DNA of 64,000 bases from NCBI GenBank assembly GCA_907165135.1, contig OU015567.1, positions 13,764,001 to 13,828,000 of the forward strand, given 5' to 3'. The translations under genes and the position numbers were made by a program. The notes beneath the pieces were generated by a model that was not told where the DNA came from, made no database searches, and worked only from the letters and a program-made list of their open reading frames with translations. Positions within the stretch are counted from its first letter, which is position 1; the number at the start of each line of letters is the position of its first letter. Of this stretch, positions 1 through 64,000 are shown in pieces. This stretch comes from Oikopleura dioica (lineage: Eukaryota; Animalia; Chordata).

Positions 1-1473
1 AGCGATCAAAGTATTACTTCTTAGATCGTTTAATGAGATCCGTTTGTCAGTTATAGACCGGATGCCATAAAACCCCGTTACAAAATGACGTTGGTACATA
101 ACGAATAAAATATTTGTTTGCTTTTATTAATCTGATTTTAGGAGACAGCATCTTTATGAGACGCCGAACGATAATTTAAATCTGAAAGGTTAAAGCTCTC
201 CTAGTGAGCTGTTACATGAATGATCCTCGTTTATGGTCGTTTATCGGAGTGAAAGAAGGACTCAAAGCTGGAGGCCCTCGAAAAATGGGCAGAGCCGTTT
301 GGGCAGGTGAGAGATATTGTCACTCACTGCTTCCAATTAGAAATTGCTTACAAATTAGAAATGTTACTGTGCATTTCTTAGAGTTATGAAAGTTTTCTTC
401 GGAGAACGGGGTGTTCCATCATGTCTGTATTTGGTTTCTTTTTATTGTAAAATTTTGCGCTGATCTGAGCCGCGGGCTGCAAGGTGGTAGACTTCCGTTT
501 CTCTCACGTTCATTGCCGAAATCTGTGTAATCAGGCACGAACGTGGTGTTATAAAAATAGAATGCCCTCCTTTGTTACAGTAAAGCTGGGCAACTAGAAT
601 ACATGCTCAGCGATTCCGCGGCGCATTCCTTTCGCTTCAGATTTTTTAACCTTGGGAGAGAGGATCTTTCAGATAATATGCGCGACATGGTGTGGATATC
701 TTCGCTGCTTAACCCACAGCTGCGCTGTCAACAGGGACATGCACATGCAGGGAAGTGCTCAAAAGTTGACATGTAAATCCAGCTCAACATATTTTACTGC
801 CGCTCTTATCGATAACCTAGTCTAAGGAGCAAAGCTTCATACTGAAGGATATCGGCACTAATTCTTAACCCTAACTCTAACTCTGTTTTTAGACATGTCT
901 GACAGACATTTCTTCAAATATTTCGCTTGCAAAAAAACCTTATTACTTCCGATGATTTTCTCGATTATTTGAACCCTTATCCTTATTCCAGCTCTAAATT
1001 GTTACATCCTAGGAGACAGTAAGTGATTGTGAATTTCATCATACCAGCACTAGAACAGACAGATCGAGCGTCATTTCGCGCATTTTGCGTTGCTGCGCTA
1101 ATTAGCGCCTCCTCAAGGTGGCGGCCGGAGCGCGCGCGGCCGCGCATCGCCCTGCCTCGGAAGCGGGGAAGGGTTCTACTCAGCCAAGGTCGCCAAGTTT
1201 GCCGCCACTTGATATAATTATACTTAGAGAGACTCAAGTTGCTTATTTTTCTGAAATCGTTAGTTCGCGCCAGACGACCGCGCTCCTCGGGCACACACGC
1301 CTTCTGAATTGGGCACACGTGCGACTCGTGCCTCAACAACTCACAAAGAGAAATTCTAGTTTCCTCCAAAGCCGAAGAAGCTAGTTTGTCAAGCAGAAAA
1401 ATAAAACAAGAAAACGAAACAGACAAAAAGAGAGAGAGAAAGAACAGAAGAGTAGAGAAGATTAATTTCCAGC

Positions 1474-4400
1474 ATGCTGAAAACGAGCCTGAGCATACTT
1501 GTAAGTACAGTAAGGTGCTAAGCTTGATCAGTGCTAAAGGATGAATTTTCTAGGCTGTGAGAGGGGAGTAGTCAGTATTTAAAATTTGCAAGTTTTTTTT
1601 ACCAGGTCAAGTTCTTAATAATTTGAAATCGCTTCGCAATTTCGGAAGTTGCTTTGAACTTTTTTTGTAGCCGCCTTATTCGCCAGGGGTGGTCTAGCTT
1701 CATTTGATGGCTTGAATAATATATTCACAGATTGCCGATGTCTCGAATATATAAATTCGAAGCCACAAGAAAGATAAAGTTTAAAGCCTTTGAACTCTAT
1801 AAAATTGAGTTATTAATAGCTCGAGTGCTCTACAAATAGAATTTTGTCGCCCATCCAATAATTCTATGGAATCGTCAGAACTTAAAGCTTTACAGAGCTT
1901 TCTCTTATTTAGAGAAATCATTACAGTTATCTCTGGAAAAGGAGACATCTGTCTCTATCAATTCCAGGCGGTCAAATACCAGACTTTACCAGTTATCACT
2001 AGAATTGAATAATAGACAATACTGGCCAAGTCATACTTAGCATTAGTGTATAATTTACTAAAAAGGGAACCAACGAGGAAGTTGGTAAATCACCGTTTAT
2101 AATCATTTAATGAATTAACCCTGCCAATAAATTTAATGAGTGTAGAAGAGAGGATAGAGCTTGTAGGAAATCAAACGATAATCATCCGAAGCAACCGATG
2201 ATTTCCCCTCTTTTCGTGGGAAAGGACGAGGACACGAGCCACAGGCCACAGACGTTTCGCGTTTGACCAAAAGTTCGCGCTGTCAAAAATTTAAATCCCG
2301 CTTTTGATGGCCACGGTCATGTATCAAGGCTAAAAATGTCGGAAGTACCTTGAAAAAAGGGAAGAAAAATTTCGAATATTAAAATTTTTAATATTGAAAA
2401 AATCAATATTCGTTGACCGGAGGTTTATGTTTCTATTCAGACTTGATCCAACTGACCGTAAAAATGTGAATGAAAGGGCTTAGATTATTTCAAAAAACTT
2501 TTTGTGGGGTCGGAAATCGTAAAAAAACTGCAAGTGCAGTTTTTTTCAGCTCGTCAAGACGAGTCGAATGATGGGTCTAACTCCTGATAACTCTAAGGAT
2601 TTACCGGTTTACCGGCTGGTTACCGGAAAATACGTTGTCACCGGCCGTTTTTGTTCGAGAAGTGATAGACTAATGTTTGACACCGGAAATTGTTCCTTAT
2701 AGTCAGTTCTCCTGCAGCCTAAAAGATGAAGGTTGTATCAATTCTCTGAAGAGAGTTATCACTAAAAACAGTAATTTTTACTAAAATTTTGTTGTTGCTG
2801 CACGTTCCTAATTTCTAGTCCCATTTTCGCCAAAAATAGTATTTTAGTGATTACTCTTTTCAGAGAATTGATACAACCTTCATCTTTTAGGCTGCAGGAG
2901 AACTGACTATAAGGAACAATTTCCGGTGTCAAACATTAGTCTATCACTTCTCGAACAAAAACGGCCGGTGACAACGTATTTTCCGGTAACCAGCCGGTAA
3001 ACCGGTAAATCCTTAGAGTTATCAGGAGTTAGACCCATCATTCGACTCGTCTTGACGAGCTGAAGAAAACTGCACTTGCAGTTTTTTTACGATTTCCGGC
3101 CCCACAAAAAGTTTTTTGAAATCATCTTACAGTGTTAATGAAAGACTGTAATTGCTCTTAGTCAGCCAGAGGGGAGGTAGGGGATTAAACATTTGCGCGG
3201 CTTGCGGAATGTATATTGCGTAACTGTAAATCTTCAAAACGCCCGTGAACTTACACCCTCCGGGCGAGGTTTGTCCCTGCCAGAGGGCACGCTGATTTTT
3301 CGACATCTGACATTTTTTCTTCAGAATCTAATAAAAATCAATTAGCGTCTTGAAAGTATGCCAAAAGCCATTGCGTCCTTAACTGTTCAAACCAGGTTCT
3401 TACAGTCAAGCTACAGTCAGAAGGTCTGGGAAGAACTTACTTATGCATTTCTTTGAAATTTTAAATGCTGGTCGTAAAACGTAAAAATCTATTGAGCGGG
3501 TAATGATTTTTTAATGCGCTGATTCAGAATTTCAGAAAGTTCAAAAAGCCGACTCTGAAAGAATACAAAAAATGGCGAAATACAATATTTAACCACGATT
3601 TGAGAAAATAACAATGGAATAAAATTTACTAGCAGCTATTTTCTTCGAGTCTGCATCTTTCATTGTTACATAACAGCTGTATTCTGGGATTAACAAAGTT
3701 AGTGTAAGGCAGTTCCGGAGCTTCTAAGAGCTTTAGATCTTTCTAAGAAGTCAGCAAAAATCCACTCACGTGACTTCCGACCATCTGAGTCCAAAATTCA
3801 ACAAGAGGCTATCTCGTGCTCATTTTCGATACTATAGCCAAAGCATAGGCTTCTGAAACTGAGCTTGAATTTTGCCAAAAAGACGACAATTTTTATGGTC
3901 CATAAAAAACGAGTACAACAATCACAAACAATCTTCCAATCGAACCGGTCTGAAAACGGAGACGGGAGCGTTTTCCTATCAATGAAAAAGTATTGAACTT
4001 TGGATATAAGAAGACTCTACTATCACTTCTGTAGGCAAACATGCACTAGTGATAATAATTTGCTATTGATTTTTGATAAATAGAGCTTTCAATTTCCGAT
4101 TTTCCAAGCAAAAAAAAATCATCAAAAAATAATTTTGATCATCACTTTTTCTTCTGAAAAGAATAAAAAGTCAAATCCTTCCGAGAGGCAAAATTCAACA
4201 AAGGAAAAGAATGGAAGCTTCAGAAAATTTTGTAAACAACCTAAGACACCTCAAGACACTTTTCTGAAGGAGCTTAATGCTTCTCAAGAGCAGTTTTGTT
4301 CAATTGAGCTTCATCAGCTAAAATAATTGTTGCTTCAGTTGAGTATCATCTTCATTTCAGACACTTTTGATAGGGCGTACTTAGCAGTATCTTACTGGGA

Positions 4401-7400
4401 ACATAATTGGTCATCATGCATTTTAGGGTTAAGGGGGTAGAACTAGGTTTTTCGAAAATAGCCGATTTTAGACCGGCGGTCAAAGCCAGGAGAGCTTAGA
4501 TTTTCAAATTTTCTCTTCGGTTGAAGAAAGAACAAACTTAGATCTAACAACATTTTTCTTAAATTTTTTTTTTCGTCAACACATTTTGGCGGTAGAGAGC
4601 GAAACGTCAACCCACCTCTTCGAAAATCGCAATTTTAACGTATTCGCGTCCTCAAATTTATCGAGTCACGTGACTAGCCAAATTTTTTAAATCTCATTTT
4701 AAGATAGTTTAATCATTTATCTAGCAACATTTTTGAGGAAATTGCGTAATCATAAGTAAAAACAGGTTTTTCTTATTTAAAGTGCCTCCCGAAAATCACG
4801 GGTTTTCCAAAAAAGCCGACTTTTGAAATGAGATTTTGAAAATACAATTTTTCGTGTTGACCAAAGAATACTCCTGATTTCTATAACCGGTATTGATATA
4901 AAAGCTGATGCCAAAACGGAAGCGTTCTTGTTTGAGAGAAAATCTGGAATTTTGGCCGGCAGTTTGGCGGCGCTTGTGCTGGCCAACTCGCGGTACTCGC
5001 CCGGGCGATTTTACGAACACTTATCCGTATTCACGGCGCGCACATTTCCGATTTATGATTTTCACTCAGCTTTGATGCTTTATTTACTTACCAAGATTTA
5101 TGTGTAAATGCTTCCGAGGGGAAGCGAGGGGCTATTGTTGTGAGCTGACTTTGATATCAATAATTAATAAACTCGTCGATTAGTTCCTGGTCGACAAAAC
5201 CGTCTGAAAAGGAGCTTTCATAACCGACTGAAATTTATTTGAACACACAGTGATTTTAACCTGTCAGTCTTATCACTCATTCTCCCGGCCAGAATGTTTA
5301 TCAACAAGCTAATCAGTGATTAATTTCAGTTTCGAATATTTTTACCCACTTGACCTCGAGATGATGACCTTGACCGTTTCTTCTCGCAGTAAAAAAAGAA
5401 GGACTTGGACGGTGATATGAGCGAAATAAATTGTCATAAATATGAAGTTGACCTTTTACACGATTCGGGGGCACAGACAGCGCGGGGAGACTCATTGTCT
5501 TTTGTGTTTAGACGCGTTCTATCACAAAACGAGCGGGCTATCATTCAGTCATGGAATGGACCAGTTATGGCTCGATTATTTTCTTAGGAATCGTCTCCCA
5601 GTCAGAAGAATTTCTGGCGCAGCAAAATAATTGTCTAAAAAATGCGTTTTTGAACACTTGAATCGCGCTATTTCTATCGGAGTTGTTTTGTAAAAGAAAG
5701 TCAGCTTTTGAATTATCTTGATCAAAAAAAATACAGAAAAAATGAGCTCAAGATCTGTTTATCATCCTTGATCCATCCTCCTCGAAATCCGGTTAATCCA
5801 TAGACTTGAAGCCTACATTCAAATTTCGCTGCGTAAGGATTAGACAAAATAGTTAAATAAAAAATATCTACACATGATGCAATCGAGGTAGAAAAACATG
5901 GCCTGAGCGACAGAGTGATTCTGCTTCCGCTCAAGCTCAATAAATTAATCCACAGCGTTCGGAAGGTGTTCCCACCACGTAGCACCTGCAATGTTCCGTA
6001 GATCTGACGATGCTCGTGCTCAAGCGGCAGATCTTTATTAGCTCGATTTCCTGAACTTGACTGACCTCTCACAGACTGATCATGGCCTTGCTTGACCTTT
6101 TTAGCAATTCATTACATGCTTAGCTAATTATTTCTTTAGATATATCTGATAGAAGCATCACTATGTTCAACCCCGCCTTGGTACACCGACGATCACGCAA
6201 AGTTTCAAAAACACCTCGATGAAAAATTTCCCAGTTCAAGGAAACGGGTGACAAGTTAGAATACAAAAAACTTGAATTTCATTGTTTTTGAATTCTCGAT
6301 TTTTGAAATCTCTGTCTCTAGTAACTCTGGAGCGTGCTTGATGACCCGTATCAAGTTATTCTCTCGCTGAGGTCAACGTCTTACCGCATCCCACAATATC
6401 CGCCGCGCATCTGGGCACACTTAGGTACTTACAGCTAGAATACTAAAATACTACATACAAGGACACCGTTTTTATTAGGCTCCATTTTTGTTATGGGCTT
6501 ATGTAATTTTTCTCCTTAGAAATTCGTTCTTTACAGAAAATTATTCAAAACATTGACCACTGGCGCTTTCAATCTCTTCCATAAATATCTATAAATAATT
6601 TTAAAGCCACTGTAAAACGTAGAGAAGAGGTGCAACTGTATCTTTTTATGACGAAGTCTCTTTTCTATTCACTTTTCTTTTCATTCCAAGAAAGTTCAAA
6701 CTTTCCAACGTCGAAAGTTTCATTTTAATCAAATTTTCGGTAATAAAATTTCTCGTCTTAGGTTACAGCTGTTGTCTGGCGATCACGAAATCGGCTTATT
6801 CCACAGACGTTCAGTTTTCGAAAATACCACCATAAGTCTTGAATACGAACTCGAGTCGGATGCGTTTAGGTAAGAGCCTTCAATTTGCTGATCAGAAGTG
6901 ACCGCTTTTAAGCTTATCGAATTTTGGAGAAGAGTGTATTTTCGCCGTGAAGAGTGCTCCTGAAGGGCTCGTGGAGAGCAATACAACTTCCGAAGGCACT
7001 TTAAACTTATGCAATGAGGGCACGAGTGGACACGTGATTCTTAACGGCAATGACTTTCTTGTCGAGTCGATGGATGCTTCTGATTTCGGACTCAGGAAAG
7101 AGGCTTCACTTGCAAATCGGATGAAACCAATGTGGACCATTATGTGGTTAGGGTTAGGGTTTGGGTTAGGGTTATTGAGTAAAGCCATCGAAGTAAAAAT
7201 ATGATCGTGATTTACCCGATTCCCGACAAACTCCACGATGATGTATATCCGGGCATCGATCTACTGGACATTATCAATCAGAAAAAGGAAGAAGTATCTC
7301 GCGTTAGGCGAGATTCGTCACGAAATCGTAAGTATTGCCTTAAAAATGTGTGGGCTTTGAGTGTTGTTTCTCTTTGACAAGTTGTTAGTCAGACTTGTCG

Positions 7401-10400
7401 TAGATTTACTGCCAAGCAAGGTTAAATGATTTACGGCAAGGCGGCAGTGCTCCGAATTAAAGAGATTCTCTCAAAGAAACAAAAAAGGACACCTGTGATA
7501 TAAAGCCATCCATTTATAAAAGAAAAATCATGTTACATAATTAATGCAGTTTACACGCATGTAATCACGATAATAAAATAACTAGCCGTTCCTAGAATCA
7601 AACATTCTATCTCATTCTACCGCGCTAAAACAAAGGAGCTCCTTAATTATTTCTATATAAAGTGTCTTTCTGTCGTAACTGAGGGAAATGAACTCTCGTT
7701 CAATAAGTGGCTAAGCTATTTGACCGGAAGAATCGAAAGCCTGCTGAAAAATCAGCGGAAGCACTTTGGGAGAATTTCCATCTTTTCATTGTAAGCGCAG
7801 GTGAGGGATTTGTGCTTAGTTTATAAAAATAGTTCCTCAAGTGCGAGACGATTCATTGTCTTTTTGAGAAATAAAGACAGCCCGGCTCCGGAGTCGATTC
7901 TGAACCGGGAGACACCTGTACAGAACTGCCAATACAGGGATAATGTAATTTAATCCAAATAAACTCGCGGTAGAAGAATCGAACGGTATTCCATTCAATT
8001 CACGAAAGCCAGTCATCAATAATCGACATATTAGGGGGGTTAATAGCCATTAACGTTACGGTCAAGATTCTCCAGCTGAATCTCCTCCCAGATTTAAAAA
8101 AGTGCTTATGTAATAGACTCGTTTTCTATTTTTAATCTTGGCATAAACAAGTGTCCCGCAGAACAAGCACTTGACTTCATACGAGTTTCGAAGTTAATGG
8201 CGCGATTTATAAGTTCATTTTGATACCTTGAGTGTGACCCAAGACCCACCTGGCCGGAACATCATACGTAATACCGATTTATATCCAATTAATTTTACAC
8301 TTTTTTCAAACTAGATTCAATTGTTAAATTCCTAGTTTTTACTGCTATAATTCCGAAAATTCTATTTTCTATAAACGAATTGCCATCATAACAAAAAATT
8401 TAATGCTTCTCCAGCATTTTCGATCGAATTTTGCCGATTTGATATTGTCTGCAAGACATTCACAAGTTTATAGCATTGCGAACGGCAGATATCATTATCA
8501 AACAGCACGTTGAAATATTAATATCCTCGGCGTCATAAAAACTAAGCGAGATAAGGCATTTATCTTGTCCAAACTTCTCCATGGAAGCGTTATTCAGAAA
8601 TGTGTAAATCGGCTTTGTTCCCGATCAGCCGCCGACTTAGTTCACTTTTGGCCAAGCCAAAAGTCGAGGGATTTATGAATTCTTATGGAGTGATTCAGCC
8701 AGCCAATCCCCCGCCAATTGATAAAACTCATAGCACGTAACTTCGGTAGGATTGTCCTACGTCACGGGAATAATTCATGCCCGAAAATCTCCTCGATCCA
8801 GGAAACTAAATAATAAGCGCTAGAAATACGTCACATACAGTTTCTCAAAGGAGCTTATAACAGGTCTTTGACGCTATAAATTGGGGAGAAAACTAAGTGG
8901 CCCCTTTGAAAAGTTCATTCTAGCAACTTATTCATAGACTTTCGAAATAAATTACTTATTGCGTCTTTAAAATCATGTTTATGATAATGTTTATTTAGTC
9001 GACCCGACTGAGAACCTTGTTATCGAATTGATGATCGTTGTTGATTCCGCCTTCATCAAAAAGCATCGCGACTTGTATAGCGTCAAACTCTACTTGCAGA
9101 CGATCTTGGGAATCATGTCTAATATCTACAGGTACGTCCTTTCTCATTGCGAATTCCATTGACGTTTTGTGTCGAATGCTATTACAGTGAGTATTAGACT
9201 GAGTGAGAAATGGGTGAGTTATGAACTAGTTTGGTCATAAATTGCCGTGAATAAAGCTGCTAAAGCGTGGCTACAGGCCCACCGCGCTTGCTGCTTTACT
9301 CATTACGAATTTTTCATTCACTCACCCGAGGCCAGGTCCAAGGTCCGCTTCTAAACCCAAGCCTACCGTGGCCGTATATCTTACGGGCTTGGTACCCCTA
9401 CTCAACCTAAAGGAGGTGAAAATCAAGCGATTACGACGCATAGCATGCCTGAGTCAAGGAAACGGAATAAAGTAACAACTGTAGCTCTGAATCCGGTACA
9501 GCATGTCAGCGGATAATAGCTTATTCCAAAGATTAGATAATCGTGTCTAACATTCAAAAATTTAGAGATCCAAGCCTGGGCGTACGAATCGAACTTCGAA
9601 TCCTTGACACGATTTTAATGCACCGGGATCGCTTCCGCATCTATCAAGACGCAGAAGTGACCTTGAGAAACTTCTGTGAGTACCAACACGATTACTACAG
9701 ACGAAAGCGTTTGCATCCCGCTGATCACGCAATTTTCCTCACTGGAGTTGACATTTGCGTCGGTGGCTATCGCCCTAGCTGTCCTACGCTCGGTTTTGCT
9801 AACATCGGTGGGATGTGCGACTCTAAGGGACGACGTTCTTGCTCGATTAGTCAAGACTCCGGCCTCGCTACTGCCTACACCGCCGCGCACGAAATGGGAC
9901 ACTCATTTGGAATAATGCATGACGGAGATCAAAATTCCTGCTTCCGTTCTCAAGGCATGCTCATGGCGTCGAAACTTGCCGGCTCTACTTCAGGGTCAAT
10001 CAAGTGGTCTGAGTGTTCCCGAAGAAAACTATTGCAATTCCTATACAGTCCTGGATCTGACTGCTTGCGAGAAACCTCTAGGCGCTCAAAGCCAGTAACG
10101 ATTCATCAAACGAGCAGCTCAAGTTCTGTGAGACTCCGGTCATTGCGCTCTATCCGTCCCCAATTACCCGGGGAAGTTTACTCGGCCGACGAACAATGCA
10201 GGTATGTATAATCACTTCCTCTCTATTTTCGAAGCTGAAAATATCCACCTGTTTCTCCATCAGATGGTTTACTTTTCGTCTAGACTCGCCTACGGAGCAA
10301 GTAGCTCGGTGTGTTCTTATGCGGCCGCGGGCGACGACCTTTGCAAATACCTTTTCTGCAACGTTGCGGACACTTTCTACGGACAAAAATGCATCTCGAT

Positions 10401-13006
10401 GAAAATGCCTCCCGCAGAAGGCACATCTTGTGGCCGTGGAAAATGGTGCAGACAAGGAAGCTGTGTCCGAGAAGGTGGTTACTCAAGTGCAATTGATGGT
10501 AACTGGGGATCTTGGGGCTCCTGGTCTCCTTGCCCGGCGGAATGTGGCTCAACTGGTGTTCGAGTTCGAACAAGAACCTGTTCCGATCCTGCGCCTGCCT
10601 ATGGTGGACTGTACTGCAGAGGGAATCACGAAGATACTAGGACTTGCATGGGCGAAGCATGTGATACGTACTCAATGTTCTCGCGAGAGGATCAATGTAA
10701 ACAACTCCAGCCTTCGTACCGTGCCCGCTCACTACGCGCGCTGACAGGTACCTCGTCGAGCAACAACTCGTGGAAGCCATACCTTACGGCAGCAAACTAT
10801 CGATCATGTAAACTGCAATGCCAAAGTACTGGCGACATGTACGATACTAAAGTCGTCAGCACGATTGTCGCAGACGGCACGAGCTGCGGAAAGGTACGTA
10901 AAAAGCATGATCCGCAAGGAATTTCTTGGGATTTTAATGATCTGATCATTATTGAAACTTTTACAGGATGGCACAAGCTATTGTTATGAAGGAAAATGCC
11001 GACGAATCGGTTGTGACGGAGCCATGGACGGTATGGAGCTCGATAAATGCGGAGTCTGTGGAGGTGATTCTACTTCATGCATTCATAAGCGATTCGTGTG
11101 GGTTGCGGGATCACGAGGACGGGAAAAACCTCTAGAGATCCCAGCAACTGCTACCAACGTCGAAATTAGCCAGGTTGAATACAGTAGTCGTTAGGTCATG
11201 CTTCAGCGTAATTTTTAGGCGGTCGCAGCCACTTCATCACTCCAAATGAGCTCGCTGGACAATGATCCTACTGAGATTGACTTTTCTGGAAAAATGGCTG
11301 CTCAGGTGACCTTGGCTGGCTCCGAGTGGTACTATGAGCGGTCAATCAGGTCCAAAGAAGAAATCTCTTCGCCGGGGCCCTTGGCGACTTCTGTTAGGAA
11401 AGAGTTCTGAATTCAAACGCAAGCTGGACCATTATTTTATGTGCGCAGCTGATTTGAGCGACACGATTTAGTGATTTTTATGATTCTAGTCCCTACCGCA
11501 TCGCTTTTGATTCCTTACACCTAGAATCTGCTGAAATAGATCAAATGTCCTGAGGGTCAATATCAGACAGCTCATCTTCCAATAGAGCGGAAATATTAAA
11601 TGAGAATTTGTGGAAGGAAGTGCTTCTTCCTGTAATAAACAACGGCTTTATTCTCTTTTTGAATAAGTTGTGTTGGCTCAGCATTCGAACTTTTACAAAG
11701 ATTCATGTCAAAAGTACATTATGGACAGCCAACTTTCACCGTCAGCTACTACATAAGCCGTGATGTTGTCCTGGACGAGATAAGTCCGGAACTCGTCGAA
11801 GATCCTTATGTTTGGGAAGACGAGCCGGAAGCATGCTCTAAAACCTGTGGAGTTGGAGGAATAAAAGTCATCAAATCGACATGTGTTGAGAAAGCAACAA
11901 AAATCAAGGTGTCCTCGGACCACTGCAAAGATCCACCACCTCGATGGAGAACAGAGCCGTGCGAGCTCGAAGACTGTCCTGCTCTTGCAAGATGGGAATC
12001 TAGTGAATGGGGAAGCTGTTCAGCTAATTGTGGTCATGGAACAGCCACGAGAATAGTCCGATGTATAAAGGAAATAAACGGACAAGAAGTAATTGTTTCG
12101 ACAGATCAGTGTCAAAACGAGCCAAAACCATCAGGAAAGGTTCTTTCTATGTCTGCGAATAACAGTAACATGGACTGTTAAACAGCTGATCCATCATTAG
12201 CTGAAAAACTTCAGAGTTTATTGGAGATACTTAAACTTAAGCCGAGTACAAGCTGAACGCGCTATAAATCAAAGTGCATAATCCCTCTTTGACTGCATGA
12301 CTAAAGGATGAACTCAATAAAAGACTCTCAGACCTGTCAAATCACGCCTTGCACCGCAAAGTGGACCTTTTCAACGTGGTCAAGGGTAAGTTCTCTCATT
12401 CTAGAGATTTCTTTTTTAAAATAATTTTAGTGCTCTGCTCAATGTCCTTCGCATAGCTCTGGCACTGTAAATGGAGAGCAAACGAGGGCAGCTTCCTGTC
12501 GAAGGATTGATAATATTTCAATTCTCTCACACAGCGAAAACTGCCAAGGTTCAAGGCCAGCAGATCAGACACGCAACTGCAGGCGACGGTGCCACGGGCG
12601 ACGTGGTAACTCCTCATCGAGGCGGCAACTTGCAAATTGGCGAACAGGAGCGTGGACTTCTGTAAGAACCCTAAAAGTATTCAAAGCTCATTTAAATAAT
12701 TCTAGTGTTCAAAAACATGCGGGGGAGGAGAACAGCATCGCTCAGTCAAGTGCAGAAGCAGGCGAGGATGCCGAGGACGGAAGCCACTTAGCTCTCAGGC
12801 TTGTAATATCCAAAGGTAAGATTAAACCAAATGACTTTATGCCGACTGAACTTTTCAGCTGCCCTGTGTACAGTACGCAAATGCCATCAACGTCGATGAG
12901 ACCGGAGAGATGTGTGGATATGTATCAAGCTTGCACGAAAATACGAAGCAGTTGCGGCTCACATAACTTTAACGAAATCTGCTGCCACACTTGCTCCAAT
13001 ACGTAA
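1474..13006 (+). CDS. ADAMTS: ADAMTS-family metalloprotease, multi-exon (signal/prodomain, reprolysin, disintegrin-like, TSR, Cys-rich, spacer, about 4 further TSRs, PLAC)
   Basis: Zinc motif HEMGHSFGIMHD in ORF 9543-10211. TSR WGSWGSWSPCPAECG...RTRTC and Cys-rich DKCGVCGGD follow. C-terminal PLAC-like CVDMYQAC...CCHTC ends at TAA 13004-13006. Prodomain exons at about 6770-7330 end in furin site RVRR; exon at 9000-9131 reads ENLVIELMIVVD. The first exon MLKTSLSIL|gtaagt (1474-1500) is tentative. Confidence 0.9.
2483..3126. mobile_element. Foldback MITE-like element (about 285-bp inverted arms, about 75-bp spacer, TTA TSD)
   Basis: 2483-~2768 is a near-perfect reverse complement of ~2842-3126. 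TTA flanks both ends (2480-2482, 3127-3129). Termini and the central GCTGCACGTTCCTA motif are shared with the element at 25927-28668. Confidence 0.85.
7147..7174 (+). repeat. Short interstitial TTAGGG-type repeat
   Basis: GTTA GGGTTA GGGTTT GGGTTA GGGTTA, lying in or next to a short intron of the ADAMTS prodomain region. Confidence 0.6.
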
Positions 13007-13502
13007 TCATACGAATGAGCAAAAACAACAAAAACCACTTCCTTCACAAACGAAAAGAAAACAGATTATCGAACCTCAGTTCACTGCCAAACTCAGGCGA
13101 CTATTGATACTAGTAAGTCGGAAAATGATCCGATCTTCAAAAGCCGAACCAAAAATGTCATGATCATAAACCTCATCTTATTTAAATATATATAAAAATG
13201 CACCTCTCTTTGATATATCTTATGCTCTGATACTTCACAAAACAAAAATTAAACTTGCTTCATCCGAAAAAATATCTCACTGTGAAAAAAACAAACTCGT
13301 TAAACTACCTTGCTATTCACTGTACTGTTCTGTAAAAAATAATGCAGTACAGTGAATTTTGAAAAACTGTCAAGAATGATCATTGCTGTATAATATTTTC
13401 AATAAATTGCTTTGCAAATTATAACTCTTCCTTGATTTCAATTTAGGGTCAAATTTATTGGACAGAAAATTTAGGGCCAAAAGAATTTTTTAAAGAAATA
13501 AT

Positions 13503-14792
13503 TTATCCGTAGTAGTCCTTGCCTCCGTATGAGCCGTAGTCACCACCTTCGTATACTGGTCCACCACCGTATGCACCGTAATCGCCAACAGCGAGGCATT
13601 TAGGATGGTCGTTCTTTTCTTTCAGTTGGCCGACAGCGAGTCGAGTAAACTGTTCATATCCACGATGGTTGTTCAGAACATTGGAGACGGCATTGGCATC
13701 AAGAGTCGATCCACCATCGCACATTGGAGAGCCGTTAGATGCCTGATACTGACCTCGGGAAGACCTGATGTTAAAGACGGAAACGTCGTTATCCGTCTGC
13801 GCGAGGAGCTTGTCAGAGTTGTCCAGAACGGCGTCGATGAAATCATCACCGGCCCAGTAATTGGCTGGTCCGCAAGCGGCATCACCGAAGCTGGCAGCTG
13901 CACCAAATCCGTTCTTCCAGTTGCCTGCTGAGTAAGTTCTGTTTTCGTAGTGGTGGAAGACAGTCCAGGCGTTTCCAGAAGAGCTGAACTCGCATTGAAC
14001 GGGCTTGGCACCAGCATTCGTGTTGACCATGTATACACCTGAAGAAACTCGAAGCTCAGATTGGTAGCCAGTCTCTTCGGTGAGATCTTCGACGATATCA
14101 GCGCAAGAGGAGCCAGATGGGACACCGAATCGGCATCGCTGAGTTCCGAAGCAAGGCGCTTGGTCGTAGCAAGAGTCGTAGGCATCACTGGCACGCTTAT
14201 TGAGCTCCATGTATCCTTGCTTGTCCTCTCGGGCGTTATCTCGGAGGGCCATGAGGCGGTCGTTGACGCTTTGAACTCGCTGGTAATCCTGCTGGAGTGT
14301 AGCGAGAAAGCGACTTTCTTGAGCCTCAAGCTCATTCCTGTTCTTTGAGATGTCGGTCATCAAGCCGTTGAACTCATCCATCTTGCCCTTGAGATCCTCG
14401 ACGATTTCGTCTCGTGCCGCACTGACTCGATCTTGGTAGTTTTTGTGCTCGGCCATGATGTTACCGCGAATTTTCGTGAACTTATCGGGAAGCTCATGAT
14501 CAAGGGTACAATGATTTGGGCAGAGATTCCAGTGGAGCGAGCATTGTCCGGGGTTTCGGTCAATAAGGGAGGTTCGCCCAACAAAGATATCAACCTGCTG
14601 GTGACCTTCCTTGAGGCTGACCTCCCATTGTCTCTCGATCTCGGTGATCTCTTCGCCGTGGTCGCTCTTTGAAGTGACTTTCTTGAGCTCGTCATACTTA
14701 GAAGTCCCCTCTCGCTCGAGTTTCTTCCAAGAGTTGCGGGTGGAACGGCTAGCGATAGCCGCCCCTATTAAAAATGTTGAAAACAGTCTCAT
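13503..14792 (-). CDS. Secreted fibrinogen-like protein (Cys ring, coiled coil, Cys ring, divergent FReD, Gly/Tyr-rich tail), single exon
   Basis: 429-aa ORF with signal-like MRLFSTFLIGAAIA. LCPNHCTL precedes a heptad-rich region and CYDQAPCFGTQRC follows it. FReD-like motifs SCADI, SGVYMV, VQCEF..GNAWTVF, WKNGFG and YWAG are present. Confidence 0.75.
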   Translation of the reverse strand: MRLFSTFLIGAAIASRSTRNSWKKLEREGTSKYDELKKVTSKSDHGEEITEIERQWEVSLKEGHQQVDIFVGRTSLIDRNPGQCSLHWNLCPNHCTLDHELPDKFTKIRGNIMAEHKNYQDRVSAARDEIVEDLKGKMDEFNGLMTDISKNRNELEAQESRFLATLQQDYQRVQSVNDRLMALRDNAREDKQGYMELNKRASDAYDSCYDQAPCFGTQRCRFGVPSGSSCADIVEDLTEETGYQSELRVSSGVYMVNTNAGAKPVQCEFSSSGNAWTVFHHYENRTYSAGNWKNGFGAAASFGDAACGPANYWAGDDFIDAVLDNSDKLLAQTDNDVSVFNIRSSRGQYQASNGSPMCDGGSTLDANAVSNVLNNHRGYEQFTRLAVGQLKEKNDHPKCLAVGDYGAYGGGPVYEGGDYGSYGGKDYYG

Positions 14793-15139
14793 TTCTAGTT
14801 CTTACTGAGACGATGCAAGTCGAGCACCCGGCTTTATGCATGGATATGTTGTTTATTAGTCGCAGGCAAATAAATACACAGAAGAATCTAGTGGTGAACT
14901 CAAACAGCAAGAGTTTTCTTTATGTTTGCCAAGTACTGGACTTGATCTGGTTTGGTAGTTTGTGAAGAATAGTAGAATAAAATGGCTAGTTATCGTCGGA
15001 AGTTCCCTTTGCTCCCCAATATTTTAGATCTTCCTCGACTTGTTTCAGATCTTCGACTCGTTTTTTGTGATCTTCCATCGATATTTGAACATGTCCTCTG
15101 CATAAACATAATAAAGAAACGTATGTTCACAAATAAATA

Positions 15140-15355
15140 TTACCTAAACGGATGATCCGGATCGAGTAAAAGCTCCTTCTGCGTATGCTGTTTCATCATA
15201 TAAACTATCACGAAGATCATAAAAATCAAAAAGTAAAACAATTTTTTTGTGCATCTGCCCATCGCATCAAGTGTAGAATTTAGTTCCTTGAAAGCAAGTG
15301 AAATCTTCGGCCGCATGCTCTGTACTTCTTCCGCTATCATGTTAACTGCCTCCAT
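15140..15355 (-). CDS. Small putative single-pass membrane protein, unknown function
   Basis: 71-aa ORF with an amphipathic N-part and hydrophobic LFYFLIFMIFVIVYMM; a TTTTTGTCAG acceptor lies just upstream. No family recognised. Confidence 0.3.
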   Translation of the reverse strand: MEAVNMIAEEVQSMRPKISLAFKELNSTLDAMGRCTKKLFYFLIFMIFVIVYMMKQHTQKELLLDPDHPFR

Positions 15356-16578
15356 TGCAAGTTATAATTCAATGAGTACTGACAAAAATGAAAAACCGAT
15401 AAACCCGAAATCTTACTTTAGCTTGTTGATAGCGGAAGAAGCCCGAGGCAGTGGCGCGCAAGTTCTATAATTCTAGCCGCAAGTAATTAATCCTCACGAA
15501 TATTTCGACCATAATGTACAGCTCAACGATACTTGATTCGAGACCTGAATTCTATTCAATTCAGTTATAGAAAATAGCAAATTTCAAATTACTGTAAGGG
15601 GTTCCAAAAGGTTTCGGAAGGCCTTTGCCTGGTGAAAAACCTTTGTATCTATCTTTGGAACTTTACCCCTAAACACTTGGTAACACCTTGGTAAACACTT
15701 CCAAGTAAGCTAAAAACCCACAATATTTATTGACAAAAGGAAAATTTTCCCACCTGTTACGATTTTTAGGATACCTCTAACTTGGAGGCTCTAAGTCAAA
15801 TATTGAACAGATGTCTTTGTTCCTTAAAGTCTTAGTAACAGAACACTATCCTGGACGGTCCATCAAGATCTATTACAGAGAGTGAGTGCTAAAGTGGCGA
15901 GATGACACAAATGATTTGTGTCAAATCCCAGATGTTTTTCGAGTACTTGATTTTCTCTGCTGTAATAACACGCCATAAAAATCATTGAAATCGAACTCCC
16001 TTCTCCTCGGTTTGATACCAGACGGCACTTGACGATGAAGCGGACATTGAAATCGAAAATTTGAAAGTGGGAGCATAAAATTGTCTTCCGGCAGAAGGTG
16101 CGACTGTGTAATTACAGAAATCAATAAACGGAAGGGCCGATTGATAATAATCAATAATTCTTTGAATCTCTCGACTCTTCATTTAGGATGTGGGGATGAC
16201 AAGAATAAGAAAAAATAATCTTATACTGCAAAATTCTTGAAAAAATTTTTTTGGAAATTTTATTAGAAAACAAAAACAGTACAGTGTAGCTTTCATTGAT
16301 AGTTTTAAAAGAATCCTTACTGCTGTTATTCTCTTCATAATACTACTGACTCGTGAATTTTCCGAGTCATCAACCAACATGGTTCAGAGTTTGACAGGCG
16401 ACTAACTAAATAATTACTCCTAAATCGTTCCGTATCGGAAAAGGCGGTCAGCGTGGTGCAGCTCGACTGGAGCTTTGAGATGGCGCTCTTCAAATAGATG
16501 GGTTCGAGAGCAATAACGGGAATATAAATTCCATCACAAATGCAACTATCTTCATCGAGACAAAGCAAAATTGCAAAT

Positions 16579-17575
16579 ATGAACATTGAGAACAACACTC
16601 AAGCAATAAATGCAACAGCTGATAGTGCTTGCGACAGTGGAATACAGTGGATTTTCCTTCTTTTCGGTGAGTGCGTTTCTTCGCCCACTGAGACCGTCGG
16701 CTTTTTCCTCGGAATCTTCTCAATTCTGTGCTGGTTCCTCGTCTACTTGCCTCAACTCTATGAGAACTACAAAAGAGGACGCTGCGATGATGCCCTGTCA
16801 ATTTGGTTTTTAATATTTTGGCTCTTTGGAGACACGTAAGCTTTTATTTCTAATTATCAACACATATCTCTGCTCATCGGTTCCCCCTTATGCGGCTTCA
16901 ATTAGTTATTGCTTTCATTTCTGTCAACTTATCAAAGATTTCAGTGCCAACTTAACAGGATGTCTACTAACGCATCAGTTCCCGATTCAAACTCTGACAG
17001 CGATCTACTACGTTATGATGGACGTAGGAATCATCGCTCAGTTTTTCTACTACACGCTCAAGAACCAAACCAACCATCCTTTGGATTGGCAATCTCTTTC
17101 GACAGCAGCCTTGGTTGTCGGTATTCCTTTGACAACACAACAGACATTTGGGACAGAAAAATTGACATTTAAGTCCACCGCCGAAGAGATTGGTTACCTC
17201 GTTGGACTGATGTCTACGTTGTTTTACCTGGGTTCTCGGCTGCCTCAAATTATCAAAAACTTCAAGCGGGGCAAAACTGAAGGCGTTCATCCTTTCACTT
17301 TCCTGCTCGCTGTGGTTGCAAACTTTGCTTACGCTGCTTCTGTTTTACTCAGCAAGGCAGAGGATGGCCACTCTTATAAGTACTTCGTCATGCAGCATTT
17401 ACCTTGGCTGCTTGGCTCACTTGGGACTGTCGCTCTTGACTTGACGATCCTGCTCCAATGTTTGTTTCTTGGAAAATCAGGAGACTCGATGATGAGCAAA
17501 ATGTCTTACGATGAACTAGATGATCTCTTGGATATCTACAGCGAGTACGAACCTCTTCTCAGACGACCCCAATAA
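16579..17575 (+). CDS. PQLC2: PQ-loop lysosomal cationic amino-acid transporter (PQLC2/SLC66A1-like), 2 exons
   Basis: Two PQ motifs (YLPQLYENYKRG, SRLPQIIKNFKRG), multiple TM helices and a C-terminal EYEPLL dileucine-type signal. Confidence 0.88.
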
Positions 17576-17745
17576 TTTAAAGTTACTGCTCTTCTTGTTT
17601 TCAACTCACCGAAAGTATACTGCGAACATTCCACTTTCCTCAACACAACTTTTAAAAAATACATGTATTGTGTTTATTTTCGAGGTTTCGATACACATTC
17701 GGGGTGGAAGTTGGAACAAGGAGAGTGGCAGTTTGTAAATAAAGT

Positions 17746-20700
17746 CTATTCCCACTCCGTTGTACCGGGCGGTTTTGAAGTCAAATCGTAAAGTAATCTA
17801 GTTATTCCGGGAACCTAGAAATAAACTGAGTCCAAAGACTACTTGTTGCTAGTACCTCGCAGAGTTCTTTTTGCATTTCGTTTACGCATTCTTCTGATAA
17901 ATCTTGTCCTGGGATTGCAGCTCGACCAGTCATAAAATCGGAAGAAATAAACGGCCTGAAAATTCTAAGACAGAGACAGAGTACAGAAACTACCTTATAA
18001 CGACTGAACGTTGACACGAGCCAACTTTGGTTGAATACGGCTCTCTATCAAAATGCAAAGGAAGCAGAACTACTGGCATCTGAGAAACGTTGTCTAATTG
18101 ATTGTGTTTCTTCATTATCGTATTTGCTCTATGATCACATTCTCTGAAGCAAAACATGAAGACTTGCAGAACAGAGTTCATCTTACCTCAATTGGCTAAG
18201 AGGATATTCAGAAAGAGTAGTTGGTGTTGTATCGTTCGGAAAGTGACTATCTCGTATGGGAGTTCCCATTAAATAACAAACTCTAGTCAAAAGTTTATTC
18301 CATGTCGAAAAGAGTGAGCTACAAACCTATTAATCGTGTGACAAATTCTCGGTATAATTTTCGCCAAAAACACTAGCTCAGTCCACATTGGAGGGCCAGA
18401 AATACAAGCAACTTGAGAATAGCTCCTGCAATCTCCTTGAACGCCTACTGATTTGATCGGAAGGATTGATGTGTAAAGTTTCGCATCTCTAATTTTGAAT
18501 TATTACTTCGATTTTAAAAAAGCTACTACAACCTTGTGAATTTCTCAAGGCGGTCATGCTCGGAAGACGAGAGTGATGATTTGATCTTTTCAAGCAGCGT
18601 GTGCGGTGTTTTCAAGCAGTGACTGTAATTCGACAGCATTTTTAATAAAGGAGCGGGGCCCTCATCTTCTTGAACGAGGAAATTATCAGCGCAGATGACT
18701 CGAATTGCCAGCCCAGGGCCGGGAAAAGGCTGGCGCTTGACAATCGACTCTGGTAGGCCGAGACGAGTTCCTAGTCTGCGGACCTCGTCTTTGTGAAAAT
18801 CGCGAAGGGGTTCAACAAGACGACCAGCATTTCTGTACTGTCGTGCCATTGGCGAGTCATTATGATGAGTCTAACAGTAAATTAAGATGGGAAAATGAAA
18901 GTCTTGTACCTTTATTACATCCGCATGAGAAGAAACAGTCGCACTAGCTGATTCAATCAAATCTGGCCTAAGTGTACCTTGAGCCAAGAAAACATCTGTA
19001 TTATCAATGCTCAAGTTTCTTCTGTTTGCTTCGATTTTGACAAGTTTAATGAAAGTATCTCCAATTATTTTTCTCTTTTGTTCGGGATCGATGGTTTTGC
19101 AGAGGATCTGGCTCGGTTCTTGGAGCAAATCTTCCGGCTTTGACCCGTAAATTTGACATGATGAGTTGTAAAACATTCGCTGCGCGTTGACAAGTTCTAC
19201 TGGCGTTCCAATGTCAGTCAAGCTCTACAAAACTTCATTGAGCAACGATAAAATAAGCAGGAAAATACCTTGATGACTTGCTCCGACTCGCCCTTGCGCA
19301 TAAATCCATTATCGATATGAAGACATTTCACTCTATCTTTTCCTATAGCCTTAAAACGGGATTTCCCTACGTGGTACAGATCCCTACCTGGTACAGATCC
19401 CTACCTGGTATAGATCCCTACCTGGTACAGAAATAAAAATGTACCAGGTAGGGATTTGTACCAGGTAGGGATCTGTACCAGGTAGGGAAATTCAAAATAG
19501 AAATTTTTTAAAATCGATAATCAACACATTAACCCAAAACATAATTCTACTCGACCCCCCATCGATAATAATTTTTTATTTCAAAAATGTTTCTTTCATT
19601 ATGTTTTCGTATAAACCCGAAATCCCTCTCTCCGACACTTATTTTAGTCGGTGTTTGGGAAAATCCGTGGTCGATTTGGTCAGTCGGGTCGGACTTTTGG
19701 TCGGTTCTGATCAGATCGGTGGTCCGTTTTATGCTCACAAAAACAGGGTCATTTATGCTCCAAAGGCCTTCTCTGAAATCGTTGAGCAAGGGGATCATTT
19801 TGGTGGGCTTATAAACTCTTTAAGACGTAATTTATTATAAAATTATTTGATTCTAGAAGAAAAAATGTGTCAGAAACTTTTGAAATGTGCACAATTATGG
19901 CACAATTGAAGAGACACAATCTTCAAAAAATCATTTTTATTATTATTTTACCTTCAATCTTAAAATATTCCGGACAGATTATAGGGGAAGCTCTACTATG
20001 CAATTTAACAATAAAAAGGAAAGCATTCCGTTTCACCTTCGAAAACACAGAAGGTTACGACAATGTCCGAATCTCCCTTGATGATCTTGCGAGCATAAGA
20101 ATAAGGAATATTGGCGAAAGTGATCTTTGCCTGGCGAAATTTCTTCTTCAAGTGGATCATTTGGCCATTGATTTGGTTGAAGAAGAGAGTGAAAAAAGTG
20201 GCATCTTGCTGATTCCAGCTGGAGCTTCTTTTACTGTGCCTTTCAAGCAAATCCAACAGTTGCTCAATGTCAATCCTGCTTCTTGCTGCAAAAATGCAAC
20301 TGATGATTCTGACAATAGCAGCAGCTATCGTGAGATAAGGCAGCAGCATCTTCAGCCGGTCAGATCTCTAGTTAGCCTTCGAAAATTGCCGAATTACTTT
20401 TTCGGGACTGTTGGGGCCGCTGAAGAGACCTGCCAAACTTGTTATGGAAATAGTATCTGCGATCCTGTGAAAAATACATGCGTTTGTGGAGGAGACAGAG
20501 ATTTTAAAGGCTACTGCTCGCCAAAGAAAATTTGTAAATGCCCGGTTGGAAGTTACTGTGGCTCTTCAGAAAGAGAATCAGAGAAATGCCATATAATTTG
20601 CAAAGAAGGCTTCAAACGGACCACCGATCTGATCAGAACCGACCAAAAGTCCGACCCGACTGACCAAATCGACCACGGATTTTCCCAAACACCGACTAAA

Positions 20701-21748
20701 ATAAGTGTCGGAGAGAGGGATTTCGGGTTTATACGAAAACATAATGAAAGAAACATTTTTGAAATAAAAAATTATTATCGATGGGGGGTCGAGTAGAATT
20801 ATGTTTTGGGTTAATGTGTTGATTATCGATTTTAAAAAATTTCTATTTTGAATTTCCCTACCTGGTACAGATCCCTACCTGGTACAAATCCCTACCTGGT
20901 ACATTTTTATTTCTGTACCAGGTAGGGATCTATACCAGGTAGGGATCTGTACCAGGTAGGGATCTGTACCACGTAGGGAAATCCCCCTTAAAACACAACG
21001 CAGCCAAGACGCAAGAATCGACGCCGCCAGAAACGAGCACTAGAATCTTTCCGTTTTCTCCAACTTGACTCCTAATTTCAGCGATACACTCTTCATCGCG
21101 AAACGATTCTGTAAATAAACGGGGCACTTGGGCAATGTCGAGGAAATTTGAAAAGATCTCTTTTCCGAATTTTGTCAGATCAACTTCTGGGTGAAACTGA
21201 ACACCGAATATCTTTCTGGTGGGATCGGCGATCGCGGCTACGATGTCTCCGCTTTTGGCAATTGTCTCGAAGCCATCAGCTACTTTGGTTATTGAATCTC
21301 CGTGCGTCAACAAGACTTCCTGCGTTTCCGGCAGGCCTTTGAACAACTCTGATGCCGTGTTGACAACTGTGATCGGAAAAACGCCGTCTTCTCTTTTCTC
21401 AAGCGCGACGACTTTGCCTCCATTGACGTGATTGATGAATTGCATGCCCCAGCAGATTCCAAGCACGGGAATGTTCATATTTAAAATCTCTGCGCTCAAC
21501 TTTGGCGCATTTTCGTCAGTAACTGAGCTCGGTCCTCCAGAAATAATAATCGCGCTAAACGTTTTCAGAACAGCGATTTCTGTTGCCGGAGAAAGTATTT
21601 CGCTACGAACTACAATTGACAAGTTCAGATAACTCAAAAAAAAAACAAAAGGCAAACCTTGTAGCTCACGAATTCGTCTGTCAATAACTTTTGTATACTG
21701 GCCGCCAGCGTCAATTATACACACGCATGGTATACTTTCCTCCCTCAT
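17746..21748 (-). CDS. GMPS: GMP synthase (glutamine-hydrolysing), multi-exon, with a 1637-bp insertion in a coding exon
   Basis: GATase motifs [15 protein letters not shown] and GVQFHPEV. Synthase motifs [28 protein letters not shown] and [14 protein letters not shown]-terminus [14 protein letters not shown]. All exons translate openly apart from the insertion. Confidence 0.97.
19365..19487. repeat. 17-bp subterminal repeat array in left TIR (mirrored at 20856-20978)
   Basis: Unit CCCTACCTGGTACAGAT: 4 direct copies, a spacer AAATAAAAAT, then 3 inverted copies. Confidence 0.9.
19867..20796 (+). other. Chimeric ORF inside the MULE: host-like fragment with a Cys-rich EGF-like segment reading into the right TIR
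   Basis: 309-codon frame containing [43 protein letters not shown]...C...C. The last about 60 aa (KRTTDLIRT...WGVE) are encoded by TIR sequence. Confidence 0.6.
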
Positions 21749-21825
21749 TCTAGTACACTAAAATTAAAGATTTTAAGAATTTATTCAGTTTTTTTGTCTT
21801 TTTTATTATTTTATAAAAAAAGTGT

Positions 21826-22324
21826 TCACAGAAGAAGATCTTCATTCCACTCTGACTGGTCGAACGGACCGAAGCCATCGTTAAGAAGTACAAAGTCACG
21901 TGCACAGTTATCAGAATCGTTGCAGCACTGGCGACAGACAGATGGTGCTTTTTTCCACCAGGGCTCAGGTCGGCATTGGTGATTTCGCCATCGTCCTCTC
22001 GCGTTTTGCTTCTTGTTATCCAGGCATGCTCGTCTTGATTTACAGCCCATGCAGATCTATAACAGTTTAAGCGTTATATTCTCAATGATTGTGGCCAAAA
22101 ACCTGTTCAAGCTCTCCTTCTCTCTTTCGCACTTCAATCATGCACACATCATTCTCTCCTAAGCACGGCTTCATCTCCCCGATCATATCGCATTGTGTCA
22201 TATTTACAGCATCACAGTGCCAGCATGAAACCTCTCGGAACTCTCCCGTTGTCGTATCAGGCACACTTGCTGTTGGGGCGTATTGCCCTTGAATAATAAC
22301 TACCACCAACGAGAAAATTTTCAT
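21826..22324 (-). CDS. Small secreted Cys-rich protein, LU (Ly6/uPAR, three-finger)-like, 2 exons
   Basis: Signal-like MKIFSLVVVIIQG, then SCWHCD..C..C..CMIE..ICMGC..C..C..CRQCCNDSDNC. ORFs 22082-22324 and 21826-22050 join across a GT-AG intron. Confidence 0.6.
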
Positions 22325-22685
22325 TTTTTCTCTCTTTTTTCAAAAATCGACAAAAAGAAAAACTTTTGTCAATGAAAATTGATTTTTTAGCAAAATCGAA
22401 AAGGTCGGTGTATAATTCCGTAATGATGAAAAATTGAAGACATTTAAACGTTTATTCAACACACCTTTGGCCATTTACAGATATTTGAGCAACTGAAAGT
22501 ATATCGTGGCGATATGCACAGAAAATAAGAGCAACATTCGTTGGAAATTAATGGAGAGCGGAGTTTGAACATTTAGGAATCGTAAATTATAAAATACGTA
22601 TTAAATAAAACGGGCTTGAGGAAAAGGAAGAATTGAAGATAAAAGAGAAAATGGTAAAATTTTAAATTGTAAAGGTAAGGAAGTA

Positions 22686-25265
<2,580 letters not shown>

Positions 25266-26632
25266 TCGTTGTCAGATAGACATGCTGAAATTTATCACAC
25301 GTCATTTATCACTGTAATTATCAAGAAATAAAGCTCAGCAGAAATCTCATGCAAAATAAAAACATCAAAAAACTCAAAAAATTACCAAAAATGCACGTCT
25401 TTTAATAAGCCTGTCAAAATGGAGGTTAGATGAGTTCGATATAACAGTCTTTACCAACAGAAAGTGACGCTAAATAAATAATCTTATGGAAGGGTCTCTT
25501 GAAGCTCAAAGAGTTGAGGGGATATTATTGGCGCGCGCTCAGTGACGCAGCTTGACGCAGCGCGCTCTTTTATCGAAAAAGAAAGTCATTTATTCAGTTC
25601 TTTATCAGTAGCTGCATTTACTTTTTATATAGTAGGGTGGAGAGAGTTGTGCTGATCTGAGAAGTAACGAAAAGAATTCTTAGGTAAATTTCGAATTGGT
25701 CTTTTTAAAAAACCATAACCCACCCTCTCTTCTATTGAATTGATTTTGAGCGATAATATGTTATTATAAAATAACTACAAGTTAATCCAGGTGTCAGTGA
25801 AAGAATTTATGCTTATTTCCAAGTTGTTTTATTTCAAGTCAAGTTGATTTTTAGTGAAAAACTTTTATTTGAAAGAAGTTAGAAGGTCTATTTCGAAGCG
25901 AAACAAATGATATAATTACCGAGTAAGATGATTTTAAAAAAAATTTCGCGGGCCCGGAAATCGTCAAAAAACTTTTTGTCTAGTTTTGTAGAGCTCGTCG
26001 AGACGAGTTGAATGATATATAAAACTCCAGATAATTTTAGGATTTTCCGCCAGAAAAAGTGATAAGAAGGTGTCTTATCAAAAATTTTCTGACCAGCGCC
26101 GTTTTTGTTCTAGAAAAGCTGAGGTGATGATTGACCCCGGAAAATGATCCTCATGGTCTGTTCTATTCCGGCAAAAAATTTCAGCTCGTCCTCACATATC
26201 CTGCTGTGCTTATCAGCGAAAAATCAAAAAATTAGTGCATTTTGTTGTCGCTGCACGTTCCTAGTTTCCGGCCCATTTACAGTCCCATTTTCCTTGGAAA
26301 ATGAAATTTAACGATAAACTCGGCTGGGTATATGATGACGAGCTGAAATTTTTTGCCGGAATAGAACAGACCATGAGGATCATTTTCCGGGGTCAATCAT
26401 CACCTCAGCTTTTCTAGAACAAAAACGGCGCTGGTCAGAAAATTTTTGATAAGACACCTTCTTATCGCTTTTTTTGGCGGAAAATCTTAAAACTATCTGG
26501 AGTTTTATACAGTGAAAACTCAAAAATTGCCTACTCAAAATTTGGCCGCTTTTTGTCAAAATCCGCCTTTTTTGGAACCTGAAATCAACTCAAAATTTGG
26601 CCGGTTTTTTTTTCCAAACTAAATTTATTTCA

Positions 26633-28351
26633 CTAAATCTTTTTTTTAACAGTGAAAAAACTAGAAATCTTCGACTGCTTTTCTGGCCATTTTGAAGTCG
26701 ATGGCTTTGCAATGTCGGCTTCATCTGAAACTTGAACTTGAGGTCCTTCTTCAATCTCCATCGGGGTCGCACCATTGATTTTCACAAATCGTTCCAAATG
26801 CTCTTCTTCATCCTCTTTTTCTAAAATATCTGCAACGACGTCAACATCTTCATTGAAAACATCAACTTCATGCTCAGTGAATTCATCCTCCTTGACGAGA
26901 TTGGTGTTGATCCAGGCACGTTGAAAACAACCTTGAGGAAGTTTCATGAAGATTTCGATTCCTCTTTTGACAAAATTTTCTTCCTTCAATGATAAAGAAT
27001 CATATTTAACAATATGATCATCCAGAAATGCACGAACTCTTTTCTTGAATAAAGAAAAGATTACATTGTCTAGAGGTTGGTGCAACCAGGGTTCATTATT
27101 GTCTTAATAAAGGACTTAAGATATAAAATATTTTGGCGGGAATTTCAAAGTTATGCTATATTTCTGAAATTCACACTGTAGACTAAATTTGACCCGCTGA
27201 TTCCAAAAATACCAAAATCGGAAATCCACGATGACTTTACACTTAGCTCCCGTTTTTGACAATACTGAACCCTGGGTGCCAGCCGGTACAACCCGGCTGG
27301 AAATAGACGAATTCGAGGTTGTCCAGCATCGGAAGCTTCTTGTGCGAGCTTAAAATTATTTAATTCTTTGACTCGTGTAAATAAATTACCTGCAATTGTC
27401 CATCATGACAAGATATTTTTTTGATGGTGATTTCGACTTCAAATGAAGTGAAAGACGGTAAACTTCCGCGATCATGATCTGTCTTGTCATCCAAGCAGAT
27501 GGGTTCCAATAAAGAATGAAATTTTCGAAAGAGCGGTACTCAATTTCAAAGAACTCTTGGTTTTTTGATGAAGAAGGCTTAGTCGCATCAAAAGTCGGAT
27601 CTCGAAATTTTTTCTTGATTTTCTTTCCAGCTCCTTCCCACTTTGATCCTTGACATTTAGAAATAACAGCAGGTTTGAAGTCAACAACATGCCCAAAGGG
27701 AGTGCAATACGGAATGAGGGTGTATCTTTCTTTAGTCCCTTCCATTTTTGAAAAATCATCTCGATCCCCAAGAACAACAAGATTCTTCGTTTCGACAGTT
27801 TTTTGAACGCCAGTTTCGTCCAAATTTATGCATTGAAGTAATGGGTATTTTTTGATGAAGCCTCGCAAACGACCAATTTCAATTGCATTTTCTTCTTCCG
27901 TTAGAAATTTACGATCACTTTTTCTTGATGATTTTCTTCCAAGATCCCTTATAATTCTCAAAACAAAGCATGTTGAAATCTCCATATTCTTCAGCTCTTC
28001 GTTTTCAGAAAAAAATTCATCTCTCACATCTTTTACAAAAGCAGTGAATCCTCGAACCTTCATTTTCAACTGTCTCTTGTTGTAAACTTCTTTCACTTTC
28101 TTTTCAAACTCTTCCATGGCAGTGCTCTTCTTACGTCCAGTATGAAATGATGTTTTTGAGTCAGAAGAAAGAATCTTATCACAGTCTCGTCTCCAGTTCC
28201 GAAAAGTCTTGTCTGGTAGATCATAATTATGTTTCGCTTTGATGATTCTCGCTACTTCTTTGTATTTCGCTCCTCCTTTGATCAATTCGCAATATTTTTT
28301 TCTCTCTTTGAGTGGCAAGGTCAAATAACCACCGTATCTTTTTGTTGACAT
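26633..28351 (-). CDS. pogo-family transposase (CENP-B-like HTHs plus DDE_1, DD30D after reconstruction), interrupted by a MITE
   Basis: Catalytic motifs NLDETG, VMMDNC and HQPLD. A 41-nt GT-AG intron lies at 27349-27389. Removing it plus 27079-27274 gives an open 493-aa frame. Confidence 0.85.
27087..27274. mobile_element. 188-bp hAT-like MITE inserted in the transposase gene
   Basis: 17-bp TIR CAGGGTTCA(T/G)TATTGTC. Imperfect 8-bp TSD GGTGCAAC/GGTGCCAG (6/8). Removal restores G-W-H-Q-P-L-D. Confidence 0.72.
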
Positions 28352-28884
28352 ATTTTTTTATTTAATTGATTGGATATGATTTGAAATACCCGAATCAGCA
28401 TGATTCTCGAAAAGAAGAGCCGGTCAAAAAAGTCTAGAAAGAGAAAGACTTCCTGAATTTACGAAATTTTGCTTTTTTGAAAGGGAAACTTGGCGACCCG
28501 GCAAAAAACTCAAAATTTGGCCGCTTTTTTCGGGAATTTGGATCTAAAAACCGGCCAATTTTTGAGTTTTCACTGTATATCATTCGACTCGTCTCGACGA
28601 GCTCTTCAAAACTAGACAAGAAGTTTTTTGACGAGTTCCAAGCCCGCGAAATTTTTTTTGAAATCATCTAAATATTGGATATCAATTAAGTGCCAAAAAC
28701 CGCTACCTAAATGTATAAAAGCCGGCCTCGGTAAACTCAGCGGGGCCAATCAAGCGGGCTGGTCCTTGTGCCACAAATAGCCGATGTCTAATTCTCATGC
28801 CCCCTGGCTCGCCTCTTCCCTCTTTTTTCAAAATAATGACACGTTAGACTTCAAAATTATTAACGATGCGGATTCTAGCGGGAA

Positions 28885-30216
28885 ATGAGAGTCTGCGTGC
28901 GGATCCCTGGCAACTCCGCGGACTTTATTGTCGAAGATATTGGCGAAAATGAAACAGTAGAAATACTCAAAGAGAAAATTCATGCTGATCATCCGCGACA
29001 CCCAGGCAAATGTCCATTTCATGTAAAACAAAAACCTTTTTAAACCTCTTTTGGACCTTTGAAAATAGAAAAATCTCACCAAAAACTGATCGCTGGAGGA
29101 AAGCTTCTCCAAGACGAGCAAGTTGTTTCTTCTCTCGCTCTTGGGACTTCAAATATTATCCATCTCGTTATTTCTGAGCAAACGAAAGAGCCAAAAGAAG
29201 CTCCTCAGCCAGAGATAGTTCCGTCTGGCCCTTCTGTTTCTGTCCAAGAAGAAACCGAGCCAACCGAGGAAATCAACGAAGAGAACAGCGAAAATTCGGA
29301 GTCTCGAAATCTCGAAAATGCTCAGCTTGAAAATGAGCAGACAACAGTCAATACTAGTGGCGAAAATACGGCAGCCCAGACACAACAGTCGTCAACTGAA
29401 AGTACAAAGGAAGAGGAATCCTGGCTCACGCCGGAGTTGAAGCGATACTTTGATGTTTGGGATCTGAGCATTAGATGTTACGAAATCAATGGCAGCTACG
29501 ATCATCTGGTGCCGCAATTAAAGCTTTATCGAAGTACAAACCGAGGAAAATTTCAACAGCTGAACTTTTTTAGATCTCATTTTTGAGAAAGAAAAGGCCC
29601 AGGCAAAAGGACAAACATTGAAGTCTTTCACGGAAATAATCACGAGGCCAATTTTGGCAGAACAACCGCCACAAGAAGAATTGCCACGGCAGAACCCAGA
29701 GCGGGAAAATGCTGTTGTTGGTGCTCAAGGAGCTGGTAGAAATTTCTAAATTTAGGATTGGTTTTTCATGCTTGTTTTAGTGGAAGATGATGGGCCTCAA
29801 GATTGGTTAGACAGATTTTACTCTTTCTTCCGTGTTTGTCTCATGCTCTGTCTTGTTTACAGCTACTCCTCGACAGGTGAAATCTTTTCATACCGAGTCT
29901 CGAGATATAAGTTGCTTTAGAACGATTTGTCACCGTCCTTGTCATTTCTTTGAGCATCATTCTCTATCAAGCTGGCGTTTTCAACATAAGACGACGGTAA
30001 ATTTCAGTTTTTCGAAGGCAAAAATAACAATTCTTCTTCAGAGCCCGGCCAGCTCCAGCTCAAAATGACACTGATCAGAATGATCAGGAGCCAAGAGACG
30101 GAGCTCAAGCTCAAGAACCGCCACAACGAGGGATCTTTACGATGCTGTGGGTTTTCCTCTCCTCTTTTTTCACCTCTCTCATTCCACAGAATCCAGCTGT
30201 GGTTGACGCAAATTGA
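28885..30216 (+). CDS. HERPUD: HERPUD (Herp) ER-stress UBL membrane protein, multi-exon
   Basis: N-terminal UBL (LKEKIHADHPRHP-EKSHQKLIAGGKLLQD), QDWLD followed by TM segments, and C-terminal LWVFLSSFFTSLIPQNPAVVDAN* resembling the HERPUD1/2 end. Confidence 0.82.
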
Positions 30217-30393
30217 AAAAGTTCAAATTCTCAAATGTATAAAACGAAGAACCCTCTCTTTCATTCTGTTTTTGGGGACCGTCTTGTGCAAATGTCCATG
30301 TTCTGATGTATCACTTCAATATTGAAACGAATCATTCAAATCTTACCTAATTCCCCTGCTTTTTCAGACGTTCAAACTTCTCTTCCAGCCACC

Positions 30394-30926
30394 ATGGGTA
30401 TGCAAATGTTTGACGATATCATGAAGAACGTCCAGAAGGAACTTCAGGAACAAGTTCACAAGGGTAAGAACTCTCCACCTCCAACTTCGCTTCACAAAAA
30501 TATTCAGTCAAGGCCATCGATGCGGAGCGACAAGCCATGGGCCGTCGAATTGGACAGCTCGAGAGCCAAATCGCCGAGTGCAAAGTCGTGCTCATGGAAC
30601 TCAGTAAGCAATCCATCAATTCTTATCTTCTCATTCCATTCTTTTTACAGACAGCGCTCCAGAAGACGCCAAGTGCTACAAAATCCTCGGCCCAGTCCTT
30701 CTCGACCAGAGCCTCGCCCAGTCTAAGGAAAATATCGTCAAACGCGGCGATTTGCTCAACAGCGAGCTCAACAAGTAAGCAAATTCAATTTTAACAGTGA
30801 AAATAACGATTTAAAAGGATGAAGAAACTGATCGCCGACTGCATCGAAAAGTTTAAAAGCGAGAAGCAGGCGCTCGATGAGCTCAATGCAAAAGCGAAGC
30901 AAATCAAAGAAGCCCTCGAAAACTAA
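30394..30926 (+). CDS. PFDN6: Prefoldin beta-type subunit (PFDN6-like), 4 exons
   Basis: Spliced translation QLESQIAECKVVLMELNSAPEDAKCYKILGPVLLDQSLAQSKENIVKRGDLLNSELNK matches the PFDN6 pattern KLLGPVLV. Confidence 0.82.
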
Positions 30927-31542
30927 GTTTCAGTTTTCGGAAAAAGCGGTTAGACTGTTTCCCTCCTCGCTCCTCGACTTCCAACTTCCTAAGCCTGGCT
31001 AGTCTGGTCCAGACTGGCTCCGATCCTATCCGAGCTCGTCTGGACCAGGTAATCTCACATTTTCATTTCTAGCCTTTTCTGTGCTAATAACCAGCTCAAG
31101 AACTTCCGTACCCACTATTTAATTCGACTCTTATCAATTGCTCTTTCTGTATCTCCAGTTTCCAGTCCATAACGAAATTATCTCTTCTACTTTTGCGGAT
31201 CTTTCTGTTTACAGCGAATTTGCGCTTTCTTTCGACTCTCAAAGTAATATTTTTTTTGCCAAAAATGAAGAAAGCTTATAGCAAATTTTTCGCTACACAA
31301 TTACCGCACATTACTCTCTCGCTCAACGCCCTATTATATCGATAGGGTTCCTATCAATCCATTCTAATTCATGATTCCTTTTTTCTTTAATATATTTCTC
31401 AGAAATATGAATTATTTACTGTCAATCGATATTTAGCAAAATCGTGCCTTTCCGGTGATAGCCTGTTTTACTTTTTTGCAGAATACTTTTCAATCTTAGA
31501 ATAAACCTTTGAAAGCGCAAAATTTAAAGAGTTTGAATTGAA

Positions 31543-34187
31543 ATGAACGAGGGTTTTGATATTGATGATGTTTTGTCGTGCTATTCGGTGCCTCTTTTGC
31601 CAAGACGAAACCGTGATTCATGAACGTTGTTGAATTTGTTTTTTTTTCTAATTCTATCGAACCTTTTTTCAACTACAGCAAAAGCACAGGCTCTGAGACA
31701 GACGGCGAGAGAAACAGTAAATCTCAACGAAAAGGAAAATGAAGAGGCGGAAATGCGACGAGTAAATGCTCGAAAAGACTTTGCCCGTCAAGTTTCGAAT
31801 ACAAGCTCAAATTTTGTCGAAAGCATAGCTGATAGCGAGACATTCAATATGCCAAGGCCCGGAAGGAGAAATGGGAATACTCAATCAAGGCGCGAGGAAG
31901 TAAGCCAAATTGCTGAAACAGAATTTGACTCCTCTCCTCCAGCTAGGGGAATCAGAGCTGCGAGAAATGACGATAGCATAAGGTTTGACCAAATTCGCGT
32001 TTTGTTGGTAACTCTCTCGATCTAGTCAAATCGCTGAAACAGAGTTCGATGAGCCGACGAACCCACAGATAAACCGTTCAAAGAAAAGAGAGCGTTCCCC
32101 ATCCCCTGAAGAACCATATTCCTATGGAACGCTGAGTGTCACGCAATCTTCAAAGCACCAGAGTACGCAATCGTCTAAGAGAAAGTACAGTCAGCAAACG
32201 ACTCTTCAGGCACCTCAGACTTCTTCCTCTAACACTGCTAGAAATTCGAGGTTCTCAAGGCGAGTTGACAATGTCTGCGGATCGGTCAAGATCAATATTG
32301 CTTCCGGCTTTCATTGCGGCTACGAAGCTAATCCAGATGGGTACAAAATCTTCGACGAGTTTCTTGAGAAGTCGTCAAAAGGTCGTCAACGCGCAGATGT
32401 TGCTATTATTGCTGGCAATCTCTTCAACAACTCTCAGAATCACTTCTCTTCAATTCAGCGAATAACTAGATCTTTGAACAAAAATATCTACAGAAAGTCG
32501 CTAATAACAGATGTTGAGATAATCCAGACCCCAAAAACAGGCTGTCCAGATATTGTCCAATGTCCAAAAATGCCTGTATTGATGATAGGAGGACGATGCG
32601 ACCATACCATGCGAGAACGTCATGGAAACGCAGCCAGGCAGACGTATCAATCTCCTGTAGCGATTTTTGAAGCCTCGGGGATTGCTCAGTCACTGGATGA
32701 TACAAAACTGTGTCTCGAAGAAGAGTGGACTTATGCGCCGACAGTTGTGCATCAAGACGGCCTCTACGTGGCAATCTACGGCATTTCTTACGTCGCGAAA
32801 ACTTATTTGCAGCAACTGGGAAAGGCGAAGTTTGTCAAACCAGTGATTCCTGAAGGTGCAGTCTGCAAAACAATGCTTGTTCTTGCTAATTCGATGGAGA
32901 AGCCACCTGTAAAGCTTGCTGAGCTAGCCAGCGGCTTTGATGTTGTCGTCTGGGGTGGAGAAAATGGCCCGAGTAAGGTTCAGTCTCCGAATGGAAATTG
33001 GACGATATCTACTGGTGAAGCACTTCTGAGATATGTCCACGAGGCCAATCTTGATCACAAAGAGTTCCAGCAAATCACCTTTACGCCACATGATATAATC
33101 GTCGAATCTCACGAATTCACCCAAGCGCGCCATCTTTTACTCGGCGAAGTGGTTTTGAACGACTATATCGGAGTGTTCAATACTAAGGAAGAATACGAAG
33201 AGGAGTTTGACAAAGCGATCAGCGAGAACTCGGAGAACATATTGCGCGATTATCCGGCCGGAACATTTCCTCAGCCTGCGATGATATTGAAAGTGGACTT
33301 GAAACGACCTGGAGGCCAGGAGCCACTTGGAGCAATCAATTCAGTTTTCGCTGGGCAGCAGTTTTGTGATAGAGTGTGGAACTGGAAGAGCTGTATTAGA
33401 TATGTGAAAGACAAAAAGTAATTGTCCGAATTCTTCATCAGTCCCATTATCTTTTGTTTTTAGGACGAAAAAGGAAGAAGAGAAACATGGACTCATTACG
33501 GAACCACTGATGGGTGAGTTTTTCGGCCCATATACTCAAATATAATTGTCTTTTCAAGATTCAAACAGGCATATTATCTCGGAAGTCTTGGAAGAGAAAA
33601 TCAGCGAGCAAGGGATTGAGAATCTCACCGGCAAGATCGGGAAAGACATCGCCGATGCTTATGGCATCGGAGATACGCAATCAATTCTTGATGTTTGTGA
33701 ATGGGTAAGTGGAGTTTACATTCAATTGTATAAAATGCAAAAATGTAATTATGCAATGATTTTATTGCTAAATTAAGGTAGACTTTTATCAAAAAAACTT
33801 TCAGATGAAAGAAGCGATGATCGAAGAGTCGAAAAAAATCAAGGAGAAGCAGTCACGGCCGGTTGTTGATGAGGCTGTAAGAACTCTTGGGACTGTTCTC
33901 AAAGACAAACTCGAGAAAGACGGCTCTAACACCATTGTCTACGCAAGGCGAGAGCTCAATAAAGGTGCGCACAGCGCTAGTGTGATAGGAAATTAACGTC
34001 CTTAGGTACAAAATCAAAGAAGAAAACTACAACGACGAAGGGCAGGACAAAATCCTCAAAAAGCAAAACGGTCGTCATTTCCGACGACGAAGAAGATGAA
34101 GAAATTAGAAATCCTTTCTGCAGCTCATCGGAAGAGGATGAAGTGATCACACAGTCTACTTCTCGCTCAAAACGCTCACGGCGATAA
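31543..34187 (+). CDS. Divergent MRE11-like protein with substituted catalytic residues and an N-terminal low-complexity extension
   Basis: The frame is open from about 32026 to 33418. Collinear MRE11-like blocks: VKINIASGFHCGY, ADVAIIAGNLF, MPVLMIGGRCDH, YAPTVVHQDGLYVAIYGISYV, FDVVVWGGEN and PAMILKVD...GGQEP...AGQQFCDRV.N.K. Confidence 0.75.
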
Positions 34188-34310
34188 ATTCGATTGTTTA
34201 TCTTGAATTATTACTGCCTATTTTTTCATTCCTGACAAATTCAAAAACTCACTGACTCTTCACACTTATACACTCCATTCTGGCGCTTTGTAATCAATAG
34301 TTATTTAGAT

Positions 34311-35277
34311 ATGGATGAAACTATCAGAAAGTTCCTAATTGGGTATATGCAGAAAACTAATAGACCGAAGACTCTGGAAATTCTACAAAGAACTAGCGCT
34401 TGTAGTTCAAAAGAAGAAAATGATGAGGGCAAAAGGCCGATAAAATTGAGCTTTCAAATACAAAAGCCACCTGAAAGGAAGAAAATCCACATCGATTCTA
34501 AAAAATCAAAGAGGAAACCACGCAAAAAATCGACAAATAACGAAACACTCGAGGAATCCGAGAAGAAAGCAGGTAATGATTGTGTGTGAGAGAACGTTTC
34601 ACCGATGTTTACTAGAGATTCCAGCAGACTTCATCAAAATTGTGCGGAAATTCGGCTTGCCCAGCGAGCATATCGATTTTTTCTACGAGCACCGCGACAA
34701 ATTCGTATGGGAAATAAAAGAGAATAAAAAGATCTTCTGTACAGCGCAGGGATGCGATTTCTCCGCTCCTTCATTGCCCAACGCTTTGACCGAACACATG
34801 AAAGAGTGCCATGATTACGGCGAGTACCCTTGCGACGAGGCTGATTGCAAGTTCGTTGCTTACGCTCAAGTTTGCTTGAGGAAACACAAGACGCAATTCC
34901 ATGGAACCGGGAGACGAAGACGCCTTACCCACGAGGATTTTTCTTGTCAACTTTGCGGTTTCACCACCATCCGACGTTTACTCCTTGACATTCACATGCG
35001 AATACACGAAAATCGTCAAACCAAATGCGAATTCTGCAGCTACACAGCCGTCACCGTTAAGCAAATCCACGATCATATTCTCTATCATTTTCGTATTAAA
35101 AACTTTGCTTGTCATCTCTGTCCTGCTTCTTTTCATATAAATGGCATTCTTACGCAGCATTTGCGGATGCATACGAAAGATTACGCCTGTGTTCACTGTA
35201 TGGAAACCTTCGCAACAAAAAATCAGTTTGACAGACACGTCCGTGCTTGCGAGGTTCGCCTCAGTAGATTCCAGTGA
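34311..35277 (+). CDS. LisH-like motif plus six C2H2/C2HC zinc-finger protein (copy 1), 2 exons
   Basis: N-terminal IRKFLIGYMQKTNRPKTLEIL; six fingers in ORF 34576-35277. Confidence 0.8.
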
Positions 35278-35375
35278 TTATTAACTGCCTCCTAATGGTT
35301 ATCATTGATAACTTATCAAATATATTATCATCATTCATTTGTTTTGGATCATTTAAAATCTGCAACTCTTAAGAA

Positions 35376-36251
35376 ATGGTCGCTGAGCTTGAGTTTGTCC
35401 GTCGTTACCTGCAAAAGACCGGGCGCTTAGACACGCTCAAAGTTTTGAATGAAGGAAAAACGACCCTGAGTTTTCCAATTCAAAAACCGCCGAAGAGAAA
35501 AATAGTCAATGTTGATGACAGTAAACCAAAAAAGCAGAGTTTGAGCAGACAAAGCAAGATTTCGGAAAAGGAACTACCGAAAAAGGAAGAAGTGCCTAAA
35601 AAATTCAAGAAGATTGCAAAAAAGTTTGGACTGCCTGAAGAGCATCTTGATATTTTCTACGAATACCGTGAATGCTTCCACTGGGAAACGATTGGGGAGA
35701 AGAAAATCCATTGTACTGTTCGGGGATGCGATTTCAATGTCCCTGCCAAGAGAAAAGCTCTTGTCGATCATATGACGAATGAGCACGCTTATGGGAATTA
35801 TCCTTGCGACAAGCCATTCTGCCGATTCGTTGGCTACTCGACCGGTTGCATTCGTAAGCACGAGACAATGTTTCACGGAGAAGGCAGAAGAGTCCCGAGT
35901 CGAAAGTACAGTTTCCCCTGTAAATACTGCCCGTTTCATGGTAAAGACAATCACGTGCTGGAAAAGCATCTTCGAATCCATGAAAATCGACTGATAAAGT
36001 GCGAGTACTGCAATTACACATCTGCCAACGAGCAGCATACTCATGAACACATTCTCCACCACTTTCAAGTTCGTAATCATCATTGCAGTTTGTGTGAAAC
36101 ATCATTTATCACCAAAGCCGGGCTCAAGAACCACATCCGCATTCATTTGAAGGACTTTACTTGTATTTCATGCAGTGAGTCTTTTGAAACCAGAAAGAAT
36201 TACGACCATCATGTAAAAAGCTGCAAAGTTCGACTATCCAAATTTTGTTAA
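35376..36251 (+). CDS. LisH-like motif plus six zinc-finger protein (copy 2, intronless tandem paralogue)
   Basis: LEFVRRYLQKTGRLDTLKVL, then LSFPIQKPP and KKFGLPEEHLDIFYEYR blocks shared with copy 1; same six-finger layout. Confidence 0.85.
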   Translation: MVAELEFVRRYLQKTGRLDTLKVLNEGKTTLSFPIQKPPKRKIVNVDDSKPKKQSLSRQSKISEKELPKKEEVPKKFKKIAKKFGLPEEHLDIFYEYRECFHWETIGEKKIHCTVRGCDFNVPAKRKALVDHMTNEHAYGNYPCDKPFCRFVGYSTGCIRKHETMFHGEGRRVPSRKYSFPCKYCPFHGKDNHVLEKHLRIHENRLIKCEYCNYTSANEQHTHEHILHHFQVRNHHCSLCETSFITKAGLKNHIRIHLKDFTCISCSESFETRKNYDHHVKSCKVRLSKFC

Positions 36252-36297
36252 TTCAGTCGCTCACTTGGAAAAAATTGCTTCATAAGAATGTTTTAGA

Positions 36298-37773
36298 ATG
36301 AAGCTCGAAGAATTGTATGAACTCTTCGAAAAGAACATAAATGAGCCGCATCGCGAAGAGACCCTCAATGCAATGGTTAATCATCCCCAAGGAAACATCC
36401 TTGCTCAGTGTGTATTTGAGCGAGCAAATGCGCCTCTTTTTCTCGCTGCTAAGAATCAGCTTCTTCCTAACGACGAGGGCGATGAATACGGCCCGTTCGA
36501 TTCTCTTTTGGAAGCAGGTTATTGCAAGAGGATCCTTCGAGTTATGGCCTGCGAGGATTATGTAATCAATCTCTTGAAAGACGAATTTCTGCGTAGATAC
36601 GAGCGTGAACCGGACAGTTTGTCCGATATTGTCCGAATTCTGGCCGATCGAGAAGAAATCAAGAACGAATCCATGATTCCAAAAGCTACTTTTGAGATGG
36701 ATGCGTATTACCCGACAGTGAAAATTGGCAGTGAGTGGATCATTTCAGACACTATGATAAATGGTCCAGACGCATGTAACAAATACGACGAGCCACAGAC
36801 AGACGGACTCGAGCTGTATGTTTACAAGATTTCAAGATCAAGTGGCATTCTCTTGAAGGAATTGCATCTTCCTCTGTCTTTTATTGGAATGCCGAATTTG
36901 CTTCTGGAGCCATTTCTTATTATGTTTGATGGAACCGACAGCTTTGAAGTTCACAATTTGCTCGAACCAACCGGGGCACCAATGACTATTAAAAGAAGTA
37001 GAGAAATAGTTGGCGATATGGACTTCGGCCTTTGGGCAGGGTCGAAATACGATAGCGATATTCGTATCAATGGAAAGCCCCCTGAAAGTGTACTTTTTCC
37101 AGTCGTCTATATGCCGAATGCAACGAGCGTTTGCGTAGAATGCACTAGAATTGGAAGATCGTCAATCCAGATTCTATGGAAAGAAACTTTCCATTTTCCT
37201 GAAGAGTACGAGGCTAATATGATTTTCTTAGACCGCGACAACTATGTTCTATTGATCAACGATCGAGGAGATACCCATATCTTTCACATTATCCTGTCCA
37301 AACAAAAAATAAAGCGATACTTTCTCGCGGCCTCAGAATACTTCTCTTTTGGATTGTTCAAAGAGCAACTTGTCATGGGACATTTTGGCTACACAACAGA
37401 TGAAAACAATCGCCAAGTTATGTCCTTCGGATTTTTGACTGACAAGGAAGACGAGAATTTTCAAGTTGCATGTTTCTTCAAAAATGGAGATCATGAAGAT
37501 ATTTCAATAGGAAGAGACCAGATACTGCATTTCAGAAATTTACACACTGAAGATACGACGATAAAAATAATAAGCATAGATTACCTGTTGAATTTTCTGG
37601 AGGATAGAGAGCAAGAAAAGACTATTCAAACTATTGAAATAATGGGTATCGCCGAAACAAAACCTGTCATTGAAATAGGTACTCTCTTAACGTTCGACAT
37701 CTTGGGTAAATTTCATTTTAGAGAGTCTCTCCGTCGAAGAAACTGCGAAAGAGAGTGCTCAGAAAGAATTTGA
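36298..37773 (+). CDS. Intronless 491-aa protein, possible F-box-like motif plus beta-rich C-terminal domain
   Basis: Long clean ORF preceded by a TTTTAG acceptor. PFDSLLEAGYCKRILRVM resembles an F-box start. The family call is weak. Confidence 0.6.
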   Translation: MKLEELYELFEKNINEPHREETLNAMVNHPQGNILAQCVFERANAPLFLAAKNQLLPNDEGDEYGPFDSLLEAGYCKRILRVMACEDYVINLLKDEFLRRYEREPDSLSDIVRILADREEIKNESMIPKATFEMDAYYPTVKIGSEWIISDTMINGPDACNKYDEPQTDGLELYVYKISRSSGILLKELHLPLSFIGMPNLLLEPFLIMFDGTDSFEVHNLLEPTGAPMTIKRSREIVGDMDFGLWAGSKYDSDIRINGKPPESVLFPVVYMPNATSVCVECTRIGRSSIQILWKETFHFPEEYEANMIFLDRDNYVLLINDRGDTHIFHIILSKQKIKRYFLAASEYFSFGLFKEQLVMGHFGYTTDENNRQVMSFGFLTDKEDENFQVACFFKNGDHEDISIGRDQILHFRNLHTEDTTIKIISIDYLLNFLEDREQEKTIQTIEIMGIAETKPVIEIGTLLTFDILGKFHFRESLRRRNCERECSERI

Positions 37774-37954
37774 GCTGATAGATCGGTCGAACATCGGACG
37801 CGCATCACGAAATAAGATAGAAATATTTATTTAACAATTCTGCTAAAATATGTTACAAATTTTTAGCCAAATCATTTTATCTGTCAATTCTTACCAGTAA
37901 AATTCGACTCTCACACTACTCTTAAAAGATTTTTTAGATTAACAAGTCCTTTCT

Positions 37955-40911
37955 ATGTGGGGAGGCTTCGGCGGCTTTGGCCAAGGATGGCGAGGCCAAG
38001 GAAATCGCGGCGGTGGCTACGGCCGCGGTGGCGGAAATTTTCCAAATCGCGGAGGCTACCGGTAAGATTTTTGTCGTTTTTTTTCATTTCTAATCGATTG
38101 CCGTAGACAACAAATGTGGAACGGTATGCCTATGAACAATGGCATGCGAATGCCGATGGGCGGCATGAACAATATGGGCGGTCGGATGCCGATGGGTGGT
38201 ATGCCGATGCAACAAAATCCTCGTATGCAAGGACAGGTTAGTTGCAAACCTTTTTGTTTCATCGCGAATTGTTTTAGCCCGGGCCGATGAGCTATGCAGG
38301 AGCAGTCAAACAAGAGAGCAATGAGCCAAAATTCGCTCCTCAACAAAAGCCCCAACAAGCTCCACCTAAGAAAAATTGCGCTTGGAGCAAATGGGCTTTG
38401 GAAATATGGGCGCTGGATTCGGTTGCTCACAATTTACTCCCAATCAGGGCGAAGAAATGCCAACTATGCTGCACATGGGATATGATGGCGAAGGATTCGG
38501 GGACGACCCTGCTGGAGAAGGTTATAATTATGTAAAAGAAAAAAAATTCACTTATCTTTTAGTGAAAACTGAAGTAAAGATGGGTAGTTCCACTAAAGAA
38601 TCTGCCCCTAAACTTGGCAAAATGGGCAAAGTTGGTGATATGAAGCCAGTGGATAGTGGCGAAAAATCTGAATGGCCACCAAGTCTCATGGACTACATTT
38701 CCCGCGCGTTTTCTTCCTGCAGAAATGACCAAGAAAAAGACAAGACAGAAAGTTATTTGAAAGATCTTCTGAACGGACGATTGAAATCAGGCTCTGCTTA
38801 TGAAATTGACTGGGAAAGCGAGCCGCTTCCGAAGGATATCTTTGTCGACAAGGGCAAGATCTCATACGAAAAGAATACGCAGCGAGATATCATGTACGAC
38901 TCAGCCAAGAGAGACGCGGACTTGTTAGAATCTATGCGTTCAATGACGAACGTCCCAAGAAAAATGACCAAGGCCGAGAAGAAGGCAAAGAAACGAGGAG
39001 CTGTAGCTGGTCTCACATCAGCTGAAGCTCAGAACTATCAAGTCGTTGATCCAATGGAAGGTAAGCTAGAATATTAAGTTCATTCCCACCTTAACTCTTT
39101 TTAGGCGTGAAACGCGCCGCCCGAAACATGCGATTCCAGTCTGACATGAAGAAAGAAATGCAAAAGCGTCAAGTTCCACTTCAACTCAATCTTGGAGGCG
39201 GCTTTGAGGCGCCGAAAACATTTGATCCGTCAAAAGCGAAAATTATCGGCACTAGCACTCAAGTATTCAAGCCTTATCTTCGTCTTACCTGTGCTCCTGA
39301 GCCTTGGGAAGTTCGAACTAAAGCCCAGCTTCCAAAATCTTTCAAGGTAAAGTTGCTAAGAGAGCATAAAAATTATTAAATTGCGTCCAGGCTGTTCTCG
39401 AGCGATGGAAAGACGAGAACAACTACAAATGGACTTGCGAGCAGCTCAAATCAATCCGCCAGGATTTGACTGTTCAGTGCCTGAGAGATGAGTTCATGGT
39501 TGAAGTCTACGAGACTCACGCTAGGATCGCGATCGAAGCTCAAGATCACGCTGAATTTAATCAATGCCAATCACAACTTGCCATGCTCTACAAAGACGGC
39601 AAAAAGTCAGATAACAAGGCGGAATTCGCAGCATACAGTATCATTTATTGGTATGTAAAAATTGTTCTTGCAATTTTCTTTAATAATCATTTAGTCTTTA
39701 CACAAGAAATATGACGGACATGACCAAACGTCTCTCCCAACTTACAGAGGACATGGCAAATGAGACTATCATTTCCGATGCTCTCAAACTTCGCTCTCAC
39801 CTTTGTCTCGGAAATTATTTGGTAAAGACTTATATAATACTTATATGATATAAGTTATATCGGAGAAACTTTTCCTAACGATTTTCTAGGGCTTTTTCCG
39901 TATCTACAAACGCTCTAGTGCTCATATGAAAATGCTTGTTGGAAAGTTTATTGAGCGTGAGAGAAGAAAGGCAATTTGCACTATTGTGAAAGGGTGAGTT
40001 TGCAGGGCAGGTTTTTTCGCAGTTTGAGTCTCATGTGTTTCTGCTTTGGAAAAGAGTGACATTGCGCGATCGAGAAGAGTGAACCAAACAGCCACAGAAG
40101 AAGTTACGAACTCGAAAGTTACAATCAAGTCAGCAAAAATAAGAATACAAGAAAACACCTCAAAATAGTGACCACACGAACCGACCCCATTAGCTCAAGA
40201 ATGCCCCAGAACCCATAGGCCCTCATCCCCTCCCAAATCACGCAAGACTGGATTTTCCACGACGAGGCACCACCAAAAGAGCACGCTGAAAAGTTATAAG
40301 AAGAATCAGCTTACAAGTATGAAAAACGGGGTCCTCTGAAAGGAATTGAAAGTCAATCAGTCAGGTTCAGCAAGCTCTAATCATCGTCTTCGTTCGCTTC
40401 CAATTTCGACTTCTTACCTTGTTGAAAGTCGCCCTTCATTCCTTTATTTCGTTTTGACCACATTTTGACCGCCACTGGCAGAGAAATTTGATATATAATT
40501 TCTTATAGTTTTAACTTTTCTAAATAGTTTTATTAAGAAAAATGCAGTTATTCTAACTGACTGTTTCTCCGATTATTCGACAGAAAATATATTTCGAGCA
40601 GCTCGAATCGAGCTTAAAATAGGACTTTTGTTCAAACGAATTATAATAGAAATCAATTCTGGTCAGTCAGAAATGTAAATCACGGTATAAAAAAGCAGGG
40701 CAGGTCAAGCATTTCGTCCATTACTTGTATAATTAGTTTCCGACCATCGTTTCCGGTCAGTGATATCGCCGATCAGCTAGCATTCGACGACGAAAAAGAA
40801 GCTCTTCAGTTCCTGACGGAGAACAAGTTGACGATCAAGGATGATCAAGTAGATTGCAAAGAATCTGTTGATGTTGTTCCAGCCATTAGAGCAACTATAA
40901 AGGCCGATTGA
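37955..40911 (+). CDS. LENG8: LENG8/THP3-like SAC3/GANP (PCI) protein with RGG/Met-rich N-terminus, multi-exon
   Basis: [13 protein letters not shown]...[32 protein letters not shown] and [14 protein letters not shown]...[11 protein letters not shown]...[12 protein letters not shown]. Confidence 0.9.
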
Positions 40912-41127
40912 GGGGTCGTATTGATTCCAACGTTTCCTTTTGCTCAAACGTTCATGACTGCCAGGCTTCAGACAACAAAAATAAACTCTATTTGGGATCC
41001 CTTATTCATGTAGCAAGATGTGTGTTTAGTTCGACAAAATCTCAATAAATGACAAACCTTAGTTTTTCTATTGTCTCACTCTTTCTCTTGCTTGCAATTT
41101 AGTTAAAACCAAGTCTTTTAAGACAAG

Positions 41128-43326
41128 ATGACGGACACCACTACAAGTGTCCCTATTCCTACTTCGGAAAGTATCGTTGCTTCTAATCCATTTGACGATG
41201 TGAAGGTTAGCATGTTCGTATTTACAAGATAAATGTAATCATATCTAGTCTCCGAAAACCACGCAAGCAGGAATGCCTCCTCTATCGCATGCGAATGAAA
41301 ACTTCATGAGTCCTCCTCCAACCGCACCTTCACCGAGCTCGAGTGGTCCTAATTACCCAATGACGTCGAGTAGTCCGAGCATGATGCCAGGTGGTTTTCC
41401 TGGAATGGGGCAGCCTGGTGCTGGACCACCTCAAAACTGGCCTGGTATTCAGAATAACGGAATGCCTGGTGGATACAGACCACCGAGTAGCATGCCACAA
41501 GGGATGGGGATGCCTAATATGCCGGGTGGAATGGGCCCCGGTTTTATGAACGGTATGCCGCCAGGGATGTTTCCTGGAGGACCTCAGAACAACGGCCTTC
41601 CAGGAGCGCCCGCCGGATTTCCGCCTCGTATGGGCATGAGAATACCTACTCCTCCCGATCAAGTTGGTAATAATCAGGTAAGAGCTCCATGAAGTTGATC
41701 TGTTTAATGACGAAAACCATCAAAGATGACGAACGAGCCGGACGAAATGAACGAGATTCTTCAAATCAGGGACTCTTTATCTGAATTCGCAAACGAAAAG
41801 CCAAGCCCGTTGATGCCTTTATCGACGAATGAAAAAGCGAAATGTGGGAAGTGCAAGAGTGATGTGGGTATTCAGGAATCATCACTCATCTTAACTCTTT
41901 TTATCCTAGATCTTTCCGAAAGGCGATATTGAAGAACTTGTGCGGTGTTTTGCATGCAAGACATGGTTTAGAAGAACTTGTGTTGGGCTAACAGAACTAG
42001 CTTTTAAAAGATTGGTGATGGAACAGGAATATGTTGCCTGGTCGTGTCAAGTATGCGTATGTGAAAGAATGTTTAAGGATTAATAAACTTTAGTCTTGTA
42101 TTGAAAACAAAGTCGTCAATTCAATCGTCCCCAAAATTGAGAAAGAATACTGCACAAATAGACCTGTTCCTCCGGATGCTCCTGTTCATGCTTTAGCAAA
42201 ACCAGAGAAACGCGATCGAAAGAGTCGCAAGACGACTAAAAATGGGAAGGCAAAAAGTAAAAGTAAACCAAGTCATGATCAATGAAATTCAACTTTTGTT
42301 CAGCTGCTGCCCCGCCGCAAATAAATGCCCCTTCTCAAATGCGGCCGCCGATGGGAATGGATCCGAGGTTTAGAATGATGATGAACCCAGGAATGATGCA
42401 GCGTATGAACCCGATGATGATGAATCGTCATCCGCTAAGGGATTTTAATATTGATTAATAAAAATTATTTTCAATATAAAAATGTAACGCTCTATGATTT
42501 TGATCCCTGCTAAAGATGATGGGAGGAATGATGCCTCCAGGAATGATTCACCCTGGAATGCAACAGGGTCAGCAACCTGGAATGCCTCCAATGTCACAAG
42601 GTGCATCAATTAAAATTAAATTATCCATGATCATTTTTATGTAGGTCCAACTGGCTTTCCCGGAAATGACCAACGATTCCAGCCTCCTGGTGGCGTTGGG
42701 GGTCCTGGTGGCCCTGGAGGTCCTGTCGGCCCCGGAGGTCCTGTCGGCCCTGGAGGTCCCGGAGGCCCTTGTGGATTTATGCCTCAAAATCCACAGCAAA
42801 ACATGCAAACGCCTCCTTTATCATCTCCCCAGGCGCAACCCGGTCAGCTTCCTTCATTTGATCCTAGAATGAACGGTCCAGGAGTCGGCCAACCTGGTTC
42901 TCAGCCTCCTGGACCAGCGACGTCATTGCCCTCTGACTTCGTAAGGCAGATTTTTTTACCTTTCATTAAACGCCTTTTTAGATGAATCCGCCCAGCTCCA
43001 ATCCCACTGACGACCCTCTATCGGAAATCACCGGATTAGATCCACTATCGGATTCAAAGACGGAGCCAAATTTCAACAGCCAGATGGACCTGAGCGCGAT
43101 CATGAACTCGATGCAAAGTGGCGCCCCAAATCAAGAAGAAAACTCGGCAGCTCCCAAGAGCGAACCAATGGCATCAAATCAATCCGAAATGCCTTCCATC
43201 GCGCTGCCAAAAAGTGAGCCGATCAAGACGGATTCTCCGATGGATATTGCCACTAGTTCTGCGGAGCCACCTAAAGCCGAGTTCCCCAAGATGGAGCAAA
43301 TGGAAGCGAAAATGGAACCTCAATGA
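41128..43326 (+). CDS. PYGO: Pygopus-like protein (NHD NPF motif, Pro/Gly/Met-rich linker, internal PHD-type finger, long C-terminal tail)
   Basis: IVASNPFDD matches the Pygo NHD. Spliced finger [35 protein letters not shown] has Pygo-like spacing. Confidence 0.75.
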
Positions 43327-43802
43327 ACTCAATACCTATCTTGTTTTTGAACGAATTATGCGACGATGCATCAAAGTACAACTTTACTATTTTTTGTTCA
43401 AAATACCACCTGTTACACAACTTTTTAAAATTAATATTTAATTAAAAATGCTTCTAAGTCGATCATTCATGTTACTCGTTTACCCTTTTATCACAGTGAA
43501 ATAGTGACGATTGTGATTTAAAATACTGATTCTTCTGCCTTATGAGAAATTTTGCTGCCGGTCAAGAAGAGCATAAAAATTCTGAATTTTGATTCTGATA
43601 ATTTAAGTTTTGTCCTAAGTTTCATTTCTTTTATTCATTTCTTTAACTGGAGTACCCGCAATATTGTCCTGTATATTCCTAGTCCTTTTCTGACAACTGC
43701 CATTTCTAGCTTGATTCTTTTCATTATTTAAATCCCTTCTTACCAATTTCAGTATTTTTTTCTTTCAGCTTCTTCTGTTTTATTTATCGTTTTTTTATAG
43801 AA

Positions 43803-45356
43803 ATGTCTATCGACGAGCTTTGGACGACGATTCTCAAGCAGAGCAGCCCGTCAACAGCCGGAAGCACTTCTAAGACTGTAGTTTTCCTCGGCGACTCTCT
43901 TTGTGGAAAGAGAACGCTTCTTTCCAAGTTCTGCGGCCAGGACGGCGAGATCTACAGAGGCCACGGACTCGGCTTCGATTACATTCCAGTCAAAAACAAG
44001 GTATGCTGTGTTATCCCTTTTGCTTCTCACGAGTATCGATTAGGACGATGACGAGCTCGGGCAACTGTCTATCTACTCGATCGACGCTGCCGCTCCTTTG
44101 AGAGCGCAAGTCAAAGCGGCTCTTCCGAACAAAGAAGCATTGGAAGATTCAATCATCGTGATTGCTGTTGATCTTTCTAAACCTTGGCTCGTCCTTGAAT
44201 GCCTTTCGAACTGGATCAAAGAAGTCAAAGTATAGTTATTTTATCTCTATCTCTTCTATGAATAAATGTAGGAACACAAAGACAAGTGGCTCGAATTGAG
44301 CGGGAGTGACCGGAACGATATGGCCGACAACTTCCAAAAGAAGTGGCTGAAAGCAGGTCAACTGGAGGAACTTCCAGAATCAGCTCTTTCCGACAACTTA
44401 GGGGTTGAAATCATCGTTGTCGGTCTAAAGTCTGACGCGCTGCAGGTAACACTAGGAGCACTTTGTTCATCTCAAACGGATTTTTCAGGGAGTGCTCAAC
44501 GACGAAGGATTAACAGAAAAGCACGCTGATCTTTTGCAATACCAGCTGAGAAAGAAATGTCTTGAGATTGGAGCATCCCTTATCTACGCAAGCGTAAAAG
44601 AACCAAGAACTGTGGAAACTTTGAAAGCCTACGTTCTGAAAAGGTAAAGCAAACGTTATCATTGATAACTTATCAAATTCTATATTCTGATGAAAACGTT
44701 AAGATTATATGATGTTGAATCTGATATTTTACAACCACGTGGTGTATCGAGAGAGGCACTTTTTATTCCCATCGGATGGGAGAGCGAAAAGCGCGTCAAT
44801 TTACTTATGGAAGGAGCCGGACTTCCCGAGGACATTCCTGCACCGCAGCAAAAGTAAATACAGTAGTGGATCCTAGAATCATGACTCTATATTATAGAAC
44901 GTACAATTTCGAGCAAGAAATCGAGCCCGAAGATGAGCAAAAATCGCTCCACAGAGTTGCTGAAATTCTTGAGCAAGCGGCAAGGTAGGAATAAGCTAAA
45001 TGCTTTCGACCGTTTTTAACATCTGTACAAGCAAAAACCCAACAGCAGCTGCTGCAATGACAAAAAGTCGTCTCAACTCATCGGCATCAGCCTCTCCCGG
45101 TAATCCACAGTTGCCAAGACCGTCTGGAGCTAGTCTTAATGCTTCGATTTCCGGATCCCCTGGCGGAAAGGTATAAATTCTCTTGAGTCTCATAAATAGC
45201 GAGTTTTAGCTGGGTGCGATGCCTTCACCTGGCTCTGGCCAACACTCTGAGCGAATGCTCGCCGATTTCTTCAATCAACTTCTCCTGAAAAAAGGCCCAA
45301 CCGGAGCGGCAAACAGTCCGAAGCCGGGCACTCCTGGAGCGTCGGCCAAGAAGTAG
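43803..45356 (+). CDS. DYNC1LI: Cytoplasmic dynein light intermediate chain, multi-exon
   Basis: ELWTTIL, VVFLGDSLCGKRTLL, GLGFDY, NLGVEIIVVGLKSD, ALFIP.GWE and C-terminal MLADFFNQLL. Confidence 0.88.
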
Positions 45357-45679
45357 ACCTGTTCCTATCATCTGCTACGTCGGGACCTAACCTAACCTGA
45401 TCAGTTACGAATGTTTCTGTTTCTTTCAAAGAGTACCCATCATTATTTAACTTCGTTAATAACTTGCTTCATCTTCCTTTTCCGTTAAAAAGACTTTAAT
45501 CGTAGACTTTACTAAAATTTACCTTTGAAGCTGTCCACGTGATACTAATGAATACTTTTCGCATTCTACATGTTCATAAATTTTCGTGAATTTCTTCATT
45601 CATCAGTTTTTATTTCAAACAAACGTCAAAGTTCAATTTTTTCTAGATTTAAATCTCACGCATTTCAGATTTTGCAAAC

Positions 45680-46761
45680 ATGCCAGCAGTAGCGGATACA
45701 GACGAGAAAATGCTCAAGAACTTCTTTGTCAAAAAGATTGAAAACAACACGGAGCAAGTGCAAAGCGCCATTATCGCGATGGAAACTTTGCTGGAAGCGA
45801 TAAAGATTGACAAGTCGTCGACGACGATCATGGAACTGATCGACAGACTTGGAAATGTACGGAAGTTGTTGGCGGATATCGACATTGTTCCGCAAAAGTA
45901 AGCGCTTGAATTAAAGATTAATTTCACCCTTTATTCTTTCAATAAAGAGCTTCGATAAAATCCGGATCGGAGCTGTTTCTGCGCTTCACTACGATGATGA
46001 TTTCCGACATTATGCATCAGAGTTCCGATTTTGACAAAGTCAAAGAAGCACTCATCGATCGAGGAGCACAATGCATCGCAACGATGAAACTTTGCCGCGA
46101 AAAAGCAGTTCGTCATTTTCAAACCTTCGTTCCCGAGAGCGCCCGGGTCCTGATTCATGGTTACTCTCGCGCAGTTGCCGATGCTATTCGATTAGCTGCT
46201 GTCAACGGAAGATTAAAATGTGTCTATCAGACAAAATTGTCGACTGCTTCCACTGATGATGAAGAACGAGGCAAGTTTTTGAAGGAAATTTCCGACGCTG
46301 GAATTGAATGCTACGAGGTTTTGTCGGAATCAGTTGCGTATCTTATGGAAAGGATAGATGTTGTTATTTTGGGCGCCGAAGCTGTTGTTGAATCTGGATC
46401 AGGTTCGAATATTACAAATGACTAGGGAAATAATGCTATGTCTAGTGATAAGTTCAATTGGCAGCTATGGCGTGGCAATTACAGCAGATGTTCACAAAAA
46501 GCCGGTTTATGTCATTTGCGAGAGTTTCAAATTTATGCGAAGTTATCCGATGAAACAGATGGAAGTCGAACAAGACCACAAATACACTGATGGCGACAAA
46601 GGACATCCGATCGGCGATTTGACTCCGGCCAAGTTTGTGACTTTGCTAATTACTGACCTTGGCGCTCTTACTCCTGCTGCTGTCGGTCATCATCTTATTC
46701 AGGTAGAATTTGTTTTTAAGAACTATTTGCACTGACCCCTGTTTAGCTATATTCCGGCTGA
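45680..46761 (+). CDS. EIF2B1: Translation initiation factor eIF-2B alpha subunit, multi-exon
   Basis: SGSELFLRF, RVLIHGYSRAV, VILGAEAVVESG, PVYVICESFKF.R.YP and LLITDLGALTPAAV. Confidence 0.92.
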
Positions 46762-46938
46762 AGAAATTTAGTAATAATTTATATTGTGCAAAAGTCATGT
46801 TCAAATCGATCGATGCTAGTTCTGTTTGAATAAATTGAAACCAAGGAAACTTTCTGTCTTTTCTAGAGCTTCTGTGTTGGATGTTTCCTTGCGACTATTT
46901 GTTTCATTTGAGAAAATTAAGAGATCGAGAATGTCAAG

Positions 46939-49900
46939 ATGAGCGAAACGGGCATTCGCAGAAACGTGGACAAACTAGGCCACGTGCTCGAGGAGGTGCG
47001 CGAAAGGGCACTTCTTCATCTCAATACGAAGCTCGTCCACGGGCTGGTCACACTTGAGGACTTGAACAATTGTCCAGGCTTCGCAAGACGGCTCTTAGGA
47101 AAATGGATAGAATTCGACATTTAGATCTAAAAATAATAAAAAAGCGACTTTCTATCCAAACTAAGAATGGTTCAACTCCCCGAATCCTTCCCAAAAAGTC
47201 CTAGTGCTGGACCTAATCAAGCGTTCTCTAAAAATCAAACCGAAACTCTACTCGGAACTAGGCTTGAGCGAATTCATTTCGGCAATGATGCCAGATTTGA
47301 CTCCCGATGAGCAAATCATTGCCGAAGACGTTTTATCAGACTTTCATGAAATAACGATCAACTCCACCAAATCTTCCTCATGTACGACTCTGGATGACAC
47401 TGAAAATATGCCTCGCTCGGCGTACTTTCTCGGCGAGAATCGCCCCAAGAACCAGGAAAAGTATCCGAGCTGGATGAAGGTCAAACTTTTGCCGTGGCAG
47501 ACGTTAACTCTCACTGATCGACAAGTTCTCCAGCATACATATTCCTCCCTCTGCTCTCGCGACAATGAAACTGTATCCGAATATGCTCATTTTTTCGCGG
47601 AAGTGATTCTAAAGGACTTTCCCGCGGAGATTTTTGTCCAGCGACCCGGAATTCTTCAAGCGCTGATTGCCTTCGTCTTAACGATTCCAGAGATTTCTCA
47701 TCTGACGACATCTTTGGAAACGATTGAAAATTTCATCAAAAAGCTTGACTCCAGAATCGTGCAAACATCAGATGCCTCTTGGACGAATACTCATCAACCT
47801 GGCTACCCGCTTGGCTACGAAATCGGCACTGGCGTCGATCAATGGGAAAGGGATGAGCTTCAGGATCTCGTGAAAGGACAAACAGCAGTTCCAATAATTC
47901 TGGTCGAAATACTCGAATGCCTATCTGGGATTCTAGGAAATCTGCAGATAGGAAGCGTTCTTCTCTGCTCGAGAGTGATGGTCTGCGTTGCGAAAAGCTA
48001 TCGCAAATGCATTTCATTGAGCGAATTCAATGATGCAAATACGCAAGATGGTATTTCGAGGTACCTGATCGTCAAGCTACGAAATATCCTCGAAATCATT
48101 GCGCTTCAAGTCGAAAAATTCAGCGCGCAAACTCTTGTCAACCAAACGAGTGAAGATCCTGTTCAACTTTACAACGCCTACTCTTCCTTGATTTCAGAGC
48201 TTCTTAGAAACCTTTGCTGCCCATTGACAGTAAATCAAGTATCGTCTCTGGCTCTCGAGCGAGCATTGAGAATATTGGCGTTCGATCATATTTCACAGTT
48301 CAACTTTCCGAAGGACAGTTACTTGTGGAAGGTTTTACAAGCGATCGATCCATCGACGATTCAAACAAGCGAAATTCTCTTCAGCAGATGTTCTTCTTTG
48401 AAGAATGCGTCGAAATTTGGAAGCTCGTTTTCGAAGCTCAAAAGAGCCGACGCGTTGGAAATTGGTCTCAGTGGTTGCGAAACGACAAGTGTTCACCTTT
48501 CGGCGAATTTCATCGAAACCTGCATATATGCCGCGTCTATTTACAAAGATTGCGATAGATTGGTGCTGATGTTGCTCAAGGATACTAACACGACTGTGAG
48601 AGAAAGGACGGTGGAGGGTTTAAAAAGGTTTATCGAGAAAATATGTGACGATGTTGCTGCCTCCGGAAACACGTATCAATCAAAGCCTCTTGTTTATCTT
48701 CTTTCTCCGCAAGTTCTTGAAGAACTCATCCGCCACTCACTCGATGACCAGTCTGTTTCTGTCTCGAAGACAACTGCTGCTATTTTATCAAGATTGCTTA
48801 CAACAAACATGCTTTGGGACGAAGAACTAAAAGCAATTCTCAAAGTGACAACGGAAAAATTTGGCCACTTTTTGGAAATCTTCGCCGACGACGAATCGCT
48901 GGGGACACCTCTTCGCGAGTTTTACCTGTCAGAAGATAGGTTGAAAATCAACCGGATCAAGTCGGCCCTGCGAATGCTTCTCTGTAAGAGGCGCGATCAA
49001 AGAAGGCAAGTCATGTCTTTGATGAGCGAAGAACTTCAAGAAGTCTGTGGACGACCAATGGATGCGCTAATAGACTACTTCACGATCTCGAATCCGCTCG
49101 AGCTCAACGACCAGCGACAAATGGAGAACATCTTCAGAGTGGACACAATTGAACGACTTTCGCGAATTTTAAAAAGCGAATCTACCGATATTTCGCTGCG
49201 TTATTCCTCTTTTGCTCAACTAGCGATTATAACTGTCGAGCCAGATCTGGTGGAGATCTTCTTACAAGAATGTGGCTATGTCATGCTTTTGGAAGAAATT
49301 AAAAAACTCGCTGATCAAGGAGCTCTAACACCACAAGAGAAAGACGCGGCAGGAAGTCTCTGTGATATTCTTAGACATATTTGCGTGGTGAAAGATGTGA
49401 TTGCCAAAGAGGTTTCTCTGATGCTTCCAGCTTTATGCGATCTTGTCAAACTCGTCGAGCACACGTCTCTCAGTCCAAAGAACCACGCGAAAGTTCTGGC
49501 AACGCTGAATATTCTCCTATTTCTTGAAGTGCTCAAATTCAACGAAAGGGGTCACGCACAATGCCCAGGCATCATCAACAGACGAATTTTGCTTCCATTT
49601 GCTGTAGAATTTATCCCAAGAATAACGACGCAGCCAACGATATCAATCAGCGAAGAAGAAAAGCTCAAACATCCGAGTGCTCAAAGATCTCTTCGACTTG
49701 CATGGAGCTCGACAGCTCCCACAGGCGATTTCGCGGAGATTTTAAAGAAGCAAGATTGCGACAAACACTCCTGGCCTCACTTCGACCTGGAAACCATCGG
49801 ATCGCACATGGAGGCAGACTTGAAAGCCGCTGAAGATCACAAATCCTACACTCAAGCCGTTGAAAGCGCATTTTACAATCATCAAATATTTCCGGAAGAT

Positions 49901-52834
49901 CTGGGAAGACGTGTCAATCACTGTTTGACGGTCTCTTTCGACAAGTTTTTCATATCAAGGCCGAATCAAGCGCGGGATGAAAAGATTCTCCTCAAGATCA
50001 TTACCTACACGAACTTCATTCTCAAAAGTCAGCCGAACAACAATCAGATTTTCGAAAAATGGATCACATCTCATGTAGAAGACATAAATTGCCCTCTGTA
50101 CGAGTACTTGAACAATCCAACTGCGCTTCCAAATCATTCGTCAAAAGCAACGAGAAGAATGATCATCGAATTTTTGTCAATTATATTCTGTCTCGTGCAG
50201 AAACAGCTTCTCAGTTCAGAAACGATGGCATTCATAGCGAGGACGCTCAACGACAGAGTTCACAATTTAATCAACAAACATGAAGACATGAACATTCCGA
50301 CGCTACAAATCTGCACAAATGCGCTACAGAGACTTTCCAAAAAACTTGGCAGAACAGACAGACAAAGGAACTCCCTTTTATGCCAAATTATCAAGACAGC
50401 CAAAGATGTCATTATTCGGATTCACAGCTCGTCTCAAAACTCGATGCAAAACTTCATGGGACGCGAAGTCATCCAACAATCAGTCTGTACTTTGAGTACG
50501 TGTGCACACTTCCTGATGGGAAATGGAGGAAAACAAAGTCTGACAGTTCTTGAAGAAGGAACGGGGCTGGAATGGCTCGAGAAACTTCTCAAATTCCGCA
50601 GTGATCGAGTTCGCTTGTCCATTTTATCGGTCCTCTCTCACGCTTTCCATTCGCCAAAGACCAGCAGGCACTTCTTCAAAGAAATCAATGATGGAATTCT
50701 CACAACACTTATTGAAATCGCGCTGGATTTTGATGAATCTCCTCTTGTTCGCTCAACAGCATTGGAAACTTTAACAATCATTGTCGAAAGCCACATGCAT
50801 CTTTCGTCGACAAAAGCTGTCGACGGTCTTCATATCAACATTCTTCTCGAATTGATGCTGAAATTCGACTTCTTCGTGCAAATTAGCCATGCGATGGAAA
50901 ATTATGTCTACTGTGATTTGCCTGCGCAGGATAAAATGGCACCGATAACGCCTGCGTTTGTTGGTGCATTCAACTACTTCATCATTTCTTTACTGAAAGC
51001 TTTCCCAACGCAGACTGCTTCAGGGCTTCGAAATTCTGGAATACTATCGATTTTATCAAAACTCTTCAATGTTCAACTAGTCAAATCTTCTGTCGGAGAA
51101 CACAAGAAAAGTCTTCTCCAGCAAATCAACAGCACTTGTCTGATATTCACCTACGTTTTGAGCGGCTGCGAAGAAGTAATGTCACATGTCGCATTCGTAC
51201 AACAAATATTCTCTCTTCCTTTCGATGAAAATTTTGCAAAAGAAATTCTAACCTGTTACGAATCTGGAGCGAAATTCTTTTGCAAAAACTGGAGCAGCTT
51301 GGATGAAGATGCCGAGAAAAAGACTTTGAAGAGTTTATCCACAACGATGTCGACTTACATAAAAACGATAACTGAAGCTTGGAGCTATTTCAACACGAAT
51401 TTCGCGCAATTCGAATGGATGTTACATTTCTATTGCCTCATTATTTCAAAATCGAAGTCTTATCTCATCGGTAAGCGAAAACCCCATGCGCTCCCATTTT
51501 TACAATTCTTTAGGTACAACGAAGCAAGCATTAATTGACTCAGAAGGAGTATTTCTACAAAAGCTATCACACGAGTTCGAAGTTCAAGGGACTAAAATCA
51601 GATCAGAAGCAAACATATCAAAAGAGACCCTGTTGTCTTCCGCAATTTGCGTCACCATTGGCCTTGGGGATGGACGGGAGCTGCTCGTCCAAAGCGGATT
51701 CATCGAGCGACTGGTGGATTCGCTAGAAATGCTGCAGATCAAACTCTGCACAGAACGGCCGAAGCGTTTGCATGAAAGCTATATTGGCCTGAGCCTGATT
51801 TCGATCTTCAATATCTGCAGAAATTTTTCGTCGAATGGAAAAGTGGCGAATCATCTCCTTCAAACTAACTTTATAGACGTTCTTTCACGGTAACCTTTAA
51901 TTTTCCTCCTTCCGGATTTTTCAAATTCTTCAGTTTGTGGCCTCTCATTGTCGGAAATGAAAAACTCATACGCGTAATGCTTCAAATGCTCCTTTCCTTC
52001 ACTAAAAACAGCGTTCCCTGTGCAACAGCAATTTCCTCAAGCAATCTGATTTCTTCAATCGTGAAGCAATTCCAGTACTACGAGAAACAAATACGAAACA
52101 AAGTCAAGGCGAGTCCGATTTTCACGCTCAACTTCAATCTCTTGTGCAATCTGAGTATCTCCCAAGAAGCTCGTGCTTATTTTTGGAAAGGTAAATCACA
52201 TATTCATTCATTTTTAGCAATTGTGTTTTCAGCAAATGTTCTCCACGAATTCTCAGCGGCAGCGGAAGCAGGAGTTCATTCTTCAGCCTCGAAGCAGCAG
52301 ATTATGGTGCTTTCACTCTGGCTCCGGTGGCTGCTGTGCTTGTCTTTTCACAAAGATGGTCGAGGTAAAAAGCCAGTTCTCTTCCTTGATTTCCGATTCA
52401 CACTCCCTTCAGAAAACATTCTTCAAACCAAAGACATCCTTGACTACCTAACGAACGCCGTTTCAAAAGTAGACGAAAAACTAGCGCTGCTTGTAATTCA
52501 CAATTTGTGCTACGCGACGCAATCCAAAACGCGTATTTCCACTTTCGACCAGCTCACTAAATGCTTCCGACAGTACTTGGCCATCGATTCTCAAAAAGAA
52601 CTTCAGCTGCTCGTTTCAAACTCCTGTTGGGCGCTGATGAGTACCTCTCAAAAGGCAAAAGGGCGGTAAGTACTTATTCGAACCGTTGGCTACATTTCTT
52701 ATCAAAATTCTAGTCTGAAAGCAGCGGGACTTATCGAAAGGCTGGAAACGCTGTCGACGATCTATTCCGAAGAAGACTCCTCAAAAGATTCCATTTTCCA
52801 CATTCACGCTGCCTTAGAACTCCTACATTCCTAG
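46939..52834 (+). CDS. RTTN: Rotatin (centriolar ARM/HEAT protein), multi-exon with one about 4.3-kb exon
   Basis: N-terminus KLGHVLEEVRERAL...LL-EWFN; LPWQTLTLTDRQVL and DFPAEIFVQRPGILQAL match recalled rotatin sequence; long helical-repeat ORF 47204-51538. Confidence 0.88.
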
Positions 52835-52987
52835 AGTTTTATTTTTCTATTTTCTTTCTTTTTTTCTTACATTTTGTATTTTACAATAAAATTTACAAAC
52901 CTCAAACCTCAGAAAAGAAACTTCTTTCAATGGAAACTGAGAACTTCTGAGAATCGATTTATAAACGGTCTTTTTGTGCTCTCCCTC

Positions 52988-53106
52988 GCTTAGCGTCATA
53001 CCGCGTAGAATAAACCAGTTCTCGTCCGATCACTGAAGTCAAACTACGACGGGCGGGGTTAGTACTTACATGGGTGACCGGTTGGGAATATCTCGTGCGC
53101 TAAGCA
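52988..53106 (+). rRNA. 5S rRNA: 5S rRNA gene
   Basis: GCTTAGCGTCATACC...CTCGTCCGATCACTGAAGTCAA...GTTAGTACTT.CATGGGTGACCG.TTGGGAATA...CGCTAAGCA. The 5' and 3' ends pair (GCTTAGCG/CGCTAAGC) and TTTT follows as a Pol III terminator. Confidence 0.95.
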
Positions 53107-53424
53107 TTTTGACTTTTTTCGACGAGATTTAAGTTTTAACTAATTCAAAATTGAATAGTGAACTCCTTCAAAAAAGACAAAATGCTTTCATCTACGAAGA
53201 GAATGTTGCCATATTCATCAACAGTTTAGTAGAAGTCGACTGACAGTAAGGATTATTAAAGACGAGAGAATTCGAATTTTCCAGGATCGGCCATAAAAAC
53301 ATTTTGCTCGTTGAGCTCTTTTTCTTCTTTTGTGTGTTTTTCTTTTTCTGTGTATTTTTTCGTGTGTGGTGAGTGGGCGGCGGTGTGGCTTGTGTTGTAT
53401 CACGCTATGGCTAATGTAATTGGA

Positions 53425-53461
53425 TGAGTCAGGTAGGCTGGTGACGTCACCTACCTGACTC
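53425..53461. promoter_or_regulatory. Compound palindrome carrying AP-1 (TGAGTCA) and CRE (TGACGTCA) sites
   Basis: 12-bp inverted arms GAGTCAGGTAGG/CCTACCTGACTC enclose TGACGTCA (53442-53449), about 190 bp upstream of the ATF2-like ATG. Confidence 0.6.
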
Positions 53462-53649
53462 CTCGCCGATCGCTCACCGCTGCTGTGGCTCATTCTCAAC
53501 GACTCATTTCACGACGGCCTTAGTGCTTTTCAAAAAGACTCTTATTCAAGAGAAAGGGGTCTTCTTCTCCTCCCCATAGTGGCGGAAGCCGGCTAGAATC
53601 ACCCCAGCCGCGGGGAGCCGCTCGAAAAGGCGCTAGAATCCGCTTCAAA

Positions 53650-56600
53650 ATGGTAGAAACAAGTCTAAAAACAGAGAAACGGGATGAAGACGAAGTCGAG
53701 AAGAATCCGCCCAAGTTCCTGAAGCTCAACTCTATTAACGGAGCCACGAACAGTTTAGCACAGGTGAGTTACTGGCTTTACTATGAAAAAGAGATGAATA
53801 ATCGCCCCTTGCATGAAGCAGCGAGTTAATCATCCAACCAACGGGGGTAGTAATGACTGAGCCATTCTAGCTAGCGCTAAAGAGTCTCTTTTTACCACAC
53901 TTTTTTCTTTCAACGATACCACACTGGCTTAAATAAAAAACAAAGAAGAATCTGAAACTAAAACTGAAGAATTGGCAAATTCTTTAATTACAGCGTAAAT
54001 AAAGAATTTATCATGTAAATATTCTTCTGCAAATTTATAATTACCATCGTTTCATAATCTGGGTTGGCAACCTTTTTAGAAATGCCAATTAAAAGCTTAT
54101 TACTATTGCTTGTTTCAGGTACTTCCTGTGGACCAAACTCCCACCCCAACAAAATTCATCAAACTGGCAAGCGAACTCTTCCCCAGCGACACCAACGAGC
54201 AGCAACAAACCAATACTGAAACTAACGAAGCATCAACAGAAGCAACAAGCAAATCCCAAGCAAACTCAACGCATCCAAACCCCTTCGACAAATCCTTCAA
54301 GCAATCGACTTCTTCAAGCCAAAGTCCGGCGGCGAATGCGAGTGGAAATGAGCCAGTCGTCCAGGAGTTGGATACAGTCGATGAAACTATCTCACAGGAC
54401 GAAAATGATCATGAATTTGTCGAAGAAATCGTCGATGAGGAGGAAATTGAGACCTCCTCTGAAAAATTCAAGGTAAAACTTGAACTTCCTAAGGAAACCT
54501 CGTCAGTTGTTATCGACATCTTTTATTTTATTCAAGCAATTTTGCTTACTATTCTATTAGCGGCCCGATCCTGTTGGAAGTGAAGAGATGATCCAAGTGC
54601 AGACAACAACGATAAACTCAATAGCAGGCCAGGAGGGAGTTTCTCAACCCCAGTTCCAAATGTTGCCCACTGCGTCTGGCCAAATGCTTGTCCAGATCCC
54701 GCAGCCCATGGCCACTCCAGGTACACGCATAGTGATGGCATCGCCCGAGATGGCCGCCCAAGCCGGCCAGGGGGGTAAACTCGTAGTTATGCAACAGCCA
54801 ACAACTTACAAGCTTGGTAAGTATCACCGTTTACTTTTCGGTGTTGGATGAGACACAAGCTTCTTTCACTCTAGAATGGCTGAAACGAGGTTTGTGTCTT
54901 TTCTTTCGGTGTATCAATGTTGGTGTATCTATCTCCTTCTTCTATTTAAATGTATCGCTCTCCCTTTCTCTTTCTGTTACTTATCATTAACTAAATGATT
55001 CTATCTAGCAAACAATGTCTTCGTCCCTGCTGGAGGAAACATGGGAGGGCAGCTAATCATGGGTAGCGGCGGCCAAATCTTCATGACGCAGCCGCAAGTG
55101 ATGCAAATCCAGGACCCGAATACAGGCGCCATCCAACACGTAAGCATTCAACCCCAGCAACAATTCGTGATGACACAACAAATCGACTCAAGTGGGATTG
55201 TGACGACTTCTGCCCAGAAACCGTGAGTCCTTGTTGATTTCACACGCTGCTTCTCTTACTCATAGCAAAGTTGTAAAAACGGATAAAGTTTGGCATTTTA
55301 AGAAGCGACAGCTAGCTTCATCGAGTATAAAAGGCTTTGCAACGAAACATTTTTGCGCTAAAAGGCTTCTGCGAACCGTGTTCAAAATATTTTCAGTTCG
55401 ACGACCGTGGCACAAGCAGCCACACCAACAACTGCAGCCAACCCGCCGCCTTACACTCAATGTGTGATGGTTTCTCCGCAGATTCAATTCGTCGCCTCAC
55501 CACAGCCAGTCGTGATTCCGTCAAGTCAACAGATGATCATCAACCAGAACGGGCAGCAGTTTCAAATTATCAACACTCCGAATCCAAGCATTCCACAGGG
55601 CGCACAAATCATTCAGACAGCTAATGGCACGCAACTACTTCAAACACAACAGGTAAAATCTCAACTCTGTCTGTCCATAATCTCAACCTGCAATCGTAGA
55701 AAGTCATCCAACAATCGAATGGACAGAAAATCGAAAACAGCACTGGAATGACGATGAAATACATCCAAAACGAGCAAGACGATGAGAACGGTCAATCTTC
55801 TAGAAGAAATTATACAAGACCGTCTTATACGCACAGGTTTACGAGACGAAGTAAATCTAATAACCCCTCCTTAGGCCTTCGATGAATGGCCTGAGCAACG
55901 TTGTTCACTTATCAAAAGAATCCCTACGAGCAATAGAAGAAGCAGGAGCAGAGTGCTCTAGTGGGAAACGCGGAGGACCGAGATTAAATTATGACGAGTT
56001 GGATCCAAAAAGAAGACGCTTTTTGGAACGAAACAGGATGGCCGCTGCTAGGTGCAGGGAACGCAAAAAGCAGTGGATCATCAGCCTAGAGTACAAAGCT
56101 AATGTAAGGCATCTCACTGTTGATATCTTTCTAAAGCAAGGATTTAGGAACTCAAAGAAGAAAATAAGCAAATCGAGGAAGATTGTTTACGACACAGAGC
56201 GAAGCTGGCACAAATGCGAGCAGCGTTAGAACGTCACAATTGCTCGATAGGCGTCAATAGTTCAATTGATAAAGAGGTAAGCACACTCTGACATCGTAAA
56301 TAGCCCTAATCTCTATTCTCAAATTCGATTGATAGATTTTAAAAATCATGATTGTAAATTTACTCGAATACTACCTCTAGTCTGACAGCTATTATATGAT
56401 GGATGATTCAACATTACCAGCCGTAAGTTCTATCTTTTGAGGAGTCCCAGGATCAGACAGAAACTAACCAGCTGTGTAGTTAGCCATTCGGATTGATTAA
56501 CCTTGCTAATTTTGATATGACTGAATATGTTCTTCGTTAACTGTTTATTTACGCTAGGTTTAGAATAACGTCCAAGGCGGCGTGCAAATCCAGACCAAAG

Positions 56601-56671
56601 TGATCGAGCTGGACACACTCTCCGACGATGCCGCTCCTCTCAAACTCGAAACTGCCATTTCCGAGAGCTGA
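53650..56671 (+). CDS. ATF2: ATF2/ATF7/CREB5-family bZIP transcription factor, multi-exon
   Basis: DQTPTPTKFIK (tandem MAPK TP sites), NPFDKSFKQ and bZIP DPKRRRFLERNRMAAARCRERKKQWIISLE. Paralogue-level assignment is uncertain. Confidence 0.85.
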
Positions 56672-57527
56672 CAATAACTTCAGCTCTTCATTTACCGTCT
56701 TAATTCAAGTACCAACGACAGCCTTCCATCTTTACTATCCGACTCAGAATTTATTTAAAAAATAACGCGTTTACATCACTGGTTCTTTGTTTTTCGATTG
56801 TACTCAATTCTAACAAGATTAGTCTAAAACTGTATTTATTATTTTTATTCTCACATTCAAAAAACTATCTTCATGAAACAACAAAAAAGCAGCTCTACAA
56901 AAAACTGTTACATGTGCCAAAATTTCAATTAGATTTGCCATGTTTCTGTGGAATGCCTCTCTTCATACTGTTTTGTAATTTACCCCTTCTCTCTCTTTCT
57001 CTTCACTTCCCTCTTCTATCAGCTGGAACACTACTGTAATTAACCAAAAATACCAAATCTAATGAAAATGTTCCCCCTGCTCCTGCTGGAAACCTAATAC
57101 TGGTCGAGTTTGATCAGGTTGACCAGTATGTTCCAAATAAATTAGTTCAAGAAAACTTTAAATTAATCTTTTATTTCACCTTGTGTCATAAAAGTGGACT
57201 CAATTGACTGCCCTTTAAGCAGGATGATACGCATGTGGCATGAAGTTCTGAAAGCATAAATGATCGCAGTAGAGAGCAAAAAGAAGCAGTGGCTGGCGCC
57301 ATGAGTAATGGACCATGAGGATTCGCGAGGCGTTTCGGGGCGCGTCCAATCCGCAACGCTCCGCGGGCGACGTCATAGCCGTTCAATCTCCGCCGCTCGA
57401 TACGAGTTGAATTGCGCTCCCCGAGTTGTCATGAAATCGTAACAAAAACTATCGACAAGCAGTTTTTTCTAGACTTAGCGTCCACTGCATCATGCTCAAC
57501 TGAAGAGATAAACTCGAGATTAGCAGA

Positions 57528-59488
57528 ATGAACAAAAGGAATACGGTTAATTTAGCAATTCATCCACCATATTTTCGAAAGAGAAATATTAAATTCCTAA
57601 CCTCCCAAAGTGATAATCTGCAAGACATTTCTATGGACTCCGATGATGACGACATTTCCCTTTCTTCCTCGTTGAAGACGCCGAATTCCGTCTGTACAAG
57701 TCGCAATCCAAGCTCTGATCTTGACGATAGCTTCAAGACCACAACTGATGATGACTTCTACGTCAATTCTGGAGAAACAGAAGACATTAACACTCCTCAA
57801 GAAGAAGCTGAGTTAGTAGAAGAACAGAGAAAGTGGGTCACGGAGGGGCCACAAACTGCCAAATGCGCGAATCCAAAGAAATTCTTCTGTCCCGTGTGTA
57901 CCCGAGGATTCACTACGCAGGGGAACATGCGACGACATCGACAGATTGCCCACGGTGGCGGCAAGCAATTCAAATGTGAAATTTGTAACAAGGACTTTGT
58001 TGAAAACCAATCCCTTCAAGGTTCGTTTTAGCCTTTGCGATCAGTAATCAGATAATTCCTTATTCAGTTCATATAAAAACAGTGCACATGGGAATCAAAG
58101 AATTCGAGTGTACATTTTGTGGCAAAACATGTGGCACCAAATCCGCTCTCAAGAGTCACGTGCTGAAGGTTCATGGAAATTCGAAATTTGTGACAAAGAA
58201 GACTGTGAAATGCCATCTATGCCAGGCAGTCTTCCATCATTCGTAAGTAACAATTACAAGCTTGATTTACACTGAAACGCGTCTTAATTCCAAATTTAGT
58301 GGAAATTTGAAACGCCACGTCCAGAACTTTCATCAGAATCAGTTCAACTATCACTGTGATATTTGCGGCAAAAAGTTGAAGTCGAAGCAGAGTCTCATGG
58401 TAATTTAACCACAATTCACTATCGCTAAAGAATTATCAACTAGCTCCACATCAACTCACAACACGAAATGTCCAGGAGACATCCATGTGATCTGTGTTAC
58501 AACGATCGCTTAAAATTGGCTGGGAGCTCGACAACGAAAATTCCAGAGACAATATTTCCGACAAGAGGCGCGCTTCTCAATCACCTCAACTCAATCGTTC
58601 ACAAAGACAATCCAAATCTTCAAGATGCCATTGCCAAGGCAAAGGAAAATTTCTCAAATCATCCACCAAACGGAAAAGTTGAAATACGGCAATCTGAGTT
58701 TGCCGAAATCCCAAACATGACTGCGAATGGATCCCTTCCTACAGTACGCCCTTCGTTCTCTACTTCAAATGCTTCTTCAGATAAGAAGGAATGGTGGTGC
58801 GAGCTTTGTTATGGTGGCATCGATACATCTAAATTTCATGACAAGGCCTTGATCAGCCTTTTCAAGAACAAGGTTTCGCTACTGGCACACTTGAATTCTC
58901 TTGCTCACAGAGATGACCCCCGACTTCCTGAAATCTTGGCAAAAGTTAACGAACAAGGGTTAGAAATGATCGAAAACTCTGAGTTTCACAAACACGGCGT
59001 TAAAGATTTCTTGCGAAGACCAGTCTTTAAATCCTCCACCACTACTCCTGCGAAAACGCCTCCACCAACTTCTTCTGAAAGCGTCGAAATTTGCGTGAAA
59101 GAAGAGATTCACGAGGAAGAAGAAATCACCTTCAAGGAGGAATTTATCGACGATGACGATATTCCTCTTTCAAGGTCGCTTTTAGAGCCGCCGGAAATGA
59201 AGAAAAGCCCCAAGATAATTGCAAAGATGCCAATCAAGGGAAAACCAATCATGATACAAGGACAACCAAAAATTAAAGTGAAATTAGCCGGTCCGTCCGT
59301 CTTGAGTAAAATCAAGTTCAAGCCTCTCTCAATACTCGGTAATTAATTCAGTAGTGAATCCCTCTCCTCACTTTTCAGGCACAACTGGCCCTGTGACAAT
59401 CAAAAAGAAGCCTACCTATACGGTGCAAGAAATCATTGTCAAGGAGGAGGCTGTCAACGATGATGACGATTATTTCGTCCAAAAATAG
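57528..59488 (+). CDS. Multi-C2H2 zinc-finger protein, multi-exon (start uncertain)
   Basis: Fingers CPVCTRGFTTQGNMRRHRQIAH, CEICNKDF, CTFCGKTC, CHLCQAVF and CDICGKKL, plus two long-loop fingers. ORFs 57528 and 58468 join through GT-AG introns. Confidence 0.8.
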
Positions 59489-59675
59489 AGCATTTTCTCT
59501 TCGTTTAAAAACCTATTTTATCACTTCTTCACATCCAAAAATTTTGAACCACCAGAGCAGTACTGTTATCTTCACCAAAATAGTATTTGTGCAAGCTACA
59601 AAACTTCAATAAAGATCTGTCAATCGCTTTAATGAATGAGTCCTGATTTTACACAGAAATGAGCAGGAATTATTT

Positions 59676-61530
59676 TCAAATAAAAGAACTGCTGGTTGTT
59701 ACGTCGATCGATTGATGGTGGTTTTTGTACACTTCGAATTTGCAATCAACGACGCTTTTCTTTGGCTTGATGAAAATCGTTGTTCTCGGAGCATGTTGGC
59801 CCGTGATTTTTCTATAGGCTTTTCTCCATATGCTGAATGATTGCTTCATTTATCTGTATGCTCGATTCTTTTGCTTACCTTCTTAACGACTTTCGATAAT
59901 TGCCATTCATAAATCCGTACACAACTGGATTCGCAACCGAATTAAGGGCAACTAGAGTGTGTGAAAGATTACTCAATATCGCGCAAAATCGTCGTCCGGG
60001 AGAAATGCTTTGAGAAATATCAAAACCGTGATCGACGAATGCAATTTTTATCCAGTGAAAATACTCTTCCTGAAAACGACGAGCAAATTTCGCGCTTGAA
60101 ATGGTGTCCAACAAATGAGAAAGCTCAGAAAGAGAGCGATAACCGTATATGCTAGTTTTGAAGAACTATTTAGTCCTTTCAACTTTGATTCTGATCGCTT
60201 CACAATCTTATGCGTGTTCTCTCTGCCTCATTTAGCTCTGAAAACGAAATCATAGAGGAGAACATGCCCATAAAATCGTTATGTAAGAAACCGCAATGAC
60301 TATCAGAGGAATGATGTACCCAACAATAAAGAGCCCAAAATAGAATCGTTTCTGTTTGACTGGTCGTGGACAAAAACAACTGTCGGATTTGAAGTTCGAA
60401 AGCTCCGCCTAAAATAATGACGATAAAACGAAAGTCCGCTAGGGTAGCGGACTCAGGGAGCCGTAGTCATGATATTTGTAAACCTACTTTTCCGTATTTC
60501 GCCACACACGTTTCTGCACTCAAGGAGCTGTAACGGTCTAGGTTTTGACTTTGTTTTTCTGTGCAATTTGAAGGAAGATGATCGCAGATTATGCATGTAC
60601 TGAAATCAAGGTCCTTGAAATCATTATCGCTTGACCAGTCTTCAGTGCACATCTGCGTATCTGGAAGCTAACAAGTGTTCGAATAAGAACGCTACCTATT
60701 CTTTCACTAAATCTGTGATGCATAAAATAAACTAGCATTGAACACAATCCCATGATATTCCAGCGTATTGGCGCTCCAGTCGAGTTGCTAAAATCGAAGG
60801 AAACACGACGAGAAGTGACAGTATCCATATAAATATGCATACTACTATGGCGAAACCAGGCGTTTTTCGTCTATTCTGAACATCGGTATTAAATATTTAC
60901 CATTTACCATCTGAATACCTGTAGCATATTGATCATCTTGGTACTTTTCATCGGGACAATCGCTAATACTCTGTCGAGGGAAAGGACCATTAGCTGGAAT
61001 ATCGACACTTTGATAGATAAAAATGCAGTCATAGAACCAGACTTGAAGATCTTACCCAGTAAATTAACATTTGTAGCGGAATTATTTATCAAACAGCCGA
61101 AATAGCCGAATCTCCACGATTTTCGCAGACGATAATCCATTTTCATCGGAAGCAAGAATAAGAATATCAAGTCTGTAAACATCAAGTTGATGATCTACAA
61201 GTAACTGTCTGAAAAAGCCAGAAAAAGCAACGAATAGTCCTTACATATATCGACGAAGGCCTCTTTATCTGCTCCGTTAGAGTAATGTACAAAATTGTTG
61301 AACTCCCACTGATACCAAAAACTGCTGCTAAACCTGATAAAAAGAATAGAAAAGTCGTCATTTATCTTGCAAAAATCTCACCATAAATAATGACATTAGG
61401 ATCGACATATTGTTTTTTCTTCATAATGCTACTAATGACCTCGTCGAAAGATCCATTACCAAAATTCGCAGCTTTTTCGTTGAGCAAATCATTTCTGTAG
61501 CAATATTCGTATTCCTCTGAAAACGCTCTG
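59676..61530 (-). CDS. Class A (rhodopsin-like) peptide-receptor-like GPCR, multi-exon (5' end not resolved)
   Basis: TM2 TDLIFLFLLP, ECL1 W.FG..GC, TM3 SIFQLMVLSLDRVLAIV and TM7 NSVANPVVYGFM. Confidence 0.85.
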
Positions 61531-62093
61531 GAAAGAAAGTCTCCTAAAAATACCTGATGAAAAAGACATTATCCTAAACTAAAAAAAAACAACTGAATAA
61601 AAAGATAATCGCGTGTATTCTGTGGTGCGATAGAGAATAAAAAAAAAGCAAATCGGATCAGATAAATAAATTATTTTGTTGCCTTACGCGCTGATTTTAT
61701 TTTAAAGACAGTTATTGTCAGCTTTTATCTTAGATATTGCGAGTCTTATATTTTCAGAATCATAATTTATGTACAAATAGCGTATGATTCCCTTATTTAT
61801 GTATTGTGTACATAGTGTAAGTTTTACGGTATAAAATGATGTGTTAATTAAACGGTTTTAATCTTATGAAAATTGCTACCTGAGCAAGTTGCTGTTTTGG
61901 TATTTTAAAAATTACCTTGATCAAACACACCCAAAACAGATTTCAGGATCCCTACCCGGTGTTGTTCCCTCATCCCAATGCATTTTCTTTTGCCCCGGGG
62001 CTTCGATTCTAACCCCGCTGAAAATACTAAAACCTTATTATTTCGCCAGAGAAATGCGTCCGTAAACTTGCCCTTCCATCCACCTAATCCGCC

Positions 62094-63034
62094 ATGAATC
62101 CAGTTCAGCTCAAGCCCAAAACCATTATCTATTTTTTGACCATTTTCCTGACGGGCCTTGCTTTGCTTCATGAAATTTTGAAGCAAACGGGAATTGAAAA
62201 GATAAAAGAACTCTACCTCAAGAAGATTTCCGCTTCGATACATACTGTAGGGCTGTTGGAGAAAGATCCAGAGTATGGACTTTACATTTCTGGTGATTTT
62301 GCGAAGCTTCAAGAGGTAAACAGGGGGTTTGAATTGTTGTTAATTGTTAATTAGAGTCAAGTTTATTTCTTGGATGCACAAGTCAAGGGCCAGGGCGATC
62401 GACCGATAATTTTGCTTTTTAACTCAATGCAGTACTCATCCAACATGTGGTTAAAACTCGGCGTAATTCACGAGCTCGCGAAAAATGGTAAATTAATGTT
62501 AACACGCCAGATAATTGTTTAACGATTGAAAAAAAAGGATACCGCTCGATCTCAATCGATCTTCCTGGATATGGCGGTTCCGACAAAGTTCCCATCATCG
62601 ACGACGATGCGCGACGAATCAGACTTATGGAGCAAATCGTCAAGTTTTTTCAACTTGATGAGTTTGTCGCCGTGACGCCTGGATACTCGGGCGAATATTT
62701 TCTGCCTTTTATATTCGAATCTCATGCAGCAGAGAACGCGCTAGGCTGGGTTCCCATATCTCCAGGTTTGAGACTCCGTTTTCAGTGTTTTTTTTATTAC
62801 TTTGGCCTTTTAGACGGAGTCAAGAGGTTTTCTCTTGATGAGATTTCGCTGCTTCCCCTTCCAACGCTAATCCTTTTCGGCGAGTACGATTCCGCGGGCG
62901 AGCAAGACGCGCGCACCCTCGCCAAAATGCCAAACTCGTCAAAAAAGATCTTCTACTCATCCGGCAAACACTGCTTCGTCGACGACCCACAATACTTTAT
63001 TTCTTCATTGCTGAACTTTATGCAGACTGTGTAA
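62094..63034 (+). CDS. ABHD14: ABHD14-like alpha/beta-hydrolase with N-terminal membrane anchor, multi-exon
   Basis: YRSISIDLPGYGGS, VAVTPGYSGEYFLPF, LGWVPISP, PTLILFGEYD and HCFVDDP follow the ABHD14 order. Confidence 0.78.
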
Positions 63035-63067
63035 TTTATATAATTTAATACAAAAAGTGCAAAAGAA

Positions 63068-63141
63068 TGGCCAGTACGGGGATCGAACCCGCGACATTCG
63101 CGTTATTAGCACGACGCTCTAACCAACTGAGCTAACCGGCC
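63068..63141 (-). tRNA. tRNA-Ile(AAT): tRNA-Ile (anticodon AAT)
   Basis: GGCCGGTTAGCTCAGTTGGTTAGAGC-GTCGTG-CT-AAT-AA-CGCGA-ATGTCGCGGGTTCGATCCCCGTACTGGCCA forms a cloverleaf with A and B boxes; a T-run follows downstream. Confidence 0.97.
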
Positions 63142-63543
63142 CTGATGAAGCAGACAAATCTAATTAATTAAATATCGACCTTGGATCAAAACACCGATTA
63201 TTTTCGCTCGAATCCCTAGGAGCGCCACCACTACGAATACCAAGCATTTCGATTGGCTGTGCTCGAAAATTGTCGCCAAATATGGCGACATTTTTATAAA
63301 GACTTCAAGGTAGGCTCAGAGGTAGGTTTGTCATTTTGTGTGGTATATCTACAGCTAGTATTTATTCTACGTAAACTTTGAAGAAAGAACTTGAAAAAAG
63401 CGCAGCAAAATTAATTTTATTCATCCTTGTTTTTCTTTCTCAGCCTTGTTTGAAGCTTGAGTACGCTTGCTCTCAATCGCTCGAGTTTTTCGTTCATCTG
63501 TCGCATCACTTCTTTTGGCTCCTCGTTTTCATCCTCCTTGGTT

Positions 63544-64000
63544 TCAATTATGAGCAGTTTGAAGGTGGACTGAGTCTGTTACCTTTTCTTTGGCAGTAGC
63601 AACTTCGACTTTTTCGAAGTCAATCAGGTTGTTGATCAAGGAATCAATCGTGTTGTGCTTTAGCGAGTTGATGGAGTTCTTCGCGTCTGAGTCTTTTCCT
63701 GTCGGAGGATATACTTTCAGCTAAAGAAAGAGAGCGCTAGAAATAATTGGTACGCTCAAGAATCTCACCGGAAATTGCCTCAAATTTACAGCGTGATCGC
63801 CAGGTATACGAGGCCAGCAAACAATCGTCGTTCGCCTGCTCTTCTTTTCGCCAAACGAGAAACGAATGTACTTGATCAACAATAAGACATGGTAGACGAG
63901 AATTAGTGGCGTTGGGATCGGGTCCTTTCCCCAGTAGTCCATGACGAGATCAAATCTGTTGAGTTTCCAGATCTTGTCCGAGTCTTCTTGGACCTGCTCG
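63544..64000 (-). CDS. TRPM: 3' end of a TRPM-like cation channel (partial)
   Basis: EQVQEDSDKIWKLNRFDLVMDYWGKDPIPTPLILVYH resembles the TRPM TRP helix (VQ.NSD.FWKFQRY.LI.EY...P..PP.I). Confidence 0.75.

What the first reader, a model, noticed from the sequence alone, without database searches (positions are those of the whole stretch)
32250..33420. MRE11 pseudo-nuclease: all five phosphoesterase motifs substituted
Seen versus recalled human MRE11: motif I ATDIH becomes ASGFH; II GGDLF becomes AGNLF; III HGNHD becomes GGRCD; IV VIHQN becomes VLANS; V WGHEH becomes WGGEN. The flanking scaffold and cap region (PAMILKVD...QQFCDRV) stay collinear and the frame is intact, which suggests a maintained, catalytically dead protein rather than a pseudogene. 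Knowledge: MRE11 initiates resection for HR and microhomology-mediated end joining, and O. dioica has lost canonical NHEJ genes. Inference: a dead paralogue could heterodimerise with active MRE11, or act as a scaffold or decoy in a remodelled break-repair or meiotic complex.
Basis: partly seen in the sequence, partly recalled or inferred. Interest (0 to 1): 0.85.

Follow-up and report, generated by a model that had tools for sequence, protein, structure and literature searches.

The report
Conserved catalytically dead MRE11 homologue
This Oikopleura gene encodes a full-length relative of the DNA-break repair nuclease MRE11 that has lost almost all metal-binding catalytic residues yet is conserved, transcribed and under purifying selection, so it most likely works as a non-cutting scaffold; whether an intact MRE11 exists elsewhere in the genome could not be checked.

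Summary
Window 31543-34189 (+) holds a seven-exon gene, annotated as OKI2018_I69 chr2.g7872. Its large exon (32026-33417) encodes an MRE11-type nuclease-plus-cap fold.

- **Homology:** Pfam misses it and single-sequence searches barely see it. A profile of three Oikopleura orthologues hits only MRE11 (PDB E 2.7e-6; hhalign E 5.7e-18 over 455 columns). Foldseek puts eukaryotic MRE11 first.
- **Lost active site:** six of the seven metal ligands and the catalytic histidine are replaced (D20G, D60N, N128R, H129C, H217 lost, H245G, H247N). The same replacements occur in all three O. dioica lineages.
- **Maintained, not decaying:** the frame is intact, core dN/dS is 0.16, and 9 of 10 differences to a 97%-identical relative are synonymous. 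A fully spliced mRNA of the Bergen orthologue (E4XLJ0, "Uncharacterized protein") was found.
- **Other retained or added parts:** the region aligning to the RAD50-binding helices and the metazoan C-terminal tail are kept. A new N-terminal extension carries tandem SQIAETEFD repeats.

I found no description of such a protein. It is a new variant of a known kind, and it would be remarkable if it is the only MRE11.

The parts
31543..31612 (+). Proposed true first coding exon. It starts MNEGFDIDDVLSCYSVP; the annotated model starts later, at Met 31753.
   Evidence: Matches the N-terminus of the Bergen orthologue P0150/E4XLJ0 (MNSDDDEILSCISVP). A GT-AG intron at 31613-31678 restores the frame.
31679..31982 (+). 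Exon 2, the N-terminal extension that canonical MRE11 lacks. It holds a conserved EKEN motif (31729-31746), the conserved block NARKDF..SNFVES..ETFN (31765-31848) and the first SQIAETEFD repeat (31900-31941).
   Evidence: Conserved with L001 and P0150. Flanked by GT-AG splice sites.
32026..33417 (+). Exon 3. It holds the second SQIAETEFD repeat (spanning the 31978-32062 junction), a Ser/Thr/Gln-rich linker, the MRE11-like pseudo-nuclease domain from 32282 with degenerate motifs I-V, and the capping domain to about 33403.
33464..33513 (+). Exon 4, a basic/acidic linker after the cap domain.
   Evidence: GT-AG splice sites. The model reproduces P0001, and the same junction is spliced in the Bergen mRNA contig L001.
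33559..33704 (+). Exon 5, helical region NRHIISEV...DVCEW that aligns with the RAD50-binding helix-loop-helix of canonical MRE11.
   Evidence: The hhalign alignment extends to Clavelina MRE11 residue 517. Helices are predicted there at low to moderate pLDDT. This region is strongly conserved between the Okinawa and Bergen proteins.
33805..33964 (+). Exon 6, a further helical C-terminal region.
34006..34189 (+). Exon 7, a Lys/Ser/Thr-rich stretch followed by an acidic, NPF, SRSKRSRR-COOH tail and the stop codon.
   Evidence: The tail matches the metazoan MRE11 C-terminal pattern of acidic run, [DN]PF and S.KR.RR, as in Microcaecilia, Nematostella, Pecten and Clavelina.

Best explanation
The gene encodes an MRE11-derived pseudo-nuclease of about 767 aa. 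Shown: it keeps the MRE11 phosphoesterase-plus-cap fold and the metazoan C-terminal tail, and its C-terminal part aligns with the RAD50-binding helices. Six of the seven Mn-binding ligands and the catalytic His are replaced, identically in three O. dioica lineages. It is under purifying selection and its Bergen orthologue is spliced into mRNA. Inferred: it cannot hydrolyse DNA. It acts non-catalytically in an MRE11-RAD50-type assembly, binding RAD50 and possibly pairing with a catalytic MRE11, to tether, mark or shield DNA ends or to temper resection. The added N-terminal SQIAETEFD repeats (SQ plus T-x-x-D, the minimal PIKK and CK2 site patterns) may act as phospho-dependent docking sites. I think it is most likely a diverged paralogue beside an intact MRE11 elsewhere in the genome, but that was not verified.
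For: - **Homology:** profile against PDB hits only Mre11, E 2.7e-6, collinear over 377 positions. hhalign against 13 canonical MRE11s gives probability 99%, E 5.7e-18, 455 columns including the RAD50-binding region. The exhaustive HMM search gave 19 hits, and every hit I checked is MRE11.
- **Fold:** a model built from the three Oikopleura sequences alone has eukaryotic Mre11 as its top 30 PDB hits (E 9e-16 to 1.6e-10), with other metallophosphoesterases at 1e-6 or worse. The deeper model (pLDDT 77) reaches TM 0.79 against human MRE11 3t1i, and every Swiss-Prot hit listed is MRE11.
- **Lost ligands:**
- **Selection:** core dN/dS is 0.16 at dS 0.55 between L001 and L002. 9 of 10 differences to 96-97%-identical metatranscriptome contigs are synonymous. 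The degenerate motif windows are 82% invariant against 54% elsewhere.
- **Expression:** L001 is 99-100% identical to Bergen scaffold FN653071.1 with all five introns removed.
- **Orthology:** the flanking genes are collinear between the Okinawa and Bergen loci.
- **Tail:**
- **Precedent:** the midge Sitodiplosis has a degenerate MRE11-like paralogue next to a canonical copy, and the ascidian Clavelina has two MRE11 genes.
Against: - No intact MRE11 from O. dioica was found in any search, so paralogue status is an assumption.
- RAD50 binding, dimerisation and loss of nuclease activity are predicted, not measured.
- The model has low confidence in the RAD50-binding region (pLDDT 35-70).
- There is no RNA evidence for the Okinawa lineage itself beyond unspliced-region contigs in one marine metatranscriptome. 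The three species-labelled RNA-seq runs barely mapped and appear to come from a diverged lineage.
- The function of the N-terminal repeats is pure inference.
Confidence: 0.62

Rival explanations
1. This is the only MRE11 gene of O. dioica, the true orthologue. The lineage kept the structural roles of MRE11-RAD50 (tethering, signalling) and lost the MRE11 nuclease, so other nucleases open DNA ends.
For: - It is collinear with canonical metazoan MRE11 from motif I through the RAD50-binding region to the extreme C-terminal tail.
- No second MRE11 surfaced in any search.
- The genome is known for heavy loss of DNA-repair genes: c-NHEJ (PMC6635534, PMC13746493) and H2AX (PMC3156773).
- A related dead form (L006) sits on another very gene-dense contig.
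Against: - None of my searches could scan the O. dioica genome or proteome, so absence of evidence is weak.
- MRE11 catalytic motifs are nearly invariant across the canonical eukaryotic MRE11s aligned here.
- From general knowledge, the nuclease is needed to remove SPO11 in meiosis and for mouse viability.
- The extreme stem branch and the novel N-terminal extension fit a released paralogue.
- Degenerate MRE11-like copies elsewhere coexist with an intact copy, as in Sitodiplosis.
Confidence: 0.28
2. It is a decaying or neutrally drifting relic of MRE11, or a mis-annotated ORF, with no function.
For: Pfam does not recognise it. It is about 20% identical to canonical MRE11. UniProt lists the Bergen orthologue as uncharacterised.
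Against: - The frame is intact across seven exons in three lineages whose synonymous sites are saturated.
- dN/dS is 0.16, and 9 of 10 close differences are synonymous.
- It is correctly spliced into mRNA.
- The substituted residues themselves are invariant.
Confidence: 0.03
3. It is still an enzyme, using a rebuilt active site (for example the retained His of motif I, Asp of motif III, and the new Cys and Arg) on DNA or on another phosphoester substrate.
For: The former active-site segments are the most conserved parts of the protein, and GRCD and GFHCGYE are invariant. H22 and D130 are retained.
Against: Six of seven metal ligands are gone, including both bridging and second-site residues. 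From general knowledge I am not aware of a calcineurin-like phosphoesterase that works without the dinuclear site. High conservation of these strands is also expected for purely structural reasons.
Confidence: 0.05

Closest known systems
Canonical eukaryotic MRE11 (human MRE11, S. pombe Rad32, C. thermophilum Mre11; PDB 3t1i, 4fbw, 4yke, 7zr1)
   Same: Same domain order: phosphoesterase fold, capping domain, helical region aligning with the RAD50-binding helices, and an acidic/[DN]PF/basic C-terminal tail. It is the best structural and profile match.
   Different: About 20% identity. Six of seven metal ligands and the catalytic His are replaced. The loop between motifs II and III is shorter and lacks the conserved N-Y-E-D segment. 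There is an N-terminal extension of about 210 aa with tandem repeats. It falls below the Pfam thresholds.
Sitodiplosis mosellana 'MRE11-like' XP_055324857.1 (P0008)
   Same: An animal MRE11 homologue with degenerate motifs (D60N, N128K, H129L, H217N, H245G, H247S), sharing GNLF and WGGE with the Oikopleura protein.
   Different: It is an independent, recent duplicate of the midge's own canonical MRE11 (100% support). It keeps motif I, is still recognised by Pfam and has no N-terminal repeats. It is annotation only; I found no study of it.
Unnamed degenerate MRE11-like proteins from environmental assemblies (L006 gene, including P0024; P0007 on L005)
   Same: They also lack most catalytic residues (TGGFN / GNLF / WGQSV in L006; SGICIG / GNLF / GKTD / WGGEN in P0007). 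L006 groups with the Oikopleura clade and lies on a very gene-dense contig.
   Different: The source organisms are unknown. The branches are very long, so the grouping may be long-branch attraction. There are no SQIAETEFD repeats.
B subunits of eukaryotic DNA polymerases alpha, delta and epsilon (inactivated calcineurin-like/Mre11-like phosphoesterase domains; from general knowledge)
   Same: A precedent within the same superfamily for a phosphoesterase fold that lost its metal site and survives as a protein-protein scaffold.
   Different: A different family, descended from archaeal PolD DP1. They do not appear among the structural hits listed here, which are dominated by MRE11.
Clavelina lepadiformis MRE11-like XP_076817958.1 (P0173)
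   Same: Shows that MRE11 has duplicated in at least one tunicate: 41% identical to the Clavelina canonical copy.
   Different: Its catalytic motifs are intact. It shows no special affinity to the Oikopleura protein (hhalign E 3.6e-8 against 6.5e-9 for the canonical copy; unresolved in the tree).

Membership tests
Eukaryotic MRE11 family | Calcineurin-like phosphoesterase fold followed by the MRE11 capping domain, collinear with known MRE11 | tested here: met
   hhalign probability 99%, E 5.7e-18, 455 columns. Foldseek top 30 PDB hits are all eukaryotic Mre11, even for the model built without canonical sequences. TM 0.79 against 3t1i with the deeper model. Every Swiss-Prot hit listed is MRE11.
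Eukaryotic MRE11 family | Five phosphoesterase motifs providing seven Mn ligands (D20, H22, D60, N128, H217, H245, H247) plus the catalytic H129 | tested here: not met
   Only H22 (and D130) is retained. G, N, R, C, L/A/S, G and N occupy the other positions in all three O. dioica lineages.
Eukaryotic MRE11 family | Pfam Metallophos (PF00149) and Mre11_DNA_bind (PF04152) at gathering score | tested here: not met
   No Metallophos hit at E<=1. Mre11_DNA_bind scores only 14 bits against a cut-off of 25 (E 0.054) for P0001, and nothing for the Bergen protein.
Eukaryotic MRE11 family | RAD50-binding helix-loop-helix C-terminal to the cap | tested here: inconclusive
   The profile alignment runs through this region (query to residue 644, Clavelina to 517). 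Helices are predicted but with pLDDT 35-70. The region is well conserved between lineages. Binding itself was not testable.
Eukaryotic MRE11 family | Metazoan C-terminal tail (acidic run, [DN]PF, basic S.KR.RR end) | tested here: met
   Direct comparison of C-termini with Clavelina, Microcaecilia, Nematostella and Pecten.
Eukaryotic MRE11 family | Mn-dependent 3'-5' exonuclease and endonuclease activity; dimerisation; NBS1 binding | not testable with these tools
   These need biochemistry or complex modelling. The sequence predicts no nuclease activity.
   These rank below all 30 eukaryotic Mre11 chains, with E-values of 1e-6 or worse against 9e-16 to 1.6e-10, and 1e-13 or worse against 6e-27 to 3e-22.
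Processed or decaying pseudogene | Frame disruptions, dN/dS near 1, no transcript | tested here: not met
   The frame is intact in three lineages. dN/dS is 0.16. 9 of 10 close differences are synonymous. A spliced mRNA contig exists.

The most novel reading that the evidence does not exclude
This degenerate gene is the sole MRE11 of Oikopleura dioica, and perhaps of larvaceans. A chordate that already lacks classical end joining and H2AX would then repair breaks, and process meiotic SPO11 breaks if it makes them, without the MRE11 nuclease. It would use a nuclease-dead MRE11-RAD50 scaffold whose new phospho-motif repeats recruit other factors.
Probability: 0.25. Interest if true: 0.9.

Novelty: new variant of a known kind. 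Interest (0 to 1): 0.62.

Why it matters
MRE11's nuclease motifs are among the most conserved features of eukaryotic break repair. A full-length MRE11 homologue that discarded them, yet has been kept under selection across deeply diverged Oikopleura lineages, is a natural separation-of-function allele. It isolates the scaffolding, tethering and signalling roles of the MRE11-RAD50 machine from its cutting role.

It sits in an animal whose genome is extremely scrambled and which relies on microhomology-mediated end joining. A regulator of end resection is therefore a plausible contributor to that biology.

The protein is invisible to routine homology surveys: tblastn with a tunicate MRE11 finds nothing, Pfam finds nothing, and UniProt calls it uncharacterised. 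Inventories of repair genes in larvaceans may therefore have missed it or miscounted MRE11. If it proves to be the only MRE11, it would overturn the view that the MRE11 nuclease is indispensable in animals.

Tried and rejected
1. **Pfam and single-sequence PDB search.** No significant hit. Only E 0.037 to C. thermophilum Mre11 appeared at a relaxed threshold. Profiles were needed.
2. **Searches for an intact O. dioica MRE11, all inconclusive.**
   - The word-indexed search with the exon found only the three Oikopleura orthologues.
   - The best canonical hit of the exhaustive search (P0004) turned out to be a mite MRE11.
   - A search with the C-terminal region found only the Okinawa and Bergen proteins.
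   - A metagenome scan with canonical motifs gave 80 loci, none tunicate-like with a long branch.
   - The locus closest to the window in composition (L025) is held only by marine metagenome and metatranscriptome runs, none labelled O. dioica.
   - tblastn of Clavelina MRE11 against the window found nothing.
   - Scan notes for this genome mention no MRE11.
3. **Literature.** Deng et al. 2018 and Denoeud et al. 2010 are not held. The tunicate repair-gene survey has no held supplements. No paper describes a dead MRE11 paralogue.
4. **Species-labelled RNA-seq runs X5-X7.** They mapped only in short conserved pieces, so they give no expression data for the Okinawa lineage.
5. **Phylogeny.** It could not place the dead clade beyond "within animals" because the stem is extremely long.
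6. **Organism of L006.** Could not be identified.
7. **A start codon at 31620 with a 52-nt intron.** Considered, then dropped in favour of 31543, which matches the Bergen N-terminus.

Full report
**What is there.** The window is Oikopleura dioica OKI2018_I69 chromosome 2.

My splice model reproduces the annotated protein g7872 (P0001, 719 aa), and every intron is GT-AG. The Bergen orthologue (CBY10905.1 / E4XLJ0, 876 aa, "Uncharacterized protein") shows that the annotated start is probably an internal Met. An upstream exon at 31543-31612, followed by a 66-nt intron, encodes MNEGFDIDDVLSCYSVP, which matches the Bergen N-terminus. That gives a 767-aa product.

The upstream gene's poly(A) addition is seen at about 31522, only about 20 nt before this ATG.

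**Is it MRE11?**
- Routine tools fail. Pfam gives nothing for the exon and a sub-threshold 14-bit Mre11_DNA_bind hit for the whole protein. phmmer against PDB gives E 0.037. tblastn with a canonical tunicate MRE11 does not detect the gene at all.
- Profiles settle it. An HMM of the three Oikopleura orthologues hits only C. thermophilum Mre11 in the PDB (E 2.7e-6, positions 4-380 against 8-409).
- The same HMM, read against 1.8 billion representatives, gives 19 hits at E<=1e-3. Those I checked by Pfam, name or alignment are all MRE11 or MRE11-like.
- hhalign against 13 canonical MRE11s gives probability 99%, E 5.7e-18 and 455 aligned columns, running from just before motif I to Clavelina residue 517, which is through the RAD50-binding region.
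- An AlphaFold model made from the three Oikopleura sequences alone (pLDDT 52) already has eukaryotic Mre11 chains as its 30 best PDB matches (E 9e-16 to 1.6e-10). Archaeal Mre11 and purple acid phosphatases trail at 1e-6 or worse.
- A deeper model (pLDDT 77, pTM 0.73) reaches TM 0.79 on human MRE11, and every Swiss-Prot hit listed is MRE11.

**Are the motifs really dead?** Yes. In a 38-sequence alignment, canonical MRE11s are invariant at D20, H22, D60, N128, H129, D130 and H217. At H245 and H247 two unnamed hits have N at H245 and the rest keep His. The Oikopleura proteins have G, H, N, R, C, D, L (or A/S one register away; there is no His in the segment), G and N. Only one of the seven metal ligands survives, and the catalytic His is Cys. 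The substitutions are identical in Okinawa, the Bergen-type lineage and a third lineage.

**Is it maintained?**
- The frame is open in all three lineages, although synonymous sites between Okinawa and the others are saturated (pS about 0.75).
- For the unsaturated pair L001/L002 the core gives dS 0.55, dN 0.089 and dN/dS 0.16.
- Contigs from a marine metatranscriptome that are 96-97% identical to the window differ at 10 listed sites in this exon. Nine are third-position synonymous and one is L-to-M.
- The degenerate motif windows are more conserved (82% invariant) than the rest of the core (54%).
- The JGI contig L001 is 99-100% identical to Bergen scaffold FN653071.1 with all five introns precisely removed. 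It is therefore a spliced mRNA.
- Flanking genes (ubiquitin-domain, prefoldin, then zinc-finger genes) are collinear between Okinawa and Bergen, which confirms positional orthology.
- Direct RNA evidence for the Okinawa lineage is weak. The three species-labelled RNA-seq runs mapped only in short pieces, apparently because they come from a diverged lineage. I gave read laying 5,801 letters.

**What else the protein carries.**
- The C-terminal exons encode a well-conserved helical segment that aligns with the RAD50-binding helices.
- They also encode a tail (acidic run, NPF, SRSKRSRR-COOH) that matches the metazoan MRE11 terminus.
- Upstream of the core there is an extension of about 210 aa that canonical MRE11 lacks. 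It has a conserved N-terminal peptide, an EKEN motif, a conserved NARK.F..QVSNTSSNFVES block and tandem units centred on SQIAETEFD.
- The repeat number varies: two in Okinawa, six in Bergen and at least five in L002.
- SQ and T-x-x-D match the minimal PIKK and CK2 site patterns (general knowledge). A phospho-docking role is my inference only.

**Orthologue or paralogue?** This is the main open point. No tool could scan the rest of the genome, and all indirect searches for an intact copy were empty but non-exclusive.
- Phylogeny places the dead clade inside animals on an enormous stem. It sits next to another degenerate MRE11-like gene from a gene-dense environmental contig (L006), and nothing more is resolved.
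- Precedents favour a paralogue. The midge Sitodiplosis has a similarly degenerate MRE11-like copy that is a recent duplicate of its canonical gene, and the ascidian Clavelina has two MRE11 genes.
- I estimate about 0.65-0.7 for the paralogue model and about 0.25-0.3 for the sole orthologue.

**Mechanism.**
- Shown: MRE11 fold, lost metal site, retained tail, selection and transcription.
- Shown only as a sequence alignment: the match to the RAD50-binding helices. Binding itself is untested.
- Inferred: no nuclease activity, and assembly with RAD50 and/or a catalytic MRE11 as a non-cutting subunit that tethers, marks or shields ends or tempers resection. The invariant Arg at the N128 position may occupy the former metal site. 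The N-terminal repeats may act as regulated docking sites.

**Known or new?** I found no paper describing a catalytically dead MRE11 homologue in Oikopleura or elsewhere, and databases list the orthologue as uncharacterised. It is a new variant of a known kind: a pseudoenzyme of the MRE11 family. It is analogous in principle to the inactivated phosphoesterase domains of the eukaryotic polymerase B subunits (general knowledge).

Noticed in passing
window 31900-31941 and 31978-32062; L001 215-700; L002 17-331: Tandem units of about 26 aa centred on SQIAETEFD lie in the N-terminal extension. The copy number differs between lineages: 2 in Okinawa, 6 in Bergen and at least 5 in L002. The motif combines SQ and T-x-x-D phospho-site patterns.
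   Followed up: partly
window 31543-31753: The annotated model g7872 starts at an internal Met (31753). An upstream exon at 31543-31612 plus a 66-nt GT-AG intron adds 48 aa that match the Bergen N-terminus. A short upstream ORF begins at 31739.
   Followed up: yes
window 31500-31543: The upstream gene has an AATAAA signal at 31500, and poly(A) tails are seen at about 31522, only about 20 nt before the proposed ATG. This spacing is operon-like.
   Followed up: no
window 31729-31746 and P0150 residues 33-38: A conserved EKEN (KEN-box-like) motif sits in the N-terminal extension of both the Okinawa and Bergen proteins. It could be a cell-cycle degron.
   Followed up: no
window 28700-36300 against L087 (Bergen FN653071.1): Gene order around the locus (ubiquitin-domain gene, prefoldin, dead MRE11, C2H2 zinc-finger genes) is collinear between Okinawa and Bergen, despite the genome-wide scrambling reported for these lineages. 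Okinawa has two tandem zinc-finger genes here.
   Followed up: partly
P0008 and P0080 (Sitodiplosis mosellana): The wheat midge carries a degenerate MRE11-like paralogue (D60N, N128K, H129L, H217N, H245G, H247S) as a recent duplicate of its canonical MRE11. This is an independent case of the same kind.
   Followed up: partly
L006 5268-7595 and L005 2938-5349: Two further MRE11-like genes with dismantled active sites lie on gene-dense contigs from unidentified organisms. The L006 gene groups with the Oikopleura clade and may mark an older origin.
   Followed up: partly
P0052 and P0173 (Clavelina lepadiformis): This ascidian has two MRE11 genes that are 41% identical, both with intact motifs.
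   Followed up: partly
window 30774-30818: A 43-nt GT-AG intron of the upstream gene is spliced out in a marine metatranscriptome contig (run X1). This shows that the run holds RNA from a close relative of the Okinawa lineage.
   Followed up: no
window 30600-36400, runs X5-X7: Three 2026 RNA-seq runs labelled with the same species name map only in short conserved pieces (84-100% of laid reads run on into unlike sequence). They probably come from another cryptic lineage.
   Followed up: no
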